DNA of 64,000 nt from Aulosira sp. ZfuVER01. Its GTDB lineage: Bacteria; Cyanobacteriota; Cyanobacteriia; Cyanobacteriales; Nostocaceae. The notes beneath the pieces are model-generated. The model made no database searches. It was not told where the DNA came from and saw nothing but the letters and a program-made list of their open reading frames with translations. Both the position numbers and the translations under genes were made by a program. Of the stretch, positions 1 to 64,000 are shown piece by piece (position 1 is the first letter of the stretch; every line of letters begins with the position of its first letter). The stretch is from assembly GCA_034530615.2 (NCBI GenBank), contig JAVRCV020000016.1:23085-87084 (forward strand). The letters run 5' to 3'.

Positions 1-1
1 T

Positions 2-697
2 GCTTTAAAAATTGAGGCGATTTCTGTCCCCGCGATCGCAATGCTGCAACAGATTCTCAATGCCTTACCTGCAATCTTTACAGCCTTAGCAATTCTGATT
101 ATTGGCTATTTTGTGGGGCGGTTTGTTTCGGATTTAGTTACTAGTATCCTCACTAGTTTGGGGTTCAACAATATTTTTGCTGTACTCGGTCTGCCATCAC
201 CGAGACAAACAGCTGTATACACAGAAGCAGGCGCACCAGTATCTACCCCAACCCGTACACCATCAGAAATTGTCGGTATTATTGCCTTCGTTGGCATTAT
301 GCTGTTTGCGACAGTTGCAGCAGTAAATATCCTCAATATTGCTGCACTAACAGCCTTGATATCCGGCATTTTGATTATATTCGGGCGGATTCTTGCCGGA
401 TTAGTAGTGTTTGGAATTGGTTTGTTCTTGGCAAATCTAGCTTTTAGCATCATTGCCAGTTCTGAGAATACTCAAGCACGGATTTTAGGACAAGTAGCGC
501 GGATTGCCATCATTACCTTAGTATCAGCAATGGCACTGCGGCAAATTGGCGTAGCCAGCGATATTGTGAATTTAGCATTCGGACTTTTAATTGGTGCGAT
601 CGCCGTGGCAATTGCCCTAGCTTTTGGCCTTGGTGGACGCGATATTGCCCGCGAACAAGTTCGAGAGTGGCTCGATTCTTTTAAAAGTAAGGGGTAA
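2..697 (+). CDS. Mechanosensitive-channel-like / TM-helix-repeat membrane protein, C-terminal part (5' end outside window)
   Basis: Frame is open from base 2 (ALKIEAISVPAIAM...). Many TM helices, ending LAFGLGGRDIA as in CmpX/MscS-associated TM-helix repeat proteins. Confidence 0.7.
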   Translation, partial: ALKIEAISVPAIAMLQQILNALPAIFTALAILIIGYFVGRFVSDLVTSILTSLGFNNIFAVLGLPSPRQTAVYTEAGAPVSTPTRTPSEIVGIIAFVGIMLFATVAAVNILNIAALTALISGILIIFGRILAGLVVFGIGLFLANLAFSIIASSENTQARILGQVARIAIITLVSAMALRQIGVASDIVNLAFGLLIGAIAVAIALAFGLGGRDIAREQVREWLDSFKSKG

Positions 698-777
698 AAA
701 GTAAATAGGGCATGGGGCATGGGGCATTTTATCTTCGGTTGCTTCCCCTGCTTTCTTGCCCTCGTTGTCCTCCATCA

Positions 778-1950
778 CTAATCTTCTTTTTGTACTGCAT
801 CATCAATCGGACGTTCTGCATGAATATCTGAATTATCTGTTTCCCTAGGATCATCTAATCCAGGAGAGTGAGAAACTATCACCAACTCAGACTCTTTTTG
901 ATGGCTATGCCCCCATTCATCTAAAACATCTTTAATTAAAACTTCTTGCAACCAAATCTTCGCAACCACAGTCAGTGGTAACGCCAAAAATAATCCTAAA
1001 AAACCAAAGAAAGTCACGAAAAATAGTTGAGAAATTAACGTCACGGCTGGTAGTAAAGAAACTTGATGAGCCATGACGACTGGTGTAATAAAATTACTTT
1101 CCGCCTGCTGAATGAAAAAGTAGAGAATCAACACAGCAACAGCTTTCCAAGGAGCATCCAAAAGTGCGATCGCCATTGCTGGAACTACACTCATTGTCGG
1201 GCCTAGGTTGGGAATCAAGTTTAAAAATCCTGCTAAAACACCTAAAGCCAATGCCGCCTTTACGCCTAAAAGCGATAAGCCAATTACACTCATCAGTCCG
1301 ACTACACCCATAGCGATGAGCGCGCCTATTACCCATCCTCCTAATGAAGTTTCGCACTTATCTAAAATCCCATCTACTCGCCGCCGATAAAATGAGGGGA
1401 AAAGGCGGACAAATACTTTACGGTAAGCTTGGGGATTGGCCAATAACATTCCTGTTAAAACCAGCACCAGTAAAATTTTGAGGACAGCTTCTAACGATCC
1501 AGAGACAAAGGCAAAAGAGTTTCCCACTACTCGATTGATGAATGGCTGTGCTTGTTTGATCAGACTGTCTAGATCTGGAATATAAGGTACTAGCTGATCG
1601 GGAACCTGTGTTTTTAAGACGTTAACCCAACTATTGAAGCGTTCAAAACCTTGGGGAACTCGATAGGTAAGTTCATGGAACTGCGCTGCAAAAGGCGGCA
1701 CAATCAGCCAGAAAAAACCTACAATCAAGGCAAAAAAGATACCAACCGAGAGAATGACGGCGAAACCACGTCTGATTCCCCAGCGTTGGAACCATCGCGC
1801 TAGGCGATTTAAGGTTGAAGCTAATACAATTGCGGCAAACATTAGCAACAATACTTCTTTTATTTGCCACAAAATGTATAAAGAAAGAACTATGGCGATT
1901 AAGCCGATCCATTGACCTAGGTTCACAGGCTGACTCCCAGCAGTTGGCAA
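778..1950 (-). CDS. AI-2E family (PerM-like) transporter
   Basis: Multi-TM protein with family-typical motifs (NLIPNLGP, QQAESNFITP, LFLALPL). True start may be the GTG of VNLGQW. Confidence 0.85.
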   Translation of the reverse strand: MPTAGSQPVNLGQWIGLIAIVLSLYILWQIKEVLLLMFAAIVLASTLNRLARWFQRWGIRRGFAVILSVGIFFALIVGFFWLIVPPFAAQFHELTYRVPQGFERFNSWVNVLKTQVPDQLVPYIPDLDSLIKQAQPFINRVVGNSFAFVSGSLEAVLKILLVLVLTGMLLANPQAYRKVFVRLFPSFYRRRVDGILDKCETSLGGWVIGALIAMGVVGLMSVIGLSLLGVKAALALGVLAGFLNLIPNLGPTMSVVPAMAIALLDAPWKAVAVLILYFFIQQAESNFITPVVMAHQVSLLPAVTLISQLFFVTFFGFLGLFLALPLTVVAKIWLQEVLIKDVLDEWGHSHQKESELVIVSHSPGLDDPRETDNSDIHAERPIDDAVQKED

Positions 1951-2018
1951 GCTACATTATGCTTGATAATGCAGCTAGGTTAGCTGATTGTAGCAACTTC
2001 CGCCTATGGGATTATCAG

Positions 2019-2210
2019 CTAATTTTGCTTTTGTGCTTGCAATCGCCAAAAGAGCGCGATCGCCATAATGATAGCTGGCGATAGCACCATAGCTAGGGCA
2101 ACTCCATCTGTCCCCGGAATCATCAGACTCGGTGCTGCGTACTTAATCAAGAGCGACAGCGTAATCGAGAGTAGAAAGACTTTCACAATCAATCCCAGCT
2201 TATTTTCCAT
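2019..2210 (-). CDS. Small two-TM hypothetical protein
   Basis: MENKLGLIVKVFLLS...WRLQAQKQN, two hydrophobic segments; ATG at 2210 inside the listed ORF. Confidence 0.65.
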   Translation of the reverse strand: MENKLGLIVKVFLLSITLSLLIKYAAPSLMIPGTDGVALAMVLSPAIIMAIALFWRLQAQKQN

Positions 2211-2568
2211 AAAAGTTCGGCAATACGCATTGTTCTGTGGGGTATACACGAATTTGGTCTACGCCATCTAGTTTCTAGAATAGACCTAACAGATACAAAA
2301 CTTTGCAATTCACGTTCCGCACTTGCAACTGTCACTCAGCAATTCCTTAAGCGCATTGGTATGTAACAGTTTTAGGTATGTCTGGTTGAGTTGCTGCATC
2401 TCAAGTACGTTCAAGCGATCAGTGCTGGGGTGTTTGATGGCATGGCATTGCTTTATGTAGTTTATTTGCTTTGCTACTAAGTTGAAAAAGTAGTCATTAA
2501 TCATTTGCTAAAAACCAGCGACAAATGACTAATGACTAATGAAAAAATTAAATTGAGGGTACATCAAA

Positions 2569-4506
2569 ATGCCTGTTGAAACTAATAACAAAAATCAAAT
2601 GAAACCTTCTAGGTGGCGGCAGTTTGGTGGCAGCTTTTTGATATTACTAACTTTCTTATTGCTGCTTAACTTAATTGTGCCTAGTTTTTTTGGGACACGA
2701 TTACCGCAAGTTCCTTATAGTGATTTTATTGTTCAGGTACAAGCGGGTAAAGTCGAACGAGCGATGGTAGGAGGCGATCGCATTGAGTATGTTGTCAAAA
2801 CTCAAACCCCCGATGGCAAACCTGCTGAACAAGTATTAACTACTACACCAGTGGCTTTGGATCTCGATTTACCCAAGATTCTCCGCGAGAATAATGTTGA
2901 GTTTGCTGCACCAGCACCAAATCAAAATGGCTGGCTAGGCACTCTAGTTAGTTGGGTGGCTCCACCATTAATTTTCTTTGGAATTTGGGGCTTTTTAATG
3001 AATCGCCAAGGAGGCGGCCCAGCAGCGTTGACGGTAGGTAAAAGCAAGGCGCGGATCTCTTCTGATGGCAGCACGGGTGTAAAATTTACTGATGTGGCTG
3101 GTGTCGATGAAGCCAAAGTTGAATTAGAAGAAATTGTTGATTTCTTGAAAAATGCTGACAAATACACCCGCTTAGGAGCGAAAATTCCTAAAGGTGCATT
3201 GTTGGTAGGGCCTCCCGGAACAGGTAAGACATTGTTAGCCAGAGCGATCGCAGGTGAAGCTGGAGTTCCTTTCTTCAGTATTTCTGGTTCTGAATTTATC
3301 GAACTGTTCGTTGGTGTCGGTGCTGCACGTGTCCGTGATTTATTTGAACAAGCTAAAAAACAAGCTCCCTGTATCGTCTTTATCGATGAGTTAGATGCAC
3401 TGGGTAAATCTCGCGGTGGTGCTGGTGGATTTGTGGGTGGTAATGATGAACGAGAACAAACCCTCAACCAGTTACTCACCGAAATGGATGGCTTTGATGC
3501 CAATACAGGCGTAATTATTATCGCCGCCACTAACCGTCCCGAAGTCCTAGACCCTGCTTTGCGTCGTCCCGGACGCTTTGACCGTCAAATTGTGGTCGAT
3601 CGCCCTGATAAAATCGGTCGGGAAGCTATTCTCAAAGTTCATGCGAGAAACGTCAAATTAGCTGATGATGTAAATTTAGCTACCATTGCTATTCGCACAC
3701 CTGGGTTTGCTGGAGCAGATTTAGCCAACCTGGTGAACGAAGCCGCACTGCTAGCAGCTCGGCAAAATCGGCAAGCAGTCATCATGGCAGATTTCAACGA
3801 AGCAATTGAGCGCTTGGTGGCTGGCTTAGAAAAACGCTCTCGCGTGTTAAATGAAACTGAGAAGAAGACCGTAGCTTATCACGAAGTTGGTCACGCCATC
3901 ATAGGTGCTCTAATGCCTGGTGCTGGTAAAGTTGAAAAAATCTCCGTTGTGCCTCGTGGTGTCGGTGCATTGGGTTATACCATCCAAATGCCAGAAGAAG
4001 ACCGCTTTTTGATGGTGGAAGACGAAATTCGCGGACGGATTGCAACTTTATTGGGTGGACGTTCGGCGGAAGAAGTTGTCTTTGGTAAGGTATCTACTGG
4101 TGCATCTGACGATATCCAAAAAGCTACAGATTTGGCAGAACGTGCGATCACCATCTATGGCATGAGCGATAAACTAGGGCCAGTAGCATTTGAGAAGATT
4201 CAACAGCAATTTATCGAAGGCTATGGTAATCCCCGCCGTTCTATTAGTCCTCAAGTTGCAGAGGAAATTGACCGCGAGGTGAAGCAAACCCTAGATAATG
4301 CTCACCACATTGCTTTGAGTATTCTGCAACATAACCGGGCATTGTTGGAAGAGACGGCTCAACAACTGTTGCAGGATGAAATTTTAGAAGGTGTATCATT
4401 GCGGGAACGTCTCCAGCAAGCCGCAGCACCAGAGGAATTAAGTGAATGGTTGCGGACGGGTAAGTTGTCGGAAGATAGACCTTTGTTGCAGACACTGTTG
4501 GTGTAA
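2569..4506 (+). CDS. ftsH: ATP-dependent zinc metalloprotease FtsH (FtsH4-like)
   Basis: Two N-terminal TMs, Walker A GPPGTGKT, Walker B IVFIDE, SRH RPGRFDR, HEVGH zinc motif. Confidence 0.97.
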
Positions 4507-4523
4507 AGATTTGAGATTGAATT

Positions 4524-4562
4524 AAAAAAGCGATCGCTGTTTGAGAAGGCGATCGCTTTTTT
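4524..4562 (+). terminator. Intrinsic terminator after ftsH (possibly bidirectional)
   Basis: AAAAAAGCGATCGC-11 nt-GCGATCGCTTTTTT perfect inverted repeat with A/T tails. Confidence 0.8.
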
Positions 4563-4799
4563 GTAGGTGTAAGAAACAGTAAGCGATTAGACTTCCATAA
4601 AATTCATTCACGCCATGATGTGTTACAGAAAACTACACATACATTGTAGTTATCCACAAGTAATATATATTTTTTTGACCACTGGTTATGGCAACCTCAA
4701 GAAATTATGCCGCTTGAAACGTATAAAACTGCACTCAGGCAGATTGGAGAAAATTTTTATAAAATAAATTAACAGTCAAATATAAACTTGGTAAAGAAA

Positions 4800-5147
4800 A
4801 TGAAACTCTCTTTTAAAGATATTCAATTTATTATTGAAGCAATTGACAACTTAATCAAACTATATGAATCACAGCTAAATGATGAAAACATAGATAAAGA
4901 TGATTTATCGGATATTGGTAATGATTGTATGTTTTTAGAGACACTTCGTGTAGATTTAGAAAATCATCTACAGCAATTGTTAGCACAAAATCAAAATCAT
5001 CAAAATACTGTACAAGCAGATTTAATCAATGTACCTACACAGGATTTAAAGCAATCTGTTGTGCAATTACCAATTAGTCAACGTTTGGTTTTAGTAGATG
5101 CGATTACTGAATCAATTAGACAAGAATTGTCCTTGAGTCCAAGGTAA
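4800..5147 (+). CDS. Hypothetical protein
   Basis: Helical-looking ORF MKLSFKDIQFIIEAID...; start uncertain (4788 TTG or 4800 ATG). Confidence 0.6.
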   Translation: MKLSFKDIQFIIEAIDNLIKLYESQLNDENIDKDDLSDIGNDCMFLETLRVDLENHLQQLLAQNQNHQNTVQADLINVPTQDLKQSVVQLPISQRLVLVDAITESIRQELSLSPR

Positions 5148-5194
5148 GGCGATCGCAACTCGATACAATAACAGTAATCTAGAACAGTTGGTAT

Positions 5195-5755
5195 ATGACG
5201 ATAGCAGCACCTCTGACTCTGAGCGAATTTCTCAAACTTCCAGAAACCAAGCCAGCTAGTGAATTTATTCATGGTCGCATTTACCAAAAACCTATACCTC
5301 AAGGTAAACACTCGCGTCTGCAATTCAAATTTTGTGATGCTGTTAATCAAGTTGCAGAAACGCCACAAATTGCTTTAGCTTTTCCAGAATTGCGCTGTAC
5401 ATTTGGTGGACGTTCGATTATTCCCGATGCTAGCGTGTTTCTTTAGGAGAGAATTCCCTTTGAAGCAGATGGTGAAGTACCCAATACATTTGAAATTTAT
5501 CCTGATTGGACGGTGGAAATTCTTTCACCTGAGCAAAAAGCGACTAAAGTTATTAGCAATATTTTGCACTGCCTAAAATATGGTACTCAACTAGGATGGT
5601 TAATTGACCCAGATGAGCGATTAATTTTGGCATTTATTCCCGCGCAGGAACCTTTAGAGTTAACTGGTAATGAATCTCTACCCATACCTAAATTTTTAAC
5701 AATTGATTTGACCGTTGAACAAGTTTTTGGTTGGCTGAAAGTTAGCCGGAATTAG
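5195..5755 (+). pseudogene. Uma2 family (PD-(D/E)xK) endonuclease with internal nonsense codon
   Basis: ORFs 5195-5446 and 5513-5755 are in one frame. LPETKPASE, PELRCTFGGRSIIPD and PDWTVEILSP motifs. TAG at 5444-5446 where Trp is expected (VFL*ERIP). Confidence 0.85.
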
Positions 5756-5809
5756 TTAATCCTCCAGTCACTATTTTCTTCGTCTCTGCGTTTCTGCATG
5801 AAGCATTCC

Positions 5810-6649
5810 TCAGAGAATATTCTGATTTTTCGTTTTCACTCGCTGATATAACTCCTCCATCGTTTCAATAAAAGAGTTATCCTTCCGCCAAAAAGCTGGA
5901 AAATCTCCCTGCTTTTTCACAAGAATTGCCGATACCCCACTTTGATTAGCTACTTCAATTGTTTGTGGTAATCGCTTTGTACCTAACCAAAATTCCCTAA
6001 CGCTTGGTTTCTGTGCAATAGATTGCTTTTCTAATTTTGTATACAACGATGTAGATAATTCTAAAGGAATTTCTTTCGTATTCAGTTCTTCCGATAGCGC
6101 TTTACCCAAATTTGACTCAGCCAGCTTTGCTTGCAGTTCTGTTTTAGTTAATCCCCTTAGTTCAAACAATAAAAATGGATTCTCATCTAACTGCGACGCT
6201 ACTAAATAATAAACTCCAGCAATATGCTTACAAGGATTGGCATAATCGGGACAGGAACATCTAGTTTTAAAATCCTTGCTGCTTTGAGGTAATAAATGTA
6301 GTCCTAAGTCAGCAAACGTATCTTCTATATTTTCTGGTACTTCGTTAAGTAGTAACCGTGAAACAATACTCGCTTTTGAGGAAAGCTTTTGAATCACTTC
6401 GCTCCAGCGAGTTTTGGCAATGGGTGTAATTTCAATTGAAATACTATAAAGTGGAACCGTATAAACACCAAAGTAGGGATTAATTGAACCTTGAACTTGA
6501 GCAGTAATTTCATTTTTATCAACTTCAAAATTTAAAACTTTCCCACCACGAGCATAAGAACGCCCACGTTTGAGTCGGTTATCATCGGTAAATTGTTCTA
6601 ATGCTTGAATAAAGCGATCGCCCCACCAAGTTCGGCTAAATTTAGTCAT
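5810..6649 (-). CDS. SWIM zinc finger protein
   Basis: CSCPDYANPCKH SWIM motif; RLKRGRSYAR N-terminus; paired with SNF2 gene. Confidence 0.92.
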   Translation of the reverse strand: MTKFSRTWWGDRFIQALEQFTDDNRLKRGRSYARGGKVLNFEVDKNEITAQVQGSINPYFGVYTVPLYSISIEITPIAKTRWSEVIQKLSSKASIVSRLLLNEVPENIEDTFADLGLHLLPQSSKDFKTRCSCPDYANPCKHIAGVYYLVASQLDENPFLLFELRGLTKTELQAKLAESNLGKALSEELNTKEIPLELSTSLYTKLEKQSIAQKPSVREFWLGTKRLPQTIEVANQSGVSAILVKKQGDFPAFWRKDNSFIETMEELYQRVKTKNQNIL

Positions 6650-6654
6650 AATAT

Positions 6655-9600
6655 TTACTCCAAAATTGCGCTTTTATTTAAGGCGATGAGTTGTTTAAAG
6701 GCTTCGTTATCTAATTCTGTAAGCCAAGATTCATCACTCCCCACAACAGCAGCCGAGAGTTTTTTCTTATCTTCAATCATTTGGTCAATTTTTTCTTCTA
6801 GTGTGCCAATCGCCACAAATTTATGTACAAAGACGTTCTTTTTTTGACCAATCCGAAAAGCGCGATCTGTTGCTTGATTCTCAACTGCTGGGTTCCACCA
6901 TCTATCAAAATGAAATACATGGTTTGCTTTCGTGAGGGTAATCCCGACACCGCCTGCTTTGAGTGAAAGGATAAATACAGATGGTTCTGTATCGGAGTCT
7001 TGAAATTCCGTAATCATCTGTTCCCGACGTTTGCGGTTTGTACCACCATGTAGATAGTAAGTATTGCAGTGTAGGTTGTGCTTGAGATGTTTTTCGATAT
7101 TTTCGCAAACTTCGGTAAACTGGCTGAATATGAGTAAACTTTCGCCTTCGGAAATGGCTTCTTCTACCATTTCAGCTAATCGGCTAAGTTTGTGCGATCG
7201 CTCAGGAGAAAATTCGCTATTATCTTGTAAAAACTGAGCAGGATGGTTACAAATTTGCTTCAATTTCATCAAGGTAGAAAGAATTAAACCCTTACGTTGA
7301 ATCCCTTCAGCCTTTTGCAATTGTTCCTCAACATCTTTCACCACGACTTCGTAAAGTGATGCTTGTTCTTTAGTCAGGTTGGTGTAGAGTATTTGCTCAA
7401 CTTTGTCAGGTAAATCATTAATGATAGATTGATCGGTTTTCACCCGACGTAAAATTAAAGGTTCGACTAATTTCTTTAGGGTAACTGATTTGACGCGATC
7501 GTTATCTTTCTGAATCGGAACCTCAAAGGATTTGCGAAACTGTGCTTCTTTACCCAAATAACCAGGATTGAGAAAATTAAAAATTGACCATAAATCCAGC
7601 AGGCGGTTTTCAACAGGAGTTCCCGTTAAAGCTAGTCGGTGTTTGGCGGAGAGTTTGAGAATGGCTTTGGTTTGCGCTGCTTTGGGATTTTTGATATTTT
7701 GCGCCTCATCTAAGACAAGACGTTGCCATTCAACGCTGTTGAGTAGCTTCTCATCTTTGCGAGCTAGGGTAAAGGAAGTAATGACAACATCGTGCTGGAG
7801 ACAAGCGGCTTTGAAGTCTGCGGAGTTTTGCGTGCGATCGCTCCCATGATGCACCATACTTTTTAAATGAGGCGCAAACTTGGCAATTTCCTTTTGCCAA
7901 TTCCCCACAACAGAAGTAGGCGCAATTAATAACGTAGGTAACAGAGATGCAGAGAGACATATCCCCGCGTCCCCGCGTCCTGATGTCTCCGCGTCACCCC
8001 TCCTCCCCCTCACCGCGTCTTCATAAGCCTCCCTCTCCTGAACCAACCTAGCTATCACCTGCACAGACTTACCTAAACCCATATCGTCTGCAAGACAGCC
8101 ATTTAATCCCAATTTCTCTAAATATTGCAGCCAAGAAACCCCACGCTTTTGGTACTCGCGTAAATTACCTTGCAGATTTAATTGTTCGGAAATTGGTTCT
8201 AGCTGGGTTTTATCTTGCAGCTTCGCCATCATTTCCGATAAAACTTCATCGTGTTCAATTTCCCACTCGTCCCCAGCTTCCGCACTGCGTTGCAGAAATT
8301 CCAGCAAATTCATCTCTGGCTGTTCATCGCCGTGAGATTGCCAAAATTCCAACAATTGCTGCATTTTATTACGGTCTAATTCCATCCATTGACCGCGAAA
8401 ATGCACTAAAGGAGCCTTAGCATTAATTAATTGTTCCCATTCTTGAGGTGTGACAACTTGCTCACCAATTGCCAACTCATATTCATACTGTACCAGCGAA
8501 TTTAAACCAAAATAGCTTTTGCTTTCACCCTTTGTGGGCGCTAATTTTTTACCTGATGCTTTCAGGCGAATTTTGGCACGACGGCGACCTGCGGGAGTGT
8601 ACCAAGCAGGTACAATGACTTTAAAACCTGCGTCTTCCAGCACCCAAGCACTGTCTTGGAGAAAGCCAAACGCCTCTTCTAAAGTTAGTTGCATTCCCGT
8701 AGGCTGATCCGTTTCCAACCCCTGCCATAATTTGGGATACATCCGCGCTGCATAACCTAAATTCAGTAGCAAATGAGTTTCAAAGTCCTTACCAAATTGT
8801 TTATGTACTCCCGCTTTAGCTGTTTTATTCATACTCCAATAATCTGACAAATCCAGCTTCAGCGAAGGGTCTTTTTTACTGGCTACTAAAAATTGCATTT
8901 GCCAATTATCTATTTCTTCAGCAGCAGGAGAATGCAATTGAAAACATAGATGAAAAATAGAATCAGCTTGAGTGCGGGTAATTTTAGTTTTCCATGCCAA
9001 CCATTGCTGATATTCTTCTAAAGCAGTCTTTGTTATTAATGGGTTATGTCGATGGGGGTAAAAAGAATATTCAACGAGAGAATCTGCAATTTGTTTATCA
9101 AACGCGGCTGTTGAGGGTGTATGACTGACTATATTTGTGAGGATAGTCTCAGAAAAGTGACGTAATAATGTTTCTCTATCATAAAACTCAATGCTATCGC
9201 CAGATGTTGCCGCACCTGCCACACAAATCAGCGGCATATAATCAATATACTTTTTAATATTTTCTTCGTAGGCAACAGAGATAATTTCCCAAGTCGCGTA
9301 AATTTCAAATGGTTTTGCAGTTGATGACTTGCCTTTCTTCTTAGTTTTTTCTGCTTCTAACTCTCTATATTTCAGCGCTGGAATATATTGGTCTTTAAGG
9401 ATTACTTGCTTAAAAGCTTGGGTGTAGTGATACCAAAACAACAAATCCGAACCGAGTTGAACTTCATCTGCGTTGTGCAATGCTAAAAAATGGATATCAT
9501 TGAGAAGTTTGATAACGTTATTTACTTTTTCCGTCTTGGCAGATATGACCGTTTCATAACAATCCACCTGCCAATATTGGAAACCCTCATATTCTTCCGG

Positions 9601-9900
9601 AACTTCCACTTCTAGATACTTGATTAATTCTGGTGAAGGTAAGGGTTGATTATTGGCAGTTGGTAGTGCAAAGTATTTAGGTAATATGCGTTGACTTAAT
9701 TGATTAGCTGTTTCTTTCAACCCTAAAGCTTGCGTTAAAAAAGCAATTAATTCAGCTTTTGCTAAATGTCCAGGATGAATATTTTGCTGATTAGCACGAC
9801 TTTTTTTGACTATTGGGGTTTCTATCCACAAATAAAAAGACCCTGGCTGAATAAAGTCAGATGCCGCGTTTGGTATCCAGGTTCCATGAATAACTTTCAT
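6655..9900 (-). CDS. SNF2-family (SWI2/SNF2) helicase-like ATPase
   Basis: LADDMGLGKS, DEAQ, TGTPVEN, SLKAGGVG, WWNPAVENQATDRAFRIGQ motifs. Confidence 0.95.
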   Translation of the reverse strand: MKVIHGTWIPNAASDFIQPGSFYLWIETPIVKKSRANQQNIHPGHLAKAELIAFLTQALGLKETANQLSQRILPKYFALPTANNQPLPSPELIKYLEVEVPEEYEGFQYWQVDCYETVISAKTEKVNNVIKLLNDIHFLALHNADEVQLGSDLLFWYHYTQAFKQVILKDQYIPALKYRELEAEKTKKKGKSSTAKPFEIYATWEIISVAYEENIKKYIDYMPLICVAGAATSGDSIEFYDRETLLRHFSETILTNIVSHTPSTAAFDKQIADSLVEYSFYPHRHNPLITKTALEEYQQWLAWKTKITRTQADSIFHLCFQLHSPAAEEIDNWQMQFLVASKKDPSLKLDLSDYWSMNKTAKAGVHKQFGKDFETHLLLNLGYAARMYPKLWQGLETDQPTGMQLTLEEAFGFLQDSAWVLEDAGFKVIVPAWYTPAGRRRAKIRLKASGKKLAPTKGESKSYFGLNSLVQYEYELAIGEQVVTPQEWEQLINAKAPLVHFRGQWMELDRNKMQQLLEFWQSHGDEQPEMNLLEFLQRSAEAGDEWEIEHDEVLSEMMAKLQDKTQLEPISEQLNLQGNLREYQKRGVSWLQYLEKLGLNGCLADDMGLGKSVQVIARLVQEREAYEDAVRGRRGDAETSGRGDAGICLSASLLPTLLIAPTSVVGNWQKEIAKFAPHLKSMVHHGSDRTQNSADFKAACLQHDVVITSFTLARKDEKLLNSVEWQRLVLDEAQNIKNPKAAQTKAILKLSAKHRLALTGTPVENRLLDLWSIFNFLNPGYLGKEAQFRKSFEVPIQKDNDRVKSVTLKKLVEPLILRRVKTDQSIINDLPDKVEQILYTNLTKEQASLYEVVVKDVEEQLQKAEGIQRKGLILSTLMKLKQICNHPAQFLQDNSEFSPERSHKLSRLAEMVEEAISEGESLLIFSQFTEVCENIEKHLKHNLHCNTYYLHGGTNRKRREQMITEFQDSDTEPSVFILSLKAGGVGITLTKANHVFHFDRWWNPAVENQATDRAFRIGQKKNVFVHKFVAIGTLEEKIDQMIEDKKKLSAAVVGSDESWLTELDNEAFKQLIALNKSAILE

Positions 9901-10027
9901 AGTTGTGATGCTCTGGATTGTCTAGTAATTCAAGCTGGTTAAAATTACTCTACCAAAGTACGGTGATACATTATAAGAATCCGATTTGATTATTGAAAAA
10001 ATCTCCGTCGTTTTAGGGTGGGTATTG

Positions 10028-10420
10028 CATACGTGTCAACTTAATGCCAATTTCATGTGAAGTTGCATATATTTAGATCCCCCTAAATCCATGCCACTTG
10101 CTACAACGGGGGGAACCCCCGCAACGCAGTGGCTCCCCTTCAAAAGGGGGACTTTGAGAGATTTATTCCGGTTTACCCTTTTTAAGGGGGAATTTGATTC
10201 TTTTCCCCCCTTTTTTAAGGGGGGCTAGGGGGGATCGAATTCTATGCAGCTTAATAAAGAATTGGTATTAATGCCAAACCCATAGCCCGACTGGGAATGA
10301 ATTAAGAGTCTAATTAGCAAAAGTCATCTCTAAATATCCCTCAAAATTTTGAGTCTACTTCAGTAGACTTGAACTATTAGCCTTGAAATTCATTCCCGTG
10401 ATATGAAAGCCAGCAAATAA
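10028..10420. repeat. Cluster of nested cyanobacterial dispersed repeats / MITE remnants
   Basis: Orphan TIR CATACGTGTCAACTTAA at 10028, GATCCCCCTA...TAGGGGGATC arms, embedded 46-nt hairpin element at 10091-10136, AGTCTAC/GTAGACT palindrome. Confidence 0.65.
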
Positions 10421-10514
10421 CCCTGATTTCTCACGAGATTTTTTTCTCCTTGTCTACAGCCGTAGGGACGGGTTAAGCCAGATAGTCGTAAATTACGAGA
10501 GCACATCTGTGAAC

Positions 10515-10709
10515 CAGTGGTGTCAACTTAACGTGAAACCCTCTTGGTTGCAAGGTTTCGCCCTCTCCCCCAGCCCCTCTCCCGCAGGGAGAAGGGAGCA
10601 AGAGATTTAGTTCTCCTTCTCCTGGGGGAGAAGGGGTTAGGGGATGAGGGCGCGAGGTATTTGTACAACGCCCGCCCTATATAGCTTTTAGCTTAAGTTG
10701 ACACATATG
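10515..10709. mobile_element. MITE of about 195 bp with 17-bp TIRs and 10-bp target duplication (Nezha-like)
   Basis: TIRs CAGTGGTGTCAACTTAA / TTAAGTTGACACATATG. Flanks ATCTGTGAAC (10505-10514) and ATTTGTGAAC (10710-10719). Confidence 0.8.
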
Positions 10710-10765
10710 ATTTGTGAACCCGCCCCTACTTTTTGTGAGAAATGCGGGATAGAGGGATCTAAACA

Positions 10766-12823
10766 TTACCTGAGATGAGCAGTGCCAGAATTAGCAAAAT
10801 GGTCGAGGAGTTCGCGGTGCAGAAAGCGGTAACGCCCACCAACACGCAAGAGTAAGCGCCGTTCAACACAGTAGTTGAGGAATTGGGCAAGATTCCAGGG
10901 GATATCACCACTTTGCCAAAGAACGAGGCGCAGAGAAAAGTGCTGTACACAAGCAAGCCCACCACCTAACCAAAAGCCGAAAAACAGAGCCATAAATAGC
11001 CCTGGTAGCAAATATTGGGGAGAGTTGCGTAATAAAATTCCTGGTAAATCTAGCCAGTCATGCTTTTCTACTAGTCTACGAGCCACTGGAGTCGCCATCA
11101 TCACAATTACGCCAAGGGGATAACTCAAGGCTGTTGTCCATAGCATACTCTGTAATGAGTTCCAGATGCCTTGGTTGGGCTGCGATCGCACTTTTAATTC
11201 TTCCTTCAGCCCTCTAATCAGCCCGAAAATCAGCCCTCCAATCAGCCCTCCAATCAGCCCGAAAATCAGTCCTCCAATCAGTCCTCCAATCAGCCCGACA
11301 ATCAGTCCTCCAATCAGTCCTCCACTCAGCCCGACAATCAGCCCCTCGCGGAAACCTGCTAAAAATTTTCGTATTGCGTAGCGAGATATGGAAATTTGAA
11401 ATGCTTCTACAAGTTCAATCTTATTTAGCCCGAAAATCAGCCCGAAAATCAGCCCCAAAATCAGCCCCAAAATCAGCCCGAAAATCAGCCCGAAAATCAG
11501 CCCGGAAATCAGCCCCAAAATCAGCCCGACAATCAGCCCGACAATCAGCCCCAAAATCAGCCCGTAAATCAGCCGATAGCGTCGCTGTAAATGTTTAGAC
11601 TCAATCCAAGTCGGCTGCATTTGCTCAATTAGCAATTCTACTGTGTTGTTATCTTGCAACCGCTTTGCTATCCAACTTAAAGTGTGGCGGGTTTGCTGCC
11701 AACCGGGTTCTGCTGCCACTGTTTTATACGCCCATTTCCCTTCTTCCTTGTTTTGGCGGCGTTCTTGCTCACGGGTATCTCTCGACAACTGGCGGTCAAT
11801 ATACTTTTCTAATAAATCTGCTTTGTTGCTAATTGGCTGCTGGGGATCATACACATCGACTACCAGCTTAATGAACAACGGTACACGCAACAAACCCGGC
11901 TCGTTCTCTGAAGTCGGTTCTAGCAAATTGATTAAATTTGGATTTCTCTCAATCACTGACCATAATTCTGAACTGTTCAAGCTATAGAGATAATCTTGAA
12001 TTTGGGAGTCAGATAAAGGTTGGAGACACACCGCACCTCTAAGGTTGTTTAGCTTCTGGTTGACAGCCTCAAATTCTTTGATCCGACAGCAAACTACAAC
12101 ATGGGGATAATGACGGGCAAATTCATTAAGCTTGATGGTACATTTCTTTTGCCTTTCTAGCCCCAATTCATCTAACCCATCCAACAAAGGTAATAACACC
12201 CGTTGTTCTAGCCAACCCTCATAAATTTTATATTTGGGTTCTCCTCCGTGTAGTTCATAAAGTTGCTCAATTAACCATTGCTCAATGCTTTGGTTATCAT
12301 CCTGCCAAGTCGAAAGCTCAAATAAAACAGGGATGACAGTTTTGGGATTTTGCCGCGCCCCCCACACCAACTGCTCGGCTAAACCCAACAGTGCTGTAGT
12401 TTTCCCTGCTCCTGGCGCACCTAAAATTAGCAGTTTGCCGTTAATATCATCTCTTTCAAATATCTCAATTAGCAGTTTATTGGCATCTATAGTTCCATAA
12501 TCTTGACCATTAATCTGCAAACTTCGACTTACCCAAGATAACTGTTCAGCATAAGAGACACTCATGGCAATTCGCTGCTTACCCAAGGTATCAGTCAAGC
12601 GTTGACGAATATCCGGTAACTGTTTTTCTTTGAGCAACCGTTGTCCCCATTCCCAATTAACTTGCGGTGGCTGTGGGTTGCTAAACATCCGCAAGATAAT
12701 GTTATTGATTGTGACTTGGTTAGCTTGACTATTTTGAAAACTAACTGCGTCCCGGCTGGCCTGTGTCTGCTGAACTTCACTATTTTGCAGTGAACTATCG
12801 CCAATATCTTGATTTTGCTCCAT
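10766..12823 (-). CDS. NACHT-domain NTPase (bacterial NLR-like) with C-terminal Gly-Leu-Ile membrane repeats
   Basis: Walker A GAPGAGKT, Walker B LLDGLDE, VVCCR, PLF motif, GLIxG repeats, C-terminal GGRYRFLHRELLDHFA. Confidence 0.92.
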   Translation of the reverse strand: MEQNQDIGDSSLQNSEVQQTQASRDAVSFQNSQANQVTINNIILRMFSNPQPPQVNWEWGQRLLKEKQLPDIRQRLTDTLGKQRIAMSVSYAEQLSWVSRSLQINGQDYGTIDANKLLIEIFERDDINGKLLILGAPGAGKTTALLGLAEQLVWGARQNPKTVIPVLFELSTWQDDNQSIEQWLIEQLYELHGGEPKYKIYEGWLEQRVLLPLLDGLDELGLERQKKCTIKLNEFARHYPHVVVCCRIKEFEAVNQKLNNLRGAVCLQPLSDSQIQDYLYSLNSSELWSVIERNPNLINLLEPTSENEPGLLRVPLFIKLVVDVYDPQQPISNKADLLEKYIDRQLSRDTREQERRQNKEEGKWAYKTVAAEPGWQQTRHTLSWIAKRLQDNNTVELLIEQMQPTWIESKHLQRRYRLIYGLILGLIVGLIVGLILGLISGLIFGLIFGLILGLILGLIFGLIFGLNKIELVEAFQISISRYAIRKFLAGFREGLIVGLSGGLIGGLIVGLIGGLIGGLIFGLIGGLIGGLIFGLIRGLKEELKVRSQPNQGIWNSLQSMLWTTALSYPLGVIVMMATPVARRLVEKHDWLDLPGILLRNSPQYLLPGLFMALFFGFWLGGGLACVQHFSLRLVLWQSGDIPWNLAQFLNYCVERRLLLRVGGRYRFLHRELLDHFANSGTAHLR
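11216..11575. repeat. Two tracts of 12-bp tandem repeats (AATCAGCCCxxx) encoding GLIx repeats of the NACHT protein
   Basis: Visible at about 11216-11345 and 11426-11575. Confidence 0.9.
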
Positions 12824-12845
12824 TACCCATAATCAATAAGAATCT

Positions 12846-13289
12846 CTACATTCCAATGAGTTTTGCCGCTACTCCTAACCAGGGAGTAATAGCTTGAAAA
12901 ACTTCCTGTCCTGTTTGCCACAAGCTTTTTCCGGCTTCTGTGGTTTCTTTCATCGTTTTGAGAGTCTCATTGACTTGTTTGAGATTCTGCCCTACCAAAT
13001 CTTTGTTCGGTTCTTCCTTGTTGACTTCGCGCTTGGCGGGGCGTAAATAGTCCAGTAGTTCATCTTTTTCATCTGGAGTTAGTGAAGCAGCTTTAATGGC
13101 TGTTTCCAAATTCTCCAATTGCTTAACTACATCGGTGTTAGTGATTTGCTGCTGTGTGTCTAGTTTGCTCGATTGACTTTGCTGAAGATCGCGTCCTGCC
13201 TGTCCTTGTTGAATCGCACTCCCAGTTAAATTTACACCACTAATACTTTGAGATTGGCTTGGTTGTTCTGGTTGTTTTTTACCAAACAT
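12846..13289 (-). CDS. Hypothetical protein, putative NACHT-associated effector (Q/S/G-rich N-terminus plus helical domain)
   Basis: 147-aa ORF ending 22 bp upstream of the NACHT gene, same strand. Confidence 0.75.
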   Translation of the reverse strand: MFGKKQPEQPSQSQSISGVNLTGSAIQQGQAGRDLQQSQSSKLDTQQQITNTDVVKQLENLETAIKAASLTPDEKDELLDYLRPAKREVNKEEPNKDLVGQNLKQVNETLKTMKETTEAGKSLWQTGQEVFQAITPWLGVAAKLIGM

Positions 13290-13462
13290 AGCTTTTTTGT
13301 TAGTTTTGCTCTTATATATAGTTCTGCAATTTCTGGATCTACTGCAAAATTGCTATTCATCCAGTTCAGTAATGGTATCAATATTAACAATTCAAAATTC
13401 AAAATTAAAGACATTTAGGAGAATTTCAAGACTTGTGTATACACCGTAGCCCGGTGGGAGAG

Positions 13463-14620
13463 CAGGGCTGTTTCATTCCACAAGGGCAAGAAGTTTGTCA
13501 ATATCATGAGAGAGAAATCTTTGAGCAATTGTGATGGAAGTATGACCATTTCGGCGCAGTATGTTGAGAGCGATCGCTCTCAAAATGGAAAGATTTGCGG
13601 GAGCGTTGCCAAGACGGATTGTGGAATTATCTTCTTTGAAAACAACATCTTTTACCCAATGGAGGGAATTTTCGATACCCCAGTGACCGCGAATACAGAG
13701 AGCGAACTCCTTCGCTGTACAAATCAAACTGCTAATGTAACAAACAATTTCATGATATTTCTTACCTTTTCTTGTGCCAGTTCTTTCGACCCTGACTAAA
13801 GATTGTATTCCAGTCCATGCCGGGTCAATTCCATTGACATCATGGAAAACTTCGACAATACGTGTTGTAAATCTATCTCTAGTTCTTTCTGACTCAACTA
13901 AACGAGAAGTTGGTTTTTTGGTGGCGGCAATGCCTTGAATATGGCTATGTAGTTTGGGCTGATTCTCTTTAACAGCAATGACATAATCATTGCCACTTTC
14001 TATAATTATTTGGCAAGTTTTTTTTGACAATGTAAGGAATCAAAGCTCAAAACCACACCTTCTAGACCCAATGCTGTGACTAGCTCTTGTACAACTTGGA
14101 TTTCGCTTTTGAGTTGGTTCTCAAATTTCTCCATCCCGATAACCAGCCCTTTTTTGCCAGCGAATACTGATACTATGCTCACAAAATTCTGATGAGATGA
14201 ACTATAGTTTTGCACTGTACCCTTAATACTTTTACCGTCTATTGCACACCATTCCGATACTTCTAAATCCACATATTTCTTTGCCCACTCATTAAATTTT
14301 TGAGCCAGTTTCTCGAAATCCACTCCCATGACTACACGTCGGATTGTCGAATATGAGGGAACTCCATGTTTTTGAATTCCAAATATTTCTATGAGCGCCA
14401 AACGATGCCGTTTGACAAAATCCCCCCATGCACGATACCCGACATATCCACTCATGGTGCCCATTATTACAAATAGCAACACTAGCCAAAGTTGATGTCT
14501 TCGACCATCTGTCGTTCTCAAATCTTCAACCTGCTGTAGTTGTTCAATCAAATTTGCACCCATGATTTTTTCCCCTCAACACTTGCAATTTTACTTGTTT
14601 TAGGGAATGAAACAGCCCTG
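13463..14620 (-). mobile_element. ISAs1 family insertion sequence (1158 bp)
   Basis: Perfect 17-bp TIRs CAGGGCTGTTTCATTCC / GGAATGAAACAGCCCTG enclosing the transposase ORFs. Confidence 0.93.
13473..14563 (-). CDS. ISAs1 DDE transposase split in two ORFs by a -1 shift at an A8 run
   Basis: ORF1 has PSYSTIRR, AIDGKSIKG, FDSLHCQKK; ORF2 has DYVIAVKENQ, RGHWGIENSLHWVKDVVFKED. Overlap at CAAAAAAAACT (about 14017-14026). Confidence 0.9.
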
Positions 14621-14737
14621 CTTATTAAGGGGAGCCACTGCGTTGCGGGGGTTCCCCCCGTTGTAGCAAGTGGCGTGGATTTAGGGGGATCAAATATCTT
14701 GAGCAACAAAGCCTTTCACCTTAAGTTGACACCAATG
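14621..14737. mobile_element. Truncated MITE (right TIR only) abutting the IS
   Basis: Ends in TTAAGTTGACACCAATG (14721-14737), same TIR family as 10515-10709. Carries the 46-nt hairpin element at 14631-14676. Confidence 0.65.
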
Positions 14738-14825
14738 CCTCTACTATATGCAGGCGACGGAATTTTTGAGACCGATGAACACAGGGTAATATAAATTATC
14801 CTCAGCAGTATTGAGGTAAAGCCAA

Positions 14826-15010
14826 ATGGTTTTGACTCCTCAACAATTAGAAGCCATGATGCCTGACGCTAGTCAGCTACTAAGCGATGAGCCAGAAATG
14901 GAAAGTTCTCTGCATTACGCCCAGCTATTATTACTCGTCACCTGTTTAGAATGGCTTTGGCGCGATTCGCCTGACGGCGATAGCTCCGCTTCACGCAATG
15001 ATTACTTTCT
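14826..15010 (+). pseudogene. 5' fragment of a Uma2 family gene
   Basis: LLSDEPEMESSLHYAQLLLLVTCLEWLWRD..RNDYF resembles a Uma2 N-terminus. Homology breaks off at a TACGAAT repeat at the 3' end of the convergent gene. Confidence 0.7.
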
Positions 15011-15022
15011 ACGAATTACGAA

Positions 15023-16696
15023 TTATGATGATTTCAACTTAAATTCATCAAACTTAACTACTTCAGAATCCGGCTTGCGGGTATCAAAGCGGTAGCTGCT
15101 AACTTTACCTGTCTCAGTATCAAAAATACTAAAAACTGTGATGTCATTACTCGCAATATAAGGCATAGGTTGACCATCTTCCCTTAATAATGGAGCAATT
15201 GTTGGTACTACAGGTTCTAAACCATTAGGATCGCCCAATACAACATATTCTTCTTGATACCCAATCGGAACTTCTCGCTTTCTATCACCCCAAGCTGCAC
15301 CATAAGAGTTACCAACATTAGATGTTTCTAAAAAGTGCATTCCACTATAACTAACGAAGCGATTCCATAAATGAGAATGACCATATAAAACAAATTGCAC
15401 ATCAGCCTTCTCTAGTAAGGGTATAACATCGCGGATAATATAATCAGCATTTTTAGGATATTCGTAACGCACGGCTTTGATGTTACCAGTACTATCTCGT
15501 TCAATTATCTGAACTGGATCTGTATAAGCTGGGACAATGTTATCACCCAAAGTATGAGGTGGATGATGAAACATCACAACTTTGTATTTTGCCTGTTTAA
15601 ATTCATCACTATTAAGTTCTTTTTCTAGCCAATTGTACTGCTGGCTACCTTTGGTAATTGGTTCATAAATTAACTGTCCATAACCCCAATTTTCAGAATT
15701 ATTTAAATCTTGTGCTACTTCCTGATATCTACCTCTATATGGTGCATCCAATTTAGGAGTGCGCCACATATTTGTAATATATAGCACGACCAAACGTACA
15801 TCACCAAAGTTAACTGCATAATATCTTTTTCCACCTTCTTTACTTTTTGGTAAGGTGAAAATTTCTTCGTAGGTATCAGTATTAAAAGAATTATCTTTCA
15901 GTGATTTACCGCTATATAATTTTTGGGCAACTGTACGGGGAATCGTATCATTAAATTCATCATCTAAGCTTGCAGTTCTGGCGAACCTTCCCATCACCTC
16001 ATGATTGCCAATGCAAGGAAATATTGGTGCGTGTTGAATTATTTGTCCGCCAGTATAGGATGTCTGCACGCCGTTGTGATTCATTTCATAGTTAGCGCGA
16101 CCTTGTAAAGCGGGAAAAAACGCACCACCGCGATTATCATCAAACCATTCAGAAGCGCGATCGCTCACATTAACTAAATCGCCAGCAAACCACACTGCAT
16201 CAACTCGTCCTACTGTCTCTACCACTTTTTGCAGATTTGCTGCTGTCATCGGTTTAAGTTGATGGTCTGAGGTGAGTAAAATTTTCAGTGGTGTCCCTGG
16301 TTTGGGGTTAGGTGCGAGGGTAAAAATATCGCTGCTAACACTCTCGCCATCTTCTCGCACACTTTTTATCCGATAATTCACCCGTACACCAGGAGTTAAC
16401 CCAGTTACCTCAGCTTCATGTCGCCAAATGTCACGCATAACAGGTTGTTGATACACCTGTCCATTTTCGGTTTGGGTTCCAACACGCGATCGCTGGTCTT
16501 CCCGTGTGCGACTGAGTTTAATTGTACTTGCCCAAGCAGTCTGATTGAGATTTTCCCCATAATTGGCTATATGTTTACTACCTGCAAATTCTGTAAACCA
16601 AACTACTCGCACTGAGGTTTCAGTTGGCAGTTGCAAAAATGGATCGGTCAGCAATTTGGGTGCTGAGGTCATAATTGTTTGCCCAGATGAACGCAC
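15023..16696 (-). CDS. Metallophosphoesterase (purple-acid-phosphatase-like, FN3-like N-domain)
   Basis: Calcineurin-like motifs SDHQ, GDLVN, GNHE, HHPP, GHSH. Confidence 0.88.
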   Translation of the reverse strand: MRSSGQTIMTSAPKLLTDPFLQLPTETSVRVVWFTEFAGSKHIANYGENLNQTAWASTIKLSRTREDQRSRVGTQTENGQVYQQPVMRDIWRHEAEVTGLTPGVRVNYRIKSVREDGESVSSDIFTLAPNPKPGTPLKILLTSDHQLKPMTAANLQKVVETVGRVDAVWFAGDLVNVSDRASEWFDDNRGGAFFPALQGRANYEMNHNGVQTSYTGGQIIQHAPIFPCIGNHEVMGRFARTASLDDEFNDTIPRTVAQKLYSGKSLKDNSFNTDTYEEIFTLPKSKEGGKRYYAVNFGDVRLVVLYITNMWRTPKLDAPYRGRYQEVAQDLNNSENWGYGQLIYEPITKGSQQYNWLEKELNSDEFKQAKYKVVMFHHPPHTLGDNIVPAYTDPVQIIERDSTGNIKAVRYEYPKNADYIIRDVIPLLEKADVQFVLYGHSHLWNRFVSYSGMHFLETSNVGNSYGAAWGDRKREVPIGYQEEYVVLGDPNGLEPVVPTIAPLLREDGQPMPYIASNDITVFSIFDTETGKVSSYRFDTRKPDSEVVKFDEFKLKSS

Positions 16697-17066
16697 GTTT
16701 ACCAGCGTAATGCATATAGTCAGCAGAAATACAAGGACTAAGAGTAATTTCCGGTTATTTAGACCTTTAGTTATAGCAACTTTAGGGAGGGTTTTCCTGC
16801 CACTGGGGCTCGGCTTTACTCTCTAATAGAGTAATTTTTAACCCTCCTAGATATTTATACTTCGATAAAGCAATTGGTTACTTCCTCTAACTCACTTCAC
16901 AATTGGCTATATCCTTACTTTTGCAGCATTCTTAATATCTTCGACTGCGGGTAAATTTGGCTAAAAATTTTTGATATCCTCTGACCTTTTGTAATACTTC
17001 CCCACTAAGCTGAATAGATGGGGATTGTTTTATTGGGTTCCTATTTGTTATTTGCCTGTTCTCTGA

Positions 17067-18008
17067 TTAACTTATATGATAACGGCTCTTACCAAATGCC
17101 TTTGCCTGATACATTGCAGTATCTGCTTTACGCAAAATTTCTTCGGGTGATTTATCATCTGCTGTGATTATTGATATACCAATGCTCACCGAACAAGATA
17201 TTTGCTGACCGTTCAATACAAAAGATTGTTTGAGTGCAGCAATAACTTGATTGGCTATACGAGCTGCACAACGAAAATCTTTGATATCTTCTAATAAAAT
17301 TACAAATTCATCTCCACCCAGCCGTGCAATAAAATCTCCCCATCGTAATGTAGACTTTAGCCTCTGGCTAATTTCAATCAAAAGTTTATCTCCAGTATCA
17401 TGACCAAAATTGTCATTGATTGCCTTAAATCCATCCAAATCTAGAAACAAAATAGAGGAAAAATAGTTGGCATAATACTGTTGACATTCCAGCACGTAAT
17501 CCAATTGCTGCATAAAGTAAGCTCGATTTGGTAAACCTGTGAGAGGATCGTGCATCGCAATCCGGCGTAATTCTTCTTCAAGTTGTTTGCGATCTGTGAT
17601 GTCACGAATGATATTAAGCAAATAAGTTTTTTTTTGCCATTCTAAAAGCTTGACTGATAATAACCCAGTCCGTTTTTCACCATTTTTCAGACAAAATTCA
17701 ATTTCTAAATTTTGAATATCTTCCTGCGTAGTTAAGCTTTTCTGAATTTGTGAATACCCTTCAAGGGTAAATCCCATATCTAATAATGTAATCGGGTAGC
17801 CAATAACATTCTCTCTACTATAGCCAGTTACCTTTAAGAATGTTTTATTAATTTCTACACAATATCCTTTGCCTAATGTAGTTATTAAAATTAAATCAGG
17901 AAAATAATCAATAACTTTTAAAAAGGTATCTTGGGAATATTCATTTGTTATTTGATTTGCTTTTAAATCAAATATACCAGCTTTGCAACTAGTATTCCTA
18001 GGTTTCAT
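17067..18008 (-). CDS. PAS-domain diguanylate cyclase
   Basis: PAS/PAC ending IIRDITDRK, HDPLTGLPNR, LDLDGFKAINDNFGHDTGD, intact GGDEF. Confidence 0.93.
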   Translation of the reverse strand: MKPRNTSCKAGIFDLKANQITNEYSQDTFLKVIDYFPDLILITTLGKGYCVEINKTFLKVTGYSRENVIGYPITLLDMGFTLEGYSQIQKSLTTQEDIQNLEIEFCLKNGEKRTGLLSVKLLEWQKKTYLLNIIRDITDRKQLEEELRRIAMHDPLTGLPNRAYFMQQLDYVLECQQYYANYFSSILFLDLDGFKAINDNFGHDTGDKLLIEISQRLKSTLRWGDFIARLGGDEFVILLEDIKDFRCAARIANQVIAALKQSFVLNGQQISCSVSIGISIITADDKSPEEILRKADTAMYQAKAFGKSRYHIS

Positions 18009-18103
18009 ATGTTAAATATATGTTATTAACAGATAATCATAATGTTTTTAATCGTTATTCACTAAAAGTATTAGTTATTCTTAAGCTATTCCGAATTAAA
18101 GGT

Positions 18104-20329
18104 CTAAAGAAACATCGGAATTGGATTAAGCTGAAATTCTGTTAATTCTGTTGTTAACCAACCCATATTTACAGGTACATCGTATAATCGACCTGGAGCA
18201 AACTGCGCCCAAAAGTGTCGCAGACCAGGAACAACAACTTTCACAACATCCATACCAATATCTGGACGTGTTTGATCGAGAACAAAAATTTCTAGCCCCT
18301 GTTTAGCAGCTAAATCAACACAAGCCAGAACATCATCTCGCAAGTCATGAGTGTGGTAATCAGGATAGTCTGCAAATACTTTAGGAACTATATTGGCATC
18401 AGGAGTTAGGTAAGCTTGGTTTGCTAATGTCGCATTTTTGCACCAGTTTTGCATATCTTGACGAGTAAATTTAGCTGGTGAATGAGGATTTCCTCCATTG
18501 GAAAGAAATATCATTTGGTTCATTTCAGTAACAGCACGCAATATAGCAACTTTGGGGTTGAAGTGAGTTCCAAACCCAAAGAGAATATCTTCTGACTGTT
18601 GATTTAAGCGCCGGGAAATTGCTGCAAATGTGGGAATATTTAAATCGGTAGTAAGGTCTAATACCCAAAAATCACGACCAATAAATGTATAGTATGTTTT
18701 TAATTTATGCAGATAAGGTTCATCAAAGCTGTCCAGATCTACAGCAGGTTTATGTAAACGGTTGTACCACCAGATTGCTACTGCATCCCGTTCTACCAAC
18801 TCCATAAATCCTTGAAGAATAGCTTCTTCTTTAGTAGTTCCCGCCGCAGTTCCATTGGTGTCTGCATAACAAAAGCAGTGACCTTCAGGTAAGGGATAGC
18901 CATAATAACAATATGCTGTTGGCAGATACTTGAATTGTTGTTGGGTAAGCGACCAGATGGGAGTCCATTCAATTTCTTGGCTTTCATCAAAGGGATCGGG
19001 TATCCATTGAATTATCTGGTGCTGCTGATTCCAAGTTTGGCGATCGCGGTATTGATTTGCGCTATAGTGCATGAATTCATAGGGATGAATTGCCGATTGT
19101 TTGAGATTGGCATAACTAGCTTTTATCCTTGTTTCTTCTCCGGTAAAGGTTCCTGAATAGCGCTCAATTGCTTCTCCCAAAGCACTCATTTTTGCTTGAG
19201 CTGCTGTTTTTCCTTTACCAAAGCTTTTATTGTGTAAATCCTCTAATTGTCTACCTTCCCTAGGAAAACTATGCTCGACAACATAAGCGTGAATCAGCTC
19301 GTTCTGCTGGAAGGGTTGAAATAAACTTTTGATGACTCCTGTAATCGGGCTAATATGATGTTCGTAATTTTGAAAAGCTTTTTCTGGTAAGTAACTGCGA
19401 AAACCGCTATCAGCACTCAATTGCTTTGGCTGGCTATTCAACACCAATGGTTGCGGTTCCCGTTGACTTATGGTGAGTTCGCCACAACAATGACATTGCG
19501 GACGACGAACTAAGGTATGGCGTTGCAGGTTGAGATTGATCAGATCGAAAGTGAGTAAAGTTCCTTCTAGAGGATGCTGTTTAGGGTTACTTAACCATTT
19601 AGCAATTTCAGTCGCTGCGAGATTTAACCCAGTTTGTACAGTTGAAGCTAAAGCAGCACGAGACACAGGAAACGGATTTAAGGTTTGCTTTTGCTCTTGT
19701 AGAAAAGACTCAACCTCACGATTCATTTTTAAACGTTGTGCTAAACATTCCCAACACCCTGTATAAGCAGGCCGAAAGATGGGGCCAATCCAAATCACAC
19801 CTCCCACTGGTTTAACTAGTAGCCAAGAACGCCTCTCTTGTAAAGCTTCTCGGTTAAATATTGCCAAACCAGGTTGAAGATAATCATCTGTAAGCACAAC
19901 AGCAAACTTACCAGAATCACTAATGGGAATGTTGAGGGATTCTAAGATGGCAGTTAATGGCTCAGATTTGACACTACCAAAAGTAGTGATACAAACTTTA
20001 GCTTCTTGGAGAGTTTGAGTTACAAGGTTAGCATCTCTATTGAGCAGTCCCCAAAAAGCCGATTCCGCAAGTGGGGTGTTATCGGCGTTAGTGATGTATC
20101 CTTTGCGTTCCAGCTGCTCTAAAGCATATATAGTTTCATCCGCCGAAGCTTGTCCTTGCAGCTGTTGAGCAATTTCCTCTACTGTGTAAAGCCCATTGAG
20201 TAGAGGTGCTAGTAGGCAGTATAAACGCCCACTTAAGATAAAATGCCCCTTCTCACTCAATAAAAATACCGTTCTCGGAGGCGATACCTCAACATGAAAG
20301 TACTCTTTGAACTTCGGCTGAATGAGCAT
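18104..20329 (-). CDS. TOMM/cyanobactin-type fused leader-binding, E1-like and YcaO cyclodehydratase (PatD/TruD-like)
   Basis: GPIFRP..GCWECLAQRL and RRPQCHCCG in the E1-like part. GKGKT..QAKMSALGEAIERYS, TNGTAAG, ELVERDA, RAVTEMNQ YcaO motifs. C-terminal PIPMFL (PxP). Confidence 0.92.
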   Translation of the reverse strand: MLIQPKFKEYFHVEVSPPRTVFLLSEKGHFILSGRLYCLLAPLLNGLYTVEEIAQQLQGQASADETIYALEQLERKGYITNADNTPLAESAFWGLLNRDANLVTQTLQEAKVCITTFGSVKSEPLTAILESLNIPISDSGKFAVVLTDDYLQPGLAIFNREALQERRSWLLVKPVGGVIWIGPIFRPAYTGCWECLAQRLKMNREVESFLQEQKQTLNPFPVSRAALASTVQTGLNLAATEIAKWLSNPKQHPLEGTLLTFDLINLNLQRHTLVRRPQCHCCGELTISQREPQPLVLNSQPKQLSADSGFRSYLPEKAFQNYEHHISPITGVIKSLFQPFQQNELIHAYVVEHSFPREGRQLEDLHNKSFGKGKTAAQAKMSALGEAIERYSGTFTGEETRIKASYANLKQSAIHPYEFMHYSANQYRDRQTWNQQHQIIQWIPDPFDESQEIEWTPIWSLTQQQFKYLPTAYCYYGYPLPEGHCFCYADTNGTAAGTTKEEAILQGFMELVERDAVAIWWYNRLHKPAVDLDSFDEPYLHKLKTYYTFIGRDFWVLDLTTDLNIPTFAAISRRLNQQSEDILFGFGTHFNPKVAILRAVTEMNQMIFLSNGGNPHSPAKFTRQDMQNWCKNATLANQAYLTPDANIVPKVFADYPDYHTHDLRDDVLACVDLAAKQGLEIFVLDQTRPDIGMDVVKVVVPGLRHFWAQFAPGRLYDVPVNMGWLTTELTEFQLNPIPMFL

Positions 20330-20433
20330 AATTTTGGTAGTTAAATATAGATGCAGTCAACCCCTTAGGGAAATTCAAAATTCACAATTCAAAATCTAAA
20401 ATGCAGTAAATGTTTTTCTGTAATCAAGATGAT

Positions 20434-20964
20434 TTATTGAGGATTTAGCAGAAGTTGTTGTTTCATCTCACTAATTTCGAGACTAAGATTATTAATTTGG
20501 GTATCTTGTGCTTGCAACTTTTGGTAAAGTGCTTGAATTGCGGCTAAAGCTACACCATTAGCATCTACAGCTTCGATAAAGCGATCGCTTTCACCAACGT
20601 TGAAAGTAGCCGCAAAGTCTTGTGCCATTGGGCCAATATGGCGAATTGCTTCATCTTGGTTTTTATACTTCCAGGTGGTGATGGGTAAACTGGCAATTCC
20701 CTGAAGAATGGTGTGGACATCGACCTCAGCAACTTCTTCTTTGACATTGCGATCGCTCATGAAGCGAATTGATCCATTAGGGTCTAGATACATATTTGGG
20801 TTATCTTGTAGCCCTGGAGCATTTAATGTTGCGCTATTTCCTGGAACTTCCTGGTTTCCAAGATTAATGTAGCCAGTACCACCAACACAACTTGCTAACT
20901 CATCATCCGATAATTCTTCAATTAGGCTTGCCGTGGTTAAATGTTCTTGGTGATTAGTGTACAT
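20434..20964 (-). CDS. Putative RiPP precursor A: GG leader, 40-aa core, Peptidase_S74 autoprocessing chaperone domain
   Basis: Leader LIEELSDDELASCVGG. SDRNVK (Ser70/Lys75), LPITTWKY, HIGPMAQDF, ALAAIQAL and coiled-coil tail typical of S74. Confidence 0.85.
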   Translation of the reverse strand: MYTNHQEHLTTASLIEELSDDELASCVGGTGYINLGNQEVPGNSATLNAPGLQDNPNMYLDPNGSIRFMSDRNVKEEVAEVDVHTILQGIASLPITTWKYKNQDEAIRHIGPMAQDFAATFNVGESDRFIEAVDANGVALAAIQALYQKLQAQDTQINNLSLEISEMKQQLLLNPQ

Positions 20965-21147
20965 AAATTTGATGGGAATTTAATTAAATTTGATTTTTAC
21001 AATAACTGAACCAATTTGTTTGTGAGGTAGATGTACTTTTTATCTAACTTTCACAAATTGGCACAGATTTAAAAGCGAGCTATGGTGATTGAGCGAAAAC
21101 TAAAGTTTAGTTTTTATTTAAAATCAGATAACTACTAAAACTTGAGT

Positions 21148-21702
21148 TTATTTCTCAATTAATTGTTGTTTTAGCTCGAGTAACTGTGTTTGCAGTTCAT
21201 TGATTTGGGAGTCTTTCTGTTGCATCACTTGGTAAAGTGCTTGAATTGCAGCTAAAGCTACACCATTAGCATCTACAGCTTCGATAAAGCGATCGCTTTC
21301 ACCAATGTTGAAAGTAGCCGCAAAGTCTTGTGCCATTGGGCCAATATGGCGAATTGTTTCATTCTGGTTTTTATACTTCCAGGTGGTGATGGGTAAATTC
21401 GCAATTCCCTGAAGAATGGCGTGGACATCAACCTCAGCCACTTCTTCTTTGACATTGCGATCGCTCAGGAAGCGGGCTGAACCATTAGGATTGTACCTGA
21501 CTCCTATAGCAGTGATATCAGTAATGACATTGGCAGATACATCCCCCAAAAATGGCAATTCAACTAGTGGGACTTGTGCGACTGCTTGTTCGCCAACACT
21601 TAGCTGAATATCACAGCCACCAACACAAGTGGCTAATTCTTCATCGCTCAGATCCTCAATCAGGCTTTCTTTAGGGGTCAAGTTGTTAGAATTCATGTGC
21701 AT
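21148..21702 (-). CDS. Putative RiPP precursor B: GG leader, 50-aa core, Peptidase_S74 autoprocessing chaperone domain
   Basis: Leader LIEDLSDEELATCVGG; SDRNVK (Ser80/Lys85); S74 region 74/79 identical to precursor A. Confidence 0.85.
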   Translation of the reverse strand: MHMNSNNLTPKESLIEDLSDEELATCVGGCDIQLSVGEQAVAQVPLVELPFLGDVSANVITDITAIGVRYNPNGSARFLSDRNVKEEVAEVDVHAILQGIANLPITTWKYKNQNETIRHIGPMAQDFAATFNIGESDRFIEAVDANGVALAAIQALYQVMQQKDSQINELQTQLLELKQQLIEK

Positions 21703-22255
21703 AGATTTAACCAGTAATGTGTAGAGTAACTTGCAGCAAAAACTTACTAGCTTTATCTCTCAGTTAAAAATCTGAGAAGACATATAACCAGTAGTTGAGC
21801 CTTAATATTCGGGACAAGATATTCACTTATACTGATAATTTTTTGTTCAGATTGCATCCTCTCCTAATCAATAGATTGTCATTTAATCACATTGTTGGCG
21901 GAAACTGCCTCAATGTAAATTCCCTATTGTAAAGTCAACTTTATAAAAGATATGGTAAAAGGACGTGAATAGAAATTTGCGTGCTTTATCCAGGCTTTAA
22001 AAATAATTACGTAGGTTTTCTAATTTCTCAAAGTAAATTAATTCAGACTGAAAGCTATAGCAACGAATTTACTAGAATTACGTTTATATATCCACAGTTG
22101 TAAATATCTGGGTATTCTTTAAAACAACTTTATTTTTTAAAGTAATTTAAAATTTTTACTCAGTAAGAATACGGTTTTATCAATTAGATAAGTTTATGCA
22201 ATCTCTAACATTTTTTTGGCAATCTATCTCCTAGGTAAAGTTTTTTTCTGGTTAT

Positions 22256-24925
22256 CTAATGTGTATGGCAACTAGCAGAGTTCAGTCCAGAAGTATGAGG
22301 TGTGATGACTGATGCTTGTGCTGTTAACAATACTTCTCCCTGAGGGCTAACTACAAGCCCCTGAGCTTCTAAAATCTCATCAGAGGTAGGCGATGGTAGA
22401 GTTGCAGAATTAACGGCTATTTGAGAGCGATCGCTACTTACAGAAATTGGAACTGTTTGGATATCTTCCAAAATTGTTTCACTACCCAACACTACCTCTG
22501 GATTTTGTGGTAAACCACCTCGTCCAGTAACAATGAAACGGCTGTATTCTTCTGGATTATACTGTCCACAACCTTGAGAAATTAATGTCGAAGCATCATT
22601 TGGCTGAACTGGTAAAACAGCAATGCCTTTACTTGGATCGACAGCCAGAGTTTTAATTTCTACAGCGCCATTTAATCCAAACTGAGAGCTAGCTGTAATA
22701 TCACTTTCAAGAGTAAGTTCAGGACGAAATTCAATACCAAATATTCCTTGAGTTGTAATTTGTACATTACCACCGCGACCTTGAATTGCATTAGCTGTAA
22801 TATCACTATTTTCAGCGGCAGCTAATAAATTTGAACTAATATTTATATCACCACCATTTCCATTACCACCTGTAGCATCAGTAGTGATTTTGCTGCCATT
22901 GCGCATTAAGAGAATATCTTTAATATGTAATGATATATTACCTCCTTCGCCTGATTTGGTTGTTGCTTGAATTCCTCCTGAATCCTGTTGAATATTTCCT
23001 GCATTATCAAGGAGTATTGAATTAGCTTGAACATTAATATTTCCACCTTTACCTAAGCCTTCGTTATCAACACTTAACCTAGCACCATCCCGTACTAATA
23101 ATTCCCCCGTAGAAATTTCTAAGTTGCCAGCGTTATTAATATTATTACTATTTAAAACACTTGCAGATAAACTACTAAAGGTAGGAATTAAGCGAGTTGA
23201 ATCTAATGGGTCTTCCCTGAGAGGGCCTTGCCCTAATAACAGAACAGATTCAGTTGCATTGATACTTAGTATTCCTCCCTTACCAAAACCGAGAGTTTCA
23301 ACAGCAATATTACCTCCATCCTGGACTGTTAATTGCTTGGTATTAATTGTGATATTACCTGCATTACCTTTACTATCTGGATTTGTGCCACTGAAAATCC
23401 CACCGGGAATTTGATAAATAGGTGAAACGCCTCTGACATTAACAGAATCGGTAGCATTAATAATCATGTTGCCACTATTTCCCTCTGCTAAAATAGCAAT
23501 ACCAGCAAAAATTTGTGCCCCATCATTAATAATTAATTCCTTTGTGTTAACTATTAAATCTCCAGCTTGTCCCTTACCTTGTTGAACTGCTGTAAACAAA
23601 CCACTTACCAATAAATCAGAAGGTGAGACTCCGATTAATTCCACACTCTTACCAGCATTGACTGTCAAGTTTCCACCTTTCGCATCTGCGAAAGTTGCAG
23701 CCGATATTTGCGCTCCGTTTTGGATCAATAATTGCCCCGTATTTACAGTTAAATTTCCACCGATACCACTACCATAAGTATCTGTTAATAACCCAGTAAA
23801 TAAAGAACCTTCTGCTGAATCAACACCGCTTAATTCAATCGTATCCACAGCATTAATGGTTAAATCTCCTCCTTTTCCTGAGGAAGCAGGTAAGGTGGCG
23901 GTAGATATGTGAGCTTCACCTTCAACCTGAAGTTTGTCAGTATTGATTGTGATTCCTAAACTGTTTCCACTACCACTATTTTCAGCAAATAACCCACTAT
24001 TAAAAGTTCCAGTCATGCTGTTGCTTGATACAATCACGGCATCTGAAGCGTTTAATATGAGATTCGCTCCTGAAATAGCACCTAATGTTCTTGATGATAC
24101 ACGGGAGTTCTCAATTGTTATCTGCTTTCCTGTAAGTTGGATACTACCACCTCCATCACCACTGGTTGTGACCATAGCATTCTTGGTAAGTAATACATTA
24201 GCTCTAGCCAAATCGCTAGGAAAATTTAGTTGGAACTGACTCCCTGTTGATGACAGTCCAACTATACCTGCACCCGCTACTCCACCTAGTTCAATGCGGC
24301 CGCTATTTGCACTCAACTGACCGCCATTCATAGTTACTTCACCACCGATGAGCGCCAGTGTTTGGTTTGTCGGTACTGCGAGATTGGCTCCCTGTAAATT
24401 AATGGCGGCTGAGTTACTACCATACTGTAATCCTATGGGAACATTTATACTCAATAAAGGCGGAGTTCCATCTAAAGATGTATTAAACTCTTTACCATCA
24501 GCAAACTTTAAACTGTTGGCGGTAGTGGCGAAAAATGAGCCACCAATATTTAATTTGGCATTAGGACCAAAGATAATTCCATTGGGATTAATTAAGAATA
24601 AATTGGCATTGCCAATAGTATTAATTTTGCCGTCGATATAGGAAGGTAAAGTCCCAGTGACTCGACTAATAATGTTTTGAATAAATGCAGGATTATTAAA
24701 ATTGGCAGCACCACCAGTGGGTACAGAAAATTGACTAAAGCTATGATAAAGATTACCTCCTACTTGGCTACCACCTGTAATCACGAAATTGAGATTATCA
24801 GGAGAATCAACATTTGTAGGGAGAGTAGCATCTGCCGCGATCGCCTGGGCATCACAGGGTTTGACAAAAGCTAGATTGCAAATAGTAAATAATCCAGAAA
24901 TACTGATAATATGTTGCCAATTCAT
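22256..24925 (-). CDS. Filamentous haemagglutinin N-terminal domain exoprotein (TpsA-like beta-helix)
   Basis: Signal peptide, NLYHSFSQF, NIISRVTG, LINPNGIIFG TPS motif, G/N-rich repeats, C-terminal TGRGGLP. Confidence 0.9.
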   Translation of the reverse strand: MNWQHIISISGLFTICNLAFVKPCDAQAIAADATLPTNVDSPDNLNFVITGGSQVGGNLYHSFSQFSVPTGGAANFNNPAFIQNIISRVTGTLPSYIDGKINTIGNANLFLINPNGIIFGPNAKLNIGGSFFATTANSLKFADGKEFNTSLDGTPPLLSINVPIGLQYGSNSAAINLQGANLAVPTNQTLALIGGEVTMNGGQLSANSGRIELGGVAGAGIVGLSSTGSQFQLNFPSDLARANVLLTKNAMVTTSGDGGGSIQLTGKQITIENSRVSSRTLGAISGANLILNASDAVIVSSNSMTGTFNSGLFAENSGSGNSLGITINTDKLQVEGEAHISTATLPASSGKGGDLTINAVDTIELSGVDSAEGSLFTGLLTDTYGSGIGGNLTVNTGQLLIQNGAQISAATFADAKGGNLTVNAGKSVELIGVSPSDLLVSGLFTAVQQGKGQAGDLIVNTKELIINDGAQIFAGIAILAEGNSGNMIINATDSVNVRGVSPIYQIPGGIFSGTNPDSKGNAGNITINTKQLTVQDGGNIAVETLGFGKGGILSINATESVLLLGQGPLREDPLDSTRLIPTFSSLSASVLNSNNINNAGNLEISTGELLVRDGARLSVDNEGLGKGGNINVQANSILLDNAGNIQQDSGGIQATTKSGEGGNISLHIKDILLMRNGSKITTDATGGNGNGGDINISSNLLAAAENSDITANAIQGRGGNVQITTQGIFGIEFRPELTLESDITASSQFGLNGAVEIKTLAVDPSKGIAVLPVQPNDASTLISQGCGQYNPEEYSRFIVTGRGGLPQNPEVVLGSETILEDIQTVPISVSSDRSQIAVNSATLPSPTSDEILEAQGLVVSPQGEVLLTAQASVITPHTSGLNSASCHTH

Positions 24926-25115
24926 ATAGTTAAAAGTACCTAACTTTGGCGATTTGTCTCTCTCTCAGTATTCCCTGAATAGCTGCCAGTATTACTAATT
25001 TATCTTGCTAAACTTCGTTTAAATTGAGAAATAGAGTTGTTCAAAAGAGAACGGGGAACAACTCACAAAACTCAATCGAGAAAAAACTATAGATTTCAAA
25101 GTAGATGCGGTTGAA

Positions 25116-27260
25116 TTAGCAATTTAAGAAAAACAGAGGGTTTGCAGGTTGAGCTTGCAAATCCTTAAAACATCCTTGGGTAATTAATTGCCCTTCATTC
25201 AGGACAACAATCCAATTTGCGTGTTGAATTACCTGGGGTCGATGACTAATGAGAATTGTAGTTTTACCAGCGCGATCGCTCAATAATTGATCTAGTAAGT
25301 ACAATTCACTAGCTGGATCTAAAGCACCAGTCGATTCATCCATCAGCAAAATTGGCGGATTGCAGACAATAGCTCTAGCTATGGCTAGACGCTGACGCTG
25401 ACCTCCTGAGATATTTGCACCAAATTCACCTAAAACAGTTTGATACTTATCAGGTAGCCGACTAATAAATTCATCTGCACCTGTTAGTTTGCAAGCTTGA
25501 ACAATAGATTCAAAGTTGACATAAGGAGCAGTTAAACGGAAATTTTCAATAATTGAACGGCTCCAAAAATGGGCTTCTTGAGGAATTAGCACAATTTGTT
25601 GACGCAGTGAATCAAGAGATATATCTTGCAAATTGTAATCACCTATCCGGATATTGCCAGATTGTAGTGGGTAAAATCCAGTAATTAGTTTTGCCAACGT
25701 GCTTTTACCGCAGCCTGATTGACCAACTAAAGCAACTATCTTACCTCCAGGAATTGTTAGTGAAAAATCTTTCAGGAGGTCAACTCTGCCTGTATGGTGA
25801 AAATTGAGATTAATACAGACAATATCAGAATTAGAAGAAAATTTTACCCAAGGCTTTTGTTCGTCTCCTTGATTTTCTGGAGTTACATCCAGCACCTCTG
25901 TTACTCGCTGAATCGAATTTCTAGCTTGCACAAGCCCATTAGCAAAACCAATTACTGTACTAATAAAGCCAAGAAAATTATTATTCATGCTGCTAAAAGC
26001 TAGCAATTGTCCAATAGTGATTTCTCTAGCGATCGCTAGGCTGCTACCAAACCACAAAAGGAGAATGCTGCTAATTGCAAACACTAGCCCAGAAAAAATA
26101 TTATTAATAGCAGAAATCTGCATTGTTTTAAACGCCAAATTGGCAACTCGTCCAAACTGACTCTGAAATTCTTCCCATAATTGCGGAGCAGCCATTAGGC
26201 TTTTAAATGTTATCGCTCCTTTGAAAGTTTCAACTAAAATTCCTTGATTTTCTGCCTCTAACACTAATAAAGTCTGCGTTTTTTGTTGCAGAATTGGTAA
26301 AAAAATGAATGTTGATATTGTCATCAACACAGCAAAAACGAGAGCAAGTAAGGTCAGCTTACCGCTATAAAAAAACATGAGTCCTAAGGATACCAGCGCG
26401 ATAAAAAACTGACTAGGTAGTCCAATGATTGACTGGGAAACTAGTTGATTAATTTCTTGAATATCTCGCAGCCGCGTAATAATTTCACCACTCCGATGAG
26501 ATTCATAGTATGTTAGAGGTAAGCGAAGAATTTGTCGACCAAATTCTAATACCAGTCCTAACTGAAGTCTTTGAGAAAAATGAGTAATCAGATTAGACTG
26601 AACAAGTCTAAGGCTACTGCTCAAAAAATTCATCACAATAGCTGCCAATACAACATTTGCTAGCAGCTTAGTATCTCCACGAACTAAGACATCATCGGTA
26701 AGAATTTGTAGTAGAAAAGGAGAAATCAGAGATAGCATTCCCACAAAAATATTGATGAGAAATGCTTCGCCTAAGATGGCGCGATAATTCCAGACTGGCT
26801 GGATAAAGCGCCGAAAATTGTGAATGCGATCGCTCTCTTGGGCAAAAAAGCGAACACTATCTGGTTCTAAAATCAGCATGAGCCGATTTGCCCAACCCTC
26901 CATTAGCTCATCCTTCAGCAGATAACGAATACCAACCGCCGGATCGGCAATGACATACTTCTTACCCCGACAACCATACAAAACTACCCAGTGATAACCT
27001 TGCCAGTGAATAATTGCAGGTAGGGCAATTTCTTGTAATTTATCTAAGATTTCTGGCGCGACTCTGACTCCTCTAGCATTAAACCCTAAGACTTCTGCGC
27101 CACGTTTTAACCCTAAGAGAGAAGTGCCTAGTTGTCCGGTTCCTACAGCTTCTCGGACACGGTTAAGGCTAAAAATGCGTCCGTAATGTTTGGCGATTGT
27201 AGCTAGACAAGCTGCTCCGCAATCTTCTTCACTATGCTGACGAATGAGTTGATAAGGCAT
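25116..27260 (-). CDS. Peptidase C39-containing ABC transporter (PCAT, double-glycine leader exporter)
   Basis: QHSEEDCGAAC (catalytic Cys), HWVV and IADP, TM domain, GQSGCGKS, ISGGQRQR, LLMDE. Confidence 0.95.
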   Translation of the reverse strand: MPYQLIRQHSEEDCGAACLATIAKHYGRIFSLNRVREAVGTGQLGTSLLGLKRGAEVLGFNARGVRVAPEILDKLQEIALPAIIHWQGYHWVVLYGCRGKKYVIADPAVGIRYLLKDELMEGWANRLMLILEPDSVRFFAQESDRIHNFRRFIQPVWNYRAILGEAFLINIFVGMLSLISPFLLQILTDDVLVRGDTKLLANVVLAAIVMNFLSSSLRLVQSNLITHFSQRLQLGLVLEFGRQILRLPLTYYESHRSGEIITRLRDIQEINQLVSQSIIGLPSQFFIALVSLGLMFFYSGKLTLLALVFAVLMTISTFIFLPILQQKTQTLLVLEAENQGILVETFKGAITFKSLMAAPQLWEEFQSQFGRVANLAFKTMQISAINNIFSGLVFAISSILLLWFGSSLAIAREITIGQLLAFSSMNNNFLGFISTVIGFANGLVQARNSIQRVTEVLDVTPENQGDEQKPWVKFSSNSDIVCINLNFHHTGRVDLLKDFSLTIPGGKIVALVGQSGCGKSTLAKLITGFYPLQSGNIRIGDYNLQDISLDSLRQQIVLIPQEAHFWSRSIIENFRLTAPYVNFESIVQACKLTGADEFISRLPDKYQTVLGEFGANISGGQRQRLAIARAIVCNPPILLMDESTGALDPASELYLLDQLLSDRAGKTTILISHRPQVIQHANWIVVLNEGQLITQGCFKDLQAQPANPLFFLNC

Positions 27261-27288
27261 AGAGTGTCATTCACGCGAGCAGAGAATT

Positions 27289-27425
27289 TTGGCTGTCGTT
27301 CCCTTCTCAGGTGATATCCGAATTGTGCAAGCTGCTAGGATTAATCTCATAAAAAATCAGTCTGTGAACCAGGAAGATATCATTGCTTATATTGATAATT
27401 CCCAGATCCAAACTTAAAAAGTCAG
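27289..27425 (+). pseudogene. Remnant of an HlyD-family membrane fusion protein
   Basis: Translates to AVVPFSGDIRIVQAA..KNQSVNQEDIIAYIDNSQIQT*, resembling the N-terminal lipoyl half of cyanobacterial HlyD adaptors. Stop at 27415-27417. Confidence 0.6.
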
Positions 27426-27555
27426 TCATCACACTTGTTTGTTCATCTATGACCAGGATAAATTTTTATCAAATCTAACTGACCTACGACAACTGTTACC
27501 CCGATCGTGCTTACATTTGAGCTTGTAAAATGGTTAATTTTTAGCGAAAATTTCT

Positions 27556-27885
27556 ATGACTGAATCATCCGATCTGCAACCCAATAGACTTGACAGAATT
27601 GAGTAAATTCTATTACTTACCACGACCGCATTAGGTGATATAGCAAGACAGCAGCAGGTAAATACTAACGCCATAGCCCAAGTTACTGCGCGTCTCGCTC
27701 AGTTAACCCTCAAGATGGACAATCTTACGGAGTCTGTAGGGTCTTTAAATAAAGATGTTGTCTTACTTATTACTTCACTCAAGTGATTCAAAATGCCAAG
27801 ACTGACCGCGAAACCTTCCAGGCAGAGATTCGCCGCATTTGGAAATATCTATTGCAACGTGGCGGTTATGGCAGAGGCGGAGAAT
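27556..27885 (+). pseudogene. Degraded coiled-coil hypothetical gene
   Basis: MTESSDLQPNRLDRIE* (TAA 27604-27606), continued heptads, and after a frameshift DRETFQAEIRRIWKYLLQ. Confidence 0.45.
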
Positions 27886-28040
27886 GAGGTTCCCGAAATG
27901 CGATCGCATTGGCTGGATTGCCTAAAAAATCAACTATGTTTGGTGCAAAATTGGTATGTTTTTGTAAGTTTGAGTCAAATCGTCAAATGAAAAAATCCGC
28001 TAATCTTATTTCCAGACTAGCGGAATAGGGATTTTATCAA

Positions 28041-28114
28041 TCGGAGCGGCGGGATTTGAACCCACGACCTCCACTACCCCAAAGTGGCGCGCTACCAAGC
28101 TGCGCTACGCCCCG
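28041..28114 (-). tRNA. tRNA-Pro(GGG)
   Basis: Reverse complement CGGGGCGTAGCGCAGCTTGGTAGCGCGCCACTTTGGGGTAGTGGAGGTCGTGGGTTCAAATCCCGCCGCTCCGA folds as a cloverleaf; anticodon GGG; no encoded CCA. Confidence 0.97.
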
Positions 28115-28164
28115 GTCAGAATTACTATATTAGCAATAAGTTTGAGGAAAATCAAGGAGTAAAT

Positions 28165-28530
28165 TCAAAAAACTTTGAGCATCCCAGCAGCTTGCAATAA
28201 ACTCGGAACAGCAGAATCATTCCACCGACCTTCTGCGCATCGCCCTGTATTCAGAATCAAGCGCAGACTGTAGGCATGGGGATAGCCTTCCACTTCCATC
28301 CATAATAAATCGCTTTCTGCTTCACAAGCAATTTTCTCTTCATCCATCAATTCAGTTGCCAGTTGTTTCATTGTGTCTGCTAGCTTGGCGAAGAGACGGC
28401 AAAAATCGTTTAATTCGGCTTCTGTTAATTCGATCGCCCAATCATCTGTACCCAATAAACCTTTAAATTCAGGCGCATTGGGATTCCAGCCGATACGCCA
28501 ACCAGAGCCGCTTTTGACTACACGTTCCAT
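28165..28530 (-). CDS. Conserved cyanobacterial protein (DUF1818-like)
   Basis: GSGWRIGW..GLLGTDDWAIELTEAE..GRCAEGRW pattern. Confidence 0.8.
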   Translation of the reverse strand: MERVVKSGSGWRIGWNPNAPEFKGLLGTDDWAIELTEAELNDFCRLFAKLADTMKQLATELMDEEKIACEAESDLLWMEVEGYPHAYSLRLILNTGRCAEGRWNDSAVPSLLQAAGMLKVF

Positions 28531-28537
28531 AAACTAA

Positions 28538-29080
28538 TTATGGTTGGGGTTGTGCTGGAGAACTCGAATTAAAGATGTTTGTCAATGCTTGCACTAAGGC
28601 GTTTCGCTGGTTGCGGGTAAGCTTGGAAATGGCTGCGCGATCGCCTTCTATGGGATTTTCTCGCAATGTGTCATTCCCTGGATAGGTAATGTCATACATA
28701 GTTTCGTTTGCATTCAGGTAATCAGCCAGAGTTAGCTTCCAATCTAAACGATAACTTGGGGAACGCTCTTTGACGTAAATGTGATATCGGATCAAGCGAC
28801 TGATTAAGGTACTATTTTCGGCAACTTTCCCAGTTTCCTTGCTAATATACTTATTTTCTTTAGGTAAATCTGGCAATTTTTGATACACCTGCTGCCAAAG
28901 ATCGCTAGGACTGATTCTTTGAGCGATCGCAGGTTGAATACCTATAAAATTTGTATATTTTGAGTTACCTACCCCTGAACCCAAAATAATCAAACTCACC
29001 ACCATTAAAAGCAGTGCTGAGTAACGAGTTCTGAGTACTAAAAATTGGAGAATTGACCTAAGTAGAAAATTTTTTTCCAT
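28538..29080 (-). CDS. Conserved hypothetical exported protein
   Basis: Hydrophobic N-terminus; LPKENKY..RLIRYH..RLDWKLTLADYL. Confidence 0.75.
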   Translation of the reverse strand: MEKNFLLRSILQFLVLRTRYSALLLMVVSLIILGSGVGNSKYTNFIGIQPAIAQRISPSDLWQQVYQKLPDLPKENKYISKETGKVAENSTLISRLIRYHIYVKERSPSYRLDWKLTLADYLNANETMYDITYPGNDTLRENPIEGDRAAISKLTRNQRNALVQALTNIFNSSSPAQPQP

Positions 29081-29158
29081 AAGTAAATATTTTGAGTTAA
29101 AAGTGCGCTGCGACTACTTTTGTACTCAGCAATCAGCACTTTCAACTCAGCACTATAT

Positions 29159-29395
29159 TTATACTTCGCCAATAATCTCGGGCTGAGTCAGTTCATCGGA
29201 CATTTCGATAATTGCCCGGAGTACTGGTTTCATCATTGCATCTTCCGCACTTTCAAAGTCTTCGTAACGGCGACGCTTGGCACGGTTTGCCACCTGAACC
29301 GTAATGCGATACCGATTTGAGGCTGCACTAATTAGATCCTCGGCACGGTGCATAATCTGAGACTGAGTTGTCTCGAACTTAGAACGCTTTAGCAT
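29159..29395 (-). CDS. rpoZ: RNA polymerase omega subunit
   Basis: [31 protein letters not shown], the cyanobacterial omega signature. Confidence 0.95.
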
Positions 29396-29553
29396 AGTTA
29401 GTGGTTCTTGGGGTCATTCCCCAGTTTAGCAGTACTGATAAATCTGCGGCTGTGTACTCAATTGTCAGTAACCTCTCTATTGATAGAGGTTGAGAGCTTT
29501 TTAGCATTTTATAAGTAGGTTGTAACAGTAAGTTAATAAAGACACTTAACCTC

Positions 29554-29982
29554 ATGGCCGATCTTGTGGAAACTGCGATTAATGCAGGAAATTTCACCAT
29601 TTTGGTGAAGGCTGTTCAAGCTGTGGGACTCACGGAAGTTCTCAAGCGTCCTGGTTCTTTAACAGTTTTTGCGCCTACTGATGATGCCTTTGCTAAACTG
29701 CCAGAGGGAAGTTTAGATTCGCTACTGCAAGATATTCCCAAGCTTAAGAAGATTGTGACTTATCATGTAGCCTCTGGGGATGTTAGATCTGATGATTTGA
29801 TCCAGATTAAGGAAGCCGAGACTCTTGAGGGGTCAATTTTAGCAATTGAGTCTGCTAATGGTGCAATTAAGGTGAATGATGCCAATGTCATCCAAACTGA
29901 CATTCTGACTGACAATGGCGTGATTCATGTTATTGATACAGTGTTAGTACCTGCATTGGTTGCTGGTGGTACGAGTTCCTGA
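29554..29982 (+). CDS. Fasciclin (FAS1) domain protein
   Basis: TVFAPTDDAFAKL, YHV, NGVIHVIDTVL. Confidence 0.93.
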   Translation: MADLVETAINAGNFTILVKAVQAVGLTEVLKRPGSLTVFAPTDDAFAKLPEGSLDSLLQDIPKLKKIVTYHVASGDVRSDDLIQIKEAETLEGSILAIESANGAIKVNDANVIQTDILTDNGVIHVIDTVLVPALVAGGTSS

Positions 29983-30041
29983 TTGGCTAAGGGAATAGCA
30001 AGAATCTCAATAAGACTAAAAGGAACCGCAGAAGAACACAG

Positions 30042-30081
30042 CGAAAAGTCTGAGCGGAGGCTTCCCCCGCTCAGACTTTTC
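30042..30081. repeat. Hairpin / dispersed repeat between convergent genes (possible terminator)
   Basis: GAAAAGTCTGAGCGG..CCGCTCAGACTTTTC 15-bp stem. Confidence 0.6.
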
Positions 30082-30220
30082 AAGACAGATAAATATCGGT
30101 GTTTATCTGCGTTTATCTATGGTTTGATATTCAAAAGGATAGTTGTGCCTGATGAATTGATGATGGTGAATTGTGAAACAGCCAATTCCCATTTTGCTGT
30201 CAAGATTTTTCAGAATTCAA

Positions 30221-31684
30221 TCAGCCAACACCTAAGATACAGCCAACACGAGGGTCAAGCGACAACGAAAGTTGTTGGTTTTCTCCTTCATTGTGCCATT
30301 CCACCTCAGCATTGCCATATAAAAGTTTGTTAGGTTGAGTACGCAAACTGCTAATAGCAATATTTGCTTTTGCTGATGCTGTACCAGCATTAACAGCAAT
30401 AATCAATTCCTCAGTTCCTAAAGTTCTTGCAAAGACGTAAAGTTCCCCTTGAGCATAGAGAACTTGATAATCACCTATACGCAATGATGGGTAACTATGC
30501 CGGAGGGCAATTAATTGGCGGTGAGTTTGGAGTATTTCACGATCCCAGCTAGCTTCTAGGGGAAAGCCACGGCGTGAATCGGGATCTATAGCACCAGGTA
30601 AACCAACTTCATCACCATAGTAGACGCTAGGGGCACCAGGAAAAGTAAGTAACAATAAGGTGGCTAATTCTACACTAGGTTTATCCCCCCCAGAAATAGT
30701 CATTAACCTTGCGGTATCATGACTTGCTAGTAAATTTAATTGGGTAAGCTGAATTTCCCAAGGGTACAGTTGTAATACTTCTTGAATTTGGGCAGCATAC
30801 TCAGCAGCAAATAAAGGTGGGTAGGGTTTATAGTCGCGGCTTTGCACTTGATCTAAGACTACGCGATCGCCTGCGGCAAAGGCGATGGTTGGCCCAGCAA
30901 AGAGATAATTCATCACGCCGTCAAATTGAGTTCCATCTAGCCACTCACGAGAATCTCCCCAAACTTCACCGACAATATAAGCTTCAGGATTAATCGCTTT
31001 AACGCGATCGCGAAATTCTTGCCAAAAACCAGGTGTTTTAATTTCAAAAGGCACATCTAACCGCCAACCGTCAATGCCAAATTTAATCCAATATTCGGCA
31101 ATTTCCATAATATATTCCTTAACTTCAGGGTTGCCGTGGTTAAATACTGGCAAAGCGCGATTTCCTCCCCAACCTTCATAGTTAGCAGGGAAATCACCGT
31201 TATAGGCTGAAAGGGGCCAACCTTCCACCTTGAACCAATTCACCCAAGGGGAATGAGGGCCATTTTCTAAAACGTCGTGGAAAAAGAAAAAGCCTCGGCT
31301 GGAGTGATTGAAGACTCCATCCAAAACAACTTTGATATTGCGTTGATGGGCGGCGTCTAGCAATTCCTTAAAAGCTTCGTTGCCTCCCAAGAGTGGATCG
31401 ACTTGATAATAATCGTGGGTATGGTAGCGATGATTACTAGCGGATTGAAAAATTGGCGTGAAGTAGACAGCGTTAATCCCTAAATCCTGTATGTAATCCA
31501 AACCCTCCATAATGCCCCATAAATCCCCGCCTTTGTAGCCTTGGAGTGTTGGCATAGCTTCCCAATCCTCCCAACGGGCCTCACGTAAGAGTCGTTTGCG
31601 AGGCTGTTTGCTTCTAGCAAAGCGATCTGGAAAGATTTGGTAGAAAACAGCGTGTTTAACCCAGTCTGGTGTTTGAATTTGCAT
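30221..31684 (-). CDS. Glycoside hydrolase family 13 (neopullulanase/cyclomaltodextrinase-like)
   Basis: FYQIFPDRF, DGVFNH, GWRLDV, GEVW, SHDTAR, YYGDEVG. Confidence 0.93.
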   Translation of the reverse strand: MQIQTPDWVKHAVFYQIFPDRFARSKQPRKRLLREARWEDWEAMPTLQGYKGGDLWGIMEGLDYIQDLGINAVYFTPIFQSASNHRYHTHDYYQVDPLLGGNEAFKELLDAAHQRNIKVVLDGVFNHSSRGFFFFHDVLENGPHSPWVNWFKVEGWPLSAYNGDFPANYEGWGGNRALPVFNHGNPEVKEYIMEIAEYWIKFGIDGWRLDVPFEIKTPGFWQEFRDRVKAINPEAYIVGEVWGDSREWLDGTQFDGVMNYLFAGPTIAFAAGDRVVLDQVQSRDYKPYPPLFAAEYAAQIQEVLQLYPWEIQLTQLNLLASHDTARLMTISGGDKPSVELATLLLLTFPGAPSVYYGDEVGLPGAIDPDSRRGFPLEASWDREILQTHRQLIALRHSYPSLRIGDYQVLYAQGELYVFARTLGTEELIIAVNAGTASAKANIAISSLRTQPNKLLYGNAEVEWHNEGENQQLSLSLDPRVGCILGVG

Positions 31685-32282
31685 AAATTACTTTCTATAC
31701 CTACAGGAGCGATCGTTGCAAATAATAGCTTCTTTGTGGTTCTTACTTGTGGTAGATAATTATGCAAATCTCAAATATTGATTGTTACACCCTATCTTCT
31801 GGCTGTAAGGAAAATGTTACTTATAGAAAATGGTTTAACTACTGCATATAATTTCTCCAAATGCTTATCTGTTTAGTAATTGATGAATTAATTAATAATT
31901 CTTTATTTTTCTCTATTGAACTTTGTCCGTAATAATTGAGGTAGATACTGGAGCAATAAAAAGCATTATCGAAAATAACTTTAGTTACTAATCATAATTA
32001 GCAATACCTATGCTTCATTGGATTGAAAATTATTATAGGAGCCTGTAATTAGTTAATTTCTCCCTCTAGCAACGGATGAAAGAATAATGCTCTTAGTCAC
32101 TTCTTGTTTGTTCGCTGGCTTCTGCCTTGTGTTTTTGGGAAGTTATTTGCACTTTGAGCAAAACTTTAGATAACTATAATCGCAACTAAGAATATAAGCT
32201 AAAAAATTACCATTTTGGTATTTATGCTAAAACAACTAAGATTACTAAAACCAATAGATTTATTTAGGGAATTCACATAGAC

Positions 32283-34022
32283 GTGGAGACAAATATGAGA
32301 CCAGAAAAACTTTCTGCTGGGTTACTTTTGGCATATCAAGACTATCAAAATGAAGGTGAGCAAGCTTTAACAACGCACAAGCGATCGCTTGGTCTAATAG
32401 CCTCTAAAAGCGCTGTCAAGCCAACTAAAAGTATTGTTTTTCTCTACTGCGAACCTGATGCAGACTTGAGTCATTTAGAACAGTATGGAATTCGTGTGAA
32501 TCAGAACTCCGGGAGTGTGCGAACGGCTTTCTTACCGTTACAGGCTTTAGATGCTTTATCTGAAGAAGATGTCATCCAGCGGATTAAACCATCCCGCAAA
32601 CTCCATCTACGCATGGATGTTGCACCAGGAAAAGTAAAACTGCCAGATTTTAAAAGCAAAACGGGATTGACTGGGAAGGGAGTCATCATTGGCATTATAG
32701 ACAGTGGCATTGACCCCAAGCACCCTGCCTTTGCCGGACGGATTTTACACATTTGGGATCAAACCCTGCCAGGCCCAGGAGTTAAAGAAGGTGACTATGG
32801 GGCTGAATTTGCAGGAGAACAACTTAGTGTTTCTCAAGATACTGAAGGTCATGGCACTCATGTCGCCGGAATTGCTGCTGGTGCAGATGAAAACTATTCA
32901 GGAGTAGCACCAGAAGCAGAATTGGTCATCGTCAAGTCCGATTTACAAGATGCCCATATTGCCGATGCTGTCCGCTATGTTTTTCGCATAGCTGAGGAAT
33001 TAAAACGACCAGTAGTGCTAAATATGAGCTTAGGTGGACACGCTGATGCTCATGATGGTAGTGACTCTCTTTCGCGGATTATTGACGCTGAAATTGGGCC
33101 AGGAAGGATTGTTTGTTGTGCAGCTGGTAACGAAGGGAACGACAACATTCACGGTCAAGCAAGCGTACCTGCACAAAAGTCACGCAATATGCGCTTTAAT
33201 GTGCCTTTGAATCAAGTAGGCATAGTATGGTTAAACGGTTGGTATGATGGTGACAGCGAGTTAGAAATATCACTGCGCAGTCCCAACGGTTTCGTTACGC
33301 CCTTCCAAAAAATCATTACTGAGGGAAATCCTACGCAAAATTACCAATTGCCAGATTCGCGGGTAGAAATTGTGACACCAGCCCCAGATAAAGGCAATGG
33401 CGACCACAATTTCTTTGTGCAAATTCGTGGTAATGGCCCTTCGCCAGTTATGGGGGGTATTTGGCAGTTGCGAGTACGTAATACAAGTTCCACTGACACA
33501 CGCTTGGATGTATGGACTCTTGACGATCACTCCTCAGTATTTTTTACAGGTAAAAGTGTTAAAGACTGTATAAAAATCGGCTCACCAGGAGCAGCTAGCA
33601 GTGCCATAACAGTTGCCGCTTATACTACAAAAGTTCAGTACACAGATATTGATAATCAGGTGCGAGACATGGGCTTAGATCTGGATACAATATCCGAGTT
33701 CAGTAGTGAAGGGCCATTGCGTAATGATGGGCAAAAACCAGATATAGCCGCCCCAGGAGCAATGATTGTTTCTACACTATCTGCAAATGCTAATTGCGAT
33801 CGCTCAATGATGCTCAATTCCAAGTTTGTGGTAATGGCTGGTACAAGTATGGCAACACCATTTGTGACTGGTTTAGTAGCATTGCTACTACAACGCGATC
33901 CCAAGCTCGATCCAGCTACTGTGAAAGATTTGCTACGCAAAAATAGTTCTATCCCTGGTAAACCTCAAGGAACTTTTGATAGCAAATGGGGTTTTGGTGT
34001 GATTAATACAGCAAATCTGTAA
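32283..34022 (+). CDS. S8 subtilisin-like serine peptidase with prodomain and inserted domain
   Basis: Triad motifs IIDSG, GHGTHVAG, GTSMATP; AAGNEG. Start 32283 GTG or 32295 ATG. Confidence 0.92.
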   Translation: METNMRPEKLSAGLLLAYQDYQNEGEQALTTHKRSLGLIASKSAVKPTKSIVFLYCEPDADLSHLEQYGIRVNQNSGSVRTAFLPLQALDALSEEDVIQRIKPSRKLHLRMDVAPGKVKLPDFKSKTGLTGKGVIIGIIDSGIDPKHPAFAGRILHIWDQTLPGPGVKEGDYGAEFAGEQLSVSQDTEGHGTHVAGIAAGADENYSGVAPEAELVIVKSDLQDAHIADAVRYVFRIAEELKRPVVLNMSLGGHADAHDGSDSLSRIIDAEIGPGRIVCCAAGNEGNDNIHGQASVPAQKSRNMRFNVPLNQVGIVWLNGWYDGDSELEISLRSPNGFVTPFQKIITEGNPTQNYQLPDSRVEIVTPAPDKGNGDHNFFVQIRGNGPSPVMGGIWQLRVRNTSSTDTRLDVWTLDDHSSVFFTGKSVKDCIKIGSPGAASSAITVAAYTTKVQYTDIDNQVRDMGLDLDTISEFSSEGPLRNDGQKPDIAAPGAMIVSTLSANANCDRSMMLNSKFVVMAGTSMATPFVTGLVALLLQRDPKLDPATVKDLLRKNSSIPGKPQGTFDSKWGFGVINTANL

Positions 34023-34190
34023 TTAGATTGGGAGACGCGAGAAATTTAAATATTTAAATAGTGGATATCGCGTCTCTTAAATTAAGATTTTTTACTATAT
34101 TGTAAAGACAATATTAACTTCTGAAGCATTATTAAATACTTATTGGTATATCTTAATTGGTATAAATTTTGATAAACTAATAATTCTACA

Positions 34191-34841
34191 ATGATTATTC
34201 TTCGTATTCAAGAACTGATTGCAGGGAAAAATAATCAGATAAGTTTAGAGCAACTTAGTAAACTTTCAAATGTTTCCGTAGAAGAGATTCAGTCATACTC
34301 AAATATTGAGAATCCCACAGATGAAATTGCGACAAAACTCAGAAAAATAGCAAAGCAACTAAATATATCTGTAGTCGAGTTAGTTGAACCAGTAAACAAA
34401 CAACAAGCTTTTAAACTCAAGATATCTGAAATAGCTAAAAGTAAGGGCTTAACACTTAAAGAATTGAGTGACATTTCCGGTATCCACCCTGCTTTTATTG
34501 AATTTTATAGTACACAGGCTATAAGAGAACAAACATTAGTAGAATCTTTATGCCAGACACACCTTAATCAAATCTGTGAAATATTAGGTTACAATCTAGT
34601 AGATTTGCAGGTTCCAGCCGAGTTGGCAGTTACTAAGCTGCGTTTAGAAGAGATCGTAAGGGAAAGAGGTATTACTTTAGAAAAATTGAGTCTTCTTATG
34701 GGATTACCCCATGAATTTTTAGAATTTGTTGTTAATCAGCCTGTAAATATTTCTGAATTGTCTTGTGAATTCTGTTGCCAAATATTGGGACAAAATAATT
34801 GCGGAAAATGCAATTGTAATCAGTTAAATAACATAGTTTAA
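34191..34841 (+). CDS. Protein with three Xre/Cro-like HTH repeats and Cys-rich tail
   Basis: Repeats LRIQEL..ISLEQLSKLSNV, LKISEIAKSKGLTLKELSDISGI, LRLEEIVRERGITLEKLSLLMGL; tail SCEFCCQILGQNNCGKCNC. Confidence 0.7.
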   Translation: MIILRIQELIAGKNNQISLEQLSKLSNVSVEEIQSYSNIENPTDEIATKLRKIAKQLNISVVELVEPVNKQQAFKLKISEIAKSKGLTLKELSDISGIHPAFIEFYSTQAIREQTLVESLCQTHLNQICEILGYNLVDLQVPAELAVTKLRLEEIVRERGITLEKLSLLMGLPHEFLEFVVNQPVNISELSCEFCCQILGQNNCGKCNCNQLNNIV

Positions 34842-35046
34842 ATATTTTCTACATATTATTACATACATATTTATTTTAACTTTGTATCAATAGCTCTAAA
34901 GCCAAGCCCAAACTAAAATATTTTTTATGCAAACAAAATTATTGGTAGCCTAAAATATGCTCATAAATTTCCTTTTTTATCTGATTCATAAAATTACAAA
35001 AATTGTATTTATTATAATGTGTTTATAATTTTAAATATAAAATTTT

Positions 35047-37080
35047 ATGAATAATAGCAATAATATTAAAAATTTTAATTTTACTGCCTGTAGTATAACT
35101 AATAAAAATTTTCAAAACGCACGGGCAGGACATATTTTACATAAAACTATTTTAATAGTTACTATAGGCATTATTATTTCATTGTTTTGTGGTATATTAC
35201 CTGTCGTATCGGCAAATTCATTGGTAATTATTATAGATAATTTAATAAAAAAACCTAATTTAATTATTTTTATTGTGATAAATATAATTTTATACTTTTA
35301 CAGCCTTTTTTTTATTGTTAATAGAGGTTTTAAAGTAATTGCATTTACGTTTATAATTTCACTAATTATCATTGGTACAATTGCTACTAGTTTCCTAAGA
35401 TACCAAAATAGTAATTATATTTCTCAATTGTTAATCCAAACACTTTTTTTGGGATTAAGTATAGTTTTTGCTTGGCTTGGAGTAATTACTACAGCTTTTA
35501 CTATAACCTTTAATTACCTATTTTTGGGAAGGTTAGCAGAAGTTATAACATCTTTTGAAGCTATTATTACAGCTTCAATTTTAGCAGCATGGTCACAAGA
35601 TATTTCACAATCGATATATGCTAAAATTATTATTATATTTATATCAATTATTCTGATAATAATAGGCGCAATTATATCAAGGTTAACATTAAAAAATTCG
35701 GGAAATTTCTATTGGATTCGTGAGAAAGTTGTGTTTTGGGCTGCAACTGGTGGAACATCTTTTTATGGAGCAGATTTAACAGATGCTTGCTTTGATGGAG
35801 CAGATTTAAGACATACAGACTTTAGAAAAGCAAATCTTACCCGTGCTAGCTTTAAAGATGTTACTGGTTTAGAATTAGCTAGACTCCAAGGCACTATATT
35901 AGAAGATTCTAGAGTTAGAAAGCTATTAACTACTAAGAATGGTCAAGGTGAAGATTTTACGGAAGCAAATTTGCAAGGTGCAAATTTACAAGGTGCAGAT
36001 TTAAGAGAAGCAATTTTAGTTAAAGCTCAAGTATTAGATGCAGATTTTTCGGGCGCATTCCTAACAGATTCCTGTATTCAAAATTGGAATATTAACCATA
36101 ACACTCGCTTTCAGAATGTTGACTGTCAGCGTGTTTACTTAAAGCGTAGTTTACATGGACATTTTTTAGAGCCAAAACCAGATAGTGGAGAATTTAAACC
36201 TGGAGAATTTGAAAAATGGATTACAGATGTTAGAGATACCATTGACTTGATTTTTCAAAATGGACTTAACTGGAGAGCTTTTGCCTTTTCTTTGACTCAA
36301 ACTGCTATTAATAATGAAGGTCTAGGTTTATCTGTTCGCAGTATAGAGAATAAAGGTGATGGTGTCGTTGTTGCTAAAGTTGGTGTTTCTTTAGAAACTA
36401 ATAAAAATGCTATTCACGAAGAAATTACAACTCACTATCATCAAGCAGTACAAGCAATTGAGGCAAAATACGAACTCGTTCTCCAAGCCAAAGAAGGGGA
36501 AATACAAAGATTAAAAACTTTCCATGATTCGCAGCAAAAATTTATTCAAGGATTAATTACGGGAATTGCTGAAACAAAACGGGAAGTTATTATTAAAGGT
36601 GAAGGCAATCGTGTATACATGATGAATCAAGCGGGTGACATTATGGAAAGTAATAATCAAAGTATTCGTGCAGGTGGGGATGTAGATATGTCTAGCGGTA
36701 ATAAAATTACCGTAGGCGGAGATGTTACAAATTCCAACCTGACACTGGCAGATGCTAACAGCCAAGTTAGTAACTCAATTCAGCAACTTAGAGATATTAG
36801 TACTGAGACTAGCGACCAGCTAGCGAAGATTTTAACTACCTTGCAAAAATCTATTACTGATGATTCTGCACTTTCTGATAGTCAAAAGAAAGAGGCATTA
36901 GAAGCAGTAGAAACTATAGCAGAGGAAGGGAAAAAACCACCTGGGGAAAGAGTGCTTAAACTCTGTTCGTTAGCCGTAAATGCCCTCAAAGGTGTGACAT
37001 CTGCGATTACAGATACCAGTAAACTAGCTGAAGTCTTCAAAACTTATTTGCCTACCATTACCAGCTTACTAGGTCTTTAA
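35047..37080 (+). CDS. Membrane-anchored pentapeptide repeat protein
   Basis: About five TM helices, GGTSFYGADLTDACF and ANLQG pentapeptide repeats, C-terminal helical domain; very AT-rich 5' half. Confidence 0.85.
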   Translation: MNNSNNIKNFNFTACSITNKNFQNARAGHILHKTILIVTIGIIISLFCGILPVVSANSLVIIIDNLIKKPNLIIFIVINIILYFYSLFFIVNRGFKVIAFTFIISLIIIGTIATSFLRYQNSNYISQLLIQTLFLGLSIVFAWLGVITTAFTITFNYLFLGRLAEVITSFEAIITASILAAWSQDISQSIYAKIIIIFISIILIIIGAIISRLTLKNSGNFYWIREKVVFWAATGGTSFYGADLTDACFDGADLRHTDFRKANLTRASFKDVTGLELARLQGTILEDSRVRKLLTTKNGQGEDFTEANLQGANLQGADLREAILVKAQVLDADFSGAFLTDSCIQNWNINHNTRFQNVDCQRVYLKRSLHGHFLEPKPDSGEFKPGEFEKWITDVRDTIDLIFQNGLNWRAFAFSLTQTAINNEGLGLSVRSIENKGDGVVVAKVGVSLETNKNAIHEEITTHYHQAVQAIEAKYELVLQAKEGEIQRLKTFHDSQQKFIQGLITGIAETKREVIIKGEGNRVYMMNQAGDIMESNNQSIRAGGDVDMSSGNKITVGGDVTNSNLTLADANSQVSNSIQQLRDISTETSDQLAKILTTLQKSITDDSALSDSQKKEALEAVETIAEEGKKPPGERVLKLCSLAVNALKGVTSAITDTSKLAEVFKTYLPTITSLLGL

Positions 37081-37096
37081 CCCGAATTTCTCACTC

Positions 37097-37954
37097 ATGC
37101 AAACCGATCCAAAACCTGGGACACTTTACGTTGTTGGCACTCCTATTGGCAATTTGGAAGATATTACCTTTCGGGCGGTGCGAATTTTGCAAACGGTGGA
37201 TCTGATTGCTGCGGAAGATACCCGCCACACAGGGAAACTGCTACAACATTTTCAAATTAAAGTTCCTCAGGTGAGCTATCACGAACACAATCGTACCAGC
37301 CGAATTCCGGAATTATTAGAGCATTTGGCTAATGGTAAGGCAATTGCTTTAGTCAGCGATGCGGGTATGCCGGGAATTTCCGATCCAGGGTATGAACTGG
37401 TGAAAGGCTGTGTGGAAGCGGGAATATCTGTAGTTCCGATTCCTGGTGCGAGTGCTGCAATTACAGCTTTAAGTGCATCTGGATTACCAACGGATCGGTT
37501 TGTGTTTGAAGGTTTTCTCTCAGCCAAAAGCCAACAACGGCGAGAATATTTAGAATCATTGCAAACAGAATCCCGCACTTTAATTTTCTACGAATCGCCT
37601 CACCGTTTGCGTGATACTTTACAAGACTTAGGAGAAACGTTCGGAAGCGATCGCCAAATTGTCCTCGCTAGGGAACTCACCAAATTTTACGAGGAATTTT
37701 GGCGCGGCACAATTGCCGATGCGATCGCTCACTACAGCCAGCGCGAACCCCAAGGCGAGTATACTCTAGTGATAGCAGGAACTCCAGCCACTCAACCTCA
37801 ACTCACAGAAGCGGAAATCAAAGCCGAACTCGAACAATTAATCCGTCAGGGAATATCGCGATCGCAAGCTAGCCGTCAATTAGCAAAATTCTCTTCCCTA
37901 CCGCGTCGTCAAATCTATCAATTAGCTCTCTCGATTGTGCTTGATTCTGAGTAG
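37097..37954 (+). CDS. rsmI: 16S rRNA C1402 2'-O-methyltransferase
   Basis: LYVVGTPIGNLEDIT, AAEDTR, SDAGMPGISDPG, YESPHR, RELTK. Confidence 0.96.
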   Translation: MQTDPKPGTLYVVGTPIGNLEDITFRAVRILQTVDLIAAEDTRHTGKLLQHFQIKVPQVSYHEHNRTSRIPELLEHLANGKAIALVSDAGMPGISDPGYELVKGCVEAGISVVPIPGASAAITALSASGLPTDRFVFEGFLSAKSQQRREYLESLQTESRTLIFYESPHRLRDTLQDLGETFGSDRQIVLARELTKFYEEFWRGTIADAIAHYSQREPQGEYTLVIAGTPATQPQLTEAEIKAELEQLIRQGISRSQASRQLAKFSSLPRRQIYQLALSIVLDSE

Positions 37955-38113
37955 GGATGCGTTATTTGACTTTCTAGGCAATGGCACTAAGCTGTTCCAA
38001 AAATATCCATCTCATTTATTTCAGTATAAATTTTGATACTAATCTAGTATTTACCCTGTAGTATTACTGATTTTTATTAATTATGATTATCTTAAAAAAT
38101 AAAATCAAAAAAT

Positions 38114-38458
38114 ATGAGCAGGCTGTTAATTAAACTCATAGGTTTATTCTTACTTTTTCTGGGCTTATACTTTTTTGGACAAAATATCATATTTGCTACT
38201 GGTTACTATTCATATTTTTATCGCAAGATACCTGCAACTGGTTCAGTTTTAGCAATCATGGCTGGCGTGTTGTCATTAATCTTTTTTCGCAGAGAAACTG
38301 GTAACTTAGGATGGATTTTATTAGGCGTAGGAATAGTTTTAGTTTTCTTAAGCGGCGGAGTTATTTTAAGACCAACTAGTTTGTGGAATTTTTTGGTTGC
38401 TTTTACAGCATTAGCAGCCGGATATAAATTGCTCACACAGGGCAGAATCAACTTTTAA
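38114..38458 (+). CDS. Hypothetical membrane protein (about four TM)
   Basis: 114-aa hydrophobic ORF with ATG start. Confidence 0.7.
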   Translation: MSRLLIKLIGLFLLFLGLYFFGQNIIFATGYYSYFYRKIPATGSVLAIMAGVLSLIFFRRETGNLGWILLGVGIVLVFLSGGVILRPTSLWNFLVAFTALAAGYKLLTQGRINF

Positions 38459-38717
38459 AATAAAGCTATAAAAGTAGCAAATATTACTTAGCCATACCGT
38501 AATATAGTCAGGAAAATTTGACGTGCGATCGCCCCCTATTCTCGACTTCCATAGCGATGGCGTTATAGCATAAATATTTGCCACATTTACGAAGTTCCAA
38601 TAACCTACCTCAACACCAAAAATTGCACTTTGTAATAGTTGTTGGGTAGGGGAGTTTTGCTAAGTTAGGGGCTGCTATTACAATGGAAACTGATCGATCA
38701 TGAGGATACAGTAAGCA

Positions 38718-38897
38718 ATGACCCAGGTGGTTTTAGGAGAGAACGAAGGAATAGACTCAGCACTGCGTCGGTTTAAACGCCAGGTTTCAAAAGCTGGTAT
38801 ATTAGCTGACGTAAAGTATCATCGGCACTTTGAAACACCGTTGGAAAAAAAGAAACGTAAGGCAGTGGCAGCTAGACGCAAGAGACGTTTTAAATAA
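38718..38897 (+). CDS. rpsU: 30S ribosomal protein S21 (not in ORF track)
   Basis: [66 protein letters not shown] upstream. Confidence 0.96.
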
Positions 38898-39121
38898 ACC
38901 TATTTTGGTGGTAGCGCTGTTTGAAGACAAGTTCTTAAACAAGCAACAAGACGTTGCCATGATTCTTACAAAAATTAACAAAGATTTACCGCACCCCTGT
39001 TAGGGGTGTGAGTTAATTCCTTTCCCCAAGTGTGGGGCGTCTCAAATGTCTTAAATATGGTTGGATGGAGTAAGCGATAATCGCTACCCATCAACCAAAA
39101 TCAGTTTAAAAAACCGTTTAG

Positions 39122-39763
39122 CTAAGACTCAGAAGTATCGATAGTGCGGCTATTACAACGGTTCATCGCCTTTTCTACTCCTTGTTTGAGGGTGAGTTCT
39201 ACGCACTCAACCACAAATTGAAGTACAAGAGACATCATTTGAGTTTCGCTAGCAGAAAAACGTCCAAGCACATGGGATACAGCCCCAGAATCGTCATTAT
39301 TTGCTGCACCTTTTGGTTTACCAATACCGATTCGCAAACGTGGGAAGTTTTGAGAACTCAAATGTGCGATCGCACTTTTCATTCCATTATGCCCCCCAGC
39401 AGAACCAGACAAGCGCAAGCGAGTCTTTCCTAGCGGCAAATCCATCTCATCATAAATTACTAATACCGACTCTGGCGGCAATTTATACCAACTAGTTACT
39501 GCCTGTATAGCCTGTCCTGAGCGATTCATGTAAGTCAACGGCTTGAGCAAGCGGATTTTACCCCCAACTGGCGCAACACCTTCACCGAATTGCCCTTGAA
39601 ACTTCCGATTTTCTGCTAAAGGAATTTGCCACGAACGCGAAAGCGCATCAACAGCCGCAAAGCCAATATTATGGCGCGTTTGGTCATATTTAGGCTCTGG
39701 ATTCCCCAACCCGACAATTAGCTGGGGAATCACCAAAGCTGGTTTTGTAACAGCCTCTGTCAT
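39122..39763 (-). CDS. pth: Peptidyl-tRNA hydrolase
   Basis: LIVGLGNP, TRHNIGF, KPLTYMNRSG, GGHNGM, RLRIGIG. Confidence 0.96.
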   Translation of the reverse strand: MTEAVTKPALVIPQLIVGLGNPEPKYDQTRHNIGFAAVDALSRSWQIPLAENRKFQGQFGEGVAPVGGKIRLLKPLTYMNRSGQAIQAVTSWYKLPPESVLVIYDEMDLPLGKTRLRLSGSAGGHNGMKSAIAHLSSQNFPRLRIGIGKPKGAANNDDSGAVSHVLGRFSASETQMMSLVLQFVVECVELTLKQGVEKAMNRCNSRTIDTSES

Positions 39764-39798
39764 TTTGACTCTAGTCAATCGATATGCAGCACTTAACT

Positions 39799-40071
39799 TT
39801 AGCCTTTTGGCGAAGAACTAGCAGTGTCATGCTCCAATTGTGCTGATTCGATTTGCTTAGGTTCAAGTTCAGCAGTAGTCTTGACAGCTTGTTCTAGTTG
39901 TTCGGCTTCTCGCTTAAACTCGGTTTGAAATTCGTTAGAGGCTTCTTGAAAGCCACGAATTGCTTTACCCAAGCTACGACCAATTTCTGGCAACTTTTTC
40001 GGGCCAAAGACTAATAGTGCCACTACCAAAATTACAGCCATTTCCGGCAGACCAATACCAAATATATTCAT
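39799..40071 (-). CDS. tatA: Twin-arginine translocase subunit TatA/E
   Basis: [31 protein letters not shown]. Confidence 0.93.
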
Positions 40072-40177
40072 GGGTGTTCTCCTATAAATCTACAGAGCAA
40101 GCAGGGAAGGAGAATACTATCTTCCCATTTATCTATGTTGACTTGTTTTAGATTATTTTTTTCAATATGAAATCTAC

Positions 40178-40200
40178 AAAAAAACCCGGACGATCCGGGT
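40178..40200 (-). terminator. Intrinsic terminator downstream of psbH
   Basis: Minus strand ACCCGGATCGTCCGGGT followed by a T run. Confidence 0.7.
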
Positions 40201-40241
40201 GTCGCTTCGCTAATTCTAAAATCTCAATAGCTTTGTATAAG

Positions 40242-40445
40242 TTAACGACCTATACTGCGCCAATCAACAAATACATCCTGGATCAGGATGGTCTTGTTAT
40301 AGACTTGCAGAATAATCAGCAGAAAAACGAAGAATAATAGCATAAAAACAGCCATTACAGGTGTAGTTCCCCAACCCGGAGAAACTTTACCATACTCAGA
40401 GTTCAAGGGTCTCAGTATATCTCCCAACCTAGTCCTTTGTGCCAT
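40242..40445 (-). CDS. psbH: Photosystem II protein PsbH
   Basis: [31 protein letters not shown]. Confidence 0.97.
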
Positions 40446-40497
40446 AGTCCCCCTAAGATTACTTGCCAAAGCTTTTTTTTATCTTCTGTAATATTCT

Positions 40498-40781
40498 TTG
40501 ACACTCACCTGATAAAAATCAAGTGATTCTTGGTTCCACGAGGTTGCCTGCTTTAATAGGACGTATCCAACTAAAGTAGAGGCATCTTCTCCACGCCAGT
40601 TGCTTCAACGCGGGAAACCCGCGCAACGCACTGGCTCCCAAGCATAAATTCCGGCGTGCCCCGCCGTACTCGTACCAATGAGGTTTTGTGTTTGTTTGGT
40701 TTCGTAAGCTACTAAATCGTGAGATTAGTTTACGTAGTGTTTAGACTGAGAAACACTTTTTGCGTTGCTTACTTATTCTTG
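40498..40781 (-). mobile_element. Non-autonomous IS200/IS605 (tnpB)-derived mini-element
   Basis: Minus strand carries tnpB scraps (SKQRK, SHDLVAYE) and a tnpB-like 3' end STAGHAGIYAW/GEDASTLVG..QATSWNQES, ending GAGTGTCAA. Left boundary approximate. Confidence 0.7.
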
Positions 40782-40892
40782 ATTACATTACAATAACATA
40801 ATGAAGACTCTTTAAAACCTGCTTGCGCCTTTGAGCAGAACACTGAATTGACAGTGTTTTCAGGCAATTTTCATATAACCTATCTTTAAATT

Positions 40893-41024
40893 ATGGAACC
40901 AGCAATAGTTCTTACAATTTCTGTCGCCGTCGCTGTTATTGCCATCACTGGTTGGGGAATCTATATATCTTTTGGGCCTCCTAGTAAAGAATTAGCAGAC
41001 CCTTTTGACGACCATGAAGATTAA
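40893..41024 (+). CDS. psbN: Photosystem II assembly protein PsbN (not in ORF track)
   Basis: MEPAIVLTISVAVAVIAITGWGIYISFGPPSKELADPFDDHED; divergent from psbH as usual. Confidence 0.96.
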   Translation: MEPAIVLTISVAVAVIAITGWGIYISFGPPSKELADPFDDHED

Positions 41025-41185
41025 GCTAATAGGCCTCTTGCATCAATATATTTTTGTTTGGCTTAAATGCATAAAAAAACAATTTTTGCAAGCAATCTAG
41101 TATCGAGTCAAGATGAAAGACGCAAATCATTGCGTCTATAAAAGAATCAAAAACATTTCGACTCAAGACTCAAAACTCGGAAAAA

Positions 41186-44100
41186 TCAGGGTTCATTCCC
41201 TGGTTTAATCTTAAAACTAGCAATTTTCCAAGGCTGGATCGTACAGATTTGTTGGCTAGATGAGAATTCCGTAGTGGCAGAACGCTCCAATAAATCTACG
41301 GCATCTCCTAAAATTAACCCGATATCACTGTGCAAAGATAACTCGGCAGTGTATCCATGACATTCATAACAACGCAGAATGAATTGTGGAGAATCTTCTT
41401 CAGCTTGCTTGAATGCCATCAAGATTAAATTATCAGCTGATAAATTTAGGAAACTCATTGTTTCTGGAGTGCTAAGGACTGGGTACTGAGTTCTAGGCAG
41501 ATTTACAATTACTTGCAATGGGATGTTCAACTCATAGCCACGCTTGACTGTATCGGCTGACTCCCAGTTACCAGCGTGGGGGTATAAAGCATAGGTAAAT
41601 TCGTGAAAACCTCGGTCGGCTTCGGGATTCGGCCAATTAGGGCTGCGTAGTAGAGTCAGGCGGAGTTGATTTGGCTGGCTGTCGTAACCATATTTACAAT
41701 CATTCAGTAAACTCACTCCATAGACATATCCATCTGTTTCCCCTGTTAAATCAGCCCAACGTAAAGCGGGAACTTCCCACTTGGCTTTTTCTGCGGGGGT
41801 TTGGGGTTTAGTTGGGCGGCGAATTGCACCACAGGGAATTTCATAAGTAGCAAAGTCTGCTTCAATGTTGAGAGGAAAAGCAGCTTTTACCAATACTTGA
41901 CTTTCTTGCCAATTAACAGTGGTAGCAATCTTCAGTAAAGGTACACCAACTGTCAATATATAGTCTTGGCAAAATTCTGATTCGCCTAATTGACGCACCA
42001 CCCGCAAACGACTCTGCACTGCACCTTGTTCTAGCCACTGAATCGATTTGAGGGTAGTTGGTGGTAAGGGATGCTGGGCATAATTGGGGTCAATATTCCA
42101 AGCATCCCAATATTGTCCGCTATCTTGAAAAGCTTGCAGTTGATTACCTGCACCACTTAATACTTCGCGTTGATGAGTTTTATCAAAAACACTAGATAAA
42201 TCTCCTGTGTTGGGGTTAACGACAACTCGCAGGAATTCATTTTCGAGAACCCATTGAAGAGGACAAGGGGACAAGGGGACAAGGGGGCGCAAAGATGTAG
42301 GGACAAGCCAAAAGAGGCGATAGCCGACAGATGGAATATCGGTAGCGAAAAATAGCAAAGTTGATGGTTCAGTTATTTGAGATAGCAGCTGCTTTCCAGA
42401 AACATCGTAAACTTGCCATTCTTGGTTAGGAGTTTTGGGTAAAGTTACAGAAACTACCTCAGAACGTTGCCAATTTAGGGAATTGAAAACGACAACAGGC
42501 AAACTATTTGGTTGTGGTGGTTGTGGTAGGTTGATATGCGATGCGATCGCTAACAATGATTCTTGTAATATCTTCGTTCCTACTTGTTCAACTTGCTGCC
42601 ATTCCGGTAAAGCATCCACATAAACTTGAGTAATTGAAGAACCAGGCAAAATATCGTGAAACTGCTGAAATAATAGTTGCTTCCAAGCCGTTTCGATTTC
42701 CGCTTTTGGATATTCCACATCACAACTGATGCTTGCTAAAGTTGCAAATAATTCAGCTTGGTACAATAAACCTTCACAGCGCCGATTCCAACGTTTTTGA
42801 TCTCCGTGGGTAGTGTAGCAACCACGATGGAATTCTAAGTAAAGTTCATCTTCCCAGACGGGGAAGGAGGACGCGGAGACGGGGGGATGGGGGGACGCGG
42901 GGAAATTGGAATTCTCTGTGTCTTGTTTGCTGATTTGCTGTAAATATTTTTCAGTAGTTGTAAATTCTAAGTCTGGAAAGACAGGTGAATGTTGCCAGCG
43001 TTGGGCAGTTTCTAACATATCACGGGTAGGGCCGCCGCCATGATCGCCAACACCAGGAAGCCAAAGTGCATCTTTGATTCCAGTTTTAGTTTGCCATTCA
43101 TAGGTGTAAGCTGCCATCTTCACCGCATTGATACCTTCACCAATGGGTGCAGACATCAGACTAAATACTTCACTACCATCAGGCGATCGCCACCAGAAAG
43201 CCCCATAATCAAATTTAGTAGTATCATTCCATAGCAACTTTTGGGTGACAAAATACTCAATCCCAGAATTCACGAAAAACTGCGGTAAAGTTGCACAAAA
43301 ACCAAAGCTATCAGGTAGCCATGCTACAGGCGAAATCTTGCCAAATTTTTCCTGGGTATAGCGCTGACCATACAATAGCTGACGGACAATCGATTCACCA
43401 GCAATCAAATTTAATTCTGGTTCCACCCACAAACCACCGATAACTTCCCAACGTCCAGCAGCTACCGCCTTTTGAATTGCTTTAAATAAATCGGGGCGAT
43501 GTTCTTCAATCCAAGCATACTGCGCTGGCATTGAATGGCAGAAAATTAACTCTGGAAAATTTTGTTGCAACTTCAGTACCGACTCAAAAGTGCGTTGGGC
43601 TGCATTCCAAGTTTCACTCACAGGCCATAGCCATGCTAAATCTAAGTGAGCATGACCAACTAAGAAAATTTTAGATTTTGGATTTTCGATTTTAGATTGA
43701 ACTAGGTTATTGCGTACAGACAAGAGTATTGTTTTCCACTCTTTCTTTTGTTCCTCTGCGTTCTCTGCGCCTTGGCGGTTCGTTACCTCCCTCGCCATCT
43801 CCGCCAACATATCCAACTTCTCTGGCGCAAACCGTTCCAAATAAAGCTGCACCACAGCCAACTCATCAGCGACAAAACCCGCATCAGGACGATTATAATC
43901 AGGAGATTCGTAGACAAGGAGCGATCGCACTAAAGCACCATCATCATGTCCTGGACTCACCAGCCGCAAAGCCACAATAAATTCTTCTCCTGGTGTTACC
44001 GCCTGACTCAAAAGTACTCTGGGTGAGCAATCAAATAAATCGCCCTCCAGCACTAACTCCCCATTTACATAAATCTCAGCAGCATCCGCCCACCAAAGCA

Positions 44101-44392
44101 ACGCCAGCCGCAAAGATAACCCAGCTAAGGGATAACCCTGTAAATCCTGGGGAACCACTAACTTTTGAGCCAGCCATAAAACTTGCTTTCCTGCTGTCCA
44201 AGCAATATTTCCTTTAGCATTTAGCTCCACAGGTGTCCATTGAGACAAATCTGATGCAGCAACTTCAGTAATACTCCAGTCAGATTTTTGGTATAGCCAG
44301 GTAAACTGAAGATTGACTTGACAACAAGAGCGCAGTTGCTCAATTGCTTCTGATATTAAATTAGTATGAGATTGGCTTACAGGAAGGGTCAT
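41186..44392 (-). CDS. Alpha-mannosidase (GH38)
   Basis: GHAHLDLAWLW, WLPDSFG, GVGDHGGGP, ELYLEFHRG, QFHDILPG. ATG at 44392 preferred. Confidence 0.93.
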   Translation of the reverse strand: MTLPVSQSHTNLISEAIEQLRSCCQVNLQFTWLYQKSDWSITEVAASDLSQWTPVELNAKGNIAWTAGKQVLWLAQKLVVPQDLQGYPLAGLSLRLALLWWADAAEIYVNGELVLEGDLFDCSPRVLLSQAVTPGEEFIVALRLVSPGHDDGALVRSLLVYESPDYNRPDAGFVADELAVVQLYLERFAPEKLDMLAEMAREVTNRQGAENAEEQKKEWKTILLSVRNNLVQSKIENPKSKIFLVGHAHLDLAWLWPVSETWNAAQRTFESVLKLQQNFPELIFCHSMPAQYAWIEEHRPDLFKAIQKAVAAGRWEVIGGLWVEPELNLIAGESIVRQLLYGQRYTQEKFGKISPVAWLPDSFGFCATLPQFFVNSGIEYFVTQKLLWNDTTKFDYGAFWWRSPDGSEVFSLMSAPIGEGINAVKMAAYTYEWQTKTGIKDALWLPGVGDHGGGPTRDMLETAQRWQHSPVFPDLEFTTTEKYLQQISKQDTENSNFPASPHPPVSASSFPVWEDELYLEFHRGCYTTHGDQKRWNRRCEGLLYQAELFATLASISCDVEYPKAEIETAWKQLLFQQFHDILPGSSITQVYVDALPEWQQVEQVGTKILQESLLAIASHINLPQPPQPNSLPVVVFNSLNWQRSEVVSVTLPKTPNQEWQVYDVSGKQLLSQITEPSTLLFFATDIPSVGYRLFWLVPTSLRPLVPLSPCPLQWVLENEFLRVVVNPNTGDLSSVFDKTHQREVLSGAGNQLQAFQDSGQYWDAWNIDPNYAQHPLPPTTLKSIQWLEQGAVQSRLRVVRQLGESEFCQDYILTVGVPLLKIATTVNWQESQVLVKAAFPLNIEADFATYEIPCGAIRRPTKPQTPAEKAKWEVPALRWADLTGETDGYVYGVSLLNDCKYGYDSQPNQLRLTLLRSPNWPNPEADRGFHEFTYALYPHAGNWESADTVKRGYELNIPLQVIVNLPRTQYPVLSTPETMSFLNLSADNLILMAFKQAEEDSPQFILRCYECHGYTAELSLHSDIGLILGDAVDLLERSATTEFSSSQQICTIQPWKIASFKIKPGNEP

Positions 44393-44497
44393 ATTTTGGC
44401 TAAAATCAGGGCACTTACTATAATTAACAGTTTGTTGTTTTGACTGTGCAGTGGGAGTCTCGCAGATCAATCAAGCTCTAACTAACAAATCACTACC

Positions 44498-46126
44498 ATG
44501 CCTTCTGGTTCCTCTGGTCGTTATCAAAGCAGAATATTTAACTTCGTTCACCAGCAATCTCGGCGGTTGACAGAACAGCTGGAACATACCATCCGGTATG
44601 TACAAGTCGCTACTAAATGGGGTGTTGGAGTACTACTTTACCCTGTATACCAACTGTTGCAGTCAACCGAATCTGCAAATAAAACTCTGTATGGTAAAGA
44701 ACCTCAAACCAGACTACAGTTAGAAGCAGAAACTCCCTCAGATGTTGACGCTCCCATTGTCAACGTCTTAGAGACTGTCAAAAATTTATCATTTGCGGAA
44801 ACTGCTGCCACATCTTCAAACAGCGTATCGGCACCTGAAAGTCCCTTGGCGTTGTTAGAATCTTTGTGGTTGAAATTCGTTCCTCATAAACCAAGCAATA
44901 AATCTCGCCTTTCTCAATCATTAACTATTTCCGAAAATCCCGCAGGGAGTCTCAACCCATCACCGATATATCCAACGGTGCAGGGAATAGCGACAAATTT
45001 AGAGAAGCGCAATTTATTACTCATTTCTGCGGATAATGAAATTCTTGATATTTTAACGCCTCAAGAGCAAGCAAAATTAGAAGACTTAATTATTAATGAA
45101 GTTGCTAATTACTGGCGTACTTGGCGCTTATTGAAAGTAAAAAAAGAAACTAACTTATTGCCAGAAATTGAACGTCTACTGACAAAGCTCACAGGTGGTA
45201 AGCTAGAACAAACGCCTGCTCTAAATGCAAGTACGGTTACTGAAGAGGTAAGCGGGTCTAATTATTTACTCAATTCTCCAGGGGCTTTAACATTTCTTGA
45301 TGCGGCTGTGGCGAATTTAGAATCGAATGCGTTAGTGCCAATACAACAACGTAGTCGAGAGATTATCCAAGTTGCTCACACTCAGTTCAATATATTTCTT
45401 TATGGCAAAGAGCAGTTAGCAGCTAGAGGACAAATTCAAGTTAATACTGATGATTTAGAAACTCAGACTCTAAATATTCCAGCTTTATTTGCAGCAGCGC
45501 TGAATTACTTTTTTGGCATTGGTAGTGGCAAAAAACTGGATACTAGAGAGACTGCTACAAAATTACCAGGAAAAAGATTATCTCTGTCTAGTAGCCGCCA
45601 GTTGAAGAAAGAAGTTATAACCGCAGATCCTTGGTTGAAATGGGGTGATTTATTTGGTGATGCTGAGAATCTTGAAGAACCGCCAGTTACACTTTCACCA
45701 AATACAAATCCGGTCATAGATTCCAGTGCATCAGCAACACCTTCTGCGGCAAAAAATTTGATTAAGAAGTATCAAAAGTTTTTACAAATACCACAACTAA
45801 ATGTGGGGTTAGGCAAAAAGAAAAAATCACCGCCTAATCTCTCCCATACTCAGAAAAAATCTGGTAAAGCGACCTCCGCCAAATCAACGACTTCCCGGAT
45901 TTCTAAACCTAGCAATAATGGTCAAAAAGGAGAAATTTCTCAGCGTTACCCAAGCACTCAATTAGAAGCTAAACCAGATTGGATAGAGACAAAAGCAACA
46001 CTAGTTGGATATGAAAAGCATATTTTAGAACAAATCCTAGAATTGCTTGATAGTATTATGCTGTGGTTAGAAAGAATATTTGTAAACATGATGATGTTTT
46101 TACGGGGTCTGTTGGGAGTTAAGTAA
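44498..46126 (+). CDS. Conserved hypothetical protein
   Basis: 542-aa ORF; YQSRIFNF N-terminus and WIETKATLVGYEKH..LE C-terminus. Confidence 0.8.
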   Translation: MPSGSSGRYQSRIFNFVHQQSRRLTEQLEHTIRYVQVATKWGVGVLLYPVYQLLQSTESANKTLYGKEPQTRLQLEAETPSDVDAPIVNVLETVKNLSFAETAATSSNSVSAPESPLALLESLWLKFVPHKPSNKSRLSQSLTISENPAGSLNPSPIYPTVQGIATNLEKRNLLLISADNEILDILTPQEQAKLEDLIINEVANYWRTWRLLKVKKETNLLPEIERLLTKLTGGKLEQTPALNASTVTEEVSGSNYLLNSPGALTFLDAAVANLESNALVPIQQRSREIIQVAHTQFNIFLYGKEQLAARGQIQVNTDDLETQTLNIPALFAAALNYFFGIGSGKKLDTRETATKLPGKRLSLSSSRQLKKEVITADPWLKWGDLFGDAENLEEPPVTLSPNTNPVIDSSASATPSAAKNLIKKYQKFLQIPQLNVGLGKKKKSPPNLSHTQKKSGKATSAKSTTSRISKPSNNGQKGEISQRYPSTQLEAKPDWIETKATLVGYEKHILEQILELLDSIMLWLERIFVNMMMFLRGLLGVK

Positions 46127-46483
46127 GCTAGTACCGCAAAGCGGAAGTCAAAAGTCAAACGTCAAAAGTCAAAATTTTCATACATCAAGGCTTGTGACTG
46201 TTTGAAACAGTAGCTTTATTGACGCCGTGCTGTACTACTAAGACTACTGATGAAGCCAAAAGTTAAAATAGTCTTATTTCAAGGTTTCTTCACTGTGTTA
46301 AGTGATATATTTATTTCCGCCGTGCAGCATTAGAATACTGTTACCAAATTTCTATTGAGAGAATGTATTCAGTTTTTCTTTTGAAATTTTTAATTGTCGA
46401 GTACTATTTGGTGGGTTTATTTAGTGAAAGTTCTTGTTTACTGTAAGTACTTTAATTTCAAAAATCCACTAGAAAAACCAAAA

Positions 46484-46720
46484 ATGGAAACGTTTGTTGT
46501 GGATTTACCTCAAATCCCAAAGATTGGGGAAATAATTGTAGTTGAAAGAATGTCGCCTACGAAACAGTGTGTAATTATTTTTGAATACATTGTGACAGCA
46601 GTGCAGTTTAATGCAGCTAGTGAATCGGCTGATGCACCAAATGCTAGACTTAACGTATGTTTAAACCACTGTTGGGAAGGAACATCTAATTTCAAGGTGA
46701 CAAACTTTTTAGAAAAATAA
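46484..46720 (+). CDS. Hypothetical protein
   Basis: METFVVDLPQIPKIGE...; ATG at 46484. Confidence 0.45.
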   Translation: METFVVDLPQIPKIGEIIVVERMSPTKQCVIIFEYIVTAVQFNAASESADAPNARLNVCLNHCWEGTSNFKVTNFLEK

Positions 46721-46724
46721 TTCT

Positions 46725-47690
46725 TCACCAAAATAAGTGGTTAAGGAAATTACGTAATAGCTTTGTTCCTGTTGGTTCTTGATAGTCTGTAGGTAACAAA
46801 GCTAACATTGCATCTTGTACAGCTAACACAACTGCATCGACTTCCTGACGCTTGGGTGTGGTGCTAGGAGAAAAGTATAACGGTTGACCAAATCGAATAG
46901 TTAACTCTTTTCTCAGAAATAGGTCATGAGTGCCAATCAGTGCTACTGGTACTATGGGTAAGCCAGATTTTAAGGCGTAGATGACAGTCCCTCGCTTCAA
47001 GGGAACGTGCAATTTACCCTCAACTTCTCCCAGCCGTCCCTCCGGGAATAGAACTATGCCATCACCACGAGCCAAAATTGTCAGCACAATGCGATCGATT
47101 TGTCGTAGTGTTTGAATGTCGCCTCCTGTGGGTACGTTTTGTTCAATCGCCGTTGCCAACTCTAGCAAATCCTGTCGTCCGGCTTTCGCCTCTGCAATCA
47201 CAGATAATTCTTCTTTCCACATCCTTGCTAAAGGAATTACACCCCCAGCAAAACCAAGAATCAGGCGTTTCCACCATTTGTTGTAGAGGGTACGAGCATC
47301 ACCCAGGATGTAATAGTAGGGTTGGGCGGGGATTTCGCTGAGTAAGAGAAAAGGATCGATGTGGTGGAGATGGTTAACAGCTAAGATTGCAGGTTTTTGG
47401 GGCAGTCTTTCTAAGTATTCTACCCGGATGCGGAAAAAAGCATGAATGAGCGATCGCAATACGCAGCGACGCACTCCAGCACTAACTCTCGGTTCTGCAT
47501 CCTCAACAGTCATTGCTGTCAATTCCTGGAGGGTTTCTACAATCCTGTGACGGACAGCCGGATCAATAGCCGCAGCCAAACCTTCTTGCACTCGCTCGAT
47601 TGCTTCCGCAGTTAAAGGTGGTAAAGTATATGACTGTGTTCGACTTTCTGGTGTCTGAGAATTTGCCCCATCAGCACAGTTTTGAGACAC
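46725..47690 (-). CDS. Lysophospholipid acyltransferase (PlsC-like)
   Basis: NHLHHID (HxxxxD), LFPEG, PIVPVAL. Confidence 0.88.
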   Translation of the reverse strand: MSQNCADGANSQTPESRTQSYTLPPLTAEAIERVQEGLAAAIDPAVRHRIVETLQELTAMTVEDAEPRVSAGVRRCVLRSLIHAFFRIRVEYLERLPQKPAILAVNHLHHIDPFLLLSEIPAQPYYYILGDARTLYNKWWKRLILGFAGGVIPLARMWKEELSVIAEAKAGRQDLLELATAIEQNVPTGGDIQTLRQIDRIVLTILARGDGIVLFPEGRLGEVEGKLHVPLKRGTVIYALKSGLPIVPVALIGTHDLFLRKELTIRFGQPLYFSPSTTPKRQEVDAVVLAVQDAMLALLPTDYQEPTGTKLLRNFLNHLFW

Positions 47691-47797
47691 AAAGTCACTA
47701 GAATTATTGTTAATAATAACCTCTTGGAATTCGTAAATAAATCTTAGTTCTTGAAACTATATTATTAACCAATCTATAGTGAGAAACTTCAGAAAAA

Positions 47798-48691
47798 ATG
47801 CCAAAAATTAACACTATGATTTACCACAATGAAGGTAGTTTCAAAGGTGTAGGAGAGCTTGACCTGTATTACCAAAGCTGGCAGCCAGAAGGTAAATTAC
47901 GGGCGATATTAGTCATTGTGCATGGATTGGGGGCGCATAGCGGACGATATGAAAATATAATTCAGCACCTCTTGCCTAAACAATATGCTATCTACGCTTT
48001 GGATCAGCGTGGTAATGGACGCTCACCAGGACAGAGAGGTCATATCAATAGTTGGGCGGAGTTTCGTGGAGACTTGAAAGCCTTTATACAGTTGATTAAA
48101 AGCCAGCATCCAGACTGCCCAATTTTTGTGATGGGTCACAGCTTAGGTGCAGTAGTAGTCTTAGACTACATTTTGCACTATCCCCCAGAAGCATCGACAT
48201 TGCAGGGTGCGATCGCTCTTGCACCCGCTATAGGAAAAGTTGGTGTATCAAAAGTCCGCCTACTTATAGGTAGATTACTTTCTCGCATCTGGCCGCAGTT
48301 CACCTTAAATACTGGTATTGACCTCTCTGCTGGTTCGCGGGATGACCAGGTTTTAGCCGCTTATGCCCAAGATCCCCTACGCCATACCCTAGGTACTGCG
48401 CGTCTGGCTACCGAGTACTTTGCTACAGTAGATAGGATTTATACCCATGCTGCTAATTGGCAATTGCCGCTATTAATTCTCCACGGTGGAGCCGATCGAG
48501 TAGCTTTACCAGAAGGCGGTGAAATATTTTACCAGTTAGTTACCTGCAAAGATAAGCTGCGAGTGGTGTATCCCGAAGCCTATCATGAACTGCAAAGTGA
48601 CCTTAATTATCAAGAGGTAATGGCTGACCTCGAAAACTGGTTAGAGCAGCATTTACCAGATGAAGCGATCAAAGTCACACTTACAAAGTAA
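47798..48691 (+). CDS. Alpha/beta hydrolase (lysophospholipase/monoglyceride lipase-like)
   Basis: VHGLG, GHSLG nucleophile elbow, HGGAD, AYHEL. Confidence 0.9.
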   Translation: MPKINTMIYHNEGSFKGVGELDLYYQSWQPEGKLRAILVIVHGLGAHSGRYENIIQHLLPKQYAIYALDQRGNGRSPGQRGHINSWAEFRGDLKAFIQLIKSQHPDCPIFVMGHSLGAVVVLDYILHYPPEASTLQGAIALAPAIGKVGVSKVRLLIGRLLSRIWPQFTLNTGIDLSAGSRDDQVLAAYAQDPLRHTLGTARLATEYFATVDRIYTHAANWQLPLLILHGGADRVALPEGGEIFYQLVTCKDKLRVVYPEAYHELQSDLNYQEVMADLENWLEQHLPDEAIKVTLTK

Positions 48692-48828
48692 ATTAATTCT
48701 GTAGATCTACCTTAAGGTGAAAGAAAATTGATGAGTAATTTCTTAGCTTAATCTGTAGAGATTACTCAAGCGCAGAAACAAAATTTGCATGGTAACTGAC
48801 GTTTCTGCTCATCCCAACCAGGATAGAA

Positions 48829-49830
48829 ATGGCTAAAAACCAACAGCAGGCGATTGTACACGATCTGATCGTTGTCGGAGCATCGGCAGGCGGAGTCGAG
48901 GCATTAACTTATTTAGTTAAGCAGTTACCGACTGAGCTGAATGCTGCTGTTATGGTAGTACTTCACGTACATAGCCAAAGTCCGCCTGTTCTGGCGCAGA
49001 TCTTGAATAATGCCGGAACATTGCCAGCTTCTACAGCCCAAGATGGTGAAGCAATCGAGAAAGGAAGAATCTACGTTGCCCCTCCTGACTCTCACTTGCG
49101 GCTGAAACCTGGATATTTGCAGTTAACTAAGGGGCCAAGAGAGAACCATCATCGTCCAGCCATCGATCCATTGTTTCGCAGTGCAGCACGAGCCTACGGA
49201 AGACGAGCGATTGGTGTACTTTTAACAGGGATGCTAGACGATGGCACAGCCGGACTGATGGCTGTGAAAATGCGCGGCGGTGTGGCAGTTGTTCAAGATC
49301 CAGATGATGCAATGTATTCAGGAATGCCACGCAGCGCCCTGGAAAATGTAGAAAATATTGACTACATTTTGCCACTGTCGGAAATTCCATCTATCTTGGT
49401 AAATCTGGTTAATAAAACGGCAGAAAAGCCCCAACAAAGTAACCTTGAATCTGATTTAGCACAATCGAATATGGAAGCGGAAGACTCCGGTGCTTTACCA
49501 GGTAAACCATCAACTTATACTTGTCCTGATTGTGGTGGTTCCCTTTGGGAAATTGAAGAAGGGAAAATGTTGCGCTTTAAATGCCATGTAGGTCATGCTT
49601 TCGGTGCAGAAACTCTACTGGCATTGCAGTCTGAGGTGTTTGAAGAGGCGTTGTGGAGTGCTGTGAGGGCACTGCAAGAGAAAGCTATGCTGTCAGAGCG
49701 TATGGCTTCCAGAATGCGCGATCGCAACCTGGGATTGGCAGCAGAACGCATGGAACAAGAGGCGGAAGCTGCCAAACAGCGTTCTACCATCATTCGGGAA
49801 GTCTTAGAAAAAGGCAATAAAGTTATTTAA
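48829..49830 (+). CDS. Stand-alone CheB-type methylesterase with C-terminal Cys/His ribbon
   Basis: GASAGG, VLH, RPAIDPLF, LTGMLDDG; no receiver domain; CPDCGG..CHVGH. Confidence 0.88.
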   Translation: MAKNQQQAIVHDLIVVGASAGGVEALTYLVKQLPTELNAAVMVVLHVHSQSPPVLAQILNNAGTLPASTAQDGEAIEKGRIYVAPPDSHLRLKPGYLQLTKGPRENHHRPAIDPLFRSAARAYGRRAIGVLLTGMLDDGTAGLMAVKMRGGVAVVQDPDDAMYSGMPRSALENVENIDYILPLSEIPSILVNLVNKTAEKPQQSNLESDLAQSNMEAEDSGALPGKPSTYTCPDCGGSLWEIEEGKMLRFKCHVGHAFGAETLLALQSEVFEEALWSAVRALQEKAMLSERMASRMRDRNLGLAAERMEQEAEAAKQRSTIIREVLEKGNKVI

Positions 49831-49941
49831 TTTGTGTCATCATGCTGATGGTAGATTCAGGGTATACCAATAGTCTGATTTCAGAAATTTCGCAATGTGA
49901 TTTAATGAGGTCAGCCATATAGGTATACGGGCAGTACCTGA

Positions 49942-52900
49942 GTGAAGCGTGACAAAACAGGTAAATTTATCCACAGTTGGGGACAAGAATCGAAACAGGC
50001 GGTTAACCTATCGCTGACCAAGACAGCTTGGCAGAGCCTGAAGCAGGAAGCAAGTAAACGCGGCATTTCCCGTTCGGAACTGGTGGAACGTTTTGCGCGT
50101 AGCTTAGAATCGGGTGCTGCTGACAACTATCTTGGCGAAGGCGACGGCGAAATCGCGGCAGCATTAAATTGCGATCGCACTGATATTGCACAAACCCAAG
50201 CCAATCAAAGCCAATGGTTAGAAGCAGTCATGAATCTGCTACCCATTCCCCTGCTATTTATTGACCCAAAAACAGCTTGCTTCACCTTCTCAAATCAAGC
50301 GGCAAAAGAAATGGCAGGAGGTAAAATTTATAGCGATCGCCCGGCTGGAGTTTATGACACAGATTTTTACTGCACTGACGCTACAGGACAACCGATTCCA
50401 CCCGAACAACTGCCAGCAGTCCGGGTAGCACGAGGCGAAAAAATTCAAGGAGCGGAATTGAATTGGCACACTCCAAATAATGTTTACCCGCTGCTTGTTT
50501 ATGCCGATACCTTGCCTGCAATGCACGATCGCCCGGCAATAGGCGTGATGGTATTTCAAGATATTCGCTTACGCAAGCAAACAGAGTTACAACTGCAACA
50601 AAATCAGCGCTTCATTCAACGAGTTGCCGATGCTACGCCTGGGGTTTTGTACATTTATGACCTAATTGAGCAGCGTAATGTTTATGTCAATCGGCAGATA
50701 GCTGAACTCTTGGATTACAGTCCAACGCAAGTGCAAGCAATGGGCAACGAGTTATTTTCCCAACTACTGCATCCAGATGATTCCACTAGGCTGGCTGCTC
50801 ACATTCAACAGATGCATCAGGCAGAAGATGGAGAGATTATTGAGTGGGAGTATCGGATACAACATAGTAATGGAGAATGGCGCTGGTTTTTGAGCCGGAA
50901 TTTGATATTTAGCCGTACAGATAATGGCTCACCGCAGCAAGTAATAGGAATTTCTCATGATATTACTGACCGCAAACAAGCAGAAGCAGCCCTCCAAGAA
51001 AGTGAAGCCCAGGCGCGAGCCAGGGCTGAGGAATTAGAAGCATTTATGAAAGTGGTTCCAGTTGCAGTTTGGCTTGCCCACGATCCACAGTGCAATCAAG
51101 TAACTGTAAATCCAGCGGCTTATGAGTTCATGCGAGCAACACCTGGTTCAGTTGCTACTGCTACCCCTGCGGATGGCGTGTATCCCTTCAAGTTTAAGAT
51201 ACAACGTAAAGGTCAAGATATCCTACCAGAGGAATTATCTTTGCAAAAAGCCGGAAGAACTGGACAGGAAGTGTGCGAAGAAGCAGAAGTTGTCTTTGAA
51301 GACGGCGTAGTCAAGCATATCTACGGTAAGGCAGTTCCCATCAAAGACGAGCAGGGTAAAGTTCGAGGTGTAGTTGGGGCGTATGTAGATATTAGCGATC
51401 GCAAGCAGCTAGAAGCGGAACTCCGCCGCCAAGAGCAACAATTCAAAACCTTAGCTGAAAATGCCCCAGATATCATCAGTCGAATCGATGCCAATTTTCG
51501 CCACCTCTACGTTAGTCCTGCCGTTGAACCAGCAACGGGAATGCCCAAAGAAGCATTCATTGGCAAAACCAATGCCGATTTAGGTATGCCTGAAGAAACT
51601 TGTACATTTTGGTACGAAAATCTACGTCAGGTTTTTAGCACAGGTCAAAGTCATACTATTGAGTTTAGTTTTCCGAGTCCGAATGGTGTGCGCTGGTATC
51701 AATCGCGTTTGGCACCTGAGTTTGCAGCAGATAACTCAGTAGAATCTGTATTGGCAATTGCCCGTGATGTAACGGAATACAAACAAGTCGAACAGGCGTT
51801 GCGACAAAGTCAGGAGCGCTATCGCTCCTTGGCAGAATCTCTACCACAGCTTGTTTGTATGTCTGATGCCGATGGCATCACCAATTACTGCAATCAAAGT
51901 TGGATTGACTACACTGGACGGACTCTAGAAGAAGCTCTAGCTTACGGATGGCGCCAGGTTTTGCATCCTGACGATCTCTCCTTAGCGCAAAATAAGTGGA
52001 CAGAGGCTTTAGAACAAGGCAATGGCTACACAATTGAGTTTCGGCTGAGAAGGTTTGATGGTGTCTATCGCTGGCATTTGAGTAGAATCGTTCCCATCAA
52101 AGCAGAGAATGGCAGTATCATTAGTTGGTTAGCAACAGCAACCGATATTGACGACCGCAAACGCATTGAGCAACGAGAACGTTTTTTGGCTCTGGCTTCA
52201 CAAACTTTTGCCGCAGCTCGGTTGGATTTGGCAACGATTTTAGACACAATAACTCAACTAATTGGCGAGCTGACTGGTGATACTTGCATCTTGAGTTTGT
52301 TATCTGAAGACAAACAGTCGCTAGAGACTGTTTCCTTCCACAATATCAATTCAGAGGTAAAAGAATTTTTAGGCAAACTGCTAGAGCATCCGCGTTCTAT
52401 TCATGATGGGATCGCAGGAAGAGTGGTACAGACAGGTGAGATGGTTTTCTTACCAGTTATATCGCCAGAAGATCTGCGTAATTCCATTAATCCAGAATAT
52501 TGGTCTTATTTAGAGCGCTTCGGCGTGTATAGTTTGTTAATTATCCCGTTAAAAGTGCAGGAGCAAATCATTGGCACACTAGGTATTTCGCGGGAAAAAC
52601 CGGGAAATCCCTATAGCAACGATTATCCACGGTTATTGCAAGATATAGCAGACCGAGCCGCAATGGCGATCGCTAATGCTCGATTATATAAACAAGCACA
52701 ACAAGCTCGTCAGCAAGCAGAGCAACTGGCTGACCGTACCAGTCGTTTACAATTAGTCACTTCTGCCCTCTCAGAGTCGCTCACACCAGATCAAGTTGCT
52801 GAAGTGATTGTAGAACAGAGCATTTCTGCGCTCAATGCCACTGCCGCTTTGGTAGCACTTGTCTGTGAGAATCGCACCGAATTGGAAATCATCCACTCTG

Positions 52901-54381
52901 TTGGTTTTGAAGCAGATATCGTTAATACATGGCGGCGGATTTCTATGTCTTCATCAAGTCCGCTATCAGATGCTGTGCGTACTGGAAAATCCATTTGGGA
53001 ACAGTCGAAAACACAGCGAGTTGCACGCTATCCTCACCTAGCAGATATCTATGATAGGTATGATTATGCCACTTGGATTTCCTTCCCCCTGATGGTGGAG
53101 GGTCGAGCAGTAGGAGGAATATCCCTTGGCTTTAGGGAATTTTCCTTGCTGAATCAGGATGAGCGCGCATTCATCTTGGCTTTATCTCAGCAAGCGGCGG
53201 GTGCGATCGCTCGTGCCCAACTCTACGAAGCCGAACAACGAGCTAGAGCCGCAGCAGAAGCAGCAAACCGGACAAAAGACGAATTTCTCGCTGTTCTCTC
53301 TCACGAACTGCGAACACCCTTAAATCCAATTCTGGGATGGACTACATTGTTGCGCCAGGGAAACCTAGATGTCAGCAAGACAGCTCTAGCTTTGGAAACT
53401 ATCGAGCGCAATGCTAAGTTACAAGTCCAACTTATAGAAGATTTACTCGATGTTTCGCGGATTTTACAAGGCAAGCTCAGTTTAAATTCTGCTCCAGTTG
53501 ACCTGAAAACAACTATTGCCGCAGCCATTGAAACTGTACGTTTGGCAGCTGAAGCTAAAGGCATTGAAATTCAAGCTAATTTTACATTTAATGTCAGCCA
53601 TGTTTTAGGCGATGCAGGTCGATTGCAGCAAGTTATCTGGAATTTGCTCTCGAATGCAGTCAAGTTCACACCTACGGGGGGTCAAATTGAAATTAAATTA
53701 GAGACAATTGAGACAGATGCCCAAATTCAAGTCATAGACACCGGCAGAGGTATCAATCCAGAGTTCTTGCCTTACGTCTTTGATTATTTCCGTCAAGCTG
53801 ATAGCAGTATTACCAGAACCTTTGGCGGTTTAGGCTTGGGATTGGCGATCGTGCGACACATCGTAGAACTGCATGGGGGAACTGTCAAAGCCGAAAGTCT
53901 TGGAGATAAACAGGGAGCCACCTTCACAGTCAGACTACCACTGCTATTAACACCAACTTCCACAACGGAGGAAGAAGCATTGACACAAGACACGCTGACA
54001 TTGGAGGGAATTGAGGTTTTAGCTGTGGATGACGAAGCAGATAATCTAGAATTAGTTGCTTTCATTCTCGAGACAGCCGGTGCTAACACGATTACTGTAT
54101 CCTCTGCAAAAGAGGTATTGCAGGTACTCAATCAAAAGGTTCCTGACATTTTGCTGGCTGATATTGGAATGCCGCAAATGGATGGCTATACATTGCTACG
54201 AGAGATTAGAGCCTTACCAGCACAACAAGGTGGGCAAATAAGAGCGATCGCTTTGACTGCTTATGCAGGCGAAATGAATAAACAGCAAGCTTTGCAAGCT
54301 GGATTTCAGATGTATCTCTCCAAACCAGTCGATCCAGAAGAGTTGGTTGAGGCGATCGTTCAAGTTCTGAAGCGCGAATAA
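49942..54381 (+). CDS. Multi-PAS/GAF hybrid sensor histidine kinase with N-terminal RHH-like segment
   Basis: Several PAS/PAC, two GAF, LSHELRTPL, NLLSNAVKFT, DTGRG, GGLGLGL, C-terminal receiver (VDDE, DIGMP, KP). Confidence 0.93.
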   Translation: MKRDKTGKFIHSWGQESKQAVNLSLTKTAWQSLKQEASKRGISRSELVERFARSLESGAADNYLGEGDGEIAAALNCDRTDIAQTQANQSQWLEAVMNLLPIPLLFIDPKTACFTFSNQAAKEMAGGKIYSDRPAGVYDTDFYCTDATGQPIPPEQLPAVRVARGEKIQGAELNWHTPNNVYPLLVYADTLPAMHDRPAIGVMVFQDIRLRKQTELQLQQNQRFIQRVADATPGVLYIYDLIEQRNVYVNRQIAELLDYSPTQVQAMGNELFSQLLHPDDSTRLAAHIQQMHQAEDGEIIEWEYRIQHSNGEWRWFLSRNLIFSRTDNGSPQQVIGISHDITDRKQAEAALQESEAQARARAEELEAFMKVVPVAVWLAHDPQCNQVTVNPAAYEFMRATPGSVATATPADGVYPFKFKIQRKGQDILPEELSLQKAGRTGQEVCEEAEVVFEDGVVKHIYGKAVPIKDEQGKVRGVVGAYVDISDRKQLEAELRRQEQQFKTLAENAPDIISRIDANFRHLYVSPAVEPATGMPKEAFIGKTNADLGMPEETCTFWYENLRQVFSTGQSHTIEFSFPSPNGVRWYQSRLAPEFAADNSVESVLAIARDVTEYKQVEQALRQSQERYRSLAESLPQLVCMSDADGITNYCNQSWIDYTGRTLEEALAYGWRQVLHPDDLSLAQNKWTEALEQGNGYTIEFRLRRFDGVYRWHLSRIVPIKAENGSIISWLATATDIDDRKRIEQRERFLALASQTFAAARLDLATILDTITQLIGELTGDTCILSLLSEDKQSLETVSFHNINSEVKEFLGKLLEHPRSIHDGIAGRVVQTGEMVFLPVISPEDLRNSINPEYWSYLERFGVYSLLIIPLKVQEQIIGTLGISREKPGNPYSNDYPRLLQDIADRAAMAIANARLYKQAQQARQQAEQLADRTSRLQLVTSALSESLTPDQVAEVIVEQSISALNATAALVALVCENRTELEIIHSVGFEADIVNTWRRISMSSSSPLSDAVRTGKSIWEQSKTQRVARYPHLADIYDRYDYATWISFPLMVEGRAVGGISLGFREFSLLNQDERAFILALSQQAAGAIARAQLYEAEQRARAAAEAANRTKDEFLAVLSHELRTPLNPILGWTTLLRQGNLDVSKTALALETIERNAKLQVQLIEDLLDVSRILQGKLSLNSAPVDLKTTIAAAIETVRLAAEAKGIEIQANFTFNVSHVLGDAGRLQQVIWNLLSNAVKFTPTGGQIEIKLETIETDAQIQVIDTGRGINPEFLPYVFDYFRQADSSITRTFGGLGLGLAIVRHIVELHGGTVKAESLGDKQGATFTVRLPLLLTPTSTTEEEALTQDTLTLEGIEVLAVDDEADNLELVAFILETAGANTITVSSAKEVLQVLNQKVPDILLADIGMPQMDGYTLLREIRALPAQQGGQIRAIALTAYAGEMNKQQALQAGFQMYLSKPVDPEELVEAIVQVLKRE

Positions 54382-54382
54382 A

Positions 54383-54712
54383 TCAACCAGTTGCAAACTC
54401 AGTCAACTTCCGTTTATAGGGGGCATGAAAACCTAAAACAATATCTTGTTTTGGCACTCCAGCCGCAACTAATTCATTAGCTACACCTATCTCAGTTCCA
54501 TCTCGCTGAATCCAAATCTTGCCATCTTTAATATCAACATGGATGATACAACCGTAAACTCGCCTTAATCCTTCCCATCCCAAATCAATAACTTGATAAT
54601 GGTCGCGTTCTGAATCAAAAATTAGCTGTACTTCTGTAACCTCATTAGCGTCATGAATTGAATGACCTTTGAGGATTGTCTGCACTAATTCACGATAGTC
54701 TATTCTTTCCAT
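54383..54712 (-). CDS. xisI: XisI family protein
   Basis: FDSERDHYQ, HVDIKDGKIWIQRDGTEIGVA, DIVLGFHAP. Confidence 0.92.
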   Translation of the reverse strand: MERIDYRELVQTILKGHSIHDANEVTEVQLIFDSERDHYQVIDLGWEGLRRVYGCIIHVDIKDGKIWIQRDGTEIGVANELVAAGVPKQDIVLGFHAPYKRKLTEFATG

Positions 54713-55116
54713 AGCAAAACCTCTTCTGTAATAGGTTCAAAAATGAGAAGCTTCAGTCTATGTTCAGCAATAATCTCTTGAATAAAAGCACGAATAGAAA
54801 AATCTCGATAAATATCCTCAGAAATTGCCAAGTATAAAAGCCTATCTGGGTCTTTTTTGCGTAATGCCGAACGGTATGTTAATGTCTGACCAAGAGCTAC
54901 ATAAAAATCACTAATTTCTGATGTACCAAGGAAAGATTTGATCTCAACTGCGATTTTATGACCACCTTTTTGAGCACCTATAAGTCTCTCGGCTCCTAAG
55001 TCTATATAAAACTCTATTTCATCCACTTTTACTGATCAAGGGTCATCGGTAATTATCCATCCATCCTTGTCTAAAGCTGAACGAACAGCACGATGAAAAA
55101 TATCTCTAGCTGACAT
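54700..55116 (-). pseudogene. xisH: XisH family gene with internal stop
   Basis: MSARDIFHRAVRSALDKDGWIITDDP*SVKVDEIEFYIDLGAE..KIAVEIKSF; TGA at 55036-55038. Confidence 0.85.
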
Positions 55117-55223
55117 AGTTTGATTATAGATAGACTCCATATCAAGTGTTCCTAGTAGCAGCTAGAAAAGCTGTACCAAAAAACCAGTAGTCTTGCTATA
55201 GTATTTTTGTACTATAAAATAGT

Positions 55224-55994
55224 TTACCAGGGCAAGCGACTTCCATCCCAAGAAAAAAATTGTCCGCTATCGCCTTCTTGAAGTTGTTCGATAACACTCA
55301 GCAATTGGTTAACAGTGCGTTCTATTGAAAATAACTTTTCTGCTGGTACATTTTTCTGGAACGGACGAGAAAGGCGTGTATCAGTTGTCCCTGGATGTAA
55401 TGTTACTACCAAAGTTTTAGGACTACTTCTGCCATACTCAATTGCGGCTGTACGCATAAACATATTCAGCGCAGCTTTGGAAGCACGATAACCATACCAG
55501 CCACCAAGTTGATTATCGCTAATACTACCAATTTTGGCAGAAATAGTAGCAAGCACACTACGTTCTCCATGTTTGAATAATGGTAATAGATGTTTAGCCA
55601 ACAACACAGCACCAATACTATTAATTTGAAAGTAGCGCAGTAAATTTTCTGGATTTATTTGTCTTAAACTTTTTTCTGGTTGCAAAGTATCGTCATGTAG
55701 TAATCCTACACAGTTAACTACCAAATGTAGCTTGGTAACTTGGGTATGTATTTGTTGAATAGCTTCAGCAATTTGCGATTCTTCGGTGATATCTAGTGAC
55801 AAACAAATTAATCGCTCAGGATGTTCGCTGCCAAGGTTAATTAACTCCAAGGCTGAATCTGGTTGACGGTAAGTAGTATAAATTTTGCTAATTCTCTCAT
55901 CTAGCAATAATTTCTTCACGAAACCCAAACCAATGCCTTGGCTTGCTCCCACAATTAACGCATTGACCTGATTAATTTCATCGATAAAAGACAT
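55224..55994 (-). CDS. SDR family oxidoreductase (CsgA-like)
   Basis: GASQGIG, YRASK, LHPGTTDT. Confidence 0.92.
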   Translation of the reverse strand: MSFIDEINQVNALIVGASQGIGLGFVKKLLLDERISKIYTTYRQPDSALELINLGSEHPERLICLSLDITEESQIAEAIQQIHTQVTKLHLVVNCVGLLHDDTLQPEKSLRQINPENLLRYFQINSIGAVLLAKHLLPLFKHGERSVLATISAKIGSISDNQLGGWYGYRASKAALNMFMRTAAIEYGRSSPKTLVVTLHPGTTDTRLSRPFQKNVPAEKLFSIERTVNQLLSVIEQLQEGDSGQFFSWDGSRLPW

Positions 55995-56208
55995 ATAAAC
56001 TTGAACAGGAAACAGGGAAGAACATAAGACTGGGAAACAAAATCATATCAAGAAAAAACCATAGGTTTCAAAGTAGACACAATTTAGATCGAGTTTTTCA
56101 AAAAAATGTACCTCTTTAAATGCGAAAATGTGGGAACCAAAACGCAAAAACGTCGAACCCAGGTTTTTGCTTGTAACCAGATATAGTAATGCGATTTGAT
56201 TCCTAAAA

Positions 56209-57363
56209 TTACAATGATTTTTGCAGCTGAGTTTGCAGTGATTGCTCGCTTTCTATAAGAATACCAGGGTAATCCCGATTAACAACTACTGGTTCTACAG
56301 AGGAAGAACTATTTTGCCACAAAACCCAGCGACTGCCTGAAGCCAAGTTAGAAAGGCTGAGAGGGTTTTGCGTCAACCAAATCAAGGGGTAGTCTTCAGG
56401 AATAGGCGAGTTGGCATCTTCTTGGGCTGTGGTTGCGGCTAAGGCTTCTTGAACTATGCGCTCTCCTTTGATTAAACCTGTGAATGCTGTCCACAGATTT
56501 ACCTGCATATTTTGCCGCTGGGCATAAAAATAGAGGGATGCGGCGGCGATGACGGCTTGTTCAAAGTTTTCCGTTTCCCAGTTAGCTGCACTGTCCAAGG
56601 CAATAATTATCTCCTGTCCACTGGTGACAATTTCTAACTCTCTTACCCGTAATTCCCCGTAGCGGGCGCTAGTACGCCAGTGAACTAGACGGATCGGATC
56701 GCCTAGGCGGTAAGGACGTAGCGATCGCACTAGCCCTGTTGTCTCTGTTTGCTGGGGTCGCCCACGCAGGTGACTGGTATAGCTTTCTTCTTGCCCCATT
56801 TCATCGACTAAGGGGCAGTAAGTCATGGGTAACACACTAGGATAAACAATCGCTGTAGCAGCAGATTCACGCTGACGGCGACACCAAAACAATCCTAAAG
56901 GCGCACCACTGACTAGTTCGACTGTGTGCCAGCGATAGACACCCCGGCGCTGGGTTTGTTGGTAGTATACCCAACGGTAATGGTCGTGAGGAAGAATTGT
57001 TTCGATCGCTTTTTGTACTGGTTTACCCAAAACGAAGGGCAGTATATCTTCGACTTGTAGTAGGCTAACAGACTGCTTTGTCGGATTATGGATTTCTATT
57101 TCTACAGTTAGTTCATCGCCGGCGGTTACAGGCTGGATGGGAAGGCGTTTGACAGTTAAACCGACAAGCGATCGCGGCGGTAAGATAGCTGCTACAGTCA
57201 GCAGGGCAAAACTGACTCCACTAATTACATATAGCCAACCAGCCATCGTGTTAATAGCAGCCCCAAAAAAACAGAGAGCAATTCCTGCTAGTAACCAACC
57301 GCTGTATGCAGGGGCACAAGCGCGGGTTTGTAGCCAGTTAATGGTGGGTGTGATGATTTTCAT
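56209..57363 (-). CDS. DUF58 domain protein
   Basis: N-terminal TMs, LRPYRLGDPIRLVHWRTSAR; start uncertain. Confidence 0.88.
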   Translation of the reverse strand: MKIITPTINWLQTRACAPAYSGWLLAGIALCFFGAAINTMAGWLYVISGVSFALLTVAAILPPRSLVGLTVKRLPIQPVTAGDELTVEIEIHNPTKQSVSLLQVEDILPFVLGKPVQKAIETILPHDHYRWVYYQQTQRRGVYRWHTVELVSGAPLGLFWCRRQRESAATAIVYPSVLPMTYCPLVDEMGQEESYTSHLRGRPQQTETTGLVRSLRPYRLGDPIRLVHWRTSARYGELRVRELEIVTSGQEIIIALDSAANWETENFEQAVIAAASLYFYAQRQNMQVNLWTAFTGLIKGERIVQEALAATTAQEDANSPIPEDYPLIWLTQNPLSLSNLASGSRWVLWQNSSSSVEPVVVNRDYPGILIESEQSLQTQLQKSL

Positions 57364-57612
57364 AATTTCCTTTCTAGCCCAACCATGACTGAAATTCATA
57401 GAAATTCATGGTTTCACTAAAGAATTTATGAAGACCACCTCAAAAATAAAAATATTACCTAAGTAAGTTGTAGATTGAAAACCTAAGTGAGTATACGGTT
57501 GACGCAAACAGAATCAGTTAATCTCTTTGTCTGAGATTAACGGAATTTTTTATGGAATAAAAACTAAGTTTAACCGTTGCTTATAACCCAATATTTGCTA
57601 TAGGAAACACTA

Positions 57613-58821
57613 ATGGACAACGCCCTGACATCCGAGTTTTTTATTCCCCAACTACCACCACCACCACCTCCTCCTCTATATCCATTACAGAAGAAGGTCG
57701 TCTCTATTAAGCAAATGGTAAACGATGCTTATATTCAGCAGGCCTCTGATATTCATATCCGCGTTGGAGAGTTGCCTCGATTTCGGCTTCGCGGTCAGAT
57801 GGAGGTTTACGATTTAGGAGAAGTAGTCACACCTGAAATCTTTGAGACATACTTAAATGAAATCCTTAGCCCAGCTGCAAAACAGCGGTTTGTAGAAACT
57901 AAGGAACTGGATACGGCAATTGTTTATCCTGGGTTTTTACGCTGTCGCGTCAACTGTTTTGAAACCTTAACTGGCGGTGCAATGGTACTGCGGCTAATTA
58001 CCCTGCACGTCCCCAGTATTGATAACTTGGGATTGCCACCTATCCTTAAAAATATTGTTAATAAAAATCAAGGATTAATTTTAGTTACAGGCCCAACAGG
58101 CTCGGGTAAATCTACCACAATAGCGGCAATGATTCGCTATTTGAATGAGACAAAACAAAAACATATCATCACTATTGAAGACCCAATTGAATACGTTCAC
58201 ACCTCCCAAAATTGCTTAATTAGTCAGCGGGAAGTTGGTTTGCATACCCATGATTTTCATGAAGCTTTGCGGTCGGTGCTGCGAGAAGATCCAGATGTAA
58301 TTGTAGTTGGAGAAATGCGCGATCGCATTACTGTTGATACTGCCCTCAAAGCAGCGCAAACTGGTCACTTAGTCTTAGGTACTCTTCACTCTAAAGACAC
58401 AATTGGCGTAGTTAATCGCTTACTCAACCTCTATAGTCCCGATGAGCAAACTGTCATGCGCGTGCAAATTGTTGATTCCCTAGCCGCTGTTATAGCCCAA
58501 CGCTTACTGACCACAACAGATGGTGGTCGTACCGCAGCTATGGAAATTTTGATTAACACGCCTACTATGCAAGATTACTTACTCAAGGGTGAAGACACAG
58601 AAGCATATCAACTGATGGAAATAAGCAGTAAAGAGGGTATGAAAGTGATGAATGATGCCCTTTGCGAATTGATGCTCAGTGGTCAAATTAGTATTGAGGA
58701 TGCTTTCAACAACACGCCAGATATTGGTGATTTGCGTCGCCGTTCGCGCAACGAGGGTATAGACCCCTCTCATTCCACTGGGCGTAATTTTTTCACAAGT
58801 TATAGCTACAGCGCCCGATAG
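57613..58821 (+). CDS. pilT: Type IV pilus retraction ATPase, PilT/PilU family
   Basis: ASDIHI, GPTGSGKST, IEDPIE, LREDPDVIVVGEMRD, TGHLVLGTLH. Confidence 0.9.
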   Translation: MDNALTSEFFIPQLPPPPPPPLYPLQKKVVSIKQMVNDAYIQQASDIHIRVGELPRFRLRGQMEVYDLGEVVTPEIFETYLNEILSPAAKQRFVETKELDTAIVYPGFLRCRVNCFETLTGGAMVLRLITLHVPSIDNLGLPPILKNIVNKNQGLILVTGPTGSGKSTTIAAMIRYLNETKQKHIITIEDPIEYVHTSQNCLISQREVGLHTHDFHEALRSVLREDPDVIVVGEMRDRITVDTALKAAQTGHLVLGTLHSKDTIGVVNRLLNLYSPDEQTVMRVQIVDSLAAVIAQRLLTTTDGGRTAAMEILINTPTMQDYLLKGEDTEAYQLMEISSKEGMKVMNDALCELMLSGQISIEDAFNNTPDIGDLRRRSRNEGIDPSHSTGRNFFTSYSYSAR

Positions 58822-59279
58822 TACCACGTTGCAATCAAAAATAGTAAGTATTTAGGCAGAAGTAATTACACAATGTCATTGCAAAGGTCGCGTAGACGAC
58901 TAAAGGGTGGCTTCGCGCAGGGTAACAATCGCAATAGTTGAAATTGCTTCGCTACCCTGTGGGAACGCTTTTAGCGCTAAGCGAAGCTATGCCGTAGGCT
59001 TTACGCTCGCAATGACTGTAAATATTTTTGCTCATCTACTTATTTGTCATTGCGACCGGAACGCAGTATAGGGAAGCAATCTCATTAATCCCACACTACT
59101 AAATATGAGTTCTTGAATCAATTTGAGATTTTGGAAAACCCGTCCACTGGACTGACTCACCGCTACGCTAAAACCACGCGGTTGGCTCCTCTACTGGAAG
59201 CAAAATTTAACTTTATGTCCCTTCCCACTGAACTCGGTACTCCGAATCAGTGGGAGATATAAAACGACGTATAGGTACT

Positions 59280-60152
59280 TCACGCAACACAAAAAATCGG
59301 GGCAGGTTTTAAACCCACCCCGATTGCTTCTGATATATTCCGCCCAACTGCTGCGGCTACAGGCTTTAAACTATCAACCAAATTCACCATATCTTCTAAA
59401 GATAGTGCTTGACGTGCATCGGAAACAGATTTTTCTGGTTCGGGATGACACTCGATAATTAAGCCATCTGCTCCACAAGCAACAGCAGCCCTAGCCATAG
59501 GCGCTACTAATTCTCGTTTACCTACAGCATGGGATGGGTCTACAATCACAGGTAGATGAGTGATTTGCTTGAGGGCTGCTACAGCTCCTAAATCTAGTAC
59601 GTTGCGGGTGTAATTATCAAAGCTCCGAATGCCTCTTTCGCAAAGTACTACATGAGGATTACCGTGGCTCAAAATATATTCAGCTGCCATAACAAATTCT
59701 TCAATTGTCGCCGCCAAGCCGCGCTTGAGTAGTATTGGCTTGTTGGCTTGTCCTAAGGCTTTGAGCAAGTCGAAGTTTTGCATATTACGGCTACCAATTT
59801 GCAGCATATCAGCATAGGCAGCAACTGTTTCAATTTGGGCAATCGACATCACTTCAGTTACAACTGGGAGATTGTAGCGCGATCGCACTGCCGCCAAAAT
59901 TTCTAGTCCTTCTTCTCCCATGCCTTGGAAAGCGTAAGGAGATGTGCGAGGTTTGTAAACACCGCCACGCAAGGCTTGTACGGGTGCAGCAGCTAAGTTT
60001 TGGGCGACTCTCTCCATTTGCTCTAAGCTTTCGACAGTGCAGGGGCCACCAATAATTACTATTTCTTTTCCCCCAAAGCTGACAGTTGGTGAGAGTTTAA
60101 CGATTGTTTGGTGACTAGGATGAGATTGGCCAGCGAGTTGAGCATTAATCAT
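59280..60152 (-). CDS. aroF: DAHP synthase (type I-beta, catalytic barrel only)
   Basis: [47 protein letters not shown]. Confidence 0.93.
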
Positions 60153-60198
60153 AGTGAGATTCTCCTTGTATTGAGGTTATGAGGGTGAGGTTGATAAC

Positions 60199-60232
60199 AA
60201 AAAAGCCCGGAATCTCATCTTGAGTTCCGGGC
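60199..60232 (-). terminator. Attenuator terminator 2 (aroF-proximal)
   Basis: GCCCGGAACTCAAGATGAGATTCCGGGC followed by TTTTTT on the minus strand. Confidence 0.85.
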
Positions 60233-60260
60233 GCGTTCTAAATCATCGGCATGACGCTAT

Positions 60261-60323
60261 TTACCCGGAACTTGCTCTGGGCCAAAAGTAAAAACCGTAA
60301 AACCAACTACCGAAAGAGCTCAT
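60261..60323 (-). CDS. Leader peptide 2, MSSFGSWFYGFYFWPRASSG
   Basis: AGGAG RBS; 7 aromatic codons within 11 consecutive positions; followed by terminator. Confidence 0.85.
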   Translation of the reverse strand: MSSFGSWFYGFYFWPRASSG

Positions 60324-60340
60324 GACGATGAAATTCTCCT

Positions 60341-60375
60341 AAAAACACAAAAACCGCAGAGTTGGCTCTGCGGTT
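60341..60375 (-). terminator. Attenuator terminator 1
   Basis: AACCGCAGAG-CCAA-CTCTGCGGTT followed by TTTGTGTTTTT on the minus strand. Confidence 0.85.
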
Positions 60376-60405
60376 CACCGGGCGGTTTCCATTAGGAAAC
60401 TGAAT

Positions 60406-60462
60406 TCACCGCCGGTGAACCGCCTTAAACCAAAAATAAAAATAAGATTTGCTGTTGAACAT
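60406..60462 (-). CDS. Leader peptide 1, MFNSKSYFYFWFKAVHRR
   Basis: Six consecutive aromatic codons YFYFWF; followed by antiterminator/terminator sequences. Confidence 0.85.
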   Translation of the reverse strand: MFNSKSYFYFWFKAVHRR

Positions 60463-60753
60463 TTGAATGCTGCGCAAGTAGATAAATTTGATGTAAACCT
60501 TATATATAGTTCACCATAACAGACGCAGGGGGTAGCGTCAATAGCTCCATAACTCTTAAAAAAGGGTTAAACTCAGTACTATTGCGCCTGTTAAGACGTT
60601 TTCCTGACTTATAACCGTAGCACTTATAGAAACTTACAAGTATTTTTGGGTCATGGGTAAAGGGATATTGATGAACTCTAAAAAATCGGACAATTCATCA
60701 TTATCGTCAAATTCCGCAGCGGCCCAATCACCTTATTAGAGCCACTAGGTTGT

Positions 60754-61239
60754 ATGATGCCTCGTTCTAAAATTTTAGCTACATCTTTCGACTATCACGG
60801 AGTGTACCCTTGCCCAGTCTGTCGTGTTGGTAAGATTACTCACATGCCATTAATGGAAGCTATGGCTTGTGACTTCTGCCAAGAGATTTTTACTGTCAAT
60901 CTAGAACAACAGCAAATCAAAATGCCTTCTCGGCAACCGCCCCTAGTTTGGTGTTGGAATGGTTTTAGTTGGACAGAAGCTCAGTTAGAAGGAGTGGAGC
61001 TTGGTTGGGGCTATGGGTTAGCAGCAATTGCTTTTATAGTTCTGCCCACAACTTTGATTGGCATTGTGGCTTACAATTTTCCCCCATCTCCACATGAACT
61101 TATTACCTGGTTGCCATATTTCTGGACTATATTAACTTTTTTGTTACATTTAGCAATTATTGTTTGGATTTTTATTGAGGTTTATCAAATTCCTGTTGCA
61201 GCATATTTAAGAGCGATAAATCGATGGAGAAATGGATAG
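60754..61239 (+). CDS. Hypothetical protein with N-terminal CxxC..CxxC ribbon and two TM helices
   Basis: YPCPVCR..ACDFC then two hydrophobic segments. Confidence 0.8.
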   Translation: MMPRSKILATSFDYHGVYPCPVCRVGKITHMPLMEAMACDFCQEIFTVNLEQQQIKMPSRQPPLVWCWNGFSWTEAQLEGVELGWGYGLAAIAFIVLPTTLIGIVAYNFPPSPHELITWLPYFWTILTFLLHLAIIVWIFIEVYQIPVAAYLRAINRWRNG

Positions 61240-61853
61240 GCGGAAAAATCAGGAATTTCCAACTAGAAAGGTTATTGATGGACTGAGTTGGCCACTCTTG
61301 GCTTGTATAATAACTGTGTGCAAGCGTTCTGCTGTAAGACTTCACTAGACAAGCAGTTGCAACGGAAATACCCCGTCTCTCGTTTCAGGTTGGCGAAAGG
61401 GTGGAATTTGCCGATTCTGAGCGTAAGTCCAGAATCAGCAGTCAGAAAATATAATATCTGGCTTGATTATTGAAAATCATATAAGTTTCACCAACTATTA
61501 ATCGTCAGGTTGAGCAACATAACTAGTCGCGATCATTTTTAGATAATGTGAAAGGAGTAGAGAAATACAACAAAAATACTATACAAGTAGCTTTTACAAT
61601 AGCTGATACACCTGATAAAATTGCCGTACTGTAACAGTGAGTAAGTTAATATAACTTTCTTTGAGATGAAGGCTACTGTGGCTCAATTAATATATTGAGC
61701 TAGTCAGATGGCTAAAAATACTTCCATTGGCACTCAAAAACTCAAAGTATATGTGTTAATAAATAGTACAAGTAAATAGAGATTTAATAAAGAATTAAGC
61801 CAATAGAGGGATGCATCACACATAATTAACTTGATTGTCAACTAAAACATCTT

Positions 61854-62552
61854 ATGAGCGAGTTGGAACGGTATTATAGAGTCTTGGAATTAGAGCCTGG
61901 GGCAACACTTGAGGAAGTTAACCAGGCTTATAAAGATTTGGTTTTTGTATGGCATCCCGATCGCATTCCCCAAGACAATCACCGTTTACAACAAAAGGCC
62001 CAAGAAAAAATTAAAGCAATTAATGAAGCGCGTGATAAATTGCGTTCTCTAAAAGTCAAGCATCAATCTCCAACTTACTCACAAACTTACTCACAAACTT
62101 ACTCAAAGCCTTATTCACCGCCTGCCTCACCACCATCTCCTCAACCACAAAAGCCACCGCAAACAAACCATCAACAAACACAGAAAAACCAAGATTTGAG
62201 TGGTCAAGATTTTAGTCGGGCAAATTTGAGTAATAAAGATTTATCGGGAAGAAATTTGAGTTTTGCCAACTTGAGTGGTGCGAATCTCAGCGATACTTTT
62301 ATGCATAAAGTAAATTTGAGAGGTGCAAATTTATCGGAAGCAAATTTATTTAGAGCTAACCTACTTTTAGCCGATCTCCGAGAAGCAAATTTGCGCTCTG
62401 CTAATTTGATAGGAGCAGATCTCAGTGGCGCTGACTTGCGAGGAGCCGATTTGACAGGTGCGCGGATTCGCTCGGGCGAGCGCCTTCTGGTTAAACTAAT
62501 TGGAGCTAATTTAAGTGGAGCCATTATGCCTGATGGTGCAGTTCATCAGTAA
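61854..62552 (+). CDS. J-domain plus pentapeptide repeat protein
   Basis: YYRVLEL..WHPD J-domain, Pro/Gln linker, A(N/D)LxG repeats. Confidence 0.93.
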   Translation: MSELERYYRVLELEPGATLEEVNQAYKDLVFVWHPDRIPQDNHRLQQKAQEKIKAINEARDKLRSLKVKHQSPTYSQTYSQTYSKPYSPPASPPSPQPQKPPQTNHQQTQKNQDLSGQDFSRANLSNKDLSGRNLSFANLSGANLSDTFMHKVNLRGANLSEANLFRANLLLADLREANLRSANLIGADLSGADLRGADLTGARIRSGERLLVKLIGANLSGAIMPDGAVHQ

Positions 62553-62749
62553 CCTGCTTTTGTAACTCTAGAGATAGAAAAATAATTGAAGGTAGTTAGT
62601 TTGTACAAGCTTTCCATCAAAAAGCTGATGTCTGCATTCCCGAGGTTAGAGAAGCGCTATCAAATAAAGCGTTGCATAAATGCGAATCAGCAAAAAAGGA
62701 GCCACAGATAAATATACATAAACTATCTGCGATTTAATCTCAAATAACG

Positions 62750-63763
62750 ATGAATAAATCATTGCAGACAATCTTTATCAAGCACCGTCTACTCTGGGCA
62801 GTTTTACTATTAGTTACAGCACTGGTAGTAACGCTAGGACTTTCTCTTTCTCAAGGTGCAGTACCTTTGAGTGGAAGTGAATTGTGGAAAGCAATTCTTC
62901 ACCAAGGCGATCCGATTAAGCAGACAATTCTCTGGGATTTGCGACTTCCACGGATTATTGCGGCTTTGATTGTTGGTGCAGCTTTAGGAATGTCAGGCGC
63001 ACTGCTACAAGGAATATTACGCAATAGTCTTGCAGATCCATTTATTTTGGGGATTTCCGCAGGAGCAGGGTTAATTGTCATAGTTATGGTGGTGTTGCAA
63101 ATTTTCCCAGCGGCTATTCCTTTAGCAGCATGGGTGGGAGCAATTTTGACTTCAGCTATAGTAATTTTCCTCGGTCGTGGGGGGTCAGGAATTGCAGTTG
63201 AACGCTTGATTTTAGGCGGAGTAGCAGTGAGTTCTTTATTTGGTGCAGTGCAAAGTACATTACTGTTGTTAGCTGAAGACGGTCAAATTCAAATTGCACT
63301 TAACTGGCTAGTCGGTAGCCTAAATGGACGAGGTTGGCAAGAAATCACCACTGCTGGCCCTTACATTATTGTGGCATTGCTGGGGGGATGTTTGTTGGCG
63401 CGATCGCTCAACGTGTTGGCTTTGGGAGATGATTTAGCTTTGGGTTTGGGAGTATCATTAACGCGATCGCGTCTGTTAATTGGTGGTGTTGCTACTTTAC
63501 TCGCCGCAGGTGCAGTCAGCATCAGTGGTTTAATTGGGTTTGTCGGTCTTGTGGTTCCCCACGGTGTCCGCTTAATTGTCGGTACAGATCATCGCTTCGT
63601 TTTACCGCTTTCAGCACTAGCAGGTGCATGGTTACTCATCTTTGCCGATTTACTCTCTAGATTGGGAGCTATAGAATTACCTGTAGGCTCCGTCACCGCC
63701 TTGCTGGGTTCACCGTTATTTATCTGGTTACTTTATCGCCGTTCGGCTGGATTGAATCAGTAG
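62750..63763 (+). CDS. FecCD/BtuC family iron-siderophore or cobalamin ABC permease
   Basis: LRLPR, RNSLADPFILGISAGA, LGDDLALGLG, GLIGFVGLVVPH. Confidence 0.92.
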   Translation: MNKSLQTIFIKHRLLWAVLLLVTALVVTLGLSLSQGAVPLSGSELWKAILHQGDPIKQTILWDLRLPRIIAALIVGAALGMSGALLQGILRNSLADPFILGISAGAGLIVIVMVVLQIFPAAIPLAAWVGAILTSAIVIFLGRGGSGIAVERLILGGVAVSSLFGAVQSTLLLLAEDGQIQIALNWLVGSLNGRGWQEITTAGPYIIVALLGGCLLARSLNVLALGDDLALGLGVSLTRSRLLIGGVATLLAAGAVSISGLIGFVGLVVPHGVRLIVGTDHRFVLPLSALAGAWLLIFADLLSRLGAIELPVGSVTALLGSPLFIWLLYRRSAGLNQ

Positions 63764-63808
63764 GGAAGCATATTTTGCGCAGGTGATTCTCCATCATTTT
63801 CAAGTTGA

Positions 63809-64000
63809 CAATTGAATTGCATCGGCCTGCAATTGAATTACATCGACCTGCAATTGAGTTGCATCGACCTGCAATTGAATTGTATCGACCTGCAATTGAA
63901 TTGTATCGACCTGCAATTGAATTACATCGACCTGCAATTGAGTTGCATCGACCTGCAATTGAGTTGCATCGACCTGCAATTGAGTTGCATCGACCTGCAA
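63809..64000. repeat. 21-bp tandem repeat, about 9 copies, running off the window end
   Basis: Unit CAATTGA(A/G)TT(G/A)(C/T)ATCGACCTG; minus-strand frame encodes LQVDATQ heptads with stop at 63800. Confidence 0.92.

Follow-up and report, generated by a model that had tools for sequence, protein, structure and literature searches.

We find that aroF of Aulosira sp. ZfuVER01 is preceded by two short leader ORFs (uORF1 and uORF2), each with a cluster of Phe, Tyr and Trp codons, followed by an intrinsic terminator and overlapped by a helix that competes with that terminator. Our best reading of this arrangement is classical ribosome-mediated transcription attenuation, doubled ahead of a single gene, to which we assign a probability of about 0.82 from comparative sequence analysis. 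A preliminary description had proposed this geometry, and it fits the anatomy of the region, its conservation, the covariation of its helices, the promoter upstream, and the start site and terminated RNA recorded for Nostoc sp. PCC 7120. The window analysed is a stretch of 64,000 nucleotides (contig JAVRCV020000016.1, positions 23,085 to 87,084), and all coordinates refer to it. The elements are as follows.

60513-60541, minus strand: putative sigma70-type promoter (-35 at 60541-60536, extended -10 at 60518-60513), with a start site expected at about 60506.
60406-60462, minus strand: leader ORF 1 (uORF1), 18 amino acids, aromatic cluster with Trp then Phe last, Shine-Dalgarno sequence absent.
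60404-60420, minus strand: candidate small hairpin of unit 1 (60420-60415 with 60409-60404), spanning the stop codon; a possible pause or protector hairpin.
60370-60423, minus strand: antiterminator 1 (60423-60412 with 60381-60370, plus an inner-helix extension).
60341-60375, minus strand: intrinsic terminator 1 (stem 60373-60354) with its U-tract from 60353.
60336-60340, minus strand: AGGAG ribosome-binding site of uORF2, 12 nt 5' of the ATG, a long spacing.
60261-60323, minus strand: leader ORF 2 (uORF2), 20 amino acids, two Trp codons in the aromatic cluster.
60263-60282, minus strand: candidate 1:2 protector hairpin of unit 2, within the final codons of leader 2.
60223-60272, minus strand: antiterminator 2 (60272-60264 with 60231-60223).
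60199-60232, minus strand: intrinsic terminator 2 (stem 60232-60205) with its U-tract (60204-60199).
59280-60152, minus strand: aroF, a 290-aa type I-beta DAHP synthase, with an AGGAG ribosome-binding site (60166-60162) 9 nt before the gene.

The anatomy given in the preliminary description is reproduced. Both leaders translate as claimed, the 12-nt strand of unit 1 is the exact complement of a segment overlapping the 5' arm of terminator 1, the 9-nt strand of unit 2 is complementary to a segment within the 5' arm of terminator 2, both AGGAG motifs are present, and the gene downstream is a type I-beta DAHP synthase (TIGR01361, above cut-off). One detail changes, in that the first RNA 3' end would be expected near 60347-60346 and not at 60341. 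A simple terminator scan picked up terminator 1 and missed terminator 2, which has an interrupted stem. A point overlooked earlier is that the units are unlike each other in ribosome-binding site, Trp content and default fold. A common origin of the units was considered: they have a common motif by eye, but a covariance model of unit 1 scores 5 bits on unit 2, in the terminator part only. The start region of uORF2 pairs with the spacer in the fold of the window, a pairing absent from the consensus fold. Between 58000 and 63000 Rfam models gave one chance-level match (19.5 bits against a cut-off of 53.5, E 1.8), and no Rfam model of a T-box, a described riboswitch or a leader matched there. A translational attenuator acting by occlusion of the ribosome-binding site was considered and rejected, as the distance from the end of terminator 2 to the start of aroF is 18-603 nt in 106 loci, and the terminator has a U-tract.

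In the proposed mechanism, a single transcript starting at about 60506 would cross the two attenuators in series ahead of aroF. When charged tRNA-Phe, tRNA-Tyr and tRNA-Trp are ample, the ribosome would reach the stop codon of the leader and hide the antiterminator's 5' strand; the terminator hairpin would then form and RNA polymerase would stop, leaving terminated RNAs of about 160 nt (terminator 1) and 310 nt (terminator 2). In aromatic shortage the ribosome would stall in the aromatic cluster, the antiterminator would form first and transcription would continue. Each leader may sense all three amino acids. Because read-through is required at both terminators, basal expression would be the product of two leaks and the induction could be larger; leader translation, stalling, the amino-acid response and this multiplicative gain are all inferred. 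Cyanobacteria are a lineage without Rho (PMC13613805), and transcription-translation coupling cannot be taken for granted (PMC7858274); attenuation needs the ribosome to act with RNA polymerase within about 60 nt, so that the element could serve as a direct in vivo test of coupling.

The conserved aromatic codons and stem covariation that the preliminary description had named as a check are both found upstream of aroF (131 loci and 47-row alignments, respectively). The alignments contain 47 non-redundant rows per unit (L105 in A2 as a partial row). Cells changed on both sides of a helix number 31 for antiterminator 1, 17 for terminator 1, 13 for antiterminator 2 and 25 for terminator 2; none of 500 shuffles was as high for any helix and slid controls were all lower, but the loci are related and not independent samples, so that these shuffles and the locus counts given throughout overstate independence. 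Counting pairs with two-sided change is less decisive, as 246, 8, 19 and 11 of 500 shuffles (same helix order) reached the observed count. One base that takes part in both unit-1 helices is G instead of A in 6 of the 47 rows with both pairings retained, by a compensating change in terminator 1 and a U-G wobble in antiterminator 1.

Alternative structures were folded at 30 C, and to model the ribosome all RNA 5' of position +12, counted from the P-site codon, was masked; this footprint is assumed, and the position of the switch is contingent on it. The 47 rows for unit 1 include three loci with apparently misplaced landmarks (L106, L092, L026), and the 41 rows for unit 2 leave out L105 (mis-extracted), L092, L099, L106, L082 and L054. 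In unit 1 the terminator base formed in 5-10 of 47 rows as long as the A site had not moved past the core Trp codon, and in 44 of 47 once it had. In unit 2, nascent RNA formed the antiterminator in 39-41 of 41 rows up to Trp+2 and in none of 41 at the stop codon. When the full transcript was folded at equilibrium with the ribosome at or before the core Trp, terminator 2 still won in 20-28 of 41 rows, and in this window its value for the stalled full transcript was 0.84-0.97. As terminator 2 often wins despite the stall, read-through in unit 2 would have to be kinetic, by trapping. The switch foreseen in the preliminary description is thus reproduced by the folding model for unit 1, which flips just past the core Trp, and for unit 2 in the nascent-RNA model only. 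In those terms, both units have an intrinsic terminator between leader and gene and a mutually exclusive antiterminator that is free on stalling and covered at the stop codon.

Small hairpins on the last leader codons fold in 131 of 134 loci (unit 1) and 126 of 128 (unit 2). The unit-1 hairpin has 98.9% of cells paired and zero two-sided changes, and the unit-2 hairpin has weak covariation. A pyrimidine-G step lies 10-14 nt past these hairpins in 128 of 134 loci for unit 1 and 123 of 128 for unit 2, compared with a 43% background. Judged by the polymerase pause consensus, hairpin and step together resemble a pause signal, and a candidate pause position in the window is near 60391.

The differences between the two units lead us to speculate, tentatively, that they form an asymmetric AND gate and are not copies of one another, although we consider this rather doubtful. 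Without a ribosome, terminator 1 folds in 14 of 47 rows and terminator 2 in 39 of 41. Unit 1, with no Shine-Dalgarno sequence and one Trp, would read through when the ribosome is absent; unit 2, often with a Shine-Dalgarno sequence and with two Trp in 94 of 131 loci, would terminate when untranslated and open only with a loaded, stalled ribosome. If so, the pair would distinguish a real shortage of aromatic amino acids from conditions such as darkness or nitrogen stress, in which translation as a whole shuts down. It would also be a natural reporter of the concert between ribosome and RNA polymerase in cyanobacteria.

Evidence for the start of the transcript comes from promoter patterns and from PCC 7120. 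The promoter pattern is present in 122 of 134 unit-1 loci compared with 24 of 134 in a control stretch; in the window taken alone the match is weak, with 7 such sites where 6.5 are expected. None of 130 loci has a promoter-like site between unit 1 and aroF, by the same pattern, which places the promoter 5' of the leader and leaves the interval up to the gene without one. The preliminary description had regarded transcription starting 3' of the leaders as fatal to its claim; the upstream promoter and the published PCC 7120 start site speak against this. The supplement of PMC4734099 (row 173) lists for Nostoc sp. PCC 7120 a 150-nt orphan sRNA, 3692672f, with a start site from dRNA-seq and a 3' end set at a predicted terminator. 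This RNA is homologous to unit 1 over its whole course, beginning at the start site and ending in terminator 1, and is near-identical by eye to one of our loci (L023), the PCC 7120 start site lying 7 nt after the aligned -10 of that locus, again by eye. All 14 RNAs tested in PMC4734099 had the predicted size, the Northern blot of 3692672f being unshown in the paper. Its reverse probe primer falls in the unit-2 spacer, so that longer products would be detectable, and PMC4734099 reports none. That paper lists 3692672f as a potentially regulatory, conserved sRNA, and the strings 'DAHP', 'aromatic', 'leader' and 'attenuat' do not occur in its main text. For PCC 7120, a terminated leader RNA is therefore already on record, without an interpretation as an attenuator.

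Two further RNA observations concern the same region. Supplementary file 6 of PMC4734099 (row 174) gives an antisense RNA of low count that spans unit 2 and terminator 1 and is homologous to 60375-60180 of the window (plus strand); the entry records homologs in 25 genomes and is annotated as 'putative peptide according to RNAcode'. Among public RNA runs searched with locus L109, six had a share of 0.04; in the four examined, the leader was covered by contigs of a relative in two runs, both from one study, and the rest was repeat noise. As contigs show no ends, they have no bearing on attenuation.

In wild-type PCC 7120 the start-site reads of 3692672f rose from 285 to 1402 after nitrogen step-down (PMC4734099). 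Such a response would suit leaders that sense general translation (ribosome loading, nitrogen stress, tRNA modification), or that act by a TnaC-like ligand-dependent arrest, and not the charging of aromatic tRNAs; wobble-read TTT codons predominate, and a stall at the stop codon would yield the same polarity. However, start-site reads measure initiation and not read-through, RNA pairing accounts for the C-termini of the peptides, and the control codons correspond to the end products of the pathway of the downstream enzyme. We regard this explanation as improbable.

The coding signal of the leaders was assessed with the reading frame set by an RNA landmark before starts and stops were counted. 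For unit 1, 124 of 131 loci have an ATG in frame where it is expected, and none has one in either of the other frames; the stop falls at the same codon in 128 of 131, and Phe, Tyr and Trp all occur in 126 of 131. For unit 2, the ATG is in frame in 119 of 131 loci (3 and 2 off-frame), a stop lies seven codons past the cluster in 115 of 131, and all three aromatics occur in 125 of 131. In both units, then, a biosynthetic gene is preceded by a short leader ORF whose start, frame and stop are conserved, and the leader has clustered codons for the end products of the DAHP synthase pathway. The degenerate loci are few, uORF2 lacking its start in 4 of 131 and the near stop in 2. Several variants could be used as natural mutants: for uORF2, L031 is without a start and L054, L078 and L092 have the stop lost or shifted, and for uORF1 the stop comes earlier in L096 and L100.

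Leader 1 uses TTT for 345 of its 361 Phe codons (16 are TTC), compared with 75% TTT genome-wide and 31% in aroF, a bias that points to a nucleotide constraint beyond coding needs. Separately, the coding region of aroF and its homologs favours TTC and TAC (458:207 and 449:232), and the genome and leader 1 favour TTT and TAT. The strong TTT bias, together with Phe/Tyr swaps that outnumber synonymous changes at three leader-1 codons and a Shine-Dalgarno-like site in only 1 of 130 loci for uORF1 (56 of 131 for uORF2), would be expected if the switch were real but operated by a protein, or by a pause of RNA polymerase at a U-rich tract, with the aromatic codons a by-product of the U-rich motif. This is very improbable in view of the in-frame ATG at a fixed distance, the stop at a fixed position just past the antiterminator strand, the retention of the Trp codon in 130 of 131 loci (unit 1) and 131 of 131 (unit 2), and the use of both TAC and TAT in the leaders.

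The combination of features is rare. The 8.0-Mb genome contains 86,328 ORFs that begin with ATG and are 10-35 codons long, of which only two pass a filter for at least five aromatic residues in eight, Phe, Tyr and Trp all present, and a terminator next, and these are uORF1 and uORF2. A scan blind to amino acids reduced 70,235 short ORFs to 346 with a terminator and to 9 with a competing complement of at least 7 nt, among which uORF1 ranks first and uORF2 is retained. Of those 9 in this genome, only uORF1 and uORF2 have both an aromatic cluster and a nearby gene.

Among relatives, loci were selected by protein, as the best 80 of 568 from GTDB and 30 of 51 short-type orthologs among 300 sampled genomes; once 3 duplicates had been dropped, together with 2 loci truncated where a contig ends, 105 informative loci were left, with L097 (missed by the pattern) scored by inspection. 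Both units stand before the short aroF in 101 of these 105, two having unit 1 only and two unit 2 only. No conserved downstream operon partner of aroF was found in 101 loci. The one-unit loci before a short aroF are L097, L099, L101, L104 and L134; the five single-unit loci fall in three separate places among tandem loci in a quick tree of 94 proteins, and are likely the result of secondary loss. Named carriers include Nostocaceae, Scytonemataceae, Microcoleaceae, Leptolyngbyaceae and Hydrococcaceae. Viral contigs gave 3 pattern matches, none with aroF, which we take as chance. In non-photosynthetic relatives, none of the 20 best-matching loci, all with full-length enzymes, has a leader with terminator; the one Trp-rich ORF among them sits inside an upstream gene.

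Some leaders have dual roles, and the conservation of these peptides could likewise suggest that the short RNAs or hydrophobic peptides act mainly in trans, as an sRNA or as small membrane proteins, with the position before aroF secondary. This is the least probable of the alternatives, even with a conserved sRNA in the catalogue of PMC4734099: the unit-1 model has a single match in each of 53 genomes, out of 151 from the class, 30 of 30 fetched matches lie directly before a short aroF (29 of 30 with unit 2, L125 scored by inspection), covarying antiterminators would be useless in trans, and aroF has no promoter-like site of its own.

The regulated copy is itself informative, a point the preliminary description had overlooked, as it is the paralog without a regulatory domain. 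The match of the window's aroF protein to PRK08673 begins at model position 70, and the N-terminal ferredoxin-like domain (PF18152) is found in the second, 351-aa DAHP synthase of the genome and not in the 290-aa protein. This domain mediates feedback inhibition. In the same quick tree short and full-length enzymes separate with support 100, and no leader with terminator was found before 11 full-length DAHP synthase paralogs. The short enzyme may therefore be a spare, feedback-insensitive DAHP synthase, for which, in the absence of the regulatory domain, the amount rather than the activity would be controlled. If true, the two enzymes would divide their labour, the housekeeping DAHP synthase being regulated through its domain and the spare through its expression.

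Three other features of the window were observed. Within the final 15 codons of aroF (59325-59280, minus strand) there is a terminator-like hairpin that stops about 15 nt short of the stop codon, and a similar hairpin is found in 49 of 134 loci, in the forms of about 290 aa. If it terminates, the mRNA would be without a stop codon; the U-tract is imperfect in many copies, so it may instead be a stability hairpin or be gated by the ribosome. A divergent 161-aa ORF (60754-61239, plus strand) has a Cys-rich N-terminal part and hydrophobic segments, with zero matches in Pfam and NCBIfam. A short-period tandem repeat at about 63790-64000, after a FecCD permease gene, has several frames open and runs off the window end.

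A 2010 comparative survey (Lopatovskaya, Seliverstov, Lyubetsky) reportedly predicted no such attenuators in cyanobacteria. Our literature search, in which subscription papers were thinly covered so that a prior prediction may exist, found no report of cyanobacterial leader-peptide attenuation, and the part examined of a table of putative tyrA attenuators in PMC1173090 contains no cyanobacterium. If our reading is true, the element represents a widespread attenuator family for cyanobacteria and explains the PCC 7120 orphan sRNA. It would also be a ready biosensor for aromatic amino acids, and the short enzyme a candidate feedback-free enzyme for engineering.

The element has every sequence-testable defining feature of the trpL/pheL/aroR type apart from the protector hairpin, for which there are candidates. 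The E. coli trpL and pheL attenuators share with it a leader ORF, control codons, and a mutually exclusive antiterminator and intrinsic terminator, but each is a single unit for one amino acid. According to the review PMC11802643, the DAHP synthase genes of E. coli are under TyrR/TrpR control. An aromatic leader before aroF is a known kind of element, proven in Corynebacterium and predicted in Acholeplasma. The Corynebacterium glutamicum aroR-aroF attenuator (Neshat et al. 2014, summarised in PMC11802643) also has a leader peptide with aromatic codons before DAHP synthase, where ribosome stalling leads to read-through; its single leader contains Phe-Tyr-Phe and no Trp and is insensitive to Tyr, whereas here, comparing by description, there are two leaders, Phe, Tyr and Trp occur in both, and the phylum is a different one. 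The uORFC-13-1 motif of Acholeplasma aroF is likewise a predicted Phe-containing uORF with a terminator, but it is single, predicted only, and of another phylum and consensus (PMC8632094). The closest parallel for two short-ORF attenuators in one leader is mgtM and mgtP of Salmonella mgtCBR, which sense different signals (ATP and proline) and which the authors called a singular example (PMC3641672); in the cyanobacterial element the same three amino acids appear in both units, before the entry enzyme of a biosynthetic pathway.
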